In this document: in pieces, positions 1-64,000 of the stretch | How the letters are laid out: each line of letters begins with the position of its first letter | How positions within the stretch are numbered: position 1 is the first letter of the stretch | From: Candidatus Sungiibacteriota bacterium | GTDB taxonomy: Bacteria > Patescibacteriota > Minisyncoccia > Sungbacterales > HO2-52-23 | Reading direction: 5' to 3' | DNA: 64,000 bases | NCBI GenBank assembly: GCA_016180435.1 | Contig: JACPBG010000004.1 | Location: 134,151 to 198,150, forward strand | Translations under genes and position numbers: made by a program | Notes under the pieces: generated by a model | What the model was told of the DNA's origin: nothing | The model's database searches: none | Seen by the model: the letters and a program-made list of their open reading frames with translations, nothing else

Positions 1-51
1 GGCCGCGGTATCGTTTTTGGGTTCCCGCAATTCTTCCTATATAACAGGACA

Positions 52-777
52 ATGCCTGCATATCAATGGGGGAGTTTTCATGTTATGAAGAAAAAAAATA
101 TAGACGCAATACTTTTGGCTGCCGGTAAAGGAGAAAGGGCCGGTGGGAATTATAAGCAGTTTGTGCACGTTCATCAAAAGCCATTAATTTTTTATTCTTT
201 GGAAAAGATTGTGAGAATATCTTGCTTACGGAATATTATAGTGGTAGTGCCTCTCCAAAAAATAAATTTTGCTAAAAAGATTATATATGAAAGATTTAAG
301 GATCCTCGGATTCATATAATTCCCGGGGGAGCCACTCGAAGGATATCTTCTTATATCGCTCTTTCATGCTCAGAAAAAAAAGGTAATACTGATTTCATAG
401 TTTTTCATGAAGCCGCGCGACCGCTTATCACCACTACGATGGTGTATTCTGTGATTAAAGAAGCAATGCGATGCGGAGCCGCCATTACTGGAATTCCGGC
501 CATTGATACGGTTGCGAAAGTTAAAGATATGTTTATAACGTCGATCCCGGATCGAAAAAAAATGTTTTATGTATATTTGCCCCAGTGTTTTAGGTTCTCG
601 TGGATTATCAAGGCGCATCGGGATAAAAAAAATAAAATTCTGGAATTGGAAAATGCTGAAAATACCGAACTGTTGGTGAATATGGGGAAAAGGATAAAAA
701 TCGTAAATTTTTATCCGAATTTTAAATTTACTTATTCACCCGACATAAAAGTTATATCCGCATTTTTTAAAAAATAA
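52..777 (+). CDS. IspD/TarI-like cytidylyltransferase (CDP-alcohol/sugar forming nucleotidyltransferase); probable true start at second Met (~85)
   Basis: N-terminal glycine-rich loop IDAILLAAGKGER typical of IspD/TarI/GT-A-like cytidylyltransferases; immediately upstream of TagF-like gene; G-rich RBS-like gggggag before second ATG. Confidence 0.55.
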   Translation: MPAYQWGSFHVMKKKNIDAILLAAGKGERAGGNYKQFVHVHQKPLIFYSLEKIVRISCLRNIIVVVPLQKINFAKKIIYERFKDPRIHIIPGGATRRISSYIALSCSEKKGNTDFIVFHEAARPLITTTMVYSVIKEAMRCGAAITGIPAIDTVAKVKDMFITSIPDRKKMFYVYLPQCFRFSWIIKAHRDKKNKILELENAENTELLVNMGKRIKIVNFYPNFKFTYSPDIKVISAFFKK

Positions 778-3042
778 ATGTTGCCCAGCGAATCTCTTAG
801 ACAAAAAAAATATGGGGAGAATCCAAATCCAAATGCAAAAGTCGGCTTCGTTATTTGTTATCCTTTTCAGTATTATGTTCAAAAAAATATCTATAAACAT
901 CTTAGGGATGAAGCGGAATTTATAATCGATGCCGGAGTTTATTTTCCCAATACTCAACCTCGGGCGTTAATTGACGATATTGTCGCGCTTCTTAGAAAAG
1001 AAAATGTATATTATCGGGTTCTTTACTATGATGATTATTTTTACAACCCAATTTTGGAAAGATTTTTTTTGAAATATAGAGTTCTGGTTTCTTTATGGGA
1101 ATGGGGATGCATGAAGTTTCGCTGCAATGATAATAAAAAAAGGATTCGCTTGGCTTATGGGGCTGGAAAAGAACTTACTCTGGTTCGTCCAACTGGAGCA
1201 AAATTTGACGTGTCCCTAGCGTATGGGAAACATGATGCGCGACTTCTTTCGCTTTTCTCTCATTGCGAAATCATTGGTAATCCAAAATTTGACGATTGGT
1301 TTAATGATAAGTGTGAAATACTACCGGACATTCAAAAAAGAGTAGATCCTAAAAAAAAGACGGTGCTTTATCTCCCGACTCATGGGGATTTATGTTCCAT
1401 TGATGAACTCCACCCGGAACTTAAAAAAATAGCCGGAACATATAATCTAATTGTTAAATTTCACTATCACACTATCCGTGACGAGCCAGAAAGAATTAAA
1501 AAAATGGAATCCGGTAGTATTATTCTTCTTAAAGATGACGTAGATTTACTGCCGCTGCTTAAACTTTCCGATGCTGTGATAAGCGACAATTCAAGCGCTA
1601 TATTTGATGCCATACTTGCTGATAAACCAATCGTGGTTACAGATTTTTTGGAAGATAAGTTTTTCACAGCAGAGCATCAAAAACTACGTTTAACAAGAAG
1701 AGGTATTACTGCTCCTCTTACTTTTCCGGGCAGTATTGAACAAGTAATAAAAAGAAAAAAACTCATACCAACGATTCAATCCCCCGGGGAATTAAAGGGA
1801 GTTATGTTGAACGCGCTTCAAGACAAGGATTTTTTCAAAAATGCGAGAAAAAAAATCAGGGAACATTTATTTGCGTATCGCGACGGTCAATGCGGTAGGC
1901 GCGGGGCAGAAGTAATCCAAAAAATTATGGATGGAAAATTATGTTTGCCTAAAAAAATTTTTTACTATATGTTGCCTCCGCCTACTCAGCTTGTAGAAAA
2001 TTTTTATAACGAATCTAAAAAAACCCGCGTACAGAATCACATTAAAATACATTTTCAATCCAAAGAAGAAGAAAAAAGGAATTTACTGCAATCCAATGTT
2101 AAAATTATAGACGGGATCATTTTTAGTATTATTTTGCCTTTATATGGTACAGCAAACCTTATACAAGCATCTATCAGATCGCTTTTGGCTCTTCGATTTC
2201 CTGCGCATAAATTTGAAATAATACTTATTAATTGTGGCGCCGGCAATATATCACTACCCGAGAATCATGCGGGAATAAAGGTAATTTTTTCCAAAGATAC
2301 AGCCGATACGATTTCTCAGGCCATAAAAATCGGTTTGTCGTATGCGACTGGAATTTATATTTGTTTGGGTCAGCCGCACTATTTTTATCATAGCGATTGG
2401 TTAAGGCATTTGTTTCGGGCCTATCAGGAGAATTTTTCTGTTGCCGGAGTGGGGGGATATGAGGCAGCTTCGAAAGAGTTGAAAAACTCATTTTCTGCGT
2501 ATTACGAAATGGAACTTAAGAGAAAAATGAACCTTCAGCGGGATCCCGTAGATTTTCCCACTAGGTTTTATCATGTAAAAAATAAACTTTTTTATCAAAA
2601 TCCGGCCGGAGTGCTTTCCAATATATCTTATCGGAGAGACATAATGTGTCAGTTTGACTTCTTAGCATTTTCTGCCACCCCGGAAGTCATGGAATTTGAA
2701 TTGAAACAAGCAGTATTAATGACCGGACGGCATCTTTATTTTAATGCGTTTCCGTGTTTTAGTTTGGAACGAATTGGTATCAAAAAATTTTTGCACAAAA
2801 ATTTTTGTGAAGGTATCGCGTTTTATACTATATTTTCAAGAGACCCATTTCTAAAACCCCATTACAAATATACTCCGTTTACTCTTTTTCGCATTTCATT
2901 AAATAATTTTTTTGACAGGCCGTTAGAGGTTAAACTTTTGGCTACAACTATTTTAGGAACTTTTGTAAGAATTTTTGGAACGTGTTATGCCGCGATTTTT
3001 TCATTTTCAGTGTTTATATTAAAGTTGCGCCGCGTGTCTTAG
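778..3042 (+). CDS. Fusion: TagF/TagB-like CDP-glycerol glycerophosphotransferase domain + C-terminal GT2-like glycosyltransferase domain
   Basis: VLYLPTHGD...KFHYH...LSDAVISDNSSAIFDAILADKPIVV matches Glyphos_transf signature (LYAPTWR / SD-ITDYSS / KPII); C-terminal FSIILPLYG...EIILINCGAGN resembles GT2 N-terminus; very AT-rich. Confidence 0.6.
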   Translation: MLPSESLRQKKYGENPNPNAKVGFVICYPFQYYVQKNIYKHLRDEAEFIIDAGVYFPNTQPRALIDDIVALLRKENVYYRVLYYDDYFYNPILERFFLKYRVLVSLWEWGCMKFRCNDNKKRIRLAYGAGKELTLVRPTGAKFDVSLAYGKHDARLLSLFSHCEIIGNPKFDDWFNDKCEILPDIQKRVDPKKKTVLYLPTHGDLCSIDELHPELKKIAGTYNLIVKFHYHTIRDEPERIKKMESGSIILLKDDVDLLPLLKLSDAVISDNSSAIFDAILADKPIVVTDFLEDKFFTAEHQKLRLTRRGITAPLTFPGSIEQVIKRKKLIPTIQSPGELKGVMLNALQDKDFFKNARKKIREHLFAYRDGQCGRRGAEVIQKIMDGKLCLPKKIFYYMLPPPTQLVENFYNESKKTRVQNHIKIHFQSKEEEKRNLLQSNVKIIDGIIFSIILPLYGTANLIQASIRSLLALRFPAHKFEIILINCGAGNISLPENHAGIKVIFSKDTADTISQAIKIGLSYATGIYICLGQPHYFYHSDWLRHLFRAYQENFSVAGVGGYEAASKELKNSFSAYYEMELKRKMNLQRDPVDFPTRFYHVKNKLFYQNPAGVLSNISYRRDIMCQFDFLAFSATPEVMEFELKQAVLMTGRHLYFNAFPCFSLERIGIKKFLHKNFCEGIAFYTIFSRDPFLKPHYKYTPFTLFRISLNNFFDRPLEVKLLATTILGTFVRIFGTCYAAIFSFSVFILKLRRVS

Positions 3043-3229
3043 TGGCTGTTTTTATAGCAGAAAGGCGTGATATTCCGGTTGTGGACAAAACCTCTTTATC
3101 TATTTTTGGTTTATTGATATAGTTGTTTTGTGGTAAAAAACACCTGACAATTAACGATTTGGCCGTAATGGTTAAAAGGGGCTTTGACGGCGTGGATAAG
3201 CGTTTTGAACAGGTTTAGGATCATAATTT

Positions 3230-3490
3230 ATGACTCTAGAAAACAAAAAACGATATTTGGGACTGCTTGCCGCCTTTTTAGGAATTGGTTTGTTAAAGTT
3301 ATATTCGCCGACTGTGGATACGCCGCTTTCTTCCGATGGCGTTTCTGCCGAAAATTGTTCATTCAAGGTTGCTGAGAACGTAAAGAATCAGAACGGATGC
3401 GATATTTTTAACCAAACCGACGTGGATATTATGATGCAGCAAGATAATGGCGGCGAAGTGCTTTTCGCCGGTTGCGGAGGATTTTTTTAG
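3230..3490 (+). CDS. Small secreted hypothetical protein (signal peptide LGLLAAFLGIGLL)
   Basis: 86-aa ORF with hydrophobic N-terminal segment after K/R n-region; followed by conserved hairpin ttgcgga-ggattttttt-agtccgcaa. Confidence 0.3.
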   Translation: MTLENKKRYLGLLAAFLGIGLLKLYSPTVDTPLSSDGVSAENCSFKVAENVKNQNGCDIFNQTDVDIMMQQDNGGEVLFAGCGGFF

Positions 3491-3582
3491 TCCGCAACGC
3501 GCATCGGATGTTCTCGAAAAGCTAAGTTTCCCATGGAAAACTTAGCTTTTTAGGTACGCGGCTGATTGGTTTTTATATTTTT

Positions 3583-3864
3583 TTGTGTTACCATGTCCGT
3601 ATGACTCCCCAGAGTTTTATAAAAAAAAGGCCATATCTGGTGTGGCATACCAGAAATTTTGACCACCTTTCTGAATCAGCAATTATAGAGGCGGTTTTAA
3701 ATTACGGCGACTTTGACGATGTTAAAAAACTGATTGCGATTTTGGGTATTAAAAAAGCCGCGGCAATTTTCCAAAAGCGCGCGTGGCAAAGAAGAAGCAA
3801 TTATCGTCCGGAAATAAGAAATTATTTTAAGCTTTACTTCAAAAAATATGCCCCGCATGCATAA
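3583..3864 (+). CDS. Hypothetical small protein overlapping start of AbiEii remnant (possible degraded AbiEi-like partner)
   Basis: 93-aa ORF whose stop overlaps the next ORF start, the arrangement typical of AbiEi-AbiEii operons; no recognisable motif. Confidence 0.2.
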   Translation: MCYHVRMTPQSFIKKRPYLVWHTRNFDHLSESAIIEAVLNYGDFDDVKKLIAILGIKKAAAIFQKRAWQRRSNYRPEIRNYFKLYFKKYAPHA

Positions 3865-4473
3865 GGAGATTTTAACTAAAGAGCAGGTTGAATTGTTGCC
3901 CTTACTCCAGAAATTTTCTAAAAATTTCTTTTTGGTGGGTGGCACGGCCATGGCTTTGCATATCGGACACAGACGGTCGGTTGATTTTGACCTTTTTTCT
4001 CACGAGGCATTTAGCATTGCCGGCATAAAAAGAAAAATTTTATAGGCGAACAGAATTGAAACAATTTTGGTAAATAAATCGGGGGAATTTACTATAACCA
4101 TCCAAGGCGTGCGAATGACCTTTTTTACTATCCGTTTCGTACTGTTACACCCAGGACTGTTTTTAACGATATTATAAAGATGCCGGATATTTTGACTTTG
4201 GCCGCCATGAAAGCGCACGCCCTGGGCCAGAGAGCCAAATGGAAGGACTATGTGGATCTTTATTTTGTGATGAAGAAATATCATGGACTGGATGAAGTTG
4301 TAAAAAGGGCGAAACGTCTTTTCGCCTCCGAATTCAATGAAAAAATATTCCGCGTTCAGCTGGCCTATTTTAAAGACATTGATTACACCGAAAAAATTAT
4401 TTATTTGAGGGGCTTTGAAACCAAAGACGAAGTTATCAAGAAGGGGCTAATTGAATTCAGTTTACATTTATAG
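3848..4473 (+). pseudogene. Frameshifted AbiEii/AbiGii-family nucleotidyltransferase toxin remnant
   Basis: ORF 3848-4045 carries LVGGTAMALHIGHRRSVDFDLFS (GGTAL + R-S-D-x-D nucleotidyltransferase motif of AbiEii); ORF 4180-4473 in a different frame carries the C-terminal KDYVDLYFVM motif; the ~130-bp gap implies at least one frameshift. Confidence 0.45.
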
Positions 4474-4699
4474 AGTACCCGATTCGCCTTGTGTCGGGCG
4501 CGAATATTTATCCAGCATTAAGAATTTAACGGGGCGAAGACGCGCTTTTTTCCGGATGCGGGGGATTTTTTTAGTCCGCAACGCACACGTAACTGTTTTT
4601 AAAGAAACCGGGTTTCCGTTGCGGAAACTCGGTTTCTGGTTGGGGCGCTTGACGAGACGCCATTTTTTTATTATCAATGAATAAAGGATCCTTTAAAAT

Positions 4700-6310
4700 T
4701 TGGGGGTAAATTTGATGAAAGGCGCAGAATTGATCGTAAAAACTCTTGAACGATATAGTGTATCGCATATTTTTGGCTTACCTGGAGATGCAACTTCTTT
4801 TTTTCGTGCGTTGACGAAAAGTCCAATTCAATTTATTACCATGAGAAATGAGCAGGGTGTGGGGTATGCAATAAATGGCTATGCGCGCGTAGCGAAGAAG
4901 CCCGGTGTTGCATATGTATCGCGTGGAGCCGGAGGAACAAATGTTTTAACCGGCATTGCTTGTGCATATTTAGAAGGAACTCCCGCTATCTTTATTACTG
5001 ATCAGGTAAGTCGCAAAGAAAGCATTTATCCTGATTCCTATATGTTCATAAATCTTGAAGATATATATAGACCCGTTTCAAAAGGCGTTGATGTGGTTTG
5101 GCGCGCTCAAGATATACCAGATATTATGTCTAGAGCTTGGGCGGATGCAAAAAGAAAAACTCCGGGTCCGCGCTGTATAATAGTACCGCAAGATGTATTC
5201 AATGAAGACACTGATCCGATTTATTTGGATCCGGTGGTATCTGAAGATGTGGAAATAGATTCCTTGGGGGCGGTGGAGCGGTTGCAGTATCATCTTGAGA
5301 AGAGCGGGTATCCGATTTTAATTTTCGGGCCTGGCATTAAAGAGTTTGTGAGGTCAGAAGAGCTGAAATCCTTTTTGGACCGTATTTCTGTGCCGTTTTT
5401 TACCACTCGTCATGCCAAGGGAATTATTTATGAAACCCACCCACTTCATTATGGCGTGGCTAGAAACGATATTCTTTCTGCTCTATCCCCTCAAATTGAT
5501 TTGGTAATCACTTTAGGGTACAACATAAGCGATAAAGACGATGAATATTCTTGGTGGTTGGATCGGACTAAAATTGAGCACATAGATATTTCAGATTCCC
5601 CCCCGATTGAGACCCTGTGTTTCCAGCCTGCGGAAAAATTTCGTGTGGATTGGAAAGATTTTTTTCAGCTTGCTCAGGAAAAACTGCCAGTTCGTTCACA
5701 TCCAACATTATTTAGGTTGTCGTCGCAGGAATGGCAAGAACGCTGCCGTAGAATGACTTTGGACAGATTTGGCGATTTTCTGCTCGGCGATGTTTTAAAC
5801 CAAAATAATTTAGGTGCTATTCTCACTTCAGACGATATAATAACGGTGGAAACGGGCCTTACCCGGCGTTATATACTCACGGTTTTTAAATCGTGCGGAC
5901 CGCACATAATTGGATCCGGAACCCTAAGTGCACTGGGATTTTCTGTCCCAGCTGCAATCGGCGCATCGATTGCCGATCCCAATGCAAGGGTTGTGGTAAT
6001 TTGCGGGGACGGGGCGCTCCTTATGAACGTTTCTGAACTTGCAACCATTCGCCGCTTAAAATTGCCGGTAAAGATTATTGTGGTAGCTGACGGATCATAT
6101 GGTTACATGAAATATCTTCAGTATGAAGCATTTGGTAGTTGTGTCGGAGTTGATTTCACTAATCCCGATTTTGAATTGCTGGCTCGTGCGTTCGGATTCG
6201 AGTATTTAGGCGTCCACCAGGAAACAGAGCTGGAATTAGTTCGTTCGCTAATCGAAGATCGGAATAATCCGGCGCTCATTGTGCTCTATCAAAAATATCA
6301 ATATAAGTAA
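4700..6310 (+). CDS. Thiamine-diphosphate-dependent enzyme, acetolactate synthase / pyruvate oxidase family (large subunit-like)
   Basis: 536 aa; N-terminal Pyr domain (GLPGDA...GYARVAKKPGVAYVSRGAGGTNVLTGIACAYLEGTPAIFITDQ) and C-terminal TPP-binding motif GDGALLMNVSELATIRRLKLPVKIIVVADGSYG (GDG-x24-N). Confidence 0.75.
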   Translation: MGVNLMKGAELIVKTLERYSVSHIFGLPGDATSFFRALTKSPIQFITMRNEQGVGYAINGYARVAKKPGVAYVSRGAGGTNVLTGIACAYLEGTPAIFITDQVSRKESIYPDSYMFINLEDIYRPVSKGVDVVWRAQDIPDIMSRAWADAKRKTPGPRCIIVPQDVFNEDTDPIYLDPVVSEDVEIDSLGAVERLQYHLEKSGYPILIFGPGIKEFVRSEELKSFLDRISVPFFTTRHAKGIIYETHPLHYGVARNDILSALSPQIDLVITLGYNISDKDDEYSWWLDRTKIEHIDISDSPPIETLCFQPAEKFRVDWKDFFQLAQEKLPVRSHPTLFRLSSQEWQERCRRMTLDRFGDFLLGDVLNQNNLGAILTSDDIITVETGLTRRYILTVFKSCGPHIIGSGTLSALGFSVPAAIGASIADPNARVVVICGDGALLMNVSELATIRRLKLPVKIIVVADGSYGYMKYLQYEAFGSCVGVDFTNPDFELLARAFGFEYLGVHQETELELVRSLIEDRNNPALIVLYQKYQYK

Positions 6311-6385
6311 TTAGAGATATTAAACAACGCACTTATTCCGGTGCGTTTTTATATTCCTTGCATAAAATGAAAAATAAATTATAAT

Positions 6386-7666
6386 ATGTATATGTCAATC
6401 AGTTTAAATTCACAGACAAAAAAGGCGTTAGTAGAAATTCTAAAATTTTCTTTAGAAAATCCTTATAGCGATTTTTATCGCCGAAAATATGCTCCACTAA
6501 AATTAAAGCATATTAACGAAGATAATATTGGAAATATTTTTGTATCTCTGCCGCTACTTACGAAGGATGATCTTTTGGCCTCACCTCCATTTGATCGCAT
6601 CTTTACAAAGATTCATTCTCCATATGTGATATCTAGCACTTCGGGTACAACCGGAAAGGGACCTGTGATCATATTTATAAATACACCAAGTGAAACAGCT
6701 GAAGGGCAATTGACTTGGGGAAAAATTAATGCCCAATGCGGATTATTTTTATTTCCACCCGGTGTGCAATGGCAATTGTTAACGACTATGATCCGCGCAT
6801 TCCCGGTTTATATCGGAAATCCGTATCAAATGAAAGAAACCGCCGAGATCGCATCACGAATAAAAATTGATACAATTGCTACAACTCCGACGGCATTGCA
6901 GCATTTTTTAATTTTTTTAGAACCAGCTTACGATATTTCAAAAATTAAGCACATTTTATTTAGGGGTGAGCCCTTGAGTAAAGCCCAGCAAACTTTTTTT
7001 AGAAATAAATTCCCCAATGCGATATTTAATTTGCTTTACGGGATGAGAGAAGCTGGACAGATTGGGGTTCAGTGCGATGTTTTGTCTATGCGTGAAGAAC
7101 CAATCTATCACCTTCGTTCAGATAAATTTTTTATAGAGATCTTGCCGGCTGAAAATGAGGAGGCGGGAGAATTAGTTCTAACCCACTTGCGAAAAGATCC
7201 TACGCTCCTGATACGCTATAGAACCGGGGATCTTGGTTGGTTTCTTCGGGATGAGAAATGTTCGTGCGAATTAAATTTTCCGCTATTTAAACTTTTTGGC
7301 AGAAATAGGCGAGAAACAATACATGCAGGCGGAGTTGTATTTGAAGCGGAAACTTTCAACGTCATTTTGAAAGACTTTTTGGAAAACATTCAAAATAATT
7401 TTGAAGCTCATTTCTATCAACGTTTAATCCAGGACAAAATTCAGTACGACATAGTTGTGCGGGTAATACCTAAGGGATCCGTTAATGAAATGTTAAAAAT
7501 CCGGCTGGAAGAATCCTTAAATAATCGTCTCCGTATATCAAATAGATTTTCTTTTTCCGAGCTTATACGTCAAGACCTATTTTCGCCAATTAAAGTTGAA
7601 TTTGCCGATCCTGATACCCAAATCTATAAAATGCCATTGTTATATAAATTGGTTTCGCATTTTTAA
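6386..7666 (+). CDS. PaaK/CapK/F390-synthetase-like adenylate-forming enzyme
   Basis: N-terminal DFYRRKYA motif, P-loop ISSTSGTTGKGPVIIF (SSGTTGKP-like), IRYRTGD motif; ~426 aa as in phenylacetate-CoA ligase family. Confidence 0.6.
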   Translation: MYMSISLNSQTKKALVEILKFSLENPYSDFYRRKYAPLKLKHINEDNIGNIFVSLPLLTKDDLLASPPFDRIFTKIHSPYVISSTSGTTGKGPVIIFINTPSETAEGQLTWGKINAQCGLFLFPPGVQWQLLTTMIRAFPVYIGNPYQMKETAEIASRIKIDTIATTPTALQHFLIFLEPAYDISKIKHILFRGEPLSKAQQTFFRNKFPNAIFNLLYGMREAGQIGVQCDVLSMREEPIYHLRSDKFFIEILPAENEEAGELVLTHLRKDPTLLIRYRTGDLGWFLRDEKCSCELNFPLFKLFGRNRRETIHAGGVVFEAETFNVILKDFLENIQNNFEAHFYQRLIQDKIQYDIVVRVIPKGSVNEMLKIRLEESLNNRLRISNRFSFSELIRQDLFSPIKVEFADPDTQIYKMPLLYKLVSHF

Positions 7667-7667
7667 G

Positions 7668-9020
7668 ATGCTTCACTCAAAAATCAAGCCTCAAGATTTT
7701 AGAAAATTGCTGCGTTTTGTTTGGCGAAGCCCCAGATCCGACTTTTACCGCAATCTGTATAAAAAGGCGGGCTTCAACCCCGTTTTAGATTTTACATCCC
7801 CGGCGGATTTGACTAAAGTCCCATTTTTAACCAGAAGCGATCTGGGATCGGTCAAGCCCAAAAAAAGGCTTTATGTCCCATTGAAAGATGTGGATTATAT
7901 AAAAGTTTCTAGCGGATTTAGTGGAGAAAAAAAAGATCTGTTGGTAACATACTGCTGTCATTATCGTTCAAAACCATTAAATAAGGATTTAGCGATTGAT
8001 TCCATTCCCCCGCATCTTAAAAAAATTTTTTATTTGCGCCGAGCGGAACACGTGCCCATATTTTTTTCGAGAGCAAGAGATCTGGGAAGACTGGCGATTT
8101 TCGGCAATCGCTCTGATCCGGAGTGGTCGGCAAAAGTTTTATCCGAGGTAGAGGCCCAAGCGCTTTTGGCCGTACCGACGGAGGCGGTTTTATTTGCCAA
8201 TTACATTAAAAAATATTACGACCCGCGAAAAATCAAATTAGTTATAGTTTACGGAGAACCCGTAACCAGAATGCAGCATCGAGAATTATTGCGTCTGTAT
8301 CCCGAAGCAAGCGTCCGCTCGCTGTACGGCATGGCGGTGTTTAACAGGCCGGTTGGGATACAATGCGATCATTTGGCAAAAATAGCGCCCAATCTTTATC
8401 ACTCGGTCCCGGGATATTTTTATGAGACAAAGGTGGTCGGAAAAAATGGTTTTTTAAGAAAGGAGCTCGTCTTAACAGATTTTGAGAAAGCCGCTACGCC
8501 ATTTATTCGTTACCGGACAGGTGATGCCGCAAAATTCATAAACAGCAATTATAAATGCCGTTGTGGAAAAATTGGGTTAATTTTTGTTTTCTTGGGCAGA
8601 GTTGTGATGGATGCCATTCAATGTACAAATCAGTTTATGATACGGGCGCGAGACGTGCAATACACACTTTCCAAAAATAAAATTCAATATAGGGGATTTC
8701 GTTTGGAAGTAGATGAAAAAAAATACGGACATAGCCCGCGTTCCATACTAAAGTTAATGCTTTTTGTAAAAATATATCCGTCACGAGTTCTTCAGATCAA
8801 TATTTATAAAATATTGAAAAAATCCCTTTATTTTAATGTGAGATATAAGCTTAGCGATGGTTCGCCGAGACTTGCAGATCTTCTACGCAGACGTGAAATT
8901 TTAAATTTTCAGATTAATTTCAAAAAAATATCGGATAAAGAAAATCCACAGTGTGAATTAGTTGACATGCGCGTTTATCACGCCCTGCCGCGCAACTTTT
9001 TGTCCAAATTGACAAAATAA
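7668..9020 (+). CDS. PaaK/CapK-like adenylate-forming enzyme paralog with degenerate phosphate-binding loop
   Basis: SDFYRNLYKKAGF N-terminal motif, IRYRTGD motif conserved, but the P-loop position reads KVSSGFSGEKKD; start placed at Met right after the upstream stop. Confidence 0.5.
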   Translation: MLHSKIKPQDFRKLLRFVWRSPRSDFYRNLYKKAGFNPVLDFTSPADLTKVPFLTRSDLGSVKPKKRLYVPLKDVDYIKVSSGFSGEKKDLLVTYCCHYRSKPLNKDLAIDSIPPHLKKIFYLRRAEHVPIFFSRARDLGRLAIFGNRSDPEWSAKVLSEVEAQALLAVPTEAVLFANYIKKYYDPRKIKLVIVYGEPVTRMQHRELLRLYPEASVRSLYGMAVFNRPVGIQCDHLAKIAPNLYHSVPGYFYETKVVGKNGFLRKELVLTDFEKAATPFIRYRTGDAAKFINSNYKCRCGKIGLIFVFLGRVVMDAIQCTNQFMIRARDVQYTLSKNKIQYRGFRLEVDEKKYGHSPRSILKLMLFVKIYPSRVLQINIYKILKKSLYFNVRYKLSDGSPRLADLLRRREILNFQINFKKISDKENPQCELVDMRVYHALPRNFLSKLTK

Positions 9021-9087
9021 ACTATTTAATATATAATGTTTAATATTGGTCTTTCCCAACCAATAAATAAAATCTTAAGGAGGTTAT

Positions 9088-9702
9088 ATGAAGGGAAAAA
9101 GCGTTTTTTGGTGGGCTGTGTTGTTAGTGTGTTTATTCGTTGGGGTCGCTTCGGCCCAGGTCGACGCGCCCCAGTATAAAGAGGGTGATGCGTGGAAGAT
9201 AAAGTATAAAAGGGGGGGGGCGATTTCGAAGTCGAACGTGCTTCTTTCCGGAATTTATGATGTGGTTTATCGCAATGGCGAGTTTGTATGGTGTCCATCG
9301 CAGGACGACAAATCGATCGATAACAAACTGTGTGCTGATCCATGGACGGGATTGCTGGCCGAAGCGCTTTTTTTCGTGGGGGATTATGGTAAAGATAATC
9401 CACCTTTTTTTAGTTTTCCGATTAAGGTTGGTGATAAGCCCAGGGGTTATGAATATTTTAACCCAAATGCCGGGCGTAGTGGCATGAATTCAAACGGCAC
9501 CATCGCCGTTACGGATGTCAGCACCAAAACAAAAGCGGGTGAGTACAACGCGTATAAACACTCATTAAGTGAGAGCGGGGGTCGCACGATCCGGACATAT
9601 TACTATGTGTCAGAGTGTAAATGTGTATTGGAGTTTTCGGCTGAACTTGGGAGCGGAACAACTTACTCCGGGGAAGTTCTAGATTTTAAAGTCGCAAAGT
9701 AA
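9088..9702 (+). CDS. Secreted hypothetical protein
   Basis: Strong RBS aaggagg 7 nt upstream; signal peptide MKGKSVFWWAVLLVCLFVGVASAQ; the overlapping minus ORF 9026-9403 is judged spurious. Confidence 0.5.
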   Translation: MKGKSVFWWAVLLVCLFVGVASAQVDAPQYKEGDAWKIKYKRGGAISKSNVLLSGIYDVVYRNGEFVWCPSQDDKSIDNKLCADPWTGLLAEALFFVGDYGKDNPPFFSFPIKVGDKPRGYEYFNPNAGRSGMNSNGTIAVTDVSTKTKAGEYNAYKHSLSESGGRTIRTYYYVSECKCVLEFSAELGSGTTYSGEVLDFKVAK

Positions 9703-9753
9703 AACCCCGAACAAACAAAAGGATGGATATCATAAGGCATCGCTCGCGGTGCC

Positions 9754-11163
9754 TTATTTTTTTGCTCCAGTATAAATTTCTTTAAATAGAGGGGGTAGTT
9801 TATTCAAATCCAAAATTTTCTCATAATTCAATTTTTTAAGCAGATCCGAATAAGTAATATAGCCAGATTTAGTGTCAAAAGTCTGTCTAAGAAGAAATTG
9901 CGGCGTTTCGGAAACGCGCCATATGGCTGGTGAAAATGTTCCAAAATAGAGCGAATAGGAGCTGCGAGCGGTTAGAAGGTAGAATGGTGACTGCGTATTT
10001 TTAATAGCGGTGGGGTAATAGATTGTAAACCAGCCGAATGCGAGAGTATTTTGGATAAGATATGGCAGTGTGGCTAATTTTTCGTTTTTTACCACCCCAT
10101 TTTTTATCAAAAATTGATTATAAAGATCGGTTAAATAGCGCAGATCGGTACAAAGATAATCATTCGTTTCAAAATGTGGCCAAACTTTGATTCCATGTTG
10201 AAGCCCGAATTTTGCTTCGAGTTGATCAGGCATGACAGAGTAGTCGCGATAGTATTTTTGATTTGTTAGCTTGGCCTTAAGCCAGAAATTTTTATATGTA
10301 AATGGCATTTTTTTAATATAGAAAGGATGTTTTATCGGTAAATTATTTTCCCGGCCAAAACATGGGGTTTCGGCCCAATACGGGCCGAATACTTTATCCT
10401 CGGGTTTAATTCCTAAAATTTCATTGGGGAGTGGTTCAAAAGGTATGTGTTCAGACAGGGATCCGATCCCTGTATTTACAGGGATCGGATCCCTGTTTTC
10501 TGTCAGACACCGGCCATAATATAAACATTGTTTGCGTTGCGCAATTTCTTCCGCTAATTTCAGGGCATTTTTTTGAATTAGCCGGAAATCATTATATACG
10601 ATTTCCGGGGTGGTGCCGGAGCCCAGAAATATGATTTTGGTTTTTGGTACTTTGGGATTTGCCCGGAAGATATTTTCCATGGCCTGAATATGCAGATCAA
10701 TCGCTTTTTTGTATGATGCGGCGGATTTTTCATGCCAATCCAGCAAAATTAAAGCACCTTCGCGCGACGGAGCATCAAGAAATTTCTTGGTAGCCACGTG
10801 AATATAAGGGAGGGTTGCCAAAAATTCATCCGGCCACAGCCGCCATTCTTCGGGAAATACATCGCGGTATTTCGGGTCTCCGTTGGGGCGAAACATACGA
10901 TCCACATAGAGAATCAAATCGTCTTGGTGTTTCATCTCGGCCACGGATTCCTGCAGGAATCCGGCATCCATAGCCGGATCGTAAAAAAGCGGATCGGACG
11001 CGGTAAGTTCGCGGAATTTTTCAAGATTTTCGTCCATGATTATAGCTGGTTTTGGATAAACCAAAGTTATCGCAACCAGCGCCCCGGCCCATATAACAAA
11101 AATCCCCGCAGTCAATTGGAGCGGCGTGGACAATATTTTTTTATGCCAGTGAAATTTTAACAT
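9754..11163 (-). CDS. Membrane-anchored hypothetical protein, paralog A of a pair (possibly glycosyltransferase-like; family unassigned)
   Basis: N-terminal TM (LTAGIFVIWAGALVAITLV); C-terminal block SLYFGTFSPAIWRVSETPQFL paralogous to SLYFLPFNRSVWRLPQSPNFL in the adjacent gene; contains an in-frame 40-bp perfect hairpin. Confidence 0.4.
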   Translation of the reverse strand: MLKFHWHKKILSTPLQLTAGIFVIWAGALVAITLVYPKPAIIMDENLEKFRELTASDPLFYDPAMDAGFLQESVAEMKHQDDLILYVDRMFRPNGDPKYRDVFPEEWRLWPDEFLATLPYIHVATKKFLDAPSREGALILLDWHEKSAASYKKAIDLHIQAMENIFRANPKVPKTKIIFLGSGTTPEIVYNDFRLIQKNALKLAEEIAQRKQCLYYGRCLTENRDPIPVNTGIGSLSEHIPFEPLPNEILGIKPEDKVFGPYWAETPCFGRENNLPIKHPFYIKKMPFTYKNFWLKAKLTNQKYYRDYSVMPDQLEAKFGLQHGIKVWPHFETNDYLCTDLRYLTDLYNQFLIKNGVVKNEKLATLPYLIQNTLAFGWFTIYYPTAIKNTQSPFYLLTARSSYSLYFGTFSPAIWRVSETPQFLLRQTFDTKSGYITYSDLLKKLNYEKILDLNKLPPLFKEIYTGAKK

Positions 11164-11171
11164 GTGTTCTG

Positions 11172-12476
11172 TCAGCGGGTTGTAATGTAATCTTTGTGGC
11201 GGAATTCTGCGCCGCGCGCTATTTCTGCAATTTCGCCTCCCGAAAGATTGTCGGCGATTTCAGCAAAATTTTTAAAATGTGAAATCGTATTAATCTTTGT
11301 GCCTAAAAAATTTGGGCTCTGCGGCAATCTCCACACACTGCGGTTGAACGGCAAAAAATATAGAGAGGGGCACCCCCGGGTGATGTAAAGATATGATAAA
11401 GGAGGAAGTTTGCTCTCCTGCGCCATATAGCGCGACATGGTTGTATATTGCCGGATTCCATCCGCGCCTGTTTCAAGAATTAAGTCCAGCATGCTGGATT
11501 TTTGATTCATCACCGAATTTTTAGGTAGGTGCGGCCTTCTCCATGTCAGATCGCATATTGTGGCCAGGTCAGCATAATAGCTAAGATCAAATGACGCGTA
11601 CCAGGCTGTGGGGGGTTGCAGCCAATAATGAATATTTCTGCGCTGAAGCGGTTGGTATGGAGTTTTATCGTAAGATGATGTTTTTTTATTCTCATCAATA
11701 TCAAGGTAATAATATTGGTCTGTTATTTTAAGGTCAAATTTTCCCGTTCTTTCGGAGTTAAGTATATAGGCGAAAAATTGATGAGTTTTGGGAGACACAT
11801 CAAAATTCGGAAGGGTATAAAAAATAGGGCCATATCGTTCTTTGATTGACCTATTTTTTTCCAGTATTTCAAGTATTTTTTTATTTCTTGCGGATGGTTC
11901 CGGGCCCGAAACTATTTGTGGAATAAAATCTTGTGCGGTCTGTAGTGAATCCGATAAATTAAAATTTCCTGCAAGGATATCGTGGCGCCTATCTATATCT
12001 TTTAACAATTCTTTTGAATTTTCTTTGAATTTGTCAAAAATATCCAATATCTCCTGAAAAGTAATGACTCGATGGAAAAATTGAAAGGAAGCGTGTGAGG
12101 AGAGTTTTTCGGCCTTTTGCGCGGTCCGCAGGGCTTCGCCACATCCTTCTAAACCGTTTATATATGCTTTTAGGGTTTTTCCATGTTGGGTTAAAAGTTT
12201 TTGGGCGTTTTCTCTCGTAGAATTTGAGGAAAATTCTTGGCGTATTTGTTCCGCCGCCACGAATTCTTTAAGAAATATAAGCGGATGGAGCGTTTGGTGA
12301 AAGGGATACCAAAATGAAAACCAGCGATAGGATGGCCGCCATACGTCTTCAAGTTTTTTTAACTCTTGTTCAAGTTCGTCAACCGCCCATCTGGCGTTAT
12401 TTACATCCATTCCCTCGGCGGCAAAAAGAGGGTCGTTTAAGGTTATTTCCAAGAATTTTTTGAGGTTATCAGGCAT
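11172..12476 (-). CDS. Hypothetical protein, paralog B of the pair (GT-like?)
   Basis: Shares DPLF N-terminal motif and the conserved C-terminal block with 9754-11163; same strand and operon. Confidence 0.4.
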   Translation of the reverse strand: MPDNLKKFLEITLNDPLFAAEGMDVNNARWAVDELEQELKKLEDVWRPSYRWFSFWYPFHQTLHPLIFLKEFVAAEQIRQEFSSNSTRENAQKLLTQHGKTLKAYINGLEGCGEALRTAQKAEKLSSHASFQFFHRVITFQEILDIFDKFKENSKELLKDIDRRHDILAGNFNLSDSLQTAQDFIPQIVSGPEPSARNKKILEILEKNRSIKERYGPIFYTLPNFDVSPKTHQFFAYILNSERTGKFDLKITDQYYYLDIDENKKTSSYDKTPYQPLQRRNIHYWLQPPTAWYASFDLSYYADLATICDLTWRRPHLPKNSVMNQKSSMLDLILETGADGIRQYTTMSRYMAQESKLPPLSYLYITRGCPSLYFLPFNRSVWRLPQSPNFLGTKINTISHFKNFAEIADNLSGGEIAEIARGAEFRHKDYITTR

Positions 12477-13311
12477 TGGTTTTTTTGATTACCCATGCTT
12501 TCCGCGCCAAAATAATTAAACGGCGGGAATCAAAGCGATACGGCGATCCGTCATAATATCCCCACACCCTTTTGATTTTTAATCCGCTTTCTTCCAGCAT
12601 ACGGCGAAATTCGGGAAGGGAAAATAATCTTATGCGCAATTGAAGATTTTTTTGTTTTCTCCGTTCTTTCCATGAATATGTGATCGTCCAATGCATGGTC
12701 AGCGGGTCTATTTCTTTTTTTATGACAAGCCGCTTTCCGTTTTTGAGCGTTTCGTTTTGAAACATTGAAACGATGTTGTTTTTTCCTGTGGAAGCGCCAT
12801 TTTGGTAAAATTGAAAAAATACTTGTGAAAGATTATTGAGATCAATTAGTAAAAATCCTTTGGGTTTCAGGGCGCGTGAAATCTTCCGAAGCACTAGGAG
12901 ATTATCGCTTTCTTCCGCGAAATATCCGAAAGAAGTATACATATTGATAATAAGATTAAAGCGCTTTTTGAATGATAGGGTGCGCATGTCTTTTTTGCTG
13001 AATTGCACTTTTTGTTTTTGTTTTTTAGACGTTTCGCGCGCAATTTTCAAAAAATATTCGGAAGTGTCAATTCCGGTTACGTTAAATTCGTGTTTGGCAA
13101 GAGCGATGGCGTGCGTGCCGTATCCGCATGCCAAATCCAAAATCTCCGCACTTTTCGTAAGGCCTATTTTTCCCGTCAGTTTAAGTAAAAAAGAAATTTC
13201 GCGTTTTGTTCGCGCCTTACTTACAAAATATGAATCGGCAGTCAGGTAATCCTTATTGAAGGCGGTTTTCCACCATTCTTTTTTCTGTTTTACCCCATTA
13301 GAGAGAAACAT
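12469..13311 (-). CDS. Class I SAM-dependent methyltransferase
   Basis: Motif I ILDLACGYGTHAIALA followed by acidic loop NVTGIDTSE. Confidence 0.7.
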   Translation of the reverse strand: MFLSNGVKQKKEWWKTAFNKDYLTADSYFVSKARTKREISFLLKLTGKIGLTKSAEILDLACGYGTHAIALAKHEFNVTGIDTSEYFLKIARETSKKQKQKVQFSKKDMRTLSFKKRFNLIINMYTSFGYFAEESDNLLVLRKISRALKPKGFLLIDLNNLSQVFFQFYQNGASTGKNNIVSMFQNETLKNGKRLVIKKEIDPLTMHWTITYSWKERRKQKNLQLRIRLFSLPEFRRMLEESGLKIKRVWGYYDGSPYRFDSRRLIILARKAWVIKKTNA

Positions 13312-13548
13312 AAGACCTTTTGCACAATAAGCTTTCGTGACGAAATTTTAGAATTTTAGGCGAAAATCGTGAAGGACGAGGAGGCCTATATGGCATATAT
13401 AAGTCGACGAGTCCTGAACGATTTGCAGCCAAAATTATGAAATTGCAGTAGAAATGTTATTGTGCAAGAGGTCTATAGATTGTTTTTGCCGTATAAGAAT
13501 ACTTGTGATATCGGCCATGGGCAATTCGATGTGTATAAATTAAGCGGA

Positions 13549-14388
13549 TTAAATTTTAAGCGACGCCTTTGGGCATAAACAGCGCGGAGAAATTTTTTCA
13601 AAATAAATATGGCTGCGGTAGCGGAGCATGGGGCAGGCCTTAAGGCGGGTGGTGGTAATTATTGAAAGCGCCGATGGCTCAATATACACATCATCCGCCG
13701 GATGGAAGATAAGATCCTTTTGGACGATTGATTCCGGGCAGGCATGCGCAATGCTTCCGATCTCCGGAATGCTCAACGTAAAATTAAGTTTTATTTTCTC
13801 CGGCCACTCCAAGTCCTCTTGGGAAAACGTATCATCAATCACGGTAACGCTTTTTAACGCAGGCAGGATTTCCAACAGTTTTTCACGAAAGGCGCGGATC
13901 GCGGCGCGGTCCATGAAAATCGTGTCAACCTCGTATTGGCGGGCCGTGGCGTAAATCACCGCCGGGTTGTGAAATTCGCCGATCAAAGGCAGGACATTTT
14001 GCTCGTAGAAATAAAGACAGCGTTCAATTGCCTCATAAACATTTTCAAAAATTACCATGGGGCGCGTCCCGTCATACGGTAGTTGTTCTTGCCGGATTTC
14101 CTCCAAGGTCCGGTGGATTAAAAAGTATTGGTCCGCTTCGTTGGAAAAGATTAGTTTATTTAAGCCCGGTTTCTCGCCGTAGCATCTTGAGTCGTACGGA
14201 GCATATGCAAGTTCTTGTTTGGTAAGTATGGGGAAGGAGTTCCAATTGGATTCGTTTAAAGTATCAAGCCGTGTTACGTCAATTCCGGCAGACGCGTATT
14301 TTTTACGGTAAAAATCCGGTTTCGCGGCCAAAACCAACCCGATAAGTTCTTTGATTTTTTGTAAAAATTCCGCGTCCATTGCCGCCAT
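13549..14388 (-). CDS. PaaK/CapK-like N-terminal domain protein lacking the P-loop (third paralog, possibly non-catalytic)
   Basis: PDFYRKKYASAGIDVTRLDTLNESNWNSFPILTKQELAY matches the PaaK N-terminal signature; no SSGTTG loop; 279 aa. Confidence 0.4.
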   Translation of the reverse strand: MAAMDAEFLQKIKELIGLVLAAKPDFYRKKYASAGIDVTRLDTLNESNWNSFPILTKQELAYAPYDSRCYGEKPGLNKLIFSNEADQYFLIHRTLEEIRQEQLPYDGTRPMVIFENVYEAIERCLYFYEQNVLPLIGEFHNPAVIYATARQYEVDTIFMDRAAIRAFREKLLEILPALKSVTVIDDTFSQEDLEWPEKIKLNFTLSIPEIGSIAHACPESIVQKDLIFHPADDVYIEPSALSIITTTRLKACPMLRYRSHIYFEKISPRCLCPKASLKI

Positions 14389-14466
14389 GATAACTTAAAT
14401 TTAGTTTTCGTTCTACACTTGATTTTTTTTAGAAAGTATGTATAATATTATATACAGTGAAGTTGC

Positions 14467-15468
14467 TTGAAATCTAAAAATTCGGGGGTGTTTATGGGTC
14501 TGGACGAACAGGATAATCAGAAGCCCGGGGTTGCGATTCTGTTGGATGTGGAAAATCTGCTGTTTACGGCCTTAAAGCGGGATGAAGCGGCACAAAAAAT
14601 GCCGATTCGGGATATACTGCAGGCCATGACCTGGATTTTGGAGGGTCGAGCGCGTAGACACGGATGGGTTGAGGATCGGATTGCCGCGATTTCTCTTCTA
14701 CCCCGGACAAGAATGAAAGAGTCGTTAAAATACCGGCTTCAAAAAAGAAAAGAGACGATGCTCATGGCTGAACTTTTGGTTGACCTTAGTTATCGGGTTG
14801 TATTGGTTTCTCACGGTAAAGATGCCGCGGATGACGGATTATTGCTTTTGGCGCGAGGAGTTAGGAATTTCAAAAACATTCGCACTCTGGTGCTTGCCAC
14901 CGGGGATGCAGGTCCTGCGTTTGCCAAGATTATAGACATGTTTGTTTCCGGACAACCCAAACGTGTCGAGGTGGTTGCATACGATTGCGCCTCGAAATTT
15001 AAGTCCTGGCGCGGAGTTTCTTTTTCGCGCATTGACCAAGGCATTCTCATGGCGGAAGATGCCAGGCAAAACGGAAAGATTCTGGGCCGGGTTAATATTC
15101 CTCCGCCTTCACCCACCGACCTTATCCGGCAAAGCGTCAGTAAATTCGCCAAAAATCCTCAAGATGGAAGCATTGATCCGCGCCATAATTCCTGGATACG
15201 CGATACTATTGCGATTTGGCGCAAGACATTCGGAGCAAATGGCATACATCCGATTAACTTTGTGAAAATCCGCGAAGCGGTTGAGGATAAATTCTCCTTC
15301 GCGTGTTCCGGTAATGGCAATGCGGATGAGTCAGTCCCAGATAATCTGATTCCGACCGGCGAGGAGATTGACGCGCTCGCCAAATACCTTTCCGACTTTA
15401 CTGATATTTTCGAGCGCCGGCCCATGCTCTTTTTCAACCCGCAAAGCCAATATAATTCAATCACATAA
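14467..15468 (+). CDS. Hypothetical protein, possible NYN/LabA-like domain; probable start at Met ~14494
   Basis: VAILLDVENLLF ... VVLVSHGKDAADD ... LVLATGDAGPAF resemble the acidic-residue strands of NYN/LabA nucleases; weak. Confidence 0.3.
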   Translation: MKSKNSGVFMGLDEQDNQKPGVAILLDVENLLFTALKRDEAAQKMPIRDILQAMTWILEGRARRHGWVEDRIAAISLLPRTRMKESLKYRLQKRKETMLMAELLVDLSYRVVLVSHGKDAADDGLLLLARGVRNFKNIRTLVLATGDAGPAFAKIIDMFVSGQPKRVEVVAYDCASKFKSWRGVSFSRIDQGILMAEDARQNGKILGRVNIPPPSPTDLIRQSVSKFAKNPQDGSIDPRHNSWIRDTIAIWRKTFGANGIHPINFVKIREAVEDKFSFACSGNGNADESVPDNLIPTGEEIDALAKYLSDFTDIFERRPMLFFNPQSQYNSIT

Positions 15469-15587
15469 GGCCCTTTTCACAGGGCTTGATTTTTTATTGG
15501 GAATGGTGTATAATTAGTATATTGTTCCCGAAAAACTGAATAAATAAACCAATAACCCAATAACCCAAAAATCCAGAAGGAGGATTT

Positions 15588-16319
15588 ATGAATATTGCGT
15601 GCATAGCGCGGGATGAAAGCGGTGGCCGGTGCCGCGACGATAAAGTGAAAAATCGTCGTTGTGCTCGGCATGAGGGCGTTGACGAGGCACCCAAGCCGAA
15701 CGATGTGCTGATTAAGTTTCAGTTGAACACGGCGCTTTTTCAAAAGGCCGGGCGGCTGGGGATTCGGATGGTTGATCGGACGGATCGCCGGCAAGCGGAG
15801 ATTGACGAATCACATCGTGCGGAGTCCGATTCTCTGGGTCGTGATCACTTTGTGTATCGCGACCGCCGCGGCGATTCCGGCACCTCGGTTTTTAACGGCA
15901 AGAAAGGCCTTGAGCGCGTAACCAGCGCCGGGCTCTTCAAAGAGCTGGAGACAGCTGGATTCCTTTTACAGGACATCCATTGTTTCCAGCGTCCCTGGGA
16001 AGATAAACCTCGAGGAACAGGATTCCTGGTAGTGGGCTTCAAGAAGAGCAAGGAGGAGATCCTTGCGCTTCCGCCAGAGAAAGAGGCGGAGATCGTGTCA
16101 TTTGTCGCCGAATGTCTCTCAAAGACATGGCGGCGTCTCACGGTTTTTGAAAACCCGGCCAAGCCCGACGGCCTGGTGCGGCATACTGTTAACCACCTGG
16201 ACATGCCGTTACCGGAGCATGTTCATCCCGATTACCGTCTCGCACTGGGAGACGGCCATTGGGAGGCCAGGGATATAGGGACTGCCGTAAGGTCGTCGCG
16301 GGTGATCATAGTCCCATGA
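15588..16319 (+). CDS. Hypothetical protein (GC-rich, Arg/Asp-rich)
   Basis: Good RBS aaggagg before ATG and a -10 tataat upstream; followed by hairpin ccgaggccggaatttattccggtctcg; no known motifs. Confidence 0.4.
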   Translation: MNIACIARDESGGRCRDDKVKNRRCARHEGVDEAPKPNDVLIKFQLNTALFQKAGRLGIRMVDRTDRRQAEIDESHRAESDSLGRDHFVYRDRRGDSGTSVFNGKKGLERVTSAGLFKELETAGFLLQDIHCFQRPWEDKPRGTGFLVVGFKKSKEEILALPPEKEAEIVSFVAECLSKTWRRLTVFENPAKPDGLVRHTVNHLDMPLPEHVHPDYRLALGDGHWEARDIGTAVRSSRVIIVP

Positions 16320-16404
16320 TCTTCCCGCAAAAACAGTCCGAGGCCGGAATTTATTCCGGTCTCGAACCATATATAAGCCATTTTTTACTATAGAGGCTAA
16401 GCCT

Positions 16405-17856
16405 CTATAGTGAATTTTGTTCTTTTCTCATTTCAAATAATTCCCTGAATCGCCCCTCTTTGAGGGGTTTTATAGTGCCGGTGCCAAGTATTTCTTTGGC
16501 GTCAATTTCATCCAAATTTATGCCTTCGGGTATGGGCTGGCCGGAGGACAGCATAAAAAGATGGGAAAGGAAAGTGGTAGCATAAGACGCTTTTTCCAGA
16601 AAAAAATCAATAAGAAATCCGCCCGGAACGATGCGCACGCCGTATAATTTGAATTTTTTCAGAACCTCTATATTTTTTTCCGGACGCTGAATATAAGGAA
16701 AATTTTTAAGCGCCTGAAAAGGCGGCGAAATTCCGTGATTTTTAAAATATGCGCCGTATATCTCTTCGGCCCAGGCCTTTTTACCCAAAGCCACCGGAAG
16801 TTCAAACGCTACGTCTTCCCCGGATTGTATAAGGCCGGACAATTTTTTATTAAAAAGATAGCTCCCATAGGCATACACCCAAAGTCGAATTTGTTCCGGA
16901 ATCTGGTTAAGAGCTCCAATGAAGTCCTTAGGATGATTTTCCAAAAAATACAGCATTTTGCGCTCGCTGCGCAAGGCGTAGGCAAGCGGCTCGGTTTTTT
17001 TAAGCAGCGCGCCCCAATCCCCCCAAAAAGGCGCGAGGGATTTACGAAATTCCTGGAAATATTTGATTTCGCGGCCCCCGGCATAAAGCAGGGAAGATTT
17101 TACCGTATCTTCAAATCGGCCCTGCAAAAGCAAAAGGCCTAATTTGTGCGAAATCAGGCGCGGTACGCCAAAGCGCTGAATATAGAAAAAATTCCAGAAG
17201 CCGTTTTCTTCAAGTTCGGCTAATTTGGTTAAAAGTTCTTGTTCGGAAATTGGCTCGCGGGTGCGGATGAATATGGTGAAGCGATTGCCCGCTAAGTCCC
17301 CAATTTGCAGAGCGCCTTTGCCGGTATAAATATTTTTTAGGAAAAAGTTGGATGCCGAGATATCGCGAAGTTTTTCCGGCTGAATTCCGCGAAAACTTAA
17401 AAGTTGGGCGGTTAGGGCGTGTTTGTCTTTGATCCCGGCAAACCCTATAAATTTTTTATCCAAAGATAACTTTTGGGAAATTTCGTTAACAATCTCAATG
17501 GTGTCCAATCCCATTTTTACCGCCTCGGCCCAGGTCGTGCGGATGTTTTCATTTAGTTCAGGTATTTTTTCGTTTTCCAGAAGCGGCGCATCTTCAACCG
17601 TGTGCAAAGTGCCGTCAGACGCTATTTCCTCTACGATAAAATCATCCGGATTTAATTTAATGTATCCCAGAGGCCGTGTTCCGAAAATATCCGGGGCAAT
17701 GCCGATTTGCTCAAGCAAGGAATCATCATCAATAAGCGGCGTGCGTAAAAAAAGTTCGGGATGTTTTTCTTTTTCCCGGGCTAAAAATTCCTGCTCCTTC
17801 TGCCATTCGCCGAAGGAAGATTTTTCGTTTTCCGGCATTTTTAAATTATACCACAA
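16405..17856 (-). CDS. truD: tRNA pseudouridine synthase TruD/Pus7 family
   Basis: N-terminal LNPDDFIVEEI (TruD PEDF-V-E motif) and catalytic-Asp motif FAGIKDKHALTAQ (GxKDxxA). Confidence 0.7.
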   Translation of the reverse strand: MWYNLKMPENEKSSFGEWQKEQEFLAREKEKHPELFLRTPLIDDDSLLEQIGIAPDIFGTRPLGYIKLNPDDFIVEEIASDGTLHTVEDAPLLENEKIPELNENIRTTWAEAVKMGLDTIEIVNEISQKLSLDKKFIGFAGIKDKHALTAQLLSFRGIQPEKLRDISASNFFLKNIYTGKGALQIGDLAGNRFTIFIRTREPISEQELLTKLAELEENGFWNFFYIQRFGVPRLISHKLGLLLLQGRFEDTVKSSLLYAGGREIKYFQEFRKSLAPFWGDWGALLKKTEPLAYALRSERKMLYFLENHPKDFIGALNQIPEQIRLWVYAYGSYLFNKKLSGLIQSGEDVAFELPVALGKKAWAEEIYGAYFKNHGISPPFQALKNFPYIQRPEKNIEVLKKFKLYGVRIVPGGFLIDFFLEKASYATTFLSHLFMLSSGQPIPEGINLDEIDAKEILGTGTIKPLKEGRFRELFEMRKEQNSL

Positions 17857-17866
17857 AATTTAAGTA

Positions 17867-17895
17867 TTGACAAGTCAACCTGATTTTGCTACAAT
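17867..17895 (+). promoter_or_regulatory. Sigma70-type promoter (-35 ttgaca, 17-bp spacer, -10 tacaat) for the Nudix gene
   Basis: ttgaca at 17867-72 and tacaat at 17890-95; RBS aaggag precedes ATG 17918. Confidence 0.5.
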
Positions 17896-17917
17896 GTCGG
17901 CAAAGGAGATCCTTAAA

Positions 17918-19120
17918 ATGGCTAAAGTACGAGTTGCCAAGAATTCCTGCGGTTCCATCATTCTTAGATTGACGCGCGGAGAAGAAAGCATGGCGCTGGT
18001 TTTCAATACCTTTAATGTTGAGTTTATGTATGTGCCGGTTAGCCAATTGCACCGCGCTGAATACAAAGACCGGGTTATTGAGATTATCGGGGACCAAGCC
18101 ATAGTTTCTTTTGATCAGAGAACGGCCCTCGGTATGCCGTTTGGCAAGCATGAGGATATAGACGGTGATCCGGAAAATCCCGGCACCTGGGCTGATACCG
18201 CGAAACGCGAAACCAAGGAAGAAACCGGCTCACCCATTGAAGATCGGATCTATCCAGACATATTTTATAAAGAACGTCCGAACCAATGGAGTGAGTATTT
18301 CACGGTTGCGTTTCTGGCTAATGGCGTGGGATTTCATTACCAAAAAGACAAAATTTGCGATCCTTTTATCCAGAAAGATTTATCCAAGTTTTATCGGCTG
18401 GATCAACTTCCGATTGGCGAACGGGTTTACGAAAAAAAAGAGGGATGGAAAAAAGACGAAGATGCGGATCGGAAAACCGGCCGAGAAAAACATCGGAGCG
18501 TTATCCGGGATGTGGGAACATATTACGCACATATCCGGCGTCTTTTCGCAATTCTTCTTCAGCTTCGCCAGCCGATCTTGACCGAGCTCGGAAGGCCGGA
18601 TTGCGAGAATGCGGATGATCTGGTTCAGATGGTTTTACGCCGGATTCACTATCGCAATCTTTTTTCGCAACGGATGATAAGAATGTTGATCAGTTTTAAC
18701 CGCCTGGATATTCTTGCTTCCCGCTTGCAAAATGACCAAGGCGGCATCAAGAGTCCGGATGTTGCCCGCCGCATTGTTGAAAATTTTGTATTATATGGAG
18801 AGGGCGATGTTCTGGAAAACTCCTTATTTGCCGTACGTTCTCGTTTGCGGGAAAATGCCTTAGGAGACAGGGCATTCTCCTGGATGGATTTTCAAAAAGG
18901 CGGAGAGCTTGTGCGCGGAAATTTTGATCAGTTTGTCGAGTCCCGCAAATTACGCAAGGAAAAAAAATATTTGCGGGTGGCGGATGAGAAAGCAGAGATG
19001 GATTATCCGGAGGAAACATTGTCTCCGGCTCCGGAGTCAGGTGAGTATGTTGAGGAGGATAACCGGCCGGACGACGAGAAGCTTTGGTTGCGCGCAACGC
19101 AAAACGTCGCCAAACTTTAG
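17918..19120 (+). CDS. Nudix hydrolase domain protein with long C-terminal extension
   Basis: Nudix box GKHEDIDGDPENPGTWADTAKRETKEETG (G-x5-E-x7-REUXEEXGU); start chosen at ATG with RBS downstream of the promoter; the ORF-track start at 17867 overlaps the promoter. Confidence 0.6.
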   Translation: MAKVRVAKNSCGSIILRLTRGEESMALVFNTFNVEFMYVPVSQLHRAEYKDRVIEIIGDQAIVSFDQRTALGMPFGKHEDIDGDPENPGTWADTAKRETKEETGSPIEDRIYPDIFYKERPNQWSEYFTVAFLANGVGFHYQKDKICDPFIQKDLSKFYRLDQLPIGERVYEKKEGWKKDEDADRKTGREKHRSVIRDVGTYYAHIRRLFAILLQLRQPILTELGRPDCENADDLVQMVLRRIHYRNLFSQRMIRMLISFNRLDILASRLQNDQGGIKSPDVARRIVENFVLYGEGDVLENSLFAVRSRLRENALGDRAFSWMDFQKGGELVRGNFDQFVESRKLRKEKKYLRVADEKAEMDYPEETLSPAPESGEYVEEDNRPDDEKLWLRATQNVAKL

Positions 19121-19138
19121 ATCAAAGTAATTTTAAAA

Positions 19139-19176
19139 GGGTGAAACCACCAACGGTGGAATCACCCTTTTTTTAT
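19139..19176 (+). terminator. Rho-independent terminator
   Basis: gggtgaaaccaccaacggtggaatcaccc hairpin followed by tttttttatttt. Confidence 0.6.
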
Positions 19177-19235
19177 TTTACTATTTCTGTAGGAAACCGA
19201 GTTTCTTATCGTTGGAAACTCGGTTTCTCCTGCAG

Positions 19236-20687
19236 TCAGAGAAGCCGGATGCATCTGTCTTCCGGTCTGTCCTGCCGGAATGTGTGGAATTCAGGCAGTT
19301 GCGCCTGAACCCAGTCCAGAGCCGGCGTTGATCCATGGCACAGACCCACAAATGGCTTTTGGGAGCGCGAGTTCCGTAAAATCTCGCCTATCCTTCTGAC
19401 TAAGGATTTGCGTAGAGAATGTCCGGTGGCGCGGTATTGCTCACAGCGCGCATTCACCCGGACCTCTTCAAATTTTTTATCCGTAACTTCCAGTAGAATA
19501 GTTGAGCCGCGTTCAGCCCGCAGGGCTTTATAACCATTGGTTCCGGGTGCCAGATACCCGGAAGCCCCGTACATTGCATTCTCGCGCGGCAGAAGTTCAC
19601 GCATGTATTGCGCCACCGGTCCATGCCCCATACCCGAAGGAGCCACTATCGCTCCAACTTTGCGATTAGAATCAAGCGCGCTTCCCACCGCATTTAAAAT
19701 TTCAATTTCTTCACTGTTGGCATTTACCGAGCGATCCCCCATACACCAGAAGCCGTCCTCTGACTCCATGATGTCCCAGAGTTTACGGGCCGATGGTCCG
19801 TCCAGATACACTCGAAGTCCGAGATCAGCCAATTTTCTGGCAAAAGTAGGCGCGCGATCCAAAGCAAAGGCCGAAGTCAGAAACCATCCGCCGGCTTTAT
19901 TGGTATTGTGCGCATCATCCGCCATGCGGATAATTTCTCTTTTCCAGAAGGTTTTTTCGTCCGTTCCTTTGGCAACATCTTCTGCGCAATTGGTGCAATC
20001 AATCGATAAAAGGTGGCTTATGCGTATGTCGTCTGGCGGAAGAGGCGCGCCGTCGGTGGTCAATTGCGCATGCGTGGCATAATCCCCGGAAAACATGAAT
20101 GTATGCTCGGTTTTTCCGGATTTGATAATGAATATAACCGAACAACTTCCCCGGATATGGCCGTTGCGCCATAAAAGCACGCTAATTTTGCCCGGAACCA
20201 GCTCTAAAATCTCTGGACGTTTTACAGCGTGTACGCGATCCAGGGTTTCTTCAATGTCGTCCTTATCATACGGCAGATTTTCCTTGCGCCGGTTAGAAAC
20301 ATTGAATTGATCGTAAAGCACGCGCGGAAGAAATGCGGCTGTGGGGCGAGTGCAGATAATTCGGCTGTCATGCGTAAGATGCCGTCTGATTTTTTTGAGC
20401 GCCACAGCTGCGGCGTGATCACGGTGCGCATGGGTCAAGAAGACGTGATCGATCTTTTTTACGCCGACGGAGTCCAGGATTGTTTGAAGTTTTTCCAAGT
20501 CCTGCGGAGCGAGCCAGGAAACTGCCGATACGGCGCCATCACTGTCTGTGCTCTCCATTCCGGCATCAATCAAATAAGCATGAATCTCTTTACCCAGCCG
20601 GACTACAAATAAGTAACAACTGGCTCCTAAGTTTGTAAGGGCGCGTACTCCAGTAGCGCCACCAAGTATATACAGCCATGCTTCCAT
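19236..20687 (-). CDS. Metallo-beta-lactamase-fold hydrolase, likely beta-CASP/RNA-processing nuclease family
   Basis: HVFLTHAHRDH (HxHxDH) motif, 483 aa with downstream His/Asp-rich motifs. Confidence 0.55.
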   Translation of the reverse strand: MEAWLYILGGATGVRALTNLGASCYLFVVRLGKEIHAYLIDAGMESTDSDGAVSAVSWLAPQDLEKLQTILDSVGVKKIDHVFLTHAHRDHAAAVALKKIRRHLTHDSRIICTRPTAAFLPRVLYDQFNVSNRRKENLPYDKDDIEETLDRVHAVKRPEILELVPGKISVLLWRNGHIRGSCSVIFIIKSGKTEHTFMFSGDYATHAQLTTDGAPLPPDDIRISHLLSIDCTNCAEDVAKGTDEKTFWKREIIRMADDAHNTNKAGGWFLTSAFALDRAPTFARKLADLGLRVYLDGPSARKLWDIMESEDGFWCMGDRSVNANSEEIEILNAVGSALDSNRKVGAIVAPSGMGHGPVAQYMRELLPRENAMYGASGYLAPGTNGYKALRAERGSTILLEVTDKKFEEVRVNARCEQYRATGHSLRKSLVRRIGEILRNSRSQKPFVGLCHGSTPALDWVQAQLPEFHTFRQDRPEDRCIRLL

Positions 20688-20846
20688 TTGCTTTCTCCTT
20701 TTGTTTTGTAATTTTACTGCCTTTAGGTAAAGCTGTGTTTTTAAAACATTATTTCCCGAGCCTAGTCGAGGGATTACCTTAAACGGCCTTACTTAAAGGC
20801 AGTATTTTTCAAAGTTCGGGTTATTGTTACAAGTATACCTCATCTA

Positions 20847-20875
20847 TTGACAAAAATCAAGTATTGGAATATAAT
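20847..20875 (+). promoter_or_regulatory. Sigma70-type promoter (-35 ttgaca / -10 tataat) preceding a ~230-nt structured leader
   Basis: ttgaca 20847-52, 17-bp spacer, tataat 20870-75. Confidence 0.45.
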
Positions 20876-21104
20876 GTGAGCAACTACTACCCACATTTGA
20901 TGAATCGCATTTTTATCAGCGATTCGCGTAAATCGGCTAAAATTCGCAGAAATTCGTTCGGGTAGGTGGGCGATCTTTAACACCACGTTTGGGATCCCGC
21001 AAGGTGCGGGAATAAAATTTTGGACGGCAATGGTTGTTTTACGGGCATGTTACTTCCGGCCCAATCGGAAAACGGAAGCAAAAACCGAAACCTTAGGGGG
21101 GTTT

Positions 21105-22235
21105 ATGAAAAAGGAATTGTCAAAAAAGTTGTTTGGTCACACGGATCGGTCGCAGTTAAGTGCACAGCTTCAGGAGCGGTTAGATTCAATTCTAACCAAT
21201 ACTGTAGCTCCGATCATCTTCGATTTCGTGGACGTCGTGCTCCCACAGTTCGCGGAGCAGGGCGTCATCTTAGAGTCAGGCACGCCCGAACACATTACTG
21301 AAGTGCTTGGCGCAGAATTCTGCGCCAAAGTTACTGACTTGGGAAATAGAGTGTCCGAAGCGGTTCGGGGCGTGGAGGATAAACTCCGAGCTAGTCGGGA
21401 GACCGCGGACATGAGCAAACGGGTGCGTGGCTTTTTGGATGGATGGGCCAAGGACATCGCCAACCGATGTTACGGCCCCGCCAACGAAGAGTTCTTCTCC
21501 AAATATGGGGATCAGACCGACAACTTCATGTGTCTGGTGTTTCCCGGACAGGAAGTAAAACACTCGGCAATAAAGTTGGTCTTGGAGTGGGTGGGGCAGG
21601 AGAAGAGCCTACGGAACGACATTACTTCGGAGTCCCGGAAGGCGATTGCGCCGTTCCTACCGCAGGCCGCGAAAATTCTGGACGAGGAATTTGATAATCT
21701 TGACCAGAAAAGAGCGGCAAAACCCAAACGTGCTGCCCATAAGACCACAACCGAGTGGTTGTCGGCGCTTGATCGGCATGAATCCGATTGCAAACTGGAT
21801 CAGCTGGGTTTGAAGGAGGTGGGCCGTGCCATACGGTACCTTGAGAAGTGGGTGGAGGGAAAACCGCGCCGGGTTCACCAGGATGGAAACCGGGGAAGTC
21901 CGGAGAAATTCAATCCGGTCCCGGTTTTGGAAACCCAGCCCGCCGGAGAAGACGGCACCGCCGAGGAATCGTTAGTCGCTTCGCCCAAAAAACTTCTGTC
22001 GGCCCTGAAAAGGGTTCACAAAAAGTCCTTGGGTAAGGATGGGGCGGATGAGGAGTTAGTGGTCATACTCTGTAACGCGGTGGTGATCGCGGAAAAGCTG
22101 GTTCCATTGGCGCGAGCCAAAGGAGAAGATATTTCCGGATTACTGGCGGAAGTGGTTAGAACCGCTAAGGCCAGTGATAAGGAAGGCCTTGACGCCAATG
22201 TTTCCGCCATGCAGGTTATGGCGGAGAGCATGTAG
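21105..22235 (+). CDS. Hypothetical protein (GC-rich)
   Basis: ATG preceded by RBS aggggggt; 376 aa; followed by hairpin terminator. Confidence 0.45.
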   Translation: MKKELSKKLFGHTDRSQLSAQLQERLDSILTNTVAPIIFDFVDVVLPQFAEQGVILESGTPEHITEVLGAEFCAKVTDLGNRVSEAVRGVEDKLRASRETADMSKRVRGFLDGWAKDIANRCYGPANEEFFSKYGDQTDNFMCLVFPGQEVKHSAIKLVLEWVGQEKSLRNDITSESRKAIAPFLPQAAKILDEEFDNLDQKRAAKPKRAAHKTTTEWLSALDRHESDCKLDQLGLKEVGRAIRYLEKWVEGKPRRVHQDGNRGSPEKFNPVPVLETQPAGEDGTAEESLVASPKKLLSALKRVHKKSLGKDGADEELVVILCNAVVIAEKLVPLARAKGEDISGLLAEVVRTAKASDKEGLDANVSAMQVMAESM

Positions 22236-22270
22236 TCGCCACTGTTACAACGCCACGAAAGGAGGCATTT

Positions 22271-22305
22271 AAAAGCCCAGTACGGAAATCCGTACTGGGT
22301 TATTA
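22271..22305 (+). terminator. Hairpin terminator
   Basis: cccagtacggaaatccgtactggg followed by T-rich tract. Confidence 0.45.
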
Positions 22306-22377
22306 TAATTTAGGCGTTATCCCATTTGTCCGGAGATATATCTGCTTGTTTTATAATTTCTGCGATTAAGTTTTTAT

Positions 22378-22614
22378 CTATATCACGGCCGTGGGGATTA
22401 TACCGATATGCAAACCCGGAATAGAATCGCCATCTCTTAGTTTTAATAGTAGCCAATCTTCAAGAGCGGATTGCAATTCTTTCCGACAATCTTCTAAATT
22501 TTTGGCGTGGGCCCATACTCCTTGCAATCCCGGAATTTCACCCAAATAACTCTTATTTTTTAGAAGCTTATATCTGGCTTCTCTTAGTTTTTTTTCCACA
22601 AATTCAGAAATCAT
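22378..22614 (-). CDS. HicB-like (UPF0150) antitoxin-family protein, orphan
   Basis: YLGEIPGLQGVWAHAKNLEDCRKELQSALEDWLLLKL matches HicB/UPF0150 core (G-IP-LPG-...-TLEE-...-L-E-L); no HicA ORF found adjacent. Confidence 0.5.
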   Translation of the reverse strand: MISEFVEKKLREARYKLLKNKSYLGEIPGLQGVWAHAKNLEDCRKELQSALEDWLLLKLRDGDSIPGLHIGIIPTAVI

Positions 22615-22742
22615 ATTTTTATGTTACATATCTGATATGGTTGTGTAAATCTTTACTTTTTATTCAAAATAGTGTATAATATAAGATATGGATTTGCAGT
22701 AGTTAATTCTAAGGTTTAAGTTTAAATTATAGCTCAATTTTT

Positions 22743-24638
22743 ATGGTAACTGATAAAAATATGCGAAGAGAAGGGGCCCCGCCATCAAATCAAAATAATA
22801 CAGATGCGCCGATCGAGAAATCGGCCGTAAGCGGAAGCGGACAAAAACCGCAGGATATTTTGGATTTGGAAAAACAAATTGCCGAATCAAGAGATAAGAT
22901 TACGGGCGGATTGCGGGGAGAGGAATTAAAAGCGGAAAGCGAACGGCTCGTGGCACTGGTACGTGCCAAAAAAGAAAAAGAATCAAGCGGAGTACCTGCT
23001 AAAGAAAATATCCAGTCGTCCGCAGAAATAGGAGAGAAAGATAAGGGCCAAACTCCGGCATCCAAAAAGACGCGGAAGAAAAAGAAGGCAACTGCGGATG
23101 CCGAAACAGTGGAATCCGAAAAGACGCCTAAAGTCCCGGCTAACGAATTGGTAGAGAATGCGGCTCAAGAAACCGCCTCTAAAGTTAAAATTAAATTAGG
23201 CGAAAACGATTTGGCTAAAAAAGAAGTGGAAAAAAGGCAAGAACAATTTGCCGAAAATTTAAAAGAATTTTTGCGTAAAAATCCACGCGAACGGGATAAG
23301 GCCGAAGTTTATGAAGGATTAGCCAAGTCGTTCAATTATGATGCGGAGAAAATATTAGCAGCCACAGACGCCTTTGATGAAACGGGGGGTGTGATGGCCA
23401 AACGAAGAAAAGGCGCATATAAAGATGTGTTCACGATGCTGGGTGGAACATCCAAAGATAAAAATGCAGGAGTGGAAAAATCCGCAAAAGATAAAATTTC
23501 CGCGGATGAAAAAGAGCAACAGCCGGCTGATTTGGCCGAAGCGGTAAAAATCGATCCGGAGAAGCTTGAAAAGGAAATTGCTGAACTGAAACAGAAAATT
23601 ATCAGCGGGAAATATGCGGGCGAAGAATTAAAAACATTAAGTCAGGATCTCAAAAAACTTGTTAAGATGAGGCCGGCTGCGTCCAAACGGATTGCAGGAA
23701 AAAAAGCAGGTAAAGACACCGAAGATGCCGATGGAAAATTCAAAATATCTATGGGGGCCGGAAAATCGAAGTCGCCGCTACCGAAGGACGTGAAGACGAC
23801 GCCCGGACCGGGCGAACAGACGCCAACTCCGGCGGATACGGATACCGGAAAAATTGAAAGCATACGCACGGGTATTTTGGAAAAATATGCCGAGGGCAAG
23901 AAAGCGGAACTTACGGCGCGTAAAAAAGAGCTTGAGAAAAAAGATGCGCGAAACGCCGCGGAAAATGCGGAATATGAGGAATTGATTCGCGCCGAGCGCC
24001 TGGAGCATGTTATAAAATCACTCGCCATAATCGAGATCGGGGGAAAGCCCACCCCAGAATTCATGCAGCAATTCAGTCGTGATTTGATGAAAGCGGAAAA
24101 AGAAACGCTGGAATGGTACGAACTTCGCGGGAAAAACGAGACCCATCCGCCGGCAGAATTTTTCAGCGCCCTGATTGACCGGCTTCCCCAAGAAAGATAT
24201 CCGAAACTTCACGAATTGAAAGAAAAAAGCGGCAAGAAATTTAAGGATGTTGTGGAGAAACTGACCGATGCCCTGCATGAGCCGGATGACGAAAAATTCG
24301 AGGGGAAATTCGCCGACCTGGAGGGCAGTCAGCCGGTTTTGAAAGAGTTGCTGGGCGAGGAGGGATTGAAGCAGTTATTCAAAACGCTTCGCGGGATGGA
24401 ACATCTGCGTGTGGAGCGGGAATCCGGTGTTTTAACTCCGGAACAGGCCGAACAGCGAAGAGAAGAACTCAATCAAGCGCAAGGCCAGTTAGGATCAGCC
24501 ATGGAAAAGGCGTGGTCCATTGCCGGCCTCGTGGGTATTATGCTTTTGCTCGGATTGATTTTTATGATAATCGTGGAATTGGAAGCGATTGACTTTATGC
24601 TTAAAAAAACCAAAGGAGGGAAAGGAGGCATATTTTAA
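22743..24638 (+). CDS. Lys/Glu-rich coiled-coil protein with C-terminal transmembrane anchor
   Basis: 631 aa, extreme K/E content and heptad-like repeats, single C-terminal TM WSIAGLVGIMLLLGLIFMIIV; stop overlaps next start (ttttaaATG). Confidence 0.5.
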   Translation: MVTDKNMRREGAPPSNQNNTDAPIEKSAVSGSGQKPQDILDLEKQIAESRDKITGGLRGEELKAESERLVALVRAKKEKESSGVPAKENIQSSAEIGEKDKGQTPASKKTRKKKKATADAETVESEKTPKVPANELVENAAQETASKVKIKLGENDLAKKEVEKRQEQFAENLKEFLRKNPRERDKAEVYEGLAKSFNYDAEKILAATDAFDETGGVMAKRRKGAYKDVFTMLGGTSKDKNAGVEKSAKDKISADEKEQQPADLAEAVKIDPEKLEKEIAELKQKIISGKYAGEELKTLSQDLKKLVKMRPAASKRIAGKKAGKDTEDADGKFKISMGAGKSKSPLPKDVKTTPGPGEQTPTPADTDTGKIESIRTGILEKYAEGKKAELTARKKELEKKDARNAAENAEYEELIRAERLEHVIKSLAIIEIGGKPTPEFMQQFSRDLMKAEKETLEWYELRGKNETHPPAEFFSALIDRLPQERYPKLHELKEKSGKKFKDVVEKLTDALHEPDDEKFEGKFADLEGSQPVLKELLGEEGLKQLFKTLRGMEHLRVERESGVLTPEQAEQRREELNQAQGQLGSAMEKAWSIAGLVGIMLLLGLIFMIIVELEAIDFMLKKTKGGKGGIF

Positions 24639-25112
24639 ATGAATAAAGAATTTTTAAGAAAAGAAACGCCGGCAATATCTGCGGAAAAATCTCCTGAATC
24701 CGCGGGAGGGAGATTTGAAAAGATGGAAAATATGGTGCGATCGGATTTGGAGGCGGTGAATTTACGGACGCCCGAGGGAGGTGAAAAGGAGCAAAGGATA
24801 CTTCGCGGGTTAAGGGATAATTTTAATCCGGCGCCGCGTCTGCAAAAAGCGCTGATGGGAGCGGGGATCTTATTTTTCCTCGGCGGATGCGGTTTTCCGC
24901 TAATTGATGTGGATATCAAGGGCGGATTGAAGTTTGAGCCGTATCGGCCGCCACCCGAGCGATATGAATATAATATACAGCCGCGTTCGCGCGGCCGCGG
25001 CTGGGTGGATAGTGGCGGAGGCACCGGAATATGGCATGGATATGGAAAGCGTGACGGAAAGGTCAAACCGATTTGGGAGGAAACAGGCCCACGTCCGCGT
25101 AAGAAGAAATGA
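24639..25112 (+). CDS. Small membrane protein, translationally coupled to upstream gene
   Basis: TM segment LMGAGILFFLGGCGF; TAA/ATG overlap. Confidence 0.4.
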   Translation: MNKEFLRKETPAISAEKSPESAGGRFEKMENMVRSDLEAVNLRTPEGGEKEQRILRGLRDNFNPAPRLQKALMGAGILFFLGGCGFPLIDVDIKGGLKFEPYRPPPERYEYNIQPRSRGRGWVDSGGGTGIWHGYGKRDGKVKPIWEETGPRPRKKK

Positions 25113-25313
25113 AACAGAGGCCGTTGAATTATTCTTCGAGCGGAGCAAAGCGGAGTCGAGAAGCTTCTTTTTAAGGTAGTTTATCCTGAGTTTGTCGAAG
25201 GAAAGGATAACTTTTGGCTTATGTATCCTCTCGATAAGCTCGGGGAATAATTCAACGGTATCAAACATTAAGTGAGTGTTGCAAAAGTATAATTATGGTT
25301 TATTATTATCTAT

Positions 25314-28208
25314 ATGAGTGAAGAAGGACCAAAAAAAGAAACGCCAAAACCTCTTACTAAAGAAGAGATTGACGCATTTCTTAACGGATTTCCGAATGAT
25401 GCCCCGGCTCCAGCATCGGCTGAAGCGTCTCCTGTTGTGAATGAAAGTGAAGACGAAGAATTTGCGCGACTCGCGGAAGGTCGCCGGAATTGGAATTTAA
25501 GCAAGGATGAAACAGAACGTTTGGAAGAGTTAGAGCGGCAGAGAGCCAAAAAATCCACGGGAGCTGAAGTTACTCCAACGCCGCCGTTGATTATAAAACA
25601 AGCAATTCCTGTTTCGAAGAGTGCGGCACATCCGGATTCAATATTTTCAGGAATTTCTTCGCCTAAAAAAGACACAGAAGCGGCAGTTTCTCCGGCGCTG
25701 GCGGCTGCTACAGGACCAGAAGTTCCTCCGAAAGGATTAGAGGGGCAGAGCGTTGTACCTGATATGGGAGTGCCGACTGAACCCGGTGCGCCGCGACCTG
25801 CTCCAGAACAAGAACCCACGGAAATCGGACCGGAGAGCCGCGAAACATCACGCCTTTCCGACAAAGAACGGCTATTTGCGTATCGTATGTGGAGCGGGGA
25901 CTGGAAAGCCGCCGAAGTTCCGAAAGAAAAAGATAAACAAACTCCGGAAGCAATTGAGGCCAATGCCCAAGAGGTTTTTAAACTCCGCGGTGATGAGCTG
26001 GATGCATATGAAAAAGTATGCCGTACCCGATCGGCCCTGAAGAAACTGGAGAAAATCCGCGGAGGCGAAAAGGATTCGGGCGCCAAGGCGCGGGAAAAAA
26101 TTGAGAAAGAAAAGGAATTATTAGATGCCGAAAATAAATATCATACTGCAAAAGACGCGTATGAAAAGCGGCTGGATCGTTTCAAACTGGATTTACTTAA
26201 TGATTTTATAAAGAGCAACGAAGAAAAATTACCGGGCCTGACCAAAAAACAGCTGGCGGATGCGGCGCTTAAATGGCAGCATCAATCTTTGCTTGAAACC
26301 ATCCAAAATTTGGACGGTAATACGCGGCTGTTGGAACAGGAACGCGAAAGAAACGCGCGTGAAATTGGAATGTTGCGTAATATGTGGGAAAAATTCAATC
26401 AACTGCCGCAATGGCAAAAAGTTGCCATTGGAGTTGGAGCCGCGGGTTTGATTGGAGTAGGAACAGCCGGGTTGGGCGGAATGGTGCTGCCTTTGCTCGG
26501 ATTTTCCGCGCCAAGCAGTGTGGCGGCTTTGAGTGTAGGAGGGGTATATATGCAACGAAGGGCGATTGGCGGAACCCTGGGGGCCGGTTTGCAGGCCGTA
26601 GTGGATAAATTATTTATAAGCCGGCAATACGGTAAGGAGCGTGAAAAAGTCAGTAAAGAAGAGAAGCAGAAAACCTCCGAGAATTTAAACCAAGAGTTAA
26701 AAGATTATTTGGGAAATTGGGTGGAAGATGAGGAGAAAAAACTAAAAATGATGGAAATCGTAGATAAAGACGCCAAAGAATATCGTGCGCGCCTGGATGA
26801 TATAACGCGGCGCGAAGGCAAGACGCGCGGATGGTCGGCGCTTGCTACTGGTCTTATTGGCGGAGGATCGGTGCTCGCGTACGAGAACTGGGATAATATT
26901 GTTAATTTGTTCCAGGGAGCGCCTAAAGGAAGCGTTTTGGGCAGTGTGAATCATGATGACTTTTACGAAGCGTATCACCCTGATAAGTATAATCCGCATC
27001 CGGCCGTGCCTGCGGAGGGTGCGGCGGCCATTGAACCATCATCAGTAGAAACCGCGCAAGAAATGGGATATATTCCTTCGGAACCCTCATCCGTAGAAAC
27101 TGCCCAGGATATGCAAAATATCGGCGCTGCCATTGAGCCCTCTTCGGTAGAAACAGCGAAAGAGATGGGCACAGCGGCGCCCACCACAGAAGCTTCGGCA
27201 GCGGGCTATGACCCGCGTTTACTCGTTGACTTGGAGGGCGCGGCAACCGAGGACGCTTCTTTGGCAGATAAAGTATTTACCGTACAGGAGGGCGATTCTA
27301 TGTGGAAAATCACGCGCCAGATGGTGAAAAACGGACTAATTACCGAGGAGCAGTGGAAAGACGGTTGGCAAAATTCCATGGTGGAGATGGCCAATGGCAA
27401 AAAAGTTCCTATCCACGAATTGGGTCTGATTCATGCCGGAGATCAAGTGCGAATTTTAGAGGACACATCGGGCGGAATAGTTTTTTCCGTTGAAGATTAT
27501 CCGCATGACACGCTTAAACTTGCGGATAATGCGGGATATGCCGAATATCTGGATAAGGCCGGAAAACCCCAGCCCCAATGGCTGCAGGACGCGCTGGCCA
27601 TGAAATCAGGAGCAAAATCCGCGCTTGCAGAGCAGGGCGCGGAACTGCATGAATTGGTGCTTGCCTCGGCGTCCGATAACGCCAATGAAGTTATCCGTGG
27701 AACGCCGACATTTTTTAACGAGGCGATACGCGCGGAACTTGCCGAACAATTCGGCAATGCTACGCTTGCGCATCAGGAAGAGATGCTCGGAGAAATTGCG
27801 CTGGATCGCGCCAATATCGGGGATTTGGCAAGCGATGCCTGGGAAGACCCGGGACGCGCGCGGGATCTTGCCCGCAGTTTCAGTGAAGCATTTGGTTTTG
27901 AAAACGGATTGCGGACATCCGAGGCGTATCTTGCTAATCTGGAGGCGTTTAATACGCTTTTGCGCGATAATGAAATTTTTCCATCATATTTTAATAGGGT
28001 GAAAGATGTGCGCGTTGGAGAATTTATCGCATTGGCGAAAGGAGAAGCATCATTTGTTAATTCGCCATTCGGATATCTGCAAAATCAATTCCGGCTTTAT
28101 CCGGACAAATGGCAAAAGATCGCATCTTTTCTTGAACAATCTAAGCCCGGTCGACCGGAAAAGATGCTAACTTTGGGGAAATTTATTAAAGGCCTTGTAG
28201 GAGGATAA
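25314..28208 (+). CDS. Large multi-TM envelope protein with charged N-terminal region, 3x ~23-aa tandem repeats, LysM domain and C-terminal globular domain
   Basis: TM cluster VAIGVGAAGLIGVGTAGLGGMVLPLLGF; repeats EPSSVETAQEMG x3 (DNA 27030-27170); LysM-like FTVQEGDSMWKITRQMV...IHAGDQVRI. Confidence 0.5.
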   Translation: MSEEGPKKETPKPLTKEEIDAFLNGFPNDAPAPASAEASPVVNESEDEEFARLAEGRRNWNLSKDETERLEELERQRAKKSTGAEVTPTPPLIIKQAIPVSKSAAHPDSIFSGISSPKKDTEAAVSPALAAATGPEVPPKGLEGQSVVPDMGVPTEPGAPRPAPEQEPTEIGPESRETSRLSDKERLFAYRMWSGDWKAAEVPKEKDKQTPEAIEANAQEVFKLRGDELDAYEKVCRTRSALKKLEKIRGGEKDSGAKAREKIEKEKELLDAENKYHTAKDAYEKRLDRFKLDLLNDFIKSNEEKLPGLTKKQLADAALKWQHQSLLETIQNLDGNTRLLEQERERNAREIGMLRNMWEKFNQLPQWQKVAIGVGAAGLIGVGTAGLGGMVLPLLGFSAPSSVAALSVGGVYMQRRAIGGTLGAGLQAVVDKLFISRQYGKEREKVSKEEKQKTSENLNQELKDYLGNWVEDEEKKLKMMEIVDKDAKEYRARLDDITRREGKTRGWSALATGLIGGGSVLAYENWDNIVNLFQGAPKGSVLGSVNHDDFYEAYHPDKYNPHPAVPAEGAAAIEPSSVETAQEMGYIPSEPSSVETAQDMQNIGAAIEPSSVETAKEMGTAAPTTEASAAGYDPRLLVDLEGAATEDASLADKVFTVQEGDSMWKITRQMVKNGLITEEQWKDGWQNSMVEMANGKKVPIHELGLIHAGDQVRILEDTSGGIVFSVEDYPHDTLKLADNAGYAEYLDKAGKPQPQWLQDALAMKSGAKSALAEQGAELHELVLASASDNANEVIRGTPTFFNEAIRAELAEQFGNATLAHQEEMLGEIALDRANIGDLASDAWEDPGRARDLARSFSEAFGFENGLRTSEAYLANLEAFNTLLRDNEIFPSYFNRVKDVRVGEFIALAKGEASFVNSPFGYLQNQFRLYPDKWQKIASFLEQSKPGRPEKMLTLGKFIKGLVGG

Positions 28209-28259
28209 AATTATAACTAATAACTACAAACTACAAACTAAAAACTATTAACTAATTTT

Positions 28260-28589
28260 ATGCCAATCAAACAAATTCCAGTGGATGTTAAAAAATATTT
28301 AAAAGCCGACCTTTTTGCGGAACTCGGCATGAATAATTTAAATCCCGAGGAGCGAGTTTCGATGCTCGAAGCCATTGCGGGCGTGGTGCATCAGCGGGTC
28401 GCGCTGCGTCTTATGTCCGAACTCTCCTCGGATCAAAAAGACCAGCTGGAGACATTAGTTACGCGTCATCCGGATGATTCTGTTGCTATGGGATTATTTC
28501 TTAAATCCGAGGTTCCGAATATTGCGGATATTGTGAATGAGGAGGCGGCGGCGTATAAAAAAACGCTGATTGAGCGGATGAAGGCGTAA
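28260..28589 (+). CDS. Hypothetical small protein
   Basis: 109-aa ORF downstream of the large LysM protein; preceded by simple repeat aactacaaactacaaactaaaaacta. Confidence 0.35.
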   Translation: MPIKQIPVDVKKYLKADLFAELGMNNLNPEERVSMLEAIAGVVHQRVALRLMSELSSDQKDQLETLVTRHPDDSVAMGLFLKSEVPNIADIVNEEAAAYKKTLIERMKA

Positions 28590-28768
28590 GTAAAAAAACG
28601 TCCGAAAACTCTCCAAATATCACTTTTTGTCATTCTGAGGCATCAGCCGAAGAATCCCTATGAGATCCTTCGCTATCGCCCAGGATGACGACCAAAGAGA
28701 ATCATTTGTGAATTTTAAAGGAGGAGCCAGGGGGCTCCTCTTTTTGTTTGCCGTTGCACGGCGTCGCG

Positions 28769-29662
28769 TTATGGCGTTTTGGTTTTGGTCGCCGGTGTGG
28801 GAACTGCAACAGGCGACGTAGCTGGTGCCGGAGTTGCAACTGAAGCTACGACGGGGGCGGGAACGCACGTTAGATAGACGAGCGCCGATCGGTTCATGTC
28901 TTGCTCGCCGAATTTCGCTGTGGCTCCATGGCCCTCAAACGGCAAGCTCTTATTTAATGCCTTGCCGAGATACTCCGCAACGGCTTTCGCACGGTTTTGC
29001 GCAAGTTCGGGATTCAGATCTTTTTTGTTTCCGTCCAAGTAAGGCACCGTATCCGCGAATCCAGCAGCTGACGCAACCGTACATCTGCCTTTTTTTTCGA
29101 GCTCCGCGATCTCGTCCAGCCGTTTTTTCATCGTACCAGTGGGGTTAGATGATTTCGTCGCAAATCCGGAAACACGCAGAAGCCGGTTTTTATGGTCAAT
29201 ACCGCCAGTATCCTCCAATACGCCAAGTCGTCCTTCGGTCATCCGACGGACGCCGACAACCCTTTTTTCAAGAGCCGCGAGACGTGTGTTGGTCTCTTCG
29301 ACCGACCGGTCAAGTCGGCTCACCTTAGAGTTCGTTGTCGCGATCTCTCGCTCGGCTCGATCAATGCGACCCTTTTGCACGGTGATTGCCTGACCATGTG
29401 TGGCAATGGAATCCCCGGTCGCTTTCAGGCGATCCTCATGCCTGTATATCGTCTCGGCATGCTCGGAAAGCGCCCCCCGGTGTTTCTCAACGTCTTGCCG
29501 CAAAAGTTCAGTTCCCCGCTGAACTATTCGTGACCCCACTGTAAGGCGATCAACATCGCCCCGCAGAGCCGCAACCTCCTCCTTGGTTGCGAGAACCGAG
29601 CAGCCCGAGCCCGCCGCCATTACTACCGTTAAAAACGCCAATAAAAAAGAACCATTCTTCAT
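28769..29662 (-). CDS. OmpA/MotB-like peptidoglycan-binding lipoprotein with coiled-coil region and Pro/Thr-rich tail
   Basis: Lipoprotein signal AAGSGC; C-terminal AAGFADTVPY...GNKKDLNPELAQNRAKAVAEYL matches the OmpA_C-like motif (GHTD-x-G...N-x-LS-x-RA-x-AV); GC-rich. Confidence 0.55.
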   Translation of the reverse strand: MKNGSFLLAFLTVVMAAGSGCSVLATKEEVAALRGDVDRLTVGSRIVQRGTELLRQDVEKHRGALSEHAETIYRHEDRLKATGDSIATHGQAITVQKGRIDRAEREIATTNSKVSRLDRSVEETNTRLAALEKRVVGVRRMTEGRLGVLEDTGGIDHKNRLLRVSGFATKSSNPTGTMKKRLDEIAELEKKGRCTVASAAGFADTVPYLDGNKKDLNPELAQNRAKAVAEYLGKALNKSLPFEGHGATAKFGEQDMNRSALVYLTCVPAPVVASVATPAPATSPVAVPTPATKTKTP

Positions 29663-29819
29663 AGCCCCTCCTTGCTGGTTTTGATTTTTCCCTATTCGGG
29701 AAGACCAGCTATATGCGATATATTATACACTATATTCAATAAAATGGCAAGCTTTGGAAATTTGTCATAAAGACCCTATTTTGTTATGCTGTTTTTAGCT
29801 TATTTTTTAGAGGCGTACC

Positions 29820-30881
29820 TTGAAAACTATTATCATCGGATTTGTAATCGTGGCATTGTTGGTTTTGGTTGGATCAACCGCGGCTTTAGCGCAGTCAGCT
29901 TTACTGGATTTTAATTTTACGGAACCGCCAATGCATGCAAAATCGTATTCACAGCCGCCTCCAGCAGAAAATCTTCAAACCATTAGGGTGGAAGTTGACC
30001 ATTGCAATTCAGGTGTCGCTCCTTTTTGTTTTGAGTACGTCGTGCAAAATAATGATACCGTGTGGGGTATTGCGAGATTTTTACGCGCCCCCGGGGAGCG
30101 AACCGTTGATATGAAAAACCGAATCGTGGCGATTGAACGCAATCGAGCGCAATTTGAAAAGGTCTCACCGCGATTGAAGAAAATTTCAAACGAACCCGGA
30201 CATTGGATTTTTCCAGGACAGAAAATTATGATTCCGGTCGTGTCGTTGGTGGAAAAACAGGCCGTTGAGGCGGCCGCGAAAAAAGCAGCGAAAGAAGCCG
30301 CTGAAAAACTTGCCGTAGATGCTCGCGCTCGAGAAGCCGAATTTGCATTGAATGCGTTGAAGATTTCTATCACAGTTGTCGTTTTTGCCGTTGTTTTCAT
30401 GTTGATAGCGATTCACCGTAAAGCAAAAAGATATTCGGCGCCGCGCACGCCGGAGGAACGGGCAGCAATGATCAATGATCCGAATTGGAAAATGGGTGAA
30501 CCGAGTGAACCGAAAGATCCGGATAGGAATAAGATAAAACCGTCCACTTGGGATGATTGGATGCCCAAAATGCTGCTCATCGGATTCACATTTTTTGCGT
30601 CCGCGTCCGATGTTCACGCCGGAGAAATCACCAACTTGAATGATCCCGAAAATCCGTTGTTGATCGTCCTTATTATTTTAGTTGCTGTTCGATATCTGTT
30701 TCCATTACTTTTATTCCCATCACTTAATTTTCTCTCGCGCGTTTTATCTTCGAAGACCGAAAACCATGATAAAGAATTATCCCGGAACTCCCGTCCTATC
30801 CGTACGATCAATGACTCAATAACGCATCGTCCCAAAGCTAAGGTCATTCCACTGTTTCAAAATGAGCCGCGGCATAAATAA
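29820..30881 (+). CDS. LysM-domain membrane protein
   Basis: Signal peptide, LysM-like YVVQNNDTVWGIARFL...IFPGQKIMIP, then TM ITVVVFAVVFMLIAI and further hydrophobic segments. Confidence 0.5.
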   Translation: MKTIIIGFVIVALLVLVGSTAALAQSALLDFNFTEPPMHAKSYSQPPPAENLQTIRVEVDHCNSGVAPFCFEYVVQNNDTVWGIARFLRAPGERTVDMKNRIVAIERNRAQFEKVSPRLKKISNEPGHWIFPGQKIMIPVVSLVEKQAVEAAAKKAAKEAAEKLAVDARAREAEFALNALKISITVVVFAVVFMLIAIHRKAKRYSAPRTPEERAAMINDPNWKMGEPSEPKDPDRNKIKPSTWDDWMPKMLLIGFTFFASASDVHAGEITNLNDPENPLLIVLIILVAVRYLFPLLLFPSLNFLSRVLSSKTENHDKELSRNSRPIRTINDSITHRPKAKVIPLFQNEPRHK

Positions 30882-30968
30882 CAAAAGGCAGTCCCCTCCT
30901 TCGACAAGCTCAGGATAAACTACACTCAATGTGCAACACTTAGTGTTTAACATTATTTATCATCAAAA

Positions 30969-30996
30969 AAACGCGACATCCGAGGATGTCGCGTTA
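30969..30996 (+). terminator. Hairpin terminator (aacgcgacatccgaggatgtcgcgtt)
   Basis: Perfect 11-bp stem directly after the 29820-30881 stop; weak T tract. Confidence 0.4.
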
Positions 30997-31088
30997 CTCG
31001 TTATTAGGATATTATCGAAGTCCGACTTCAATAGCGCACTATTGAAGTCGGACTTCGGAGTATTGAGTTAGGCCTCCAAAAACTTTAA

Positions 31089-31120
31089 ATAAACCAAGTT
31101 TCCAACCGGAAACTCGGTTT
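31089..31120 (-). terminator. Rho-independent terminator of the S1 gene (member of the gaaactcggttt hairpin family)
   Basis: Minus-strand aaaccgagtttccggttggaaacttggttt followed by atttaaagttttt. Confidence 0.5.
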
Positions 31121-31121
31121 A

Positions 31122-32474
31122 TTACTCTGCGGGTTTGGTTTCGTCTTGAGACGTTTTTTCTTCTGGTTTCTCGAGGCGTATCATACCTAGTGAAATCTTG
31201 TGCTCTTTTGGGTCGGTGAAAAGTATTTTAAATTGATAATTTTTTCCGAGTTCCAGGGTTTTACGCATATTCGTTTCTGTTCCGAATTCGGAAATGTGTA
31301 CGAGTCCTTGAATGCCTTCGTTAAGTTCGGCAAACGCCCCGAACGGATTGAATTTGGTTATTTTGGCATCCACGGTATCTCCCTTTTTGTATTTTTCCGC
31401 GGTTTCAGCCCACGGATCGGGTTTGAGCGCTTTTAGCGAAAGAGAAATTTTCCCCCCCTGCATATCAATGATTTTGGCTGATGCCCGATCGCCGGGTTTC
31501 AAAACTGAACGCGGGTCCTCGATCAGGGTCCAGCCGATTTCGGAAATGTGTATAAGTCCCTCCAGACCGGTTTCGTCGAATTTCATGAAAGCCCCGAAAT
31601 CTACCACGCCGGTTATTTCTCCTTCAACCGCGTCCCCCACTTTGTATTTGGCAAGAGCAGTGCGATGCGCTTCTTCCTCCTGTCCCCGTTCGGAGAAAAT
31701 CAGTTTATTTTCTTTGGAGTCAACGTCTATTATTTTTACTTTAAGTACAGTGCCGACTAATTTTTGCAGTTCCTGCAAAATTTTTTCTTTTTCTCCGCCT
31801 TCTACGCGCGGATAGTGCGCCGTCGCGAGCTGGGAGGTGGGCAGAAATCCTTTAACGCCCTGCAGTTCCAAAATCACTCCTCCGCGGTTGGCCTCCTGCA
31901 CCGGAACATCCAGCAGGGCCCCCTCATGCATTAGGCGTAATAATTCCAGCCATTTGCGGTCCTCCCCGGCTTCGCGCAGCGAAAGTTCACGATAACCTTC
32001 TTCGTTATCAAGCGATGTGATCTTTACGCTTACCGTGTCTCCGGCTTTTAGCGCTCGCGCTGTTTCCCCGGCTGCATAAAATTCCCGTCCGTAAATTACT
32101 CCGTTCCCGAAGGATTCTAAGTCCACGAAAATCCGAGGCCCTTTTCGTTCCAAAACAAGGCCGTCAACAATGTCTCCGATTTTGGGGAGCGCTGATGACA
32201 AAGCGGAGCCGTTTTTAAGCACCTGCTCCATGGGATGATAGGGCTTTAATTTGGGCGGAGCGTTTTCTTCAATAGTATCTTCTGTCGGGGCGTTTTTTGG
32301 TTTGACAATCATGTTATTCACAATTTTCATATCATATAGGGTATAAACGCATTTGGCAAGCGGGGGAAAGCATGATATGCTAAATAAATAAATTGTTCTA
32401 ATTAACCTAATTATTCTAATCAATGGCGAATGACTGAATTTCCGATTACTAAAGGATTTTTTAAATTTTGCCAT
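31122..32474 (-). CDS. rpsA: 30S ribosomal protein S1-like (four S1 domains)
   Basis: Repeated S1 OB-fold signatures (GDIVDGLV...; GEITGVVDFGAFMKF; GLVHISEFG); 450 aa; acidic C-terminus. Confidence 0.7.
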   Translation of the reverse strand: MAKFKKSFSNRKFSHSPLIRIIRLIRTIYLFSISCFPPLAKCVYTLYDMKIVNNMIVKPKNAPTEDTIEENAPPKLKPYHPMEQVLKNGSALSSALPKIGDIVDGLVLERKGPRIFVDLESFGNGVIYGREFYAAGETARALKAGDTVSVKITSLDNEEGYRELSLREAGEDRKWLELLRLMHEGALLDVPVQEANRGGVILELQGVKGFLPTSQLATAHYPRVEGGEKEKILQELQKLVGTVLKVKIIDVDSKENKLIFSERGQEEEAHRTALAKYKVGDAVEGEITGVVDFGAFMKFDETGLEGLIHISEIGWTLIEDPRSVLKPGDRASAKIIDMQGGKISLSLKALKPDPWAETAEKYKKGDTVDAKITKFNPFGAFAELNEGIQGLVHISEFGTETNMRKTLELGKNYQFKILFTDPKEHKISLGMIRLEKPEEKTSQDETKPAE

Positions 32475-32530
32475 TAAGAAATTGGGATTTGATTAGGTCA
32501 ATTAGAATAATTAGAAATTAGAATAATTTA
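32392..32530. repeat. AT-rich palindromic element (ttagaa/ttctaa family, related to repeat family A)
   Basis: Inverted arms ttctaattaacctaattattctaat ... attagaataattagaaattagaataatt. Confidence 0.45.
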
Positions 32531-32536
32531 AACCAT

Positions 32537-33181
32537 ATGGTTATAAATTGGCTCGGCCAGGCATGTTTCAAAATTCAATCCGGGGAATTCGTAATGGTGA
32601 TTGATCCGTTTTCCAAAGAGATCGGATTCGTTCCGCCCCGCTTTCGCGCGGATGCGGTTTTGGTTACCCATGCGCATTTTGACCATTCAAACTCCGACAG
32701 TTTGACCGGTGATCCGTTTATTATTTCCGGACCAGGAGAATACGAGGTGAAAGGAATTTATGTTGAGGGGATCGAAACGTTTCATGACGCATCCCGTGGT
32801 AAAGAGCGCGGCATGAATACGGTTTATCGTATTGAATTGGAGGGATTGCGTTTAGCGCATTTGGGGGATTTTGGCGAGAGTGCCATGCGGGATGAGACGG
32901 TAGAGGCGTTGGGAGATATTGATATTTTAATGCTGCCGGTGGGCGGGCGTTTTACAGTTGATGCCGATGCCGCAGCTAAAGTGGTGAAACAAATTGAACC
33001 GCGTTATGTAATTCCCATGCATTTTAAAATTCCGGGGCTTAAAATTAATCTTGATTCCGCAGATGCGTTTTTGAAAGAGATGGGCGCGGCCAAGATAGAG
33101 GCGCAGGAAAAATTCGTCATTAAGAAAAAAGACATCGGGGAGGAAGAAAAGACGGAAGTGGTGCTGTTGAAACCGTCGTAG
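32537..33181 (+). CDS. MBL-fold metal-dependent hydrolase (UPF0173/YtkL-like)
   Basis: MVINWLGQACFKIQ...VLVTHAHFDHSN typical of small MBL hydrolases. Confidence 0.7.
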   Translation: MVINWLGQACFKIQSGEFVMVIDPFSKEIGFVPPRFRADAVLVTHAHFDHSNSDSLTGDPFIISGPGEYEVKGIYVEGIETFHDASRGKERGMNTVYRIELEGLRLAHLGDFGESAMRDETVEALGDIDILMLPVGGRFTVDADAAAKVVKQIEPRYVIPMHFKIPGLKINLDSADAFLKEMGAAKIEAQEKFVIKKKDIGEEEKTEVVLLKPS

Positions 33182-33393
33182 GGTTTCACAAACACTAATA
33201 GCTCAAACAGTAACGAACCGCCCTGACACCTGAATTGTTTATGGGTTTGGGTTGTAGATGCCCATATGGTTAAAAGGTTTAGTTTAAAGGCAACCAAAAC
33301 TTTTAACCTAAAACCAGACCGGCTTCTAAAACCTACACCCTATAACGGTTTTATTCGCGCTTTTCATGATTTTTTTCATAATCAAACAAACAT

Positions 33394-33876
33394 ATGAAAT
33401 TCATTGTGCGAGTTATTGAAGTAGTCCGGGATTTGCCCGAAGAAGCCCGCCGGCTGATCGCCGGGATAATTTTGGTGATTGCCGCGATATTCATGTTTTT
33501 TTCTTGGGGCGCGTCCACTTCCTCGCGGCTTGCGGATTTGTCAGGCGGAGAAGTTTCACCGGTGTTTGATGTTGGCGGCGGCGTTCGGCCAATCTCTCCG
33601 GAAATCATGGCCGAGCTGCCTTCGGGGGCGCGCGAAGCAGTGGGGCCGCTTGCCGGAATTGCGGAGTCCGTGAAATCCTCCGCAGAATTTTTGTCCAGCC
33701 GCCTTCGTTACGGGCCGCCGCAGGAAAATGGTATCGGTGCCGGCTGGAATTTCGGGCGCATAAAAAATGCCGGACGCGCAATTAAAAATGCGGCCTCGAT
33801 TGTCGCCGGCGAATTTTCCGAGAGAACATATAATTTATTAAAACCGTTTTTGTCCGGAGAAGGAGGAGCTTTTTAA
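33394..33876 (+). CDS. Hypothetical membrane protein
   Basis: TM LIAGIILVIAAIFMFF; Gly/Ala-rich. Confidence 0.35.
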   Translation: MKFIVRVIEVVRDLPEEARRLIAGIILVIAAIFMFFSWGASTSSRLADLSGGEVSPVFDVGGGVRPISPEIMAELPSGAREAVGPLAGIAESVKSSAEFLSSRLRYGPPQENGIGAGWNFGRIKNAGRAIKNAASIVAGEFSERTYNLLKPFLSGEGGAF

Positions 33877-33995
33877 AGATAAATTTCTAATTGCCTAATT
33901 GTCTAATTTCTAATAAAATGCCCAATAAAGAAATTAGGAATTTAGGCCTTAGAAATTTTATTAGGTGAATTAGAAATTAGGTGAATTTTGAATTT
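33877..33995. repeat. Repeat family A copy 1 (~118-bp palindromic MITE/REP-like element)
   Basis: agataaatttctaattgcctaattgtctaatttctaataaaatgcccaataaagaaattaggaatttaggccttagaaattttattaggtgaattagaaattaggtgaattttgaattt; near-identical to copies at 38643 and 45821. Confidence 0.8.
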
Positions 33996-34001
33996 TTATT
34001 C

Positions 34002-36479
34002 ATGTCAGATATCGGTAAAGTCCAACAAAGAGAAATAGTGGAAGAAATGAGAGAATCGTATCTCGATTATGCGATGTCGGTTATTGTGGCGCGCGCTCTT
34101 CCGGATGTGCGGGACGGCTTAAAACCCGTGCACCGCCGAATTTTGTATTCCATGCACGATATGGGCCTTACCCATGCGGTTAAATTCCGCAAATCCGCGG
34201 CGATTGTCGGCGACTGCCTCGGCAAATATCATCCGCACGGTGATATTGCGGTATATGATACTCTAGTGCGGCTTGCGCAGGATTTTTCGCTCCGTTATCC
34301 GCTGATTGACGGCCAGGGGAATTTCGGGTCAATTGACGGCGATTCCGCGGCAGCGATGCGTTACACGGAGGCAAGAATGACACGTATTGGCGAGGAGCTT
34401 TTGCGCGATATTGAAAAAGAAACGGTTGATTTTCGGCCCAATTACGATGGCACGCGCGAGGAGCCGATAGTGCTGCCTGCTTCAATTCCTAATCTTATTT
34501 TAAACGGCACGATCGGAATTGCAGTCGGCATGGCGACCAACATTCCCCCGCATAATATGACGGAGGTGGTGGATGCGCTTATCCATCTTATTAACCATCC
34601 CAGAGCCACGAACGACGACTTGATGGAATTTGTAAAAGGACCGGATTTTCCGACCGGTGGAATTATTTTTGACGAGAAAGAAATCCGCACTACTTATGCC
34701 TCGGGAAAAGGCGCGATTTTAAACCGCGGAGTTGCCGAAATTACGGAGGATGCCAAAGGACGAGCGCAAATAGTTGTTACCGAAATACCGTATCAGGTCA
34801 ACAAAGCCGAGCTTATTGAAACTATTGCCAACATGGCGACCGAGAAACGGCTGGAGGGCATTCGCGATATCCGGGATGAATCGGACAAAGACGGACTGCG
34901 TATTGTGATTGAATTGAAACAGGACGCCCACCCGCAAAAAGTGCTTAACAATCTTTATCAGCACACCGATCTGGAAAAAAGTTTTCACTTAAATATGCTC
35001 GCCCTGGTTGACGGGATTCAGCCGCAAGTGATGTCTCTGAAGGGTGTTTTGGAAGAATTTGCGAAGCATCGGGTGGATGTGGTAACGCGCCGCACCAAGT
35101 TCGATTTGGCACGCGCCAAAGAGCGCATCCATATTCTGGAAGGGCTTAAAAAAGCGCTGGATCAGATTGACCGCGTGATTGAGACCATCAAAAAATCCGC
35201 GGATAAAGACGAGGCCCGGGTGAATTTGATGAAAAAATTCGGACTCTCCGAAATCCAGGCCGGGGCGATTTTAGAAATGCGTTTGCAAAGTTTAGCGGGT
35301 CTTGAGCGCCAGAAAATCGAGTCCGAGCTTAAAGATAAGCTTGCCCTGGCGCGATCGTTGGAAGCGTTATTAAAGGATCCGGCCAAAGTGCGTGCGGAAA
35401 TTATAAAAGAACTCGGAGAAATAAAACAAAAATTCGGGGATGAGCGCCGTACGAAAGTCATTAAATCCTCCCCCAGGGAATTTTCCGAAGAGGATTTGAT
35501 TGCGGATGAAGAAGTGGTAGTCATGCTTACGCGCGGCGGATACATAAAGCGCATCAAGCCCGAAAATTACCGGATGCAAAAGCGCGGCGGCAAGGGGCTG
35601 ATCGGCATTGAAACCAAAGAAGAAGACGCCGTGGAGCGATTGCTTACTTGTAATACCCATTCTTCCCTGCTTTTCTTTACCGATTCCGGGAAAATTTACG
35701 AAGTCCGGGCTTATGAGGTTCCGGAGGGATCCAGAACCTCCAAGGGTAAAACGATTTTTAATTTTCTATCAATTGCGCAGGGCGAACGCGTGACCTCAAT
35801 TCTGGCTGTTCCCAAAAAGGATAAGAAGCGCGAGGCATCATCGGGTTTTATCGTAATGGTGACCCAGAATGGTATAATAAAGAAAGTGGAATCATCTGTT
35901 TTTGAGAATGTGCGCCGATCCGGACTTATTGCTATAAACTTGAAAAAAGGCGATGCGCTTGATTTTGCGGAACTTACTGCCGGTTCTGACGAATTAATGC
36001 TTGTTACCAAGCACGGACAAGCCATTCATTTCAAGGAGAAAGATGTGCGTCCCATGGGCCGGCAGGCGGCCGGGGTGCGGGCTATGCGTCTCAAGAAAAA
36101 TGATATGGTCGTGGGCATGAGCGTAGTCAATAACAGGCCTGCCCTGAGTCGAGTCGAAGGGTTACATACAGCGAGTAATCAGAAATTGCTGGTAGTTATG
36201 GATCAAGGATATGGGAAGCATACGCCGGTTAAGCAGTACAAAATTCAGCGCCGCGGCGGCTCGGGCATAAAAACCGCCAAAGTGACGCAAAAAACCGGAT
36301 CGGTTGTCGGAGCATATATTATCGGCGCGCAGGACTCCGAGCTTATCGCGATTTCCCGCAAAGGCCAGGTCATACGCACGGAGTTGTCTTCCATTCCGAC
36401 CCTGGGCCGCGCCACGCAGGGAGTAAGGATTATGAAATTAAATCCCGGAGACGCGGTGGCGTCAATTACCACATTATGA
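34002..36479 (+). CDS. gyrA: DNA gyrase subunit A
   Basis: [26 protein letters not shown] active-site region, full-length ~825 aa; start at ATG MSDIGKV. Confidence 0.9.
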
Positions 36480-36627
36480 TGCCAATCTACAAATCTTATG
36501 CCAATCTACAAATTGCGAATCGGCTTGCGCCGGTATGATGCTAATCTACGAATGATATGCCAATCTACTAATTGCGAATGAACTTAATATTTATTTGGCA
36601 TTAAATTCGCATAGGATTGGCATCACA
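36477..36627. repeat. Repeat family B copy 1 (tgccaatct/agattggca palindromic element, extended and inverted copy)
   Basis: tgatgccaatctacaaatcttatgccaatctacaaattgcgaat...ttggcattaaattcgcataggattggcatcaca; right arm is the reverse complement of the left arm of copy 2. Confidence 0.75.
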
Positions 36628-36630
36628 TCA

Positions 36631-37185
36631 ATGGATGGATTCATAAAAGGCACTGGTTTTCTTTCTCCCGAACAGGTGGTTCGGCAATTCGGGCTGGAAA
36701 AAGGCGATCATGTTGCTGATTTTGGCTCGGGGCACGGGTATTTAACCATTCCTATGGCGCGGATCGTGGGCGGCGACGGAAAAATTTTCGCGCTGGATAT
36801 CCAAAAAAACTCGCTGGACATAATACGTTCCAAGGCGCGGCTGGAGCATCTTTTGAATATTGAGACGGTCCGGGCCGATTTGGAGGAGCCGCGCGGCTCG
36901 CATATCAAGGCCGGATACATAAATTTCGCGGTTATTTCAAATATTTTATTTCAGGTGGAAAATAAAATTGCGCTTTTTGAGGAGGCCTATAGGATTCTTC
37001 ATCGGGGAGGAAAATTGGCGGTGATTGAATGGGAAGGATCTCTGCAAAGCTCGCTCGGTCCGCCGCTTGAATTGAGAATTGCAAAAGACGAAGCATCGCG
37101 CTTGGCCTCTGAAGCCGGATTTAAATTGATAAGCGAATTTGACGGAGGAACACACCACTACGGATTACTTTTTATAAAAAAATAA
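36631..37185 (+). CDS. Class I SAM-dependent methyltransferase
   Basis: Motif I VADFGSGHGYLTIPMAR, motif II KIFALDI; gene bracketed by inverted family-B repeat arms. Confidence 0.6.
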   Translation: MDGFIKGTGFLSPEQVVRQFGLEKGDHVADFGSGHGYLTIPMARIVGGDGKIFALDIQKNSLDIIRSKARLEHLLNIETVRADLEEPRGSHIKAGYINFAVISNILFQVENKIALFEEAYRILHRGGKLAVIEWEGSLQSSLGPPLELRIAKDEASRLASEAGFKLISEFDGGTHHYGLLFIKK

Positions 37186-37190
37186 AACAG

Positions 37191-37292
37191 TGATGCCAAT
37201 CCTATGCAAATTTAATGCCAATTTAGCGAATTGCGAATATTCACATAATTAGCAATTTGTAGATTGGCATAAGATTTGTAGATTTGCATCAT
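37191..37292. repeat. Repeat family B copy 2
   Basis: tgatgccaatcctatgcaaatttaatgccaatttagcgaattgcgaat...caatttgtagattggcataag. Confidence 0.75.
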
Positions 37293-37309
37293 AATGTGCG
37301 AAGCACGAA

Positions 37310-38617
37310 ATGTCTGATCAAAAAACTTTAGTTTACGGCGTATTGGGAGTTGTAGGACTTATCGTAATCCTTCTGGTTTTCGGATTTTTATTCGGCCGGG
37401 AGTCAGGCGGACCTCCGGCGGCTGACCTTCAATTTTGGGGTTTCGGGGATGATTCTGACGTCTGGCGCGATATAATTTCCGGTTACGCCGAAAAATACAG
37501 CGGCTCTTCCGTAACCTATACGCGCCTGAATGATCAAATCTACGAAGATACGATTATAAATCGTCTGGCGGCAGGCGAGGGCCCGGATATTTTCATGCTT
37601 AAAAATACCGCGGTGGTAAAGCACGCGGATAAAATTGTTCCTTTGCCGCAGGATTATTTCCAATTTTTCATAAAGGATTTTAAGCGCACATTCGCGGACA
37701 TAGCGGCCGATGATCTGATTTCCGGTCCGCAAAACGCTTTTTTGCGGTCAGAAAGCGAGCAGATTGTCGGAATCCCCCTTTACGTAGATGCTCTTGTTAT
37801 GTTTTATCATAAAGATCTTTTTAACAGTTCGGGTATTGCAACGCCTCCGGCAACTTGGGATGACGTGATTGAGGCGTCAAAACGCGTGACAAAATTATCG
37901 TTGGGTGGCGGAATTGAACGCTCCGGCGCCACGCTCGGCACATATGCCAATGTGGAGCGGGCATTTGATCTGTTAAGTTCTCTTTTTATGCAGCAGGGTG
38001 TCTCGGTGGTCAATCGCAAAACCAAAGCCGTGGAGTTTGGAGGCGGAGCATCCGGAGTCATGCAGTTTTATACTTCTTTTGCCAACCCGGCCAAGCAGAA
38101 TTATTCCTGGTCCGGCCGTATGCCCAATTCCTTTGAAGCCCTGGCGCGCGGAGAGGCGTCCATGGCTTTTGGCACGGCCAGCGACTGGCAGAGAGTTCTG
38201 GCTAAAAATCCGCATCTGCGCCTGGGGGTTGCGCTTCTCCCCCAGCGCAAGGGCTCCGCGGTTCCGGTGACCCAGGGAGAATATGCGGTTTTGGCGGTAT
38301 CGCGTCTTTCCCGGAATCCGGAGGCCGCCTGGAATTTTATACGCTACGCGACCGAAGCCGGGCAGTCGGAAAAATATCTTGCCAAAACCCAACGCGCTCC
38401 GGCGCGGCGCGATCTGATCGCCAAAGGAACATCTTCCGAGGAACTTGACGTATTTTATCGTTCAGCCCTTATAGCCAAAAGCTGGCCGGTGCCGGACGAA
38501 AAGAGGACTAAACTTATTTTTCAGGACGCGGTAGAATCCATATTGAGTGGCGCATCCGACCCGTCCCACGCCGCGCAAAACCTATCCCAACAATTGCAGT
38601 TGCTGATATCGAAATAG
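37310..38617 (+). CDS. ABC transporter substrate-binding protein (sugar-type, family 1), N-terminal TM anchor; orphan (no adjacent permease/ATPase)
   Basis: LYVDALVMFYHKDLF and overall MalE-like pattern; TM LVYGVLGVVGLIVILLVFGFLF. Confidence 0.6.
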   Translation: MSDQKTLVYGVLGVVGLIVILLVFGFLFGRESGGPPAADLQFWGFGDDSDVWRDIISGYAEKYSGSSVTYTRLNDQIYEDTIINRLAAGEGPDIFMLKNTAVVKHADKIVPLPQDYFQFFIKDFKRTFADIAADDLISGPQNAFLRSESEQIVGIPLYVDALVMFYHKDLFNSSGIATPPATWDDVIEASKRVTKLSLGGGIERSGATLGTYANVERAFDLLSSLFMQQGVSVVNRKTKAVEFGGGASGVMQFYTSFANPAKQNYSWSGRMPNSFEALARGEASMAFGTASDWQRVLAKNPHLRLGVALLPQRKGSAVPVTQGEYAVLAVSRLSRNPEAAWNFIRYATEAGQSEKYLAKTQRAPARRDLIAKGTSSEELDVFYRSALIAKSWPVPDEKRTKLIFQDAVESILSGASDPSHAAQNLSQQLQLLISK

Positions 38618-38642
38618 GTTAAAAAACGCACAAAATCCATTA

Positions 38643-38762
38643 AGATAAATTTCTAATTGCCTAATTGTCTAATTTCTAATAAAATGCCCAATAAAGAAAT
38701 TAGGAATTTAGGCCTTAGAAATTTTATTAGGTGAATTAGGAATTAGGTGAATTTTGAATTTT
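38643..38762. repeat. Repeat family A copy 2
   Basis: Near-identical to 33877-33995. Confidence 0.8.
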
Positions 38763-39812
38763 AGAGAATCTATGTTTCTCAAAACATTTTTTGTCATATT
38801 CGCCCTGATTTTATTGGTATTCTTGCCTATTTTTGCGGATGCCGCTTTAGTCCCGGAATGTACTGGGATTAAAAAAGGCGGGGCTACTGATGGCTCGGAT
38901 GATGTTCAGGTCTCTGGATATTGCACTATTTGCGATCTTTTTGTCCTTATCCAAAATATCCTGAAATTTATCTGGATTTATATTGCTTTTCCCTTGGCTG
39001 CTCTAATGTTGGTCTACGGCGGATTTATGATGCTGGTTCCGGGCGTTTCGGGCGAAAAGGGCGCGGCCTCTTTTTCCAAAGGCCGAAAGATAATTTTTAA
39101 CACTCTTATCGGGATTACCATAGTGTTTCTGGCGTGGCTCGGCATAGATACAATTATGAAAACCGTATCTTATAATAGCGGCGGCGAGTTCGGATGGTGG
39201 AATGAAATTAAATGCATTTCCGCGCCGATTACGTTTGGAGGCGGCGGAGGCGGCGGAGGCGGAGGAGGCGGAGGAGGTGGAGGCGGAGGAGGTGGAGGAG
39301 GAGGGGGCGGAGGAGGCGGAGGGGGTGGAGGACTTGGCGGTGGTCAAACCTGCAGTGGATGCGTTAAAACCGGAAATTTTCTTTTGGGTCCAAAGCCCTG
39401 TGAGGGAGCTGCATCTGGACAAATTTGTCAAGTTAATAGTGCTCTTAATGATAAGTTGGCTACTTTAAATAATTCTATTTTTGGTGAGAAGGGTTCTGGA
39501 TTTATGGTGGTTACGGAAACATGGCCGCCCGTTGGCTATTCCCCAACTAAACCCAACGGGATTCATGCGGATTCTTGTCATGGAGCGGCAACCTGTGTAG
39601 ATATGAGATGCGGATCGGGAAGTGCCGCGGATGTAAACTATTGCATTCAAAAAACACAAACAGCCGGACTTAACCCATGTTATGAAGTAAAACCGGGCGA
39701 TAAAAAGAAATTTGTTGATGCGGGCGTGCCATCTAATAGAGTAGCGGAGGTTTCGAGAATTACCGGCCCGCATTTTTCCGTATACCTTGATTCTGCGCAC
39801 GGATGTCCATAA
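38754..39812 (+). CDS. VirB2/TrbC-like pilin-type protein fused to a ~37-residue polyglycine linker and a C-terminal Cys-rich domain
   Basis: Signal peptide + two hydrophobic helices (IWIYIAFPLAALMLVYGGFMMLV ; LIGITIVFLAWLGIDTIM) as in T4SS pilins; GGN repeat DNA 39235-39345; C-terminal domain with ~12 Cys. Confidence 0.45.
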   Translation: MNFRESMFLKTFFVIFALILLVFLPIFADAALVPECTGIKKGGATDGSDDVQVSGYCTICDLFVLIQNILKFIWIYIAFPLAALMLVYGGFMMLVPGVSGEKGAASFSKGRKIIFNTLIGITIVFLAWLGIDTIMKTVSYNSGGEFGWWNEIKCISAPITFGGGGGGGGGGGGGGGGGGGGGGGGGGGGGGGGLGGGQTCSGCVKTGNFLLGPKPCEGAASGQICQVNSALNDKLATLNNSIFGEKGSGFMVVTETWPPVGYSPTKPNGIHADSCHGAATCVDMRCGSGSAADVNYCIQKTQTAGLNPCYEVKPGDKKKFVDAGVPSNRVAEVSRITGPHFSVYLDSAHGCP

Positions 39813-39986
39813 TTTCTGTTCGAAGTCCGACTTTAAACACCCCCGTCTATCTTGTTGAAAAGTCCATTTGTTCTAAATATCTCGGCATTATATCATTGAA
39901 CCATGGACTACATAACCTCCGCATTCGTCATATATGTGATGTGTTTTTACATAGTGACGGATGAATTGACGTTGCTGGATTAAGCA

Positions 39987-40087
39987 GTGATGCCAATCCT
40001 ATGCGAATTTAATGCCAATCTGGCGAATTGCGAATAAATATTAAGTTCATTCGCAATTAGTAGATTGGCATATCATTCGTAGATTAG
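39987..40087. repeat. Repeat family B copy 3
   Basis: cagtgatgccaatcctatgcgaatttaatgccaatctggcgaattgcgaat...attcgcaattagtagattggcat. Confidence 0.75.
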
Positions 40088-40121
40088 TTCGGCTATACTT
40101 CTGGTATCAGCTCCTTTTGTC

Positions 40122-40409
40122 TTGGCCAATTGCCATTCGGGCGGTTTTATCCCCAATCCCATAGCATATTGTGATTTTCCCTCGCTTTTACTGGCTATTA
40201 CCACAGCTGTACGGAATATCGGGATGGTTTTTGCGGTTCTGGCCATTGTGATTATCGGGTTTAAGTTTATCCAGGCATCGGCCGCCGGGAATGAAGGAGG
40301 AATAAAAGAGGCGCGTAAATATTTCTGGTGGGTAGTTATCGGTACTGCGATAGTGGTAGGCGCGTCGGTGATCGCCGAGGCAGTGATCAATTTTGTAAAA
40401 GGGATTTAA
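40122..40409 (+). CDS. Small VirB2/TrbC-like pilin paralog (start uncertain)
   Basis: Two hydrophobic helices MVFAVLAIVIIGF / WVVIGTAIVVGASVIA separated by a short polar loop; no clean signal peptide from the listed start. Confidence 0.35.
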   Translation: MANCHSGGFIPNPIAYCDFPSLLLAITTAVRNIGMVFAVLAIVIIGFKFIQASAAGNEGGIKEARKYFWWVVIGTAIVVGASVIAEAVINFVKGI

Positions 40410-40412
40410 ATA

Positions 40413-40515
40413 TGATGCCAATCCTATGCGAATTTAATGCCAATCTACCAATTGCGAATATTCGCATAATTCGCAATTTGCCAAATTAGCATTTCATTTG
40501 TAGATTGGCATCATT
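40413..40515. repeat. Repeat family B copy 4
   Basis: atgatgccaatcctatgcgaatttaatgccaatctaccaattgcgaat...atttgtagattggcatcattgc. Confidence 0.75.
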
Positions 40516-40560
40516 GCTTAAAAAGGTCGAATCTGAACAAATTTAATATTTCATATTAAT

Positions 40561-40902
40561 ATGTCAAAACTTATTAAATTATCAATAGCCGCATCGGTTC
40601 TTTTGCCGTTTATGGCTTCAGCAGCGGAGGTGGATACTATTATTACCACTGTAAAGAATACCGCCAATCTTATTATCGGGGTTTTGTTTATTTTTGCCAC
40701 CCTTGTATTTTTGTGGGGATTGGTGAAGTTTATTGCCAAAGCCGATGATCCTGGAGAGCGCGCCAAAGCCCGCGGTCTTATGATGTGGGGCATAGTCGGA
40801 CTTGCGGTTATGGCCGCGGCTTGGGGAATTACCCAGCTTTTGATTCAATATTTCGGGATAGGAAATGCTCCGCCAACCTTTGTGAAGCCCCCGTCTCCCT
40901 AG
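40561..40902 (+). CDS. VirB2/TrbC-like (T4SS-type) pilin paralog
   Basis: Signal peptide ...PFMASAAEV; conserved block TANLIIGVLFIFATLVFLWGLVKFIAKADDP...MWGIVGLAVMAAAWG shared with the two downstream paralogs. Confidence 0.5.
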   Translation: MSKLIKLSIAASVLLPFMASAAEVDTIITTVKNTANLIIGVLFIFATLVFLWGLVKFIAKADDPGERAKARGLMMWGIVGLAVMAAAWGITQLLIQYFGIGNAPPTFVKPPSP

Positions 40903-40993
40903 TTATTTTGTTCGCAAGACAATAGATCAATTTGTCATTTTTGGCATTTTGGGGAAGTATTATACTTCCCCAAAATGCTATCAGATCAAATTT

Positions 40994-41311
40994 ATGCGAT
41001 ATAAGCGAATTTTTGCCATTTTATTGTTGGCAGTGGCTCCGATTCTTGTTGCGGAGGCCAAAACTATCAATGACATCGTTACTTCCGTGCAAACCGGCAT
41101 AGTGAACCCGGCGATTAATTTTTTGCTTGCCGCCGCGTCCGTGGTATTTTTGTACGGCATAATCCAATATGTAATCGGGTCCCAGGGCGATCAAACCAAA
41201 TTAAATAAAGGCAAACAGATCATGTTCTGGGGAATTATCGGGATGTTCATTATGGTTTCGGCCTGGGGAATCGTGAAAATTTTATGCAATTTTTTCGAAA
41301 CATGCAGTTAA
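40994..41311 (+). CDS. VirB2/TrbC-like pilin paralog
   Basis: MRYKRIFAILLLAVAPILVAEA signal peptide; two TM helices; MFWGIIGMFIMVSAWG block. Confidence 0.45.
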   Translation: MRYKRIFAILLLAVAPILVAEAKTINDIVTSVQTGIVNPAINFLLAAASVVFLYGIIQYVIGSQGDQTKLNKGKQIMFWGIIGMFIMVSAWGIVKILCNFFETCS

Positions 41312-41449
41312 AATGTAAACCCCGTTACTTGACCGCGAGGCACTAAACCCATTGGCAAGTACGAACATCCATTACGGTAAACCTTGCGGCAGGACCGCAG
41401 GGCATTCAAGTAACGGGGTAAATCCCATTAAAATTTAGGTCGATAATCT

Positions 41450-41851
41450 ATGGGATTAGTTAATCGTATGCTTATCTTTATGGCCCATATTTATAATAAG
41501 AATTATATCCGGAGTTTTATATTTGCCGCGATTTCGCTTTTTTTGCCGCTGGCAGCGTATGCGCAGAACGTAGATGCGATAATAGGTAGTATTCGAACAA
41601 CAGCCAATCTTATCATTGCCCTGCTTTTTATTCTGGCAACATTGGTATTTTTGTTTGGATTGGTGAAATTCATTGCGAGCGCCGATGATCCTGCGGCGCG
41701 TTCCAAGTCCCACGGTCTTATGCTGTGGGGGATTGTCGGCATGGCGGTAATGGCCGCGGCTTGGGGACTCGCGTATCTTCTGGTAACCTATGTTTTTGGA
41801 GCAGGCGGGGGCCAGACGCCCACATTTGTCTCGCCACCCGCCATTAATTAA
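41450..41851 (+). CDS. VirB2/TrbC-like pilin paralog (likely start at Met 41468 or 41480)
   Basis: TANLIIALLFILATLVFLFGLVKFIASADDP...MLWGIVGMAVMAAAWG, ~75% identical to the 40561 paralog. Confidence 0.5.
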   Translation: MGLVNRMLIFMAHIYNKNYIRSFIFAAISLFLPLAAYAQNVDAIIGSIRTTANLIIALLFILATLVFLFGLVKFIASADDPAARSKSHGLMLWGIVGMAVMAAAWGLAYLLVTYVFGAGGGQTPTFVSPPAIN

Positions 41852-41855
41852 CTTT

Positions 41856-42218
41856 ATGATGCGTATTTTCCTTAAGGTTTTGGGGGTTGTTTTGTTTCTG
41901 CCTTATTTTGCATACGCCCAGACCTTTAGCCAAATTTTTAGTCGCATGGTAAACACCGCCAACCTGATTGTTGGCGCGCTTTTTATAATATCCACGGTGG
42001 TATTTTTTTGGGGAATCGTGAAATTCATAGCATCCTCGGATAATCCCCAGGAGCGCCAAAAAGCCAAAGCCATTTTGTGGTGGGGAATTATCGGAATGGC
42101 AGTCATGGCATCGGCCTGGGGACTGGCCTTTATTTTGAAAGAATATTTTCAGATCGGAAACCAACAGCCGCAATTTCTCTCTCCGCCGGCCTTAACACCC
42201 ATACCTCTGCCCGGTTAG
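41856..42218 (+). CDS. VirB2/TrbC-like pilin paralog
   Basis: MMRIFLKVLGVVLFLPYFAYAQ signal; TANLIVGALFIISTVVFFWGIVKFIASSDNP...WWGIIGMAVMASAWG. Confidence 0.5.
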   Translation: MMRIFLKVLGVVLFLPYFAYAQTFSQIFSRMVNTANLIVGALFIISTVVFFWGIVKFIASSDNPQERQKAKAILWWGIIGMAVMASAWGLAFILKEYFQIGNQQPQFLSPPALTPIPLPG

Positions 42219-42349
42219 CGGTCTTATAGAGGCTAAACCTCGGCAGTTGCTATTGAGGTTTAGCCTCGGAAAGTAAAATAGGATCTTTATTCCAGGCTAA
42301 GCCTTGACGGAGGAAGGCTTAGCCTGCAGATTCATTTTTTTTCAATTTT

Positions 42350-42396
42350 AAAACCACGGGTAGAGAATCAAAGATTCTTCGGTCCCGTGGTTTTTT
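42350..42396. terminator. Bidirectional hairpin terminator between pilin array (+) and lipoprotein gene (-)
   Basis: aaaaccacgggtagagaatcaaagattcttcggtcccgtggtttttt, flanked by A/T runs on both sides. Confidence 0.5.
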
Positions 42397-42406
42397 AACT
42401 GCCGCG

Positions 42407-42853
42407 CTACGGCCAAAAGTATCCGCGGCGGCTGCGGTTGCGAATCCCTTCAAGGTAGTAGTGGCGGCCTGGACTGTAGCCGCTCCTATATCCGTTTTCG
42501 CAGGATTCCCGAAGGGGCAGTGATGAGTAAGATCTGCAGTAGCTCCTGTGGTCATCCCGGAACCCGTTGATTCCTCGTTGATACCCATGCTCGCGCGCAT
42601 TGTGATACACGGTACCCATGTAGTCACTCTCGCGCCGCCGTCTTCCCTCATCGCATACCGTTCGCTCCTCGCTTCCCAACGGGAAGTTGGAACAGTTTAA
42701 GATGCGATATGGATAGCCAGAACCGTATCCGTAGTTCGGGTAGCCGCCACTGTCTACTCCGAAGTCAAAAGTTCCGCGGATACACCCAGAAGTCAAACTA
42801 AGCAGTAGGGCCGCCCCCACTCTAAACAAAATAGCTCGCCAATCAACATTCAT
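42407..42853 (-). CDS. Small Gly/Tyr/Arg-rich lipoprotein
   Basis: Signal + lipobox LSLTSGC; low-complexity GYGYGSGYPYR. Confidence 0.4.
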   Translation of the reverse strand: MNVDWRAILFRVGAALLLSLTSGCIRGTFDFGVDSGGYPNYGYGSGYPYRILNCSNFPLGSEERTVCDEGRRRRESDYMGTVYHNAREHGYQRGINGFRDDHRSYCRSYSSLPLRESCENGYRSGYSPGRHYYLEGIRNRSRRGYFWP

Positions 42854-43276
42854 TTCACCATCCTCCTTTTTGTGTAAGATCTATACTATATCCCAATTAT
42901 ACCATATTCCCATAAAAAATCAACCTTAGTTGCACCAAACCGGGTTTGGGGTCAAGACCTTTAATTTTTCATACATTTCTGTTATTCTTGCAAATATAGT
43001 GATGGGGACTATTGCCGAATGTGCTTTCGTAGCGAAAATGATGAATTTAGAGACAAAATCGCTGAACAAACTTGGCGGCCTATCTGAAAGATAAGCCAAG
43101 AAGTTTTGAAGCGATTTTGGCCGAAATTCATCATTTGCAGCAGAAATGGCATTCGGCAATAGTCCATATATAATAGGGCAGGTGGTGAAATGGCATACAC
43201 GCAGGGTTTACCCCGTCACTAAAATTTGCACAATTTAAGTAGATTCTCCGCATAACTAAGAAATATAAGTATTGGT

Positions 43277-43357
43277 GCGGGGATGGCGGAATGGCAGACG
43301 CGCTGGGTTTAGGACCCAGTGGGGAAACCCATGAGAGTTCAAATCTCTCTCCCCGCA
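43277..43357 (+). tRNA. tRNA-Leu (anticodon TAG), type II with long variable arm
   Basis: Acceptor gcgggga/tccccgc, anticodon stem ctggg-TTTAGGA-cccag, T-arm gagag-ttcaaat-ctctc; no encoded CCA. Confidence 0.7.
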
Positions 43358-43389
43358 TTGGAATCGCAAAATTATATAGTGCGCTTCAT

Positions 43390-43660
43390 ACGGTGCAAAT
43401 TTAGTGCGGGGTTTAGGACCCTGTGCCGCAAGGGCTGAAGCCAATTGCTTGGCTTCAGCGGGCAAAATGGTTGATAATCATTTTGCGGGATCACTTCCAT
43501 TAACTCGTTTATATACGAACGCATAGATAAAAGTGATCCCTGGGCTTTTGCGATAAGCAAAAGATTTAGCGAACCGGTGAAACCGTGTGAGCGTTAAAAA
43601 TTTCCCAGGGTTTCACTGACGAAAGCGAAACGAGAGTTCAAATCCCTCCCTGCCCAGAGC
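43390..43660 (+). pseudogene. Disrupted duplicate of tRNA-Leu(TAG) (anticodon arm and T-arm/acceptor-like 3' end separated by ~200 bp)
   Basis: gtgcggggtttaggaccc repeats the anticodon hairpin of the upstream tRNA without D-arm; 3' end cgagagttcaaatccctccctgccca is T-arm-like but has no matching 5' acceptor strand. Confidence 0.3.
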
Positions 43661-43667
43661 AAAAGTC

Positions 43668-43683
43668 GCCGATGTAGCTCAGC
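43668..43683 (+). other. 5' tRNA fragment (gccgatgtagctcagc) immediately upstream of tRNA-Thr
   Basis: Matches acceptor+D-arm start of a tRNA (GCCGATGTAGCTCAG) but breaks off after 16 nt. Confidence 0.3.
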
Positions 43684-43699
43684 TTGCCCTCCCACCCTT

Positions 43700-43772
43700 G
43701 CCAACGTAGCTCAGTCGGCAGAGCAACTCCATGGTAAGGAGTAGGTCGTCGGTTCGATTCCGACCGTTGGCT
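43700..43772 (+). tRNA. tRNA-Thr (anticodon GGT), CCA encoded
   Basis: gccaacg/cgttggc acceptor, D-arm tagctcagtcggcagagc, anticodon loop ATGGTAA, T-arm gtcgg-ttcgatt-ccgac, followed by cca. Confidence 0.8.
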
Positions 43773-43777
43773 CCAGT

Positions 43778-43870
43778 AGCAACTAAGATTTTTAGAATTT
43801 AGATTTTAGAACTTAGAACTTTAGACGAATTTTTTTCTCTAAGTTCTTAGTTCTATGTTCTAAGTTCTTA
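43778..43870. repeat. AT-rich palindromic element (ttagaa family) between tRNA-Thr and rpmG; likely terminator-like
   Basis: aactaagatttttagaatttagattttagaacttagaactttagacgaatttttttctctaagttcttagttctatgttctaagttctta. Confidence 0.45.
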
Positions 43871-43878
43871 TATGGGGC

Positions 43879-44040
43879 ATGCCTCAACCTAATTTAATTC
43901 GTATGCAGTGTACCTCCTGCAAGCGTTACAATTACTGGACGCGGAAAAACATCCGTAAAGTCGAGCGCAAACTGCAGTATAAAAAATATTGCAAGTGGTG
44001 CAGAAAACATACGGCTCATAAAGAGGCTAAAAAAACATAG
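43879..44040 (+). CDS. rpmG: 50S ribosomal protein L33 (not in the ORF track because <60 aa)
   Basis: MPQPNLIRMQCTSCKRYNYWTRKNIRKVERKLQYKKYCKWCRKHTAHKEAKKT: CxxC...CxxC zinc ribbon and NY-T-KN / KYC motif of L33; located between tRNAs with tRNA-Trp downstream as in many bacteria. Confidence 0.75.
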   Translation: MPQPNLIRMQCTSCKRYNYWTRKNIRKVERKLQYKKYCKWCRKHTAHKEAKKT

Positions 44041-44051
44041 GCCTTCTTGTG

Positions 44052-44190
44052 GGAAATTCTAAATTCGAAATCCTAATTTCTAAACAAATTCAAATCTCAA
44101 AATTTGAAATTCAAAAACGCGTTTAGAATTTAGAACATTCGAATTTTGAGATTGTTTAGGATTTAGAGCTTAGAATTTAGGATTTTATAT
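44052..44190. repeat. AT-rich palindromic element (ttagaa family)
   Basis: ttctaaattcgaaatcctaatttctaaacaaattcaaatctcaaaatttgaaattcaaaaacgcgtttagaatttagaacattcgaattttgagattgtttaggatttagagcttagaatttaggatttta. Confidence 0.45.
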
Positions 44191-44195
44191 TTTTG

Positions 44196-44267
44196 GGGGG
44201 TGTAAGCTCAACGGTAAACTGTCGGTCTCCAAAACCGATCTTCTCCGTTCGAATCGGAGCACCCCCG
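44196..44267 (+). tRNA. tRNA-Trp (anticodon CCA)
   Basis: gggggtg/caccccc acceptor, anticodon stem tcggt-CTCCAAA-accga, T-arm ctccg-ttcgaat-cggag. Confidence 0.8.
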
Positions 44268-44274
44268 TTTTTAT

Positions 44275-45261
44275 ATGGCGGCTTTTCTATATTACGCCAA
44301 ATTCGGCGGAGCTAAATTCATACTTGGGTTTTTGGTGGCGCTGGCGTGCTATTTTTTTTGGAAATCCGCTTTACTTTTGTACGAGCGCTGGTCCGGCGAG
44401 AAAAAAAACTCTCCGGCTGATATTCTATTTCCGCTTCGCTCCCTGTTTCTGATCTGTTTTATGGTTCTTGTGCCGATTGTGGCTATGGGCTTGGTGATAG
44501 AGCAGCTTACAGTTGGCGGATTTTCGCCGCAGAATGTTTCGGACGTAAGCGATGCTTTGTTCCGTATGGATCAGGCGGTGTTTCGGAGTGCGATCCCCTT
44601 TTGGTTTCAGGAGAGCGGAAGTTTTCAAAAGCCCATGTTTGATTTTGCCGCTCCGTTGATCATCACGGCCTATTTTTATCTTTCGTTTATAATCGCCGTG
44701 TTTTTTTTGGTTTCGCTGGTTTGGGACGGAAAGATATTTTCCCGTTTTCTGGCGTCATTTTTTATCTGCATGCTTTTAAGCGCGCCGTTTTGGTATTCAT
44801 GGCCCGCGCTTTCGCCGCATGACGCATATTTTGATAATGCCCTTAAAATGCCGCGTCCGGCTGCGGTGGAGGAGGCCCTGGTTTCATATGAGCCGAATTC
44901 GGAACTCCGCTCGTTTTTTGCCAAGATCCGCATATTGCCGGAAAATGCCGAGCGCCTATTTTTGCCGATTACCACATTCCCGAGCATGCATATTGCTTGG
45001 GCAACTGTGATTTTATATTTTGGGATTTTGCTTTCGCGGCGGATTGCGTTTTTTCTTGTTCCGTATTATGCGCTGAACCTTGTCGGATCGTTTTATACGC
45101 TCCAGCATTATGTTGTTGACGGCGTAGCCGGAGCAATTGTCGGTTTCATCGCGATCGCAATCGCGTCATATTTTATAGGCGAGTCGCCTCCGTATATTGA
45201 GCGCATTCGCGCGTTGATCCTCGGAGACATACGGCGGTTTATTTTTTTGATATCCAAATGA
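44275..45261 (+). CDS. PAP2-superfamily-like integral membrane protein
   Basis: Multi-TM; FPSMHIAW (PSGH-like) and TLQHYVVDGVAG (SR-x5-H-x3-D-like) motifs. Confidence 0.45.
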   Translation: MAAFLYYAKFGGAKFILGFLVALACYFFWKSALLLYERWSGEKKNSPADILFPLRSLFLICFMVLVPIVAMGLVIEQLTVGGFSPQNVSDVSDALFRMDQAVFRSAIPFWFQESGSFQKPMFDFAAPLIITAYFYLSFIIAVFFLVSLVWDGKIFSRFLASFFICMLLSAPFWYSWPALSPHDAYFDNALKMPRPAAVEEALVSYEPNSELRSFFAKIRILPENAERLFLPITTFPSMHIAWATVILYFGILLSRRIAFFLVPYYALNLVGSFYTLQHYVVDGVAGAIVGFIAIAIASYFIGESPPYIERIRALILGDIRRFIFLISK

Positions 45262-45818
45262 TTTATATCTATTTGTTTTTAATTGTCATACTGGTTATCG
45301 GCGCAGCCATATTTTTATGGTTTTTGATCTGGACCGTGATTATTGGAGATTTGCGCGGCGCTCCGTTTGTGGCTTCCCGCAGGAATAAAATACGCCTTAT
45401 GTGCGATTTGGCGCAGATAAGGCCGGGGATGGCGGTCGCAGATTTAGGATCCGGGGACGGCTCAATTTTGCTGGAGGCGGCGCGCCGCGGCGCTAAAGCC
45501 ATCGGCCTTGAAATAAACCCGTTTTTAGTGTGGTTTTCTCGTCTACGTGCGAAACGCAGGGGATTGCATGAGAAAATAACTGTTTTGCGGCGGGATTTTT
45601 ACACGTATCCTTTGGATAAGATAGATGTTATTTTTGTGTATCTTTGGCCGGAAACAATGAAAAAATTGCGCGAGAAATTTTTGAGCGAATGCCGCCCCGG
45701 AACCCGCATAGTATCAAATGCCTTTCCCATAAAAGGCTGGAGGGCTATAATGGAGAAAGAGGGAGTGTATGTATATGAAATTAAAAACGCACAAAACCCA
45801 GACACGCATAAAACCTAA
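45258..45818 (+). CDS. Class I SAM-dependent methyltransferase with N-terminal TM helix
   Basis: VADLGSGDGSILLEAARRGAKAIGLEINP motif I/II; 4-bp overlap with upstream gene. Confidence 0.6.
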   Translation: MIYIYLFLIVILVIGAAIFLWFLIWTVIIGDLRGAPFVASRRNKIRLMCDLAQIRPGMAVADLGSGDGSILLEAARRGAKAIGLEINPFLVWFSRLRAKRRGLHEKITVLRRDFYTYPLDKIDVIFVYLWPETMKKLREKFLSECRPGTRIVSNAFPIKGWRAIMEKEGVYVYEIKNAQNPDTHKT

Positions 45819-45820
45819 TA

Positions 45821-45940
45821 AGATAAATTTCTAATTACCTAATTGTCTAATTTCTAATAAAATGCCAAATAAATAAATTAGGAATTTTGGCTTTGAAATT
45901 TTATTAGGTGAATTAGAAATTAGGTGAATTTGGGATTTTA
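45821..45940. repeat. Repeat family A copy 3
   Basis: agataaatttctaattacctaattgtctaatttctaataaaatgccaaataaataaattaggaattttggctttgaaattttattaggtgaattagaaattaggtgaatttgggatttt. Confidence 0.8.
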
Positions 45941-45945
45941 GAGTT

Positions 45946-47406
45946 ATGAATGACAACCTTTCTTCAATTATAGAAAAATATCTTCACGAAAAGGGATTGT
46001 CACGCGACATCGCCGTTACTTTTGAGGACGTTTTTATCATAGATCAAAATTCCGACATACCTTCGCGAAGTTCCATTAAAAATACCCGGTTGCGTATGGC
46101 GCGGGATTTTTTTCTAAACATTCCGGCAGTGTCGGCAAATATGGATACAGTCACGGAATCGCGGATGGCGGTGGCACTCGCGCGTCTGGGCGGAATCGGG
46201 TTTATCCACCAATTTTTGCCGATTGAACGCAGAGTGCGTGAGGTGGAAAAGGTAAAGCGCGCGGATAGCGGCATAATCGAGCATCCTTTCGTAATTCGGC
46301 CGGACGCGACTATCCGTGAGGCGCGCGATATGATGAAAAATTTGCAGGTATCGGGCCTTTTGGTTGTTGATCAGGGCATGGGAAAACTTGTTGGAATTAT
46401 CACCTCGCGCGATATTCGTTTTGAAGATGCGAATGAAAAGAAAGTTGCGGAAATCATGACCGAGATGCCGCTTGTGACTGCGCCGCCGGGGACCGGATTG
46501 GAGCAGGCGCGAGTTATTTTACGAAAAAATAAAGTGGAAAAATTGCCGTTAGTTGATGAAGAAGGGCGTGTGGCAGGACTAATTACCGCTAAAGATATTT
46601 TAAAAATAGAGCAATATCCGTTGGCGCTTCGCGATCAAAAAGGGCGTCTGGCGGTGGGTGCCACGGTCGGGGTGTCCGGGGACTTCGCGGAAGATGCCGC
46701 GGCTCTTGCCAATGCCGGGGCAGATATAATTTTGATTGATACGGCGCGGGGATTTTCCACGCGGCTTAAGGATGCGATAAGGCGTTTGAAATCGGAGCTG
46801 GGTGAAGATTTTCCGGTTGTGGCCGGAAACGTGGATACGCCGGAGGGCGCGTTAATGCTTATTGATGCGGGTGCGGATGCGGTGAAAGTCGGAATTGGTC
46901 CCGGCGCGGTTTGTAAAACCAGAGAGGGTCCGGGCGTAGGTACGCCGCAATTAACTGCTGTGGCAGAATGTGCGGCTGTGGCAAAAGAGCGTGGAATTCC
47001 GGTTATGGCGGATGGCGGTATTCGCGGGGGATCGGATTTCTGCAAGGCCCTTGCCGCGGGCGCGTCTTCGGTCATGATGGGATATATTTTTGCAGGATGT
47101 GAGGAAACCCCGGGCGAGCCGTTTTATGAAGACGGAGAAAAATGGAAAATATATCGCGGTTCGGCTTCGCTTGAATTCCAAATTTCGCGGGTGGATCGGG
47201 ATGAATCGGAAAAATTGCGCGCGCCCGAGGGCGTGCCGCGCCGCGTTAGGTACCGTGGGGAAACCAAAGGCGCGGTGGATGAGCTTATGGGCGCATTGCG
47301 CTCTTCCATGAGTTATGTAGGCGCCTGGACTCTTGAAGAATACCGAGCCAAAGCAAAATTTCGCAGGCAGACCGTATCTGGCTTTGAGGAGGGTCGGCCA
47401 ATATAG
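45946..47406 (+). CDS. guaB: Inosine-5'-monophosphate dehydrogenase
   Basis: IMPDH barrel with inserted CBS pair; catalytic loop GIGPGAVCKTREGPGVGTPQLTAV; 486 aa. Confidence 0.9.
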   Translation: MNDNLSSIIEKYLHEKGLSRDIAVTFEDVFIIDQNSDIPSRSSIKNTRLRMARDFFLNIPAVSANMDTVTESRMAVALARLGGIGFIHQFLPIERRVREVEKVKRADSGIIEHPFVIRPDATIREARDMMKNLQVSGLLVVDQGMGKLVGIITSRDIRFEDANEKKVAEIMTEMPLVTAPPGTGLEQARVILRKNKVEKLPLVDEEGRVAGLITAKDILKIEQYPLALRDQKGRLAVGATVGVSGDFAEDAAALANAGADIILIDTARGFSTRLKDAIRRLKSELGEDFPVVAGNVDTPEGALMLIDAGADAVKVGIGPGAVCKTREGPGVGTPQLTAVAECAAVAKERGIPVMADGGIRGGSDFCKALAAGASSVMMGYIFAGCEETPGEPFYEDGEKWKIYRGSASLEFQISRVDRDESEKLRAPEGVPRRVRYRGETKGAVDELMGALRSSMSYVGAWTLEEYRAKAKFRRQTVSGFEEGRPI

Positions 47407-47620
47407 CGCATGCCATGTCGGTTTTTGTTTCAAATGGTCATTGTTAACAATATGCCACGATCGTATATTGTTGTTAACAATGCTAATTTTGCATAATTTC
47501 CCTAAATTTTGAATTAAAATAACGACCCGGAAGGATCGTTTTTATGATTTGTCTCGCGTCCTTCTCTTGTGTCAAGTCCCGAAATATATTATGATCCGTA
47601 TAGTTTTTTGGTAACGCAAG

Positions 47621-48148
47621 GTGGGTAAAATGTCCCCTAAAAGATTTTTTCTGCTACCCTTGTTTTTCTTTATTGTTTGGTTTTGGATGGCCGGATGTTC
47701 AGTAACGCCAAAACTTTATTTCGGCCAGCCACTGGCGGCTTATAACTCCAAAACCGTTGAACGACTTTTACCTGTCATCCAAAGTAATTTTCCGGGATGG
47801 CATATTGAAAATCCTAACCAGCCCAAGCATGATGAGGGCGTAAAGCGCTGGCAGGCCAAAACCGGAAACGCGATGGATTATTATTTTCAGGAAATTCTTC
47901 CCACCATGTCCGGGGGTATTTTCCTTCCTTTTCCGGATGGTGCCTGGAGCGCAGGCGCTTACGGAGAAGCAGTACGCCTTGAAGAATTGGGGATGCCTCT
48001 CTTAAAAGTTACGCCAAACGGCGCGATAGAGCAAACCACCACGGAAAAAATGCGTCTATGGGATGGCGGAGTGTTGAGTGTCCGACAAACCAGAGAGAGA
48101 AATAAAATGCCGTATGATGAATGGCTACGGATGCATCAAAATCGTTAA
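47621..48148 (+). CDS. Hypothetical lipoprotein
   Basis: Signal/lipobox FWMAGCSV. Confidence 0.4.
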   Translation: MGKMSPKRFFLLPLFFFIVWFWMAGCSVTPKLYFGQPLAAYNSKTVERLLPVIQSNFPGWHIENPNQPKHDEGVKRWQAKTGNAMDYYFQEILPTMSGGIFLPFPDGAWSAGAYGEAVRLEELGMPLLKVTPNGAIEQTTTEKMRLWDGGVLSVRQTRERNKMPYDEWLRMHQNR

Positions 48149-48208
48149 TCTTGCGGAGATGTAATTAAAAATCGGTCAACAGACCGATTATTATTTTTCT
48201 CAAAAAAT

Positions 48209-49546
48209 TTACTTTTGCGCAATGACAACAGTTGCGAGAGCAGACGTTTTTCCTTCAGCCGCATCCATGCGCGCATCCAGCCATTTTTCAATGCGCTGGG
48301 ATATATCTTTTCCGAAAAGCGATCCAAGACATCCGACCAGGATTGCAATCGGAACAATGTCCGGGATTCTGGGGTTTAATGCAAAATACCCCATTTTGCA
48401 AAAATCCACCAAACCCTTGGGTATGCAGGCGCTTACATGGTACCCGGTGTGGTTTCTGTTTCCGGCGCGACTCGTGGCAGTGTGTAAAAACGAATCCAGA
48501 AAGAAAATTATGGCCGCGATAAGCATAATAACCATGCGCGGCAGATCATCCATGCCCGGGATCGGAAGAGGAAACGCAAGCGATTGTACATTGACTCCCA
48601 AGTAATTAAGAATAGATTCATTCGCTAGAATCCATGTTGCGGACAGAGCCGCAAAAATCGTATATGGAAGTTTGGATTGTTTAACCTGGGCCTTCTTTTC
48701 AAGATGGCGGTCGGGTGCTATGTCGGCTTTGCGTTCGATGATCATGGAGAAAAATGCCCCCAGGGTTGACCCGAGTACGGTTGATAATATATAGGGCAGA
48801 GAAAGCTCGATCGGCAAATGTACCGAAAAAAGATAGACCGCGTTTACATAGAAGATAGTTCCTCCGAGTAACTCTATGGCAACGATGTAATTATTGTTGC
48901 CGCGGTTTTGTGCCCGGGCCTTCATAGAAGTAAAAAGGTTTTGCAGAATGCTAAGCCCTACAATTACCATGAGGCCGTTTTTCAATGCAACGTCAAAATA
49001 GATCAGGCCATATAGGGTGTAGCCGATGAGTGCTGAAAAAAGCACCCAAAATGTCGGCTCTCTCGCAATATATCGCAGGCGTTTTCCCGGTGCGAGTTTA
49101 TCGTCTCGCGTGGCATCGGCTTTCAAGTCAAATCTTTTGACTACGTATTGCGCCCACAAAACCCCGATGGTACGGCCTGCGGCTACGCCGGCAATAAACG
49201 GGAACAAATAAATCCAATTGGCTCTGGCGTCGTCAAATAGATGCATGGTGGCATACCACGTTCCATTGGAAGCAACAGCCGCGACCGCATGCCAGAAAAA
49301 TGATCCGCGCTGGCGCAAATTGCTCACAAAAACAAAAGAAATAAATTGCGCGATGGCGGCTGAAAAGAAAATTATCGCCTTGCCGTAATCCGGCAGAAGA
49401 TATGCCAGCCCCACTCCGATTATAATGCTTGCCAGCGGTGTTAAACGGCTTCCGATGGTTACCTTGAATTTCAGGCGATGGTGCAGAAACCATCCGGACA
49501 AGCTCGCCAAGATCATCGCCAGTATCAGAATTTCGGTTTGATACAC
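48209..49546 (-). CDS. Polytopic integral membrane protein, function unknown
   Basis: ~12 predicted hydrophobic helices over 445 aa. Confidence 0.4.
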   Translation of the reverse strand: MYQTEILILAMILASLSGWFLHHRLKFKVTIGSRLTPLASIIIGVGLAYLLPDYGKAIIFFSAAIAQFISFVFVSNLRQRGSFFWHAVAAVASNGTWYATMHLFDDARANWIYLFPFIAGVAAGRTIGVLWAQYVVKRFDLKADATRDDKLAPGKRLRYIAREPTFWVLFSALIGYTLYGLIYFDVALKNGLMVIVGLSILQNLFTSMKARAQNRGNNNYIVAIELLGGTIFYVNAVYLFSVHLPIELSLPYILSTVLGSTLGAFFSMIIERKADIAPDRHLEKKAQVKQSKLPYTIFAALSATWILANESILNYLGVNVQSLAFPLPIPGMDDLPRMVIMLIAAIIFFLDSFLHTATSRAGNRNHTGYHVSACIPKGLVDFCKMGYFALNPRIPDIVPIAILVGCLGSLFGKDISQRIEKWLDARMDAAEGKTSALATVVIAQK

Positions 49547-50085
49547 AAAAAGCCCCTTTGGTAATGTGCTGTTGGTAGTAAAGCATAAACCCCATTTTTA
49601 TCTAATCAAAGTTTTCCACAGCCCCGAAGTTACAATAAAATCGGCGCGTAGCGCTACATTCAATATGCCCTCATACACTCTGAACAAAATTTAGTGGACA
49701 ACGAGAAAACTGTTAAGCGAGCCAATCACTTTCTTAATTCAATTAATGGAGGACTGATTTCTGTTATAAGTGAGGCATCCTGGGTTTTTCGGCAATGGGA
49801 GGGCGAACAGCTTGGCCCGAGCATTCCAAATTATTTGAGTGCTCGGTGTTCGCCCGACCCTGCAGGCCGCCGCAGGAGCGGCCGAAGCCTTGCCGAAAAA
49901 TACAGGATGCCGAGCGAAAATTTTGTCCAAACCGAAGTTCTTGAATTAAAAAGTGGTTGGCGAGCTGTATATTAAACCACAATTTTAAATTTTGTGAAGT
50001 TCCCAAACGCTTTTCCACAGGCATAATGAAAGCAGATGTTCTCTGACAATAACATAACGGCATCTATAGGCATGGAGGATCGGAA

Positions 50086-53000
50086 ATGAAAAAAAGATCA
50101 ACTTATTGGCTTGAAGATAACGAAAGAAGATTAAACCTATTGCGTGAACACCGACTTGACCCATGGGAAGAACTTGAGAAATTGTTTCCGGAAAAAACCA
50201 GACGTGCCATTAAACATACAATGTCCGGGTATAGAATTCGGAGGGATCGTGATAAAGTGCCTGATGCGAACGTTGGCCCACAAAAGTGGACTCAAGAACT
50301 TATTGAAGATCTCCGTGAAAATCGAAATAAGCCCTGGCCATTTCTTACAAAAAGATTCGGCTGTCGTAAACGTCAGCTGGAGAGTATTATGGGCGAAAAT
50401 GACATCCGGCGCGACCGTCTTGAAAATATCATCTGGGACGAGAATCACGAGCGGATTCTAATTGAAGCTGCGCTTGAATCTCATTCTTATAGTCCGTATA
50501 TTTCGGCGGGAAGAAAAAAACTTAGGGACATTATCATAGCAACACGCGCGAAATTAAAAGAATTAGGATTCAGGGGAAGTACAACTCATAATGCATTAAA
50601 GATGCATATACACAATTTAACGCCGGAACGAGTTGCCGCGCTTGGCTTCAAAGAGATCCTAATACCGATTATCTGGGGAAAATCCGAAAAGGGTAAAGTT
50701 GAAGAAGTAACGGTCAGGTGGTGGGAAGAACTTGAAAAATCCGACTCGGAACGGTATCAGAAGTTCAAGGATGAATTTTTGAACCGCTGGCGTTCTGATT
50801 ACCGTGTTGCCGGAAATACCAATGAGGACCTGCTTAAAGAATGGCAGGAAGCGGTAAGCGTAGACGGTTTAAAGGCCGCCGCAAGATTTTTGGGAGAAAC
50901 GCGAACTCGAATTGAAATCGTACGCGAATATAAAAGCGTGGAGGAACTAGATAAGAAGATTGACCGCCGCATGACCGAGCTTATTTACGAAAATATACTT
51001 AAGGAGGCGGGTGCTGAAGGTTTGCGGCAGCGCATTTTAATTGAATTTGCCGATGAAATTGCTAAGATCAAATTCAATTTGACTCCTGAGTATTTCGGAA
51101 AGAAGCTTGGCCGAATTTTGTGGGTTGACGAAAAGGGCGGCGCGCTTGCTACTCTGAGGGAGTTTATCGAAAAAGGAATCGTGGATAAATTTACCGAGTA
51201 CCATCGTCATATCCCTTTGGAAATGATTCAGTCCAAAGAACGGGAAGAAAGGGGTCTTACGACCGTTAAGCATCCTGCGCCCTTTGCTTCTAATTTCGTT
51301 CACGGCATCGGTCGCATTATAGGAGACGGAGATAAAGATATTCCGGAGGAAGAAATCCGCAATTTCAAACTGCCGGAAATATCTTTTGATAAGCCCCTGG
51401 AGATAGCGTTTCGGGACCCAAGAAATTTTAAGTTTGGAATCATGAGCGGTCCGCAGCTTGGTCTATTGCATACTCCTCGTATGGAGCAAAATCCAATTCG
51501 TCGCAGTTTCGCCTATGCCGAAAGAAATAAATGGGAAGCGTTTCTCCTAACAGGAATTTTTGATCTTGATATGACCAAGGCCGCGGGTCCGGTCAAGGGC
51601 CTGCGTTCTCTTTATAGCGGCAGAAATACCAACGTCAATGTGCTTGATCCCGGATATCAAGAAGTGGCGCTTGGCGTCATAAACGCGATTAAAGCCAACG
51701 AATTTACCAGCGAGATTATTTATGAAACCGCCAAAGAGGCAGCCAAAAATCTGTTGTGCGGATGGTGGAATGTTTTTATCCGTCCCGATAAGACCCCTGA
51801 ATTTTCGGGAAAAGTGTTGATTGTATTCGGTCCCAAGGAATTTGAAACCGTGATGGCCGCGGCGCATGCGGAAATCGTATTCATAACAGGACGCAAACAA
51901 GGAGAGCTTCGTGCTCTGGCAGCTGCAGCAGCACGCGCCATGAGGCGTGATGAGAAAGAAATTCGCGCGATTGATAAAAAACTTGCGGATCTGGAGCGCG
52001 ACCTTACTCGAGAAGAAGATCCGGCGGTTAAAGAAAAATTGCAAAAGACATATGAAGATCTGCGCAACACTTTAACCGAGGATAAGAAAGAAATTGAAGA
52101 ACTAAAAGCCGAATTCCGCCGACTTAAGGAACAGGAGTCGCGCACCCGCATGACTAACGTTACACCCGAAGATTGGCAGCGGTTCCATAAATTGGCACTG
52201 GCATTGATTTCTCTTCTCGTTCAACGCGCCATTCCAGGATCGCAAGTGATATCTTTGGGCGATACATTCATAAAAGTCGGACCGGAGCCAAAGGATAAAG
52301 TTCATATTGTTATCCCGGGGCATTTGCAAGTGACCGATGCGCTTCTCTCCAAATTTTGTGATTCTTATGCGTCCCTGGCGCTTTCAATGAAGATGGCGGA
52401 AACAGTTGTAATCTGCCATCCGCACGCGATTTCCTATGCCGTGACAGCGCGTGAAGTTGATGCCAAAGGAAAACGTGAATACTCCCCGCGAGTGTATGTG
52501 GCGCCAATTCTAGTGGATGGGAAATTCATGCGAGAGAAAACGAGCCAAATTGTTCGGGGCGGAGGGCATCCGATTAGGAGCGTGGTTAATCATCCCATGT
52601 TTCAGGGTGGACTCCTGGAAATTACCGCTACCAACGGTATGGTAAATGCATCTCCGGTTACGATTGAGGCACTGGGTTTTTACGAAACAATCGCGAGGCG
52701 TAAATCGCCGACTAAATATCCTACCGGTAAATACATCTGGATTATGGCTGCCACTGACCAGCATTGGGGAGGGCGCGCCAAGGAATTTTTGCGTAACCCT
52801 AGGGTTGGTAAAAGCTTGGGTATGGCCGAGGCGGTATTTTATCTTATGCATATGTCTGGTTACGGAGACGGCGACAAATTACCGCCATTCCATATGTTCG
52901 TGGTGAATGACGACCCGACTCAAGGACACCATTTTCCTGCAGAAAAAGAGCCACATCGGCACGAAATGCAGCACTATCGTTTCGAAAAAGAACTGCATGA

Positions 53001-53883
53001 ACTTCGCGGGCAAATCAAAGCAGAGAAAAATCCGCGAATACGCGAAACCCTAATTGACAAGATGGAGGCTTTCTCCAGTCGTCAAGTACGCGTGCGCGGA
53101 ACAGATTCTTATACCCGTCAGATCGACGCATTTGTGAAATGTCATATTAAGCCAAACATCGATATCTTTAGCGGAATGCTTTTGCGAAGCATTAAAGCAG
53201 GACTTAGGTTGCGTCCGGTTAGCGAATTTGAGGATTATCTTGAGGTTCCTTACGACACGTGTGATCTCGGGTTTGACAATAATGGCACGGGTAACCACGG
53301 CATAAAGACAACCGACGGGAATTTATCCGAAGGATGGTTATTCGCGGAATTCAAGAAATCGTACTTACTGGCGCGTCCGCAATGGGCCGGCCAAGAGGAA
53401 CTTCTGGATAAATATGTAAAGGGACCGGTCTTTGGAAATAAATTCATAGCTTTTGGGACAGTACAGGCATCCGGCGGCTATGAATACGCGTTTGATCTTC
53501 GCAATACCCCGGCGGCCAATGCGGTAGATTGGGGTAACACCGTTCGTCAGGGAGCAAGAATTGCGTTGCGACGAGCGAATTACTCACGCATTTTTGATGA
53601 AAAGTTTATTGTTCGGATGTCGGGCGATAAGCACTTTCTCGGGGCCTTGCTTGCCTCGTTTTTCCTGGAGTTCATGGCGCCCGCCGGAACACATACGGAT
53701 GCGTTTGGCGAGCTTGGTTTTCCGCCGAATAATACCGGAATCGTGTTTCTGGGCCTTCCCGCCGAAGGACCAAGATCCGGACCAATTCTTATCAGGCCAC
53801 TGCTCGTTCATCATTTACGCGATTATATCGAGGAACATCCTCGCTCGTTCGATTGGGAGGCATTTTTACCCAATCCATTATGA
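50086..53883 (+). CDS. Large (1265-aa) orphan protein: N-terminal tandem Myb/SANT-like Trp repeats, central coiled coil, C-terminal region with DxH / GDGD / GHH metal-site-like motifs
   Basis: W-x18-W spacing twice in first 110 aa (YWLEDNERRLNLLREHRLDPWEEL...; QKWTQELIEDLRENRNKPWPFL...); coiled coil ~aa 620-700; WIMAATDQHWGG...GYGDGDK...VVNDDPTQGHH; no Walker A. Confidence 0.5.
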   Translation: MKKRSTYWLEDNERRLNLLREHRLDPWEELEKLFPEKTRRAIKHTMSGYRIRRDRDKVPDANVGPQKWTQELIEDLRENRNKPWPFLTKRFGCRKRQLESIMGENDIRRDRLENIIWDENHERILIEAALESHSYSPYISAGRKKLRDIIIATRAKLKELGFRGSTTHNALKMHIHNLTPERVAALGFKEILIPIIWGKSEKGKVEEVTVRWWEELEKSDSERYQKFKDEFLNRWRSDYRVAGNTNEDLLKEWQEAVSVDGLKAAARFLGETRTRIEIVREYKSVEELDKKIDRRMTELIYENILKEAGAEGLRQRILIEFADEIAKIKFNLTPEYFGKKLGRILWVDEKGGALATLREFIEKGIVDKFTEYHRHIPLEMIQSKEREERGLTTVKHPAPFASNFVHGIGRIIGDGDKDIPEEEIRNFKLPEISFDKPLEIAFRDPRNFKFGIMSGPQLGLLHTPRMEQNPIRRSFAYAERNKWEAFLLTGIFDLDMTKAAGPVKGLRSLYSGRNTNVNVLDPGYQEVALGVINAIKANEFTSEIIYETAKEAAKNLLCGWWNVFIRPDKTPEFSGKVLIVFGPKEFETVMAAAHAEIVFITGRKQGELRALAAAAARAMRRDEKEIRAIDKKLADLERDLTREEDPAVKEKLQKTYEDLRNTLTEDKKEIEELKAEFRRLKEQESRTRMTNVTPEDWQRFHKLALALISLLVQRAIPGSQVISLGDTFIKVGPEPKDKVHIVIPGHLQVTDALLSKFCDSYASLALSMKMAETVVICHPHAISYAVTAREVDAKGKREYSPRVYVAPILVDGKFMREKTSQIVRGGGHPIRSVVNHPMFQGGLLEITATNGMVNASPVTIEALGFYETIARRKSPTKYPTGKYIWIMAATDQHWGGRAKEFLRNPRVGKSLGMAEAVFYLMHMSGYGDGDKLPPFHMFVVNDDPTQGHHFPAEKEPHRHEMQHYRFEKELHELRGQIKAEKNPRIRETLIDKMEAFSSRQVRVRGTDSYTRQIDAFVKCHIKPNIDIFSGMLLRSIKAGLRLRPVSEFEDYLEVPYDTCDLGFDNNGTGNHGIKTTDGNLSEGWLFAEFKKSYLLARPQWAGQEELLDKYVKGPVFGNKFIAFGTVQASGGYEYAFDLRNTPAANAVDWGNTVRQGARIALRRANYSRIFDEKFIVRMSGDKHFLGALLASFFLEFMAPAGTHTDAFGELGFPPNNTGIVFLGLPAEGPRSGPILIRPLLVHHLRDYIEEHPRSFDWEAFLPNPL

Positions 53884-54057
53884 ATTAGAGTACCCGAGAT
53901 TCATTTCTCGGGATTTTATTTATTTATTATCTATCAAAAAAAAGAGTAACGCTGTTGGACCAGGATTTTCACCCCGTTAGATAAATTTTAAGCAAACCTG
54001 CGGGACCTGGATTTTTACCCCGTTAGATACAAAATATTTAACCCGCTTCCGGGTAGG

Positions 54058-54132
54058 GCTGCCGGGCTTGGACTCGAACCAAGATAACATGCTTCAGAGG
54101 CATGCATCCTACCGTTAGATGACCCGGCAGCT
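54058..54132 (-). tRNA. tRNA-Gln-like (anticodon CTG), slightly irregular acceptor/T junction
   Basis: Minus strand gctgccgggtcatctaacggtaggatgcatgcCTCTGAAgcatgttatcttggttcgagtccaagcccggcagc: anticodon stem catgc/gcatg, loop CTCTGAA, T-arm cttgg-ttcgagt-ccaag. Confidence 0.5.
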
Positions 54133-54185
54133 CTACCAATAAACAGGCAGATTTTAAATAATTAACACGGTGAATTCTTAAGTAT

Positions 54186-54250
54186 CTAACGGGGCGGGCC
54201 AGGATAACATGCTCCAGAGGCATGTGTCCTACCGTTAGACGATCCCGCAA
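54186..54250 (-). pseudogene. Truncated duplicate of the tRNA-Gln-like gene (acceptor/D/anticodon arms, no T-arm)
   Basis: Minus strand gcgggatcgtctaacggtaggacacatgcctctggagcatgttatcctggcccgccccgttag parallels the 5' two-thirds of the adjacent tRNA. Confidence 0.35.
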
Positions 54251-54312
54251 AAATTGAAAAATCGTTCCGTTATCGGAACGATTTTAAATATAGCATAAAA
54301 GGCGCAAAAAAT

Positions 54313-55215
54313 CTATATATCCAGGTACTTTCGCACCGCGAGGAAACTGGAAAATACGCCGATTAAAATTCCGGTGCCGAATAAAATTGCGGAAAATTCT
54401 AATAAATTCATGAGGAAATATTGGAACAGATCAAAACTCGGCATAAGAAGAATCAGGCGCGGGGAAATAAGCCAGACCAGCGGAAAAAATATCAAAACCG
54501 TTAAAATCGCGGCCGATGCTCCGTAAAGCACGCCGGAAACCAGAAACGGCCCGCGGATAAACCAGCGCGCAGCGCCCACCAGACGCATAATGCCGATTTC
54601 TTCCCGCATGGTATAAATTGCCATACGAATTGTATTTACTGAGACCAAAATAGCGATGATGGAAAGCACCAAAACAAGCACCGAACCCCCGCCGCGCACC
54701 GAATTCAAAATAGTGGACAGGCGCTCAATCACCAGCTTGTTTTCAAAATAATTTATTTTATCAATCACCGGATATTTTTTGCCGGATAAAAATTCGCTGA
54801 TAGCCGCATATTGCGCTGGATTTTTGGCGCGAATATTCAAACTTGCCTGCAGGGGATTTTCTCCCAATTCTTCCAGCGCTTGTCCGATAAGTTCCTCGTC
54901 TTTATGGCGCGCGCGGAAAACTTGCAGTGCTTCGTCCCGCGAAACATATTGGACTTGAGCCACATCCGGATGCGATTCCAAATCCTTTTTTACCGCGAAA
55001 ATGTTTTCCTCCGGGGCATCGGAGGCAAAATATACGGATACGTCAATTTTGGACCCGAACTCCGCCAAAATGGTGGATGCAAAAGCCGAAAGGAAAATCA
55101 AATTCCCCAAAACAAAAAGCGAGAGCACCATGACCATCACAGTCGCGGCCGAAAGCCAGCCGTTGCGTTTGAAATTCAAAAATCCGGTTTTTAGAATTCG
55201 TTTTAGTGTTGTCAT
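54313..55215 (-). CDS. ftsX: Cell division ABC transporter permease FtsX
   Basis: N-terminal LKRILKTGFLNFKRNGWLSAATVMVMVLSLFVLG signature, 4 TM with large periplasmic loop. Confidence 0.8.
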   Translation of the reverse strand: MTTLKRILKTGFLNFKRNGWLSAATVMVMVLSLFVLGNLIFLSAFASTILAEFGSKIDVSVYFASDAPEENIFAVKKDLESHPDVAQVQYVSRDEALQVFRARHKDEELIGQALEELGENPLQASLNIRAKNPAQYAAISEFLSGKKYPVIDKINYFENKLVIERLSTILNSVRGGGSVLVLVLSIIAILVSVNTIRMAIYTMREEIGIMRLVGAARWFIRGPFLVSGVLYGASAAILTVLIFFPLVWLISPRLILLMPSFDLFQYFLMNLLEFSAILFGTGILIGVFSSFLAVRKYLDI

Positions 55216-55320
55216 AATTATAGAAGCAAAGTTAAACGCAAACTATAACGCAAAATCAAACGCAATACAATTTTTTATTATCAATCCCTCCTCCTCGGAA
55301 AATGAAAATTAACTGCACAT

Positions 55321-56001
55321 CTACACCAAATACTTTCCATTTTCCTTATCACTCACCACCATTCCCTTATCCAGCACCACTACCCGCTTGCCTATCATAT
55401 TGATCACCTCTTTATCATGGGACGCCAGAACCACCGTGGTTCCGAGCTCATTGATTTTTTGCAGTAACTTTATTATCTCCCATGTATTTATGGGGTCAAG
55501 GTTGCCGGTCGGCTCATCCGCCAAAATAACATCCGGCCGGTTCACGATCGCGCGCGCAATCGCCACCCGCTGTTTTTCTCCGCCGGACAACTGATGCGGG
55601 AAATTGTGCATTTTATCCTTAAGCCCCACGATCTCAAGCGATTGCGGGACATCCTCGTCTATCTCCTCATCCGATTTGCCGGATGCCTCCATGGCAAACG
55701 CCACATTCTCATACGCGGTCTTGGAAGAAAGAAGCTTATAATCCTGAAAAATGGTGCCGATGCGGCGCCGGAGCAGATGCAGGCGTCTTCGATCAAGCTC
55801 GCCGACCTCCGCGCCGTCAAAAATTATCTTGCCGCGGGACGGCTCCTCCTCCCGTATCAATAATTTCAAAAACGTGGTTTTCCCCGCGCCCGAAGAACCC
55901 ACCACGGAAACAAATTCCTTGGGATTAATTTTAAGAGTCACGTCTTTTAACGCGACGGAATTGTGGTTATAAAATTTTGAGACGTTATCAAAAAAAATCA
56001 T
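55321..56001 (-). CDS. ftsE: Cell division ATP-binding protein FtsE
   Basis: Walker [11 protein letters not shown]-loop, ABC signature [14 protein letters not shown], Walker [12 protein letters not shown]; start set at MIFFDNV. Confidence 0.85.
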
Positions 56002-56213
56002 TGCTCGCTTTTTAATTTCAGCAACATGGTTTTGAAACCCGCTCGTCTCGCCAGCGCGAGACTCGCTAAGCATCCAGCGCGGCGCCGCGCACTCAATACT
56101 TTGAGTGCTCGGACCATGCCGCCGCGCCTCCTGATTGTTTCAAAACCATATTACTGAAATTATTTGACTCGCTTTCTACATTTGCTTAATGTAGCACCTA
56201 TCGGTGCAATCAC

Positions 56214-56585
56214 TTAACTATTTTTTATATTTGATTGTAATTCGTCCCATTTCCGTTTAACTTTCTCGCTTGAAACCGGGCTTATATCTAAATCTATTCT
56301 GCCGTTCTCAACCCACAAAATGAGGCGAGATGTACCGCCGTCTCCCAAAGAAATATTAAGACTTGAGAATCCTTCTCCGGCGTCATGAATAAACCTATCA
56401 ATATCCCGCAAAAATTGTTTGGTACTGACTCCGTCTTGAAAATCTCCGCTATTGCCGCCGGTCAAAATATGATTAATTTCACTAAGCGCCGCATACAATT
56501 TTTGCTTATCTTGCGATGTTATTGCTTCAGTAATCTCTTTTGCCAATGTTGATTTTTTAGATTCTTTTTTCGGATCACCTTCCAT
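56214..56585 (-). CDS. Hypothetical protein downstream of prfB
   Basis: ORF; start placed at Met just after prfB stop. Confidence 0.3.
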   Translation of the reverse strand: MEGDPKKESKKSTLAKEITEAITSQDKQKLYAALSEINHILTGGNSGDFQDGVSTKQFLRDIDRFIHDAGEGFSSLNISLGDGGTSRLILWVENGRIDLDISPVSSEKVKRKWDELQSNIKNS

Positions 56586-56589
56586 AATT

Positions 56590-57700
56590 TTACATTTTAA
56601 TCTCGGCTTCGATAAATTCATCCAAATCCCCATCAAGCACCTTATCAATTTGCGAGGTTTCAATGTCTGTCCGGTGGTCCTTTACCATTTGATACGGGTG
56701 CATAACGTAGGAACGGATTTGACTTCCCCATTCTATGGAGACCTTTTCATTGCGGACTCCGCTACGTTCCTGTTCCTGTTTTTCAAGAGCGGCGCGGTAA
56801 AGTTTGGAACGCAAAAGATCCATGGCTATCTCCCGATTCCGTTCCTGCGAACGCTCGGCTTGGGATGCCACCTGAATGCCGGTCGGAGTATGAATAATGC
56901 GTACAGCTGTTTCGCGCTTATTCACATTTTGCCCGCCCGGGCCGGATGAGCGGAAAAATTCCACCTTAATATCGTCTGATTTTAATTCAACCTCGTCCGG
57001 CGCCACAAACTCCGGCATAACATCCACTAGCACAAAAGAGGTGTGGCGCAATTTCTGCGCGGAAAACGGGGAAATTCTTACTAAACGGTGTACCCCCGAT
57101 TCTTTTTTCAAATATCCGTATGCCGCCGGACCCTGAATAGCGATTGTGGCGTTTTTCATGCCCAATCCGCCCGGACCGGAATATTCCCCCCAATGTTCAT
57201 GGAGGATTTTTGCCATCCATTTGCGGCGTTCGGCATATCTTTGAAACATGCGCAGGAGAATGGCGGCCCAATCCTCCGCATCTTTTCCTCCGGCTCCGGC
57301 ATAAACCGATAATACCGCACTGCCTTTGTCGTATTTACCGGAAAAATAAAGTTCGTTCTCCCGGCGATGAACCGCCTGCGAAACATTATCCGCCTTCCCG
57401 GCTAATTCTTTCAAAAAATTATCATCGGATGATTCGGTCGCCGCCAATTCCGCCAAATCCTTTAATTCTTTATCCAATGCCTCCCAGTCCTCAACCGAAC
57501 GTTTCAAAACAGCCAATTCCTGCGATGATTTTGCGGCGCTCTCGCGCATATCCCAAAAATTAGGGTGCTGCATGTCTTTTTCTATTTTCAAAATTTCTTC
57601 GCGTTTTCCGGCTATGTCAAAGACGGTCCGCGAGACCGCGGATCTTAATACCCAATAAATTCAGCTTTTCGCCAAGATAATCCATAACTTTCTTAATCAT
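56590..57700 (-). CDS. prfB: Peptide chain release factor 2 with programmed +1 frameshift (CUU UGA C at 57622-57616)
   Basis: GGQ motif SGPGGQNVNK and RF2-specific SPF; upstream frame-0 ORF ATG 57700 MIKKVMDYLGEKLNLLGIKIRGLADRL-stop ends in CTT TGA C, the +1 frame continues DIAGKREEILKIEKDMQ into the main ORF. Confidence 0.85.
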
Positions 57701-57978
57701 ACCATGATAATATAAAAAATAAAGGGGACTGTTATGAATTTGGTGAATAATGAGATTTTAAGCCAATTTTATTCTTCGAGCCTGTCGAGAAGTACATTAT
57801 GGATTAAGGTAATTTCTCGACGCGCCGCCGCTGCGGCTTGCTCGAAAAAATAACTTATTTAGGCATTACTCACCAAATTTTGTTATACACCCCTATAATA
57901 ATTTGGGGGGGGTAATTTAAATCAAACTTTGATCGTAAAAACCGTACGGGCTTTCAGAAATTTTTCAAGACAGCGTTC

Positions 57979-58725
57979 TTATATTTCTACACTTATTGGT
58001 AAATGATCAGAACCATACGAATTTAAAAATCTTCGTTTTGAAATAATTTTTGTTATATTGGGAAGTAAAATATAGTCAAGTTGCATAGGAAATTTAAGAA
58101 ATGTTAGTAAGCCCCTAAAGGGATTTTGAAGTTTATTAAGGTCAAAGGTGGCTCTCAAAATCGTTTTTTCGTTAATAAAAAATTCTCTAATTTTGAATCC
58201 AAAATATTTCCACACAAATATATTTATTACCGGATGCCCGAAAGTATTAAGATCCCCACAAACAATATTTTCACGCTGGGGGTTAAAATTCTCAAGAACT
58301 TCACGGAATTGAGACAAACGATGATATGGTCCAGCCACGCACCTAAAATGTACATTGAAAATTCGTAATTTACGTTCGCCTATGTCAATATCAGCATACA
58401 TTGAATCAGCTCTAAAATCCTGATATCTGTCATCTTGTTTTGTGATATCTTCATAGTAATTTTTATGCTTGATAACACCCTTATTTTGAATAGGGGTATT
58501 TGAGATTATTACTGTATACATTCTGTCTGGTTTCTTGCGTGAATTATTGTATACAAGAAATTCTTCTTCAAAATATAAATGCGCTGTCAATAAGTTTAGT
58601 TTCTTTAAGTCTTGAATCGGAAACTCCTGTAGGCAGATAACGTCAAATTTTCCGTTTTTCAAAAACTCAACAGCATCTGGCATTCTTTTATTATCCTTAT
58701 AAATATTCCACGATAAAATTTTCAT
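57979..58725 (-). CDS. Endonuclease/exonuclease/phosphatase (EEP) family protein
   Basis: MKILSWNIYK...FDVICLQEF N-terminal signature and C-terminal SDHLP. Confidence 0.7.
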   Translation of the reverse strand: MKILSWNIYKDNKRMPDAVEFLKNGKFDVICLQEFPIQDLKKLNLLTAHLYFEEEFLVYNNSRKKPDRMYTVIISNTPIQNKGVIKHKNYYEDITKQDDRYQDFRADSMYADIDIGERKLRIFNVHFRCVAGPYHRLSQFREVLENFNPQRENIVCGDLNTFGHPVINIFVWKYFGFKIREFFINEKTILRATFDLNKLQNPFRGLLTFLKFPMQLDYILLPNITKIISKRRFLNSYGSDHLPISVEI

Positions 58726-58737
58726 TTTGTGAGTAGT

Positions 58738-59280
58738 TTAAAATTTTTCCGATTTAATGCCTAAAAAATGGCCGAGAAGATTTACTAAAGGGTGCAAGAT
58801 AGCAAAAAACAGCAGTCCGATAATATATATATCAGGATTAAAAATCATGTAGGTGGAGGTTAAAATAAATGCTCCCAATATCCAGTCTGTTTGATCAAAA
58901 AACCACCATGAATTTCGGGGCGGAATATCCATCTGTCTTTTGAAAAAACTTTTTACACAATCCCCGGCAAGCGCACCGAATCCAAGCAAGAATCCAAGCA
59001 GGATGAAATTTATAGACGCATAATCCAATAGGGCGTAAAAACCTATTTGATGTGCGAAGGTTTTTTCTAAATATACAACTGCGATCGAGGCAATTATTCC
59101 AAAGAAAAAACCCCGCACAGTTTTATGAGAACCAAATATTCTTTTCCCTCTAAAGTTTTTTCCTCCATCTGCAGGAAAATTTAAAAAATTAGTCTTTCGA
59201 ACAAAAACTGGTGTCATATTTGCAACACCCGCAGGAAGAAATAATAAAAATATTCCAACGATCTCATTCAAATAATACAT
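58738..59280 (-). CDS. CarS-like (CDP-archaeol synthase family, DUF46) membrane protein
   Basis: PADGGKNFRGKRIFGSHKTVRGFFFG resembles the CarS D-x-G...GKRI-G-x-KT-RG motif; 5 hydrophobic helices in 180 aa. Confidence 0.45.
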   Translation of the reverse strand: MYYLNEIVGIFLLFLPAGVANMTPVFVRKTNFLNFPADGGKNFRGKRIFGSHKTVRGFFFGIIASIAVVYLEKTFAHQIGFYALLDYASINFILLGFLLGFGALAGDCVKSFFKRQMDIPPRNSWWFFDQTDWILGAFILTSTYMIFNPDIYIIGLLFFAILHPLVNLLGHFLGIKSEKF

Positions 59281-59285
59281 AAATA

Positions 59286-59963
59286 TTATTTTTGACTTTT
59301 AAGTATACTAAAAATTTTTACGCCCCCCGCAACTAATGAAATCGAGGTGAACAATATAAATATAGCGGTGGTCACATTAAAAATATTTATACCACTTAAT
59401 GCCCACAGCATATAAAGCGCGTAAAACAGATATTTACTTCGAAAAACAATGCTCGGTGGAACACCTAATGAATTTTGATATAAGATAAAAACTATAAGTA
59501 GTGAGTAGGTATATACATAAGTCAATCCTAATAAGGAATCGAGCATTGAATAATGAATGACTGTGGCGACAACAATGACCATTCCGGTATGATCGTTAAG
59601 CATGTCGAGGAAGCTACCAGCACGACTTGATTTTCCTGTCGCTCTGGCAAGAGGTCCGTCAACACCATCAAGTAACACATGAGCAAAAAGAAAAATAATT
59701 GAAAACCATGGATTATCAATGAAAAAATAGAAAAAACCACCCAAACTAATAAAACTAACAAAAGTAAGCATATTAGGGCTTATGTGAAGCCAAATAAGCG
59801 GTTTAAGAAAAACCCGCAGTATTTTATCCCGCATCAATCGAAATCGCTCCTGATGTTTTTCTTCTTTCGAAGAAAAGTAATGAAAATTGCCAGTCATATA
59901 ATGATTGTAACATTTTTCCGACTTTAATGACGTTCCGCGCTGCAGAGCAGTGCGGGACGTCAT
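59286..59963 (-). CDS. CDP-alcohol phosphatidyltransferase
   Basis: DGVDGPLARATGKSSRAGSFLDMLNDH matches D-x2-DG-x2-AR-x8-G-x3-D-x3-D. Confidence 0.75.
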   Translation of the reverse strand: MTSRTALQRGTSLKSEKCYNHYMTGNFHYFSSKEEKHQERFRLMRDKILRVFLKPLIWLHISPNMLTFVSFISLGGFFYFFIDNPWFSIIFLFAHVLLDGVDGPLARATGKSSRAGSFLDMLNDHTGMVIVVATVIHYSMLDSLLGLTYVYTYSLLIVFILYQNSLGVPPSIVFRSKYLFYALYMLWALSGINIFNVTTAIFILFTSISLVAGGVKIFSILKSQK

Positions 59964-60090
59964 TAAATTTTATCAATTTTCACGCAGGATTTAAACAATT
60001 AATCAGATCCATTGGCTTATCGTGAAGCGGGTTGACGTATGAGAGTAGAATCACCTTCGCAGGCCTGTGGAAAATTTTTACCCCAAGTTT

Positions 60091-60348
60091 TTAATCGTAA
60101 ATGCTGTGATCGCCTATTGAGTGAAACCAAACAATATCTTTTTCCGTAAATTCAAAAATAATACGATATTTTTGATCCGTACTAAATGCCCAGAATTCTT
60201 TAAGGCGGCCATTTAATTTATGCGTATCAAGACGCGAGTCAAAAGGATTATTTCTAAAAATCTTCTCTTTTTCTTCCGCTAAATCTTTAATGTGCCGAGG
60301 AAGTTTCTTATATTCCCGCTCAAATTTTGAGGAATAGTAAATCTGCAT
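60091..60348 (-). CDS. RelE/ParE-family type II toxin
   Basis: 85 aa, C-terminal ...RIIFEFTEKDIVWFHSIGDH typical of RelE/YoeB fold. Confidence 0.55.
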   Translation of the reverse strand: MQIYYSSKFEREYKKLPRHIKDLAEEKEKIFRNNPFDSRLDTHKLNGRLKEFWAFSTDQKYRIIFEFTEKDIVWFHSIGDHSIYD

Positions 60349-60363
60349 AGCAGAGGCACGCTA

Positions 60364-60579
60364 CTATCTTAAATCCTTTAGCGACCTCAACATCTTTCCC
60401 CCGCCTCTCTGTAATTCTTCTCTGGATTCTTCCAGTTCCGTCGCAAATTTTCCCGCCATCCATAACCGTAAAAGCATACGAAAAAATTCACTTTTAGTGG
60501 AAAAATGTTCTTTCTTTACACTTTTCTCAACTATCCGCGCCATTTTTTCGGGTAATGAAATATTGATAATATTACGCAT
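60364..60579 (-). CDS. Ribbon-helix-helix antitoxin partner
   Basis: MRNIINISLPEKMARIVEKSVKKEHFSTKSEFFRMLLR: RHH (CopG/ParD-like) N-terminus; 15-bp gap to toxin gene. Confidence 0.5.
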   Translation of the reverse strand: MRNIINISLPEKMARIVEKSVKKEHFSTKSEFFRMLLRLWMAGKFATELEESREELQRGGGKMLRSLKDLR

Positions 60580-60799
60580 AATTGGTAAAAAGGTTAGCTG
60601 TAACAACTTATATTACAATATTATTCCTCTGAACATGGCGCTGTCAAGCTCGAGTTTTGGACAAAAAAAGCCGGAGGGGAGAATCCCGCCACCAGAATTT
60701 CGACTGTTGCTTTAGTGACCATTCGGTTCGAAATCCCTTTTTCCCGTATATAAACTTTATCTCGCCAGCTTATTCGAGGCAACCCGAAAAAGTCGAAAT

Positions 60800-60891
60800 T
60801 CGGTGCGGGACAAGTCGAACTCCCGACCTACGTTTATCCCGTTAGAGCCGCCTCGGAGATTTGAACTCCGGACCTACGTTTATCCCGTTAG
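60800..60891. repeat. Tandem duplications (~46-bp unit, ~2 copies) of the 3' half of tRNA-Thr(CGT)
   Basis: gccgcctcggagatttgaactccggacctacgtttatcccgttaga repeated, plus degenerate gtcgaactcccgacctacgtttatcccgttaga. Confidence 0.7.
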
Positions 60892-60964
<73 letters not shown>

Positions 60965-61027
60965 TCTAACGGGACGAACTTTAGATGCTTCACCAAGCTC
61001 AGCATGACTTTCTTAAACAGTAACTAA

Positions 61028-61477
61028 TTGATACAATATCATCTTTTATTCAATTTTCCAAATTATATGCATGCATATATAATAGAAGGTATGGGGTTAA
61101 CCATACTCATAAGCGAATATATCGCCTGGCATTATGGCCGGGCGCCAACCGAAATTTTAGAACTCGGAAGAAATTTTTTGTGGTTTGGTTGGAACGTGTT
61201 TTCCGTAGAATTACTTTCCAAAACCCTGTTCGCGCCCTTTTACCGGATACAAGAAGGATATAAAAATTGGACGGATTTTGAAGCGCTGGGGGAAACAATC
61301 GTAGCCAATACCGTTTCACGCGCGGTGGGATTTTTATTGCGCATTTTTATTATTGCCGCGGGATTCCTATTTGAAACGATAATCTGCATAGCGATGGTTA
61401 TGGCGCTCACGGCCTGGATTTTATTCCCGATATTTATTCCCTTTTTAATTTTTAGCGGAATATATCTTTTATTCTGA
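61028..61477 (+). CDS. Hypothetical membrane protein
   Basis: Several hydrophobic helices. Confidence 0.35.
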   Translation: MIQYHLLFNFPNYMHAYIIEGMGLTILISEYIAWHYGRAPTEILELGRNFLWFGWNVFSVELLSKTLFAPFYRIQEGYKNWTDFEALGETIVANTVSRAVGFLLRIFIIAAGFLFETIICIAMVMALTAWILFPIFIPFLIFSGIYLLF

Positions 61478-61481
61478 TAAA

Positions 61482-61664
61482 ATGAATAAATTTGAAATCT
61501 CAAAAAATAAGTTCAGCGGAGCGATTGCGTTAAACTCCTTATTTCCTTCATCGGTCCGCGCCCGTTCACTGGCCATCTGCGGCGCCGCAACTATAATTTT
61601 CCTGGCGCTAGCCGCCATACGCGCCGGGTTTGCATTTGCGGCCAAAGGATTGCCGTCCGCGGTA
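61482..61664 (+). CDS. Small 60-aa ORF with one TM helix, in the same frame as the downstream Clp ATPase and separated from it by a TAA
   Basis: MNKFEISKNKFSGAIALNSLFPSSVRARSLAICGAATIIFLALAAI...; stop TAA 61662-64. Confidence 0.25.
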
Positions 61665-61724
61665 ATTTCAAAAATTCCTGCTGCGGATTTTTTGCCGGAT
61701 TATACGTTTTTTATCGGCGCGGCC

Positions 61725-64000
61725 ATGATTTTTTCAGCCCCTCTTTTGGTTCTCCTTGCGCTGGAGGGGTTTGCCAATTCCAAAACCGGAGAAAAAGGCG
61801 GGCCGCCAGGGGCGAGCCTCGCCAAAGGCGGGCCGCCAGGGGCGAGCCTCGCCAAAGGCGGGCCGCCAGGGGCGAGCCTCGCCAAAGGCGGGGATAGCGC
61901 AGGTGCGAATACGGCATCGCGCCTTAATTTTTATGCTTCGGAATTATGGATGGCCGGTCCGGGATTTTCCCGAAATTCCGATACTGATTCGTTTTTTGAC
62001 GCGCTTCCGCAAACCGAAATCGGAAACTCATTCCTGATGCGTCTGGGCATTGTCCCCGAAATATATCAGGAATTCCGGCAAGCGCAGAAAAAACAATCGG
62101 AAGCCGTACCGCTTATCAATCTTGCTGAAGAATTAACGCCGCAAACCCAAAGCGGAAATGGCGAAGAAATTACTTTTACCGATTTGCTTTCCGCGCTTTT
62201 CGGACAAAACGGACCTAAAATTTTTTTTGATACAAGAAGCGTTCCGGCGCAGACCATACGCCGCACCGCCGAATGGCTCGAGCATGAATTCATGAAGCAG
62301 GACCGCAAACGCAGATGGTGGCTTCGAGAAAATTTGGCGCGCGTACCGGGATTTGGCAAGGACTGGGCATATGGCTCAACCCCTCTTTTGCAAAAATTCG
62401 CCTATGACTTATCGGATGAAGCCGTCCGCATGGAAGGAGCAAAACTCATAGGCAAACAGCGCGAAATCGAAATTCTGGAATCCGCGCTTCTTAAACAATC
62501 GGGCGCCAATGTAATAATTGTCGGGGAGGCGGGGGCCGGAAAATACACCACGCTTTTGGGACTCGTGCGCATGATCGCCTGGGGGCAAATTTTTCCGCAA
62601 CTTGAACATAAACGTGTTTTCAAACTGCAAGGATCGGCGCTAATAGCCTCCGGTAAAACCAAGGGGGAAATCGAAGAACTCTTGATACGCCTCATGAATG
62701 AAGCGGTAGGCGCCGGAAACATTATTCTGGCAATCGACGAATTTCCGGAATTCGTCGACTCGCTTGCCAAAACCGGCACTAATGCCGTAGAAATTTTATC
62801 GCCGTATCTTTCGGGTTCGGGCGTGCATATTATTGCGCTCGGAGATGCTTTAAGCTTTCGGCGCATCATAGAAAATAACGCGGGACTTATGAAATATTTT
62901 GCGCGGATCGACATTACGGAACCCGAGGGAGAACGGCTTTTGGAAATTCTGGAGGAGCACGTGCCAAATGTTGAATACGCCTACGGAGCACGCGCAGTAT
63001 TCACCTATCCTGCGCTTGAAAAAATCGCGCAAAGCTCCACGGAAAATCTTGTACAGGGCGCGTTGCCCAAGCGCGCGATTGATCTTATGGAAGAAGTTAT
63101 GAAAGAAGCGATTTCGCGGGGCATGTTTTATGTAACGCCGGAACTTGTAATGGAGATCATAACCCGAAAAACCGGCATACCGCTTGGTGAAGTTTCCGGA
63201 GAGGAGCAAAAAAAACTGCTGGGACTCGAAGAATTTTTAGCCAAACGCGTCATCGGACAAAATGAGGCCGTACGCGCCGTATCGGATGCCATACGCCGCG
63301 CTCGCTCCGGCATCCAAAACCCCAAACGTCCCATCGGCACATTTCTATTTTTAGGACCCACGGGCGTTGGAAAAACCGAAACCGCGAAAGCGCTCGCCGA
63401 AACATATTTCGGGAACGAAGAGAGTATGGCGCGCTTTGACATGACCGAGTATCAAAGCGAAGAGGGGTTTGAAAAATTAGTCGGATCGTTCGAAAAAAAC
63501 GAGCCCGGGCTTTTAACCAGCCGCATGCACTTCTCGCCATACGCCCTGGTGCTTTTGGATGAATTTGAAAAATGCAGTGCGGGAGTGAAAAATTTATTTT
63601 TGCAGGTGCTGGACGAAGGGTTTTTCACGGATCATCTGGGACGAAAAGTAAACATGCGAAATACCATAATAATCGCGACTTCCAACGCCGGATCCAAACT
63701 TATTTGGGAACTGGTGCAAAAAGGAACCGATCCGGCATCCGTAAAAAATGAGCTTTTTTCCTATATTCAAAAAGAGGGAATTTACAGTCCGGAACTTTTG
63801 AACCGCTTTGACGCAGTGGTCATATTCAGCCCCTTAAAACCGGAAACATTATCACAGATTGCGCGCCTTGGCCTTGAAAAACTTAGATCGCGCCTGAAAA
63901 AATCCAAGAATATAAAACTTGTAATCACCGAGCCCCTGATCAATGCGGTTGCCAGCGGAGGATATGACCCGGTATTTGGCGCCCGCCCCATGCAAAGGTT
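61725..64000 (+). CDS. Clp/Hsp100-family AAA+ ATPase (ClpA/ClpC-like, no long M-domain), 3' end beyond window; start uncertain
   Basis: D1 Walker A VIIVGEAGAGKYT, Walker B ILAIDEFPEF; D2 RVIGQNEAV...FLFLGPTGVGKTETAKALA, sensor FLNRFDAVVIFSPL; N-region carries GGPPGASLAK x3 (DNA 61793-61890); not in ORF track because no stop in window. Confidence 0.8.
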   Translation, partial: MIFSAPLLVLLALEGFANSKTGEKGGPPGASLAKGGPPGASLAKGGPPGASLAKGGDSAGANTASRLNFYASELWMAGPGFSRNSDTDSFFDALPQTEIGNSFLMRLGIVPEIYQEFRQAQKKQSEAVPLINLAEELTPQTQSGNGEEITFTDLLSALFGQNGPKIFFDTRSVPAQTIRRTAEWLEHEFMKQDRKRRWWLRENLARVPGFGKDWAYGSTPLLQKFAYDLSDEAVRMEGAKLIGKQREIEILESALLKQSGANVIIVGEAGAGKYTTLLGLVRMIAWGQIFPQLEHKRVFKLQGSALIASGKTKGEIEELLIRLMNEAVGAGNIILAIDEFPEFVDSLAKTGTNAVEILSPYLSGSGVHIIALGDALSFRRIIENNAGLMKYFARIDITEPEGERLLEILEEHVPNVEYAYGARAVFTYPALEKIAQSSTENLVQGALPKRAIDLMEEVMKEAISRGMFYVTPELVMEIITRKTGIPLGEVSGEEQKKLLGLEEFLAKRVIGQNEAVRAVSDAIRRARSGIQNPKRPIGTFLFLGPTGVGKTETAKALAETYFGNEESMARFDMTEYQSEEGFEKLVGSFEKNEPGLLTSRMHFSPYALVLLDEFEKCSAGVKNLFLQVLDEGFFTDHLGRKVNMRNTIIIATSNAGSKLIWELVQKGTDPASVKNELFSYIQKEGIYSPELLNRFDAVVIFSPLKPETLSQIARLGLEKLRSRLKKSKNIKLVITEPLINAVASGGYDPVFGARPMQR

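What the first reader, a model, noticed from the sequence alone, without database searches (positions are those of the whole stretch)
49547..54260. Orphan 1265-aa protein with N-terminal tandem Myb/SANT-like repeats in a tRNA-flanked locus
The 3.8-kb ORF (50086-53883) has no ATPase, polymerase or nuclease signature I can recognise. It does show three things. First, two Trp-spaced repeats (W-x~19-W) in the first ~110 aa that look like Myb/SANT-type helix-turn-helix DNA-binding repeats. Second, a ~80-aa charged coiled coil (ADLERDLTREEDPAVKEKLQKTYEDLRNTLTEDKKEIEELKAEFRRLKEQE). Third, a C-terminal third with metal-site-like motifs in Mre11/calcineurin-like order (ATDQHWGG ... GYGDGDK ... VVNDDPTQGHH ... 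HRHEMQH). It is preceded by an unusually long (~540 bp) non-coding, moderately GC-rich leader with GC hairpins (ctgcaggccgccgcaggagcggcc). It is followed immediately by a tRNA-Gln-like gene plus tRNA-fragment direct repeats (accccgttagata x2, a truncated tRNA copy), which is the typical signature of an integration hot spot. A large DNA-binding protein with a possible phosphoesterase module at a tRNA-associated site could be the core of an uncharacterised replication, mobility or defence function.
Basis: partly seen in the sequence, partly recalled or inferred. Interest (0 to 1): 0.7.

Follow-up and report, generated by a model that had tools for sequence, protein, structure and literature searches.

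The report
CPR-specific DP1/Mre11-like phosphoesterase with membrane partner
The 1265-aa gene belongs to an unannotated protein family, found only in ultra-small CPR/Patescibacteria bacteria, that joins a swappable DNA-binding head and a coiled coil to a two-metal phosphoesterase domain folded like the DNA nucleases DP1 and Mre11; it usually sits next to an equally unknown membrane protein at an ordinary chromosomal site and shows no sign of being mobile.

The parts
47621..48148 (+). Small (175 aa) partner protein with a lipoprotein-type signal (…WMAGC S); no known family
   Evidence: Homolog within 3 kb of the large gene in 13 of 50 loci. It is 55% identical to the L001 protein and 76-82% to the L006 protein. 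No Pfam, PDB or PADLOC hit. The lipobox was read from the sequence.
48209..49546 (-). Polytopic membrane partner (445 aa) made of three internal repeats, each with an S-R-x3-R-x-N-x2-Y-H motif and a P-Y-x2-G-x3-G-S…I-E helix; no known family
   Evidence: Internal repeats are visible in BLASTP against the L001 homolog. Homolog within 3 kb of the large gene in 32 of 50 loci, and in 22 of 32 loci that have at least 2.5 kb on both flanks. Hydrophobic segments found. No Pfam, PDB or PADLOC match.
49547..50085 (.). Divergent 539-bp intergenic leader. Two blocks conserved with L006/L060/L061 (about 49595-49665 and 49975-50055) each carry TTTTCCACAG (49612, 50011) and a promoter-like site (49613-49641; 50000-50027). 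They flank a poorly conserved region that folds into a long hairpin (about 49706-49972). RBS GGAGGA at 50074-50079.
   Evidence: Alignments. Fold z = -5.5 for the window and -6.95 for L006. Inverted repeats. Promoter scan. No Rfam hit. The hairpin arm is unique in the window. The long leader is seen only in the window and the L006 group; other loci with the same gene order have gaps of 113-176 bp (coordinates).
50086..53883 (+). 1265-aa protein: HTH head, helical region, non-catalytic alpha/beta domain with a coiled-coil hairpin, beta-rich module, and catalytic metallophosphoesterase domain
50098..50418 (+). Two tandem Trp-spaced repeats (aa 5-55 and 65-111), Myb/SANT-like. They belong to a variable N-terminal head (aa 1-204) shared by only a few family members.
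   Evidence: Internal repeat E = 2e-5. c-Myb R3 aligned in register at E = 0.1-0.2. hhalign P = 6e-4, probability 29%. One member hits Pfam Myb_DNA-bind_3 at 0.016. The head is shared with P0004, P0005, P0011, P0070, P0073 and partly P0007. Other members carry other HTH domains.
51832..52230 (+). Antiparallel coiled-coil hairpin (aa 583-715) inserted in the middle alpha/beta domain (aa ~440-770). That domain lacks metal-binding His/Asp residues (conserved N454, G459, D495, E585).
   Evidence: AF2 helices 154-213, 217-257 and 265-286 of the model, i.e. aa 583-715. Its length varies in the family. The only hits are composition-type coiled-coil matches, including PADLOC LmuB 3.6e-6. Column counts.
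52402..52662 (+). Beta-rich module (aa 773-859) immediately before the catalytic domain; a possible OB-like barrel as in DP1 and the polymerase B-subunits
52723..53880 (+). Catalytic calcineurin-like metallophosphoesterase domain (aa 880-1265) with a ~120-aa helical insertion between motifs II and III. Motif I ATDQHWGG 52750-52773; II VVNDDPTQGHH 52900-52932; III GTGNH 53284-53298; IV GDKH 53623-53634; V GTHTD 53686-53700.
   Evidence: Coordinates. Conservation in 79 sequences: D891 75, H893 75, D943 79, G1069 79, N1070 72, H1071 79, H1183 76, H1203 28, D1205 57. Fold matches.
53893..53912 (+). Intrinsic-terminator-like hairpin plus T-run ending the transcription unit
   Evidence: sequence.
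53945..54249 (-). Decayed tandem array of tRNA-Gln-derived units: two 39-nt mini-units lacking the anticodon arm (53945-53983, 53991-54029), the intact tRNA-Gln(ctg) (54056-54130), and a copy lacking the T-loop (54199-54249). Neighbouring feature, not part of the protein system.

Best explanation
The gene encodes a cytoplasmic multidomain enzyme of a previously unannotated, Patescibacteria-restricted family. Its C-terminal domain is an active two-metal phosphoesterase of the Mre11/SbcD/PolD-DP1 nuclease type. The proposed metal ligands are D891, H893, D943, N1070 and H1183, plus H1203 or D1205, with the invariant H1071 of the GNH motif as proton donor. An exchangeable N-terminal helix-turn-helix head, here two Myb-like repeats, brings the enzyme to DNA. 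A non-catalytic alpha/beta domain carries a long coiled-coil hairpin that probably mediates dimerisation or partner contact. The enzyme works with the adjacent polytopic membrane protein, and in some lineages also with a small lipoprotein or a separate MerR/HTH_17 protein, so its most likely job is cutting or trimming DNA at the cell membrane. It is a resident chromosomal module, not cargo of an element integrated at the tRNA. Shown: the fold, motif conservation, family size and taxonomic range, gene linkage, and absence of mobility genes among annotated neighbours. Inferred: DNA as substrate, DNA binding by the head, physical interaction with the membrane protein, and the biological role (DNA uptake/salvage, defence or repair).
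Confidence: 0.5

Rival explanations
1. A non-nuclease phosphoesterase in a nutrient-salvage module. The lipoprotein binds an external substrate, the triple-repeat membrane protein imports it, and the large protein hydrolyses a nucleotide, cyclic or oligo-nucleotide, or another phosphoester in the cytoplasm. The HTH head then acts only as an autoregulator on the shared divergent promoter region.
Confidence: 0.22
2. An anti-phage or anti-foreign-DNA defence pair. The membrane protein senses infection or DNA entry and licenses the HTH-coiled-coil nuclease to degrade the invading DNA, analogous in logic to Zorya or Kiwa.
For: Partner and effector subtypes are mixed and matched between close genomes. 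Window vs L006: small protein 82%, membrane 66%, large protein 30%. Window vs L001: large protein 58%, membrane 25-33%. The N-terminal heads are swapped. The distribution looks patchy (52 loci found by motif scan). The adjacent HTH_17 gene resembles PADLOC mad1. A membrane-plus-nuclease logic is known from defence systems (background knowledge).
Against: No PADLOC model matches the large, membrane or small proteins beyond coiled-coil noise. The locus is embedded in housekeeping genes at a recurrent site rather than in a defence island. No neighbouring restriction, toxin or abortive-infection genes were seen. The family is nearly absent from viral contigs, which fits this reading but does not discriminate.
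Confidence: 0.18
3. One reading: cargo of a mobile or integrative element inserted at a tRNA hot spot, encoding a replication or mobility function.
For: tRNA-Gln with tRNA-derived repeats lies 172 nt downstream. In several other lineages the gene abuts the 3' end of tRNA-Trp in either orientation. L003 has an excisionase-like HTH_17 gene nearby. The closest fold, DP1, is a polymerase subunit.
Against: No integrase, recombinase, relaxase or replicase appears among the recurrent neighbours that were annotated, and no integrase-sized unannotated ORF lies in window 40-64 kb. The repeats are tandem decayed tRNA copies retaining 5' or acceptor parts, not 3'-end direct repeats bracketing the module. 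Window and L001 share flanking synteny at 45-60% identity. GC content is not deviant: 0.43-0.48 against 0.44-0.52 for its neighbours. No DP2-like or other polymerase gene is linked.
Confidence: 0.05
4. A catalytically inactive architectural protein: a DNA-binding, membrane-tethered coiled-coil scaffold, for example for chromosome anchoring near the terminus, whose phosphoesterase fold is only structural, as in the eukaryotic polymerase B-subunits.
Against: The C-terminal domain keeps motifs I-IV at 91-100% across 79 divergent sequences, including the proton-donor His, which is not expected for a pure scaffold. The strand switch is not present at the homologous locus L001.
Confidence: 0.05

Closest known systems
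PolD small subunit DP1 (archaeal 3'-5' proofreading exonuclease; PDB 5ihe) and the related eukaryotic Pol alpha/delta/epsilon B-subunits (Pfam DNA_pol_E_B)
   Different: No sequence-level match, with about 10% identity in the structural alignment. The organisms are bacteria (CPR), not archaea. No DP2 or polymerase partner gene. Much larger, with an HTH head, an extra non-catalytic domain holding a coiled coil, and a ~120-aa helical insertion between motifs II and III. Motif V is divergent. Linked to a membrane protein.
Mre11 / SbcD nucleases of the Mre11-Rad50 (SbcCD) complex
   Different: No Rad50/SbcC ABC-ATPase gene in the neighbourhood. The coiled coil is part of the same polypeptide, has no CxxC zinc hook (the apex reads …REEDP…) and is only about 130 aa. 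No Pfam or NCBIfam SbcD/Mre11 match.
Phage-encoded DP1-like / calcineurin-like phosphoesterases (BFVD entries such as A0A8S5Q987, 'DNA polymerase II small subunit')
   Same: Foldseek E = 1.6e-5 to 1e-3 at probability 1.0, over 370-500 aligned columns.
   Different: These are single-domain proteins of 360-510 aa. The CPR family is nearly absent from viral contigs: one weak partial hit.
Myb/SANT helix-turn-helix repeats (c-Myb R2R3)
   Same: Two tandem ~45-aa repeats with spaced Trp (W8/W27, W68/W84), aligned in register with c-Myb R3 including the 'L-(F/L)-P-x-(K/R)-T-x-x-A-I-K' recognition-helix region.
   Different: The statistics are below significance (E 0.1-0.2; hhalign probability 29%). 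The third Trp is replaced (M46, M102). No Pfam Myb hit for the window protein. No structure model was obtained for this part.

Membership tests
Calcineurin-like metallophosphoesterase superfamily | Four-layer alpha/beta-beta/alpha sandwich fold | tested here: met
Calcineurin-like metallophosphoesterase superfamily | Motifs I DxH, II GDxxD, III GNH(D/E) and IV H, in that order, carrying the metal ligands | tested here: met
   D891-x-H893, D942-D943, G1069-N1070-H1071 and H1183 are conserved in 72-79 of 79 sequences (D942 in 50).
Calcineurin-like metallophosphoesterase superfamily | Motif V GHxH | tested here: inconclusive
   The window has G1201-T-H1203-T-D1205. Across the family His is present in 28 of 79 and D1205 in 57 of 79.
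Calcineurin-like metallophosphoesterase superfamily | Match to a curated sequence model (Pfam Metallophos/Metallophos_2) | tested here: not met
   No hit for the window protein at E <= 1 or for the 48 members scanned (the window protein included) at E <= 0.01. The family profile finds no PDB chain.
PolD DP1 / polymerase B-subunit family | OB-fold domain inserted in the N-terminal part of the phosphodiesterase domain | tested here: inconclusive
   A beta-rich module at aa 773-859 precedes motif I, and about 90 more residues align with DP1 than with minimal metallophosphoesterases. No domain-by-domain superposition was possible.
PolD DP1 / polymerase B-subunit family | Partnership with a catalytic polymerase subunit (DP2 or a family-B polymerase) | tested here: not met
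   No polymerase-like cluster among neighbours in 50 loci. PolD is described as exclusive to Archaea (abstracts of PMC10721889 and PMC6741145).
PolD DP1 / polymerase B-subunit family | Sequence match to Pfam DNA_pol_E_B | tested here: not met
Mre11/SbcD | Adjacent or co-occurring Rad50/SbcC ABC ATPase with a zinc-hook coiled coil | tested here: not met
   No such neighbour. The NCBIfam SbcC hit at E 0.065 is coiled-coil noise. There is no CxxC at the coiled-coil apex.
Myb/SANT DNA-binding repeats | Tandem three-helix repeats of ~50 aa with regularly spaced Trp and a significant match to Myb models | tested here: inconclusive
   The repeat is real (E 2e-5) and the Trp spacing was confirmed. Myb R3 matches at E 0.1-0.2, hhalign probability 29%, Pfam Myb_DNA-bind_3 at 0.016 in one relative.
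tRNA-integrated genomic island / integrative element | Integrase or recombinase gene plus direct repeats of the tRNA 3' end bracketing the island | tested here: not met
   No integrase among the recurrent neighbours annotated, and no integrase-sized unannotated ORF in window 40-64 kb. The repeats are tandem degenerate tRNA copies on one side only.
Known anti-phage defence systems (PADLOC 2.0) | Match of the component proteins to defence-system models | tested here: not met
   Only an LmuB coiled-coil match (3.6e-6, aa 584-717) for the large protein. Nothing for the membrane protein, the small protein or five other family members apart from N-terminal HTH matches and one weak AbiEii hit (E 0.0018, P0147). 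The linked HTH_17 gene resembles mad1.

The most novel reading that the evidence does not exclude
The family would be the first cellular bacterial relative of the archaeal PolD DP1 / eukaryotic B-subunit 'OB + phosphodiesterase' exonuclease module. In CPR bacteria it would have been recruited, together with a novel triple-repeat membrane protein and sometimes an outward-facing lipoprotein, into a membrane-coupled DNA-processing machine, for example one degrading or trimming DNA taken up from the host for nucleotide scavenging, or destroying invading DNA. That would be both a new CPR-specific cellular system and a new data point for the origin of the polymerase B-subunit lineage.
Probability: 0.2. 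Interest if true: 0.8.

Novelty: new variant of a known kind. Interest (0 to 1): 0.55.

Why it matters
CPR/Patescibacteria make up a large share of bacterial diversity, and most of their lineage-specific proteins have no assigned function. This work turns one 'hypothetical protein' into a defined family of about 190 clusters. The family has a confidently predicted catalytic fold, identified active-site residues, a conserved membrane partner and a recurrent chromosomal position. That gives clear targets for biochemistry (nuclease assays, point mutants) and for genetics in the few tractable CPR systems. Its closest structural kin are DP1 and the polymerase B-subunits rather than generic phosphoesterases. 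If that holds up domain by domain, it bears on how this exonuclease lineage spread between domains of life and viruses. If the module proves to handle incoming DNA at the membrane, it would touch on how these reduced episymbionts obtain nucleotides or defend themselves.

Tried and rejected
1. Direct family scans of the protein (Pfam, NCBIfam, PHROGs, PADLOC, PDB sequences) returned only coiled-coil composition matches. I rejected the LmuB hit (3.6e-6) as homology because it covers only the coiled coil.

2. The word-indexed homolog search found only 6 proteins, 6 again with the six-sequence profile, and 4 with the 73-sequence profile. It badly under-reports the family; the exhaustive HMM search found 189.

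3. The first AF2 run with 6 sequences gave pLDDT 55.8 and was not used for fold searching. A 111-sequence alignment was too large to submit. The 79-sequence run succeeded.

4. The family profile against PDB sequences, and the N-terminal segment aa 205-300 against PDB, found nothing.

5. An internal hhalign of the middle domain against the catalytic domain gave probability 6%, so I do not claim a duplicated phosphoesterase domain from sequence.

6. The idea that the small partner is nucleoside-2-deoxyribosyltransferase-like came from memory of motif shape and has no support from Pfam or PDB. Dropped.

7. No Rfam family matches the leader. RNAalifold on the two leader versions was uninformative because MAFFT misaligns the 3' arm. 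Metagenome scans for the leader blocks returned only L006-like contigs, so covariation cannot be judged with two lineages.

8. The hairpin as a repeated MITE: its arm occurs only once in the 64-kb window.

10. Literature searches found no description of this family.

Full report
OBSERVATION. The ORF is exactly as described: 50086..53883 on the + strand, 1265 aa. GGAGGA lies six nt upstream of the ATG, and a terminator-like hairpin plus T-run follows at 53893-53912. The upstream gap to the divergently transcribed 445-aa gene is 539 bp and contains the quoted GC hairpin. ARAGORN and Rfam place tRNA-Gln(ctg) at 54056-54130 on the minus strand. 'CCCCGTTAGATA' occurs three times against 0.18 expected. 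An 86% copy of the tRNA's 5' two-thirds lies at 54199-54249.

NOT AN ORPHAN. Pfam, NCBIfam, PHROGs, PADLOC and PDB sequences give only coiled-coil composition hits for aa ~585-715. The word-indexed search found just six proteins; the window's own record is a Candidatus Sungbacteria MAG. An exhaustive HMMER search with a profile of the conserved core (aa 205-1265) found 189 representatives at 50% identity (126 at E <= 1e-30), mostly 930-1060 aa long. A motif-anchored scan of one genome per species returned 52 loci. All but one are from Patescibacteria: Yanofsky-, Lloyd-, Zambryski-, Giovannoni-, Azam- and Tagabacteria, Paceibacterota and generic CPR labels. The exception is a 3-kb contig binned as Methanosarcinales, probably a binning error. 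Only one weak partial hit occurs in viral contigs. None of the 48 members scanned matches a Pfam phosphoesterase model. The family is real, sizeable, CPR-restricted and unannotated.

WHAT THE PROTEIN IS. Alignment of the close relatives shows invariant D891-x-H893, D942-D943, G1069-N1070-H1071, H1183 and G1201-x-H1203. This is the order of calcineurin-like phosphoesterase motifs I-V. In 79 diverse members the counts are D891 75, H893 75, D943 79, G1069 79, N1070 72, H1071 79 and H1183 76. Motif V is divergent, with H1203 in 28 and D1205 in 57. GYGDGDK and HRHEMQH are not conserved, and GNH was missed.

The region upstream of that module (aa ~440-770) is an alpha/beta domain without metal ligands, into which a ~130-aa antiparallel coiled-coil hairpin is inserted. 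A profile-profile test for homology between this domain and the catalytic one was not significant.

N-TERMINAL HEAD. Residues 19-55 and 76-111 are an internal repeat (E = 2e-5). Both the single sequence and a six-member profile repeatedly pick c-Myb repeat 3 in register, but only at E = 0.1-1. hhalign gives P = 6e-4 and probability 29%. One relative touches Pfam Myb_DNA-bind_3 at 0.016. This head is shared by only six other family members. Other members carry HTH_11, HTH_5, HTH_24, HTH_36, HTH_3 or homeodomain-like domains at the N-terminus, and most members have none. A DNA-binding head is therefore a recurrent but exchangeable accessory. The Myb assignment is plausible, not demonstrated.

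GENOMIC CONTEXT. I compared 50 non-redundant loci by clustering all ORFs. The one strongly linked neighbour is a polytopic membrane protein, 48209-49546 (-) in the window. It lies within 3 kb in 32 of 50 loci and in 22 of 32 loci that have at least 2.5 kb on both sides. It is built of three internal repeats with conserved S-R-x3-R…Y-H and G-x3-G-S…I-E motifs and matches no Pfam, PDB or PADLOC entry.

A ~175-aa protein with a lipoprotein signal (47621-48148) is linked in 13 loci, and a MerR/HTH_17 protein in 15. Either the membrane or the small protein is near the gene in 27 of the 32 well-flanked loci. The other recurrent neighbours are housekeeping genes: IMPDH, PCMT, GatB, EF-Ts and TPR proteins. 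None of the nine annotated neighbour clusters is an integrase, relaxase, polymerase or Rad50-like ATPase.

The window and L001 share synteny (T4SS pilins, tRNA-Leu/Thr/Trp, a methyltransferase, then the module) at 45-60% protein identity. Across the family the gene, or the gene pair, lies within 1 kb of tRNA-Trp(cca), usually the last tRNA of a Thr-Tyr-Thr-Trp cluster, in 12 loci, and within 6 kb in 19 including the window. tRNA-Gln adjacency is seen only in the window and L044.

The repeats next to tRNA-Gln align as tandem degenerate tRNA copies. Two mini-units lack the anticodon arm and one copy lacks the T-loop, all on the tRNA's strand. That is a decayed tRNA array, not att sites around an island. 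GC content of the gene is unremarkable. The mobility and integration-hot-spot interpretation is therefore not supported.

An oddity is that the parts are mixed between lineages. Against L006 the small and membrane proteins are 82% and 66% identical but the large protein only 30%. Against L001 the large protein is 58% identical but the membrane protein 25-33%. This implies recombinational exchange or very uneven rates of change.

THE LEADER. Only the window and the L006 group (L006, L060, L061) have a long intergenic region. Other loci with the same gene order have 113-176 bp. Two blocks at its ends are conserved, each holding TTTTCCACAG and a sigma-70-like site (49613-49641 and 50000-50027). 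Between them the sequence is diverged and has many indels, yet both versions fold into long hairpins far more stable than shuffled controls (z = -5.5 and -6.95). No Rfam family matches, and the hairpin arm is not repeated elsewhere in the window. With two independent versions, covariation cannot be assessed. One reading is a small hairpin RNA gene, or a long structured 5' leader, between divergent promoters. This is inferred only.

MECHANISM AND RIVALS. Several lines point to a DNA-directed two-metal nuclease acting with a membrane partner (confidence 0.5): conserved catalytic residues, nearest structural neighbours that are nucleases, fused or adjacent HTH modules, a coiled coil typical of DNA-handling machines, and the conserved membrane partner. 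The fold, the motifs, the distribution and the linkage are shown. The substrate, DNA binding, complex formation and biological role are inferred.

- Rival 2, a defence pair of membrane sensor plus nuclease (0.18). Supported by the mix-and-match evolution; weakened by the housekeeping context and the absence of PADLOC matches.
- Rival 3, the mobile-element reading (0.05).
- Rival 4, an inactive scaffold (0.05).

COMPARISON AND NOVELTY. By fold and motifs the protein is a member of the calcineurin-like phosphoesterase superfamily, although it fails every curated sequence model. It works like, and looks most like, DP1 and Mre11. It is not a member of the DP1/B-subunit family (no polymerase partner, no sequence match) or the Mre11/SbcD family (no Rad50/SbcC partner). 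The architecture of HTH head, non-catalytic domain with coiled coil, beta module and catalytic domain with a helical insert, together with the partnership with a novel membrane protein, has no described counterpart that I could find in the libraries or in the literature searches. I rate it a new variant of a known kind, interest 0.55.

Noticed in passing
window 48209-49546 (-); homologs e.g. L006:1347-2675, L001:7764-8978, L017:10813-11931: Unannotated polytopic membrane protein family made of three internal repeats (S-R-x3-R-x-N-x2-Y-H … P-Y-x2-G-x3-G-S … I-E). It comes in a ~445-aa type and a ~380-410-aa type and is the most consistently linked neighbour of the large gene. No Pfam, PDB or PADLOC match.
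   Followed up: partly
window 47621-48148 (+); L001:9304-9843, L006:765-1274, L003:3226-3810: Small (~170-200 aa) conserved protein with invariant Y33, F34, Y41, P65, M85, D106, G112, E116, T157, R160. It has a lipoprotein-type signal in the window, L001 and L006 but none in L003. No family match.
   Followed up: partly
window 47621-53883 compared with L006 and L001: Discordant divergence inside the three-gene module. Window vs L006: small protein 82%, membrane 66%, large protein 30% identity. Window vs L001: small protein 55%, membrane 25-33%, large protein 58%. This suggests cassette-like exchange of the large and membrane genes between lineages.
   Followed up: partly
loci L009, L010, L017, L018, L022, L023, L032, L047, L049, L043, L003, L048; window 43276-44267: The gene or gene pair recurrently lies within about 100-1000 nt of tRNA-Trp(cca), the last gene of a Thr(tgt)-Tyr-Thr(ggt)-Trp cluster, and occurs in either orientation relative to the tRNA. 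This is either conserved synteny or an ancient insertion site. No integrase was seen.
   Followed up: partly
window 49645-49995: A long hairpin-forming stretch (z = -5.5) lies downstream of a conserved promoter-like site (49613-49641) and is followed by T-runs (~49975-49995). The L006 group has a different sequence at the same place that folds even better (z = -6.95). It could be a small structured RNA or a regulatory leader. No Rfam match.
   Followed up: partly
window 49612, 50011, 60065 (exact) and 13 one-mismatch sites: TTTTCCACAG is over-represented in the window: 16 sites with at most one mismatch against 5.35 expected, and 0 of 100 shuffles reach 16. Two exact copies sit in the conserved blocks of the leader. 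It may be a promoter or operator element.
   Followed up: no
window ~53000-55000: Cumulative GC skew peaks at about 54 kb, and gene orientation switches from mostly + to uniformly - (FtsX, FtsE and PrfB, read from sequence motifs, and downstream genes) right after the large gene. This would fit a replication terminus or a strand-composition boundary. No such switch is seen at the homologous locus L001.
   Followed up: no
window 53945-54249 (-): Four tandem tRNA-Gln-derived units: one intact tRNA, one copy missing the T-loop, and two 39-nt mini-units retaining the acceptor, D-loop and T-arm remnants. The intact tRNA is flanked by 26-nt imperfect inverted repeats (54018-54043 / 54169-54194).
   Followed up: yes
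window 40561-42218; L001:2010-4181: A cluster of three or four small T4SS-pilin (PF18895/TrbC) genes lies upstream of the tRNA-Leu/Thr/Trp cluster and is syntenic between the window and L001.
   Followed up: no
L003:2889-3137 and 14 other loci: An 82-aa MerR/HTH_17 protein often lies one or two genes from the large gene. It matches PADLOC 'mad1' (E 6.4e-17), probably through generic HTH_17 similarity. L003 also has a protein of at least 794 aa with an N-terminal HTH_17.
   Followed up: partly
L055:5557-9038, L054:1711-4030, L013:228-3205: In three genomes the large gene is split into two adjacent or overlapping ORFs. These are either frameshifted pseudogenes or assembly errors.
   Followed up: no
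L013 (CAZNVD010000059.1, 3267 nt): One family member sits on a 3.3-kb contig binned as an 'uncultured Methanosarcinales archaeon'. All other loci are Patescibacteria, so this is probably a binning error.
   Followed up: no
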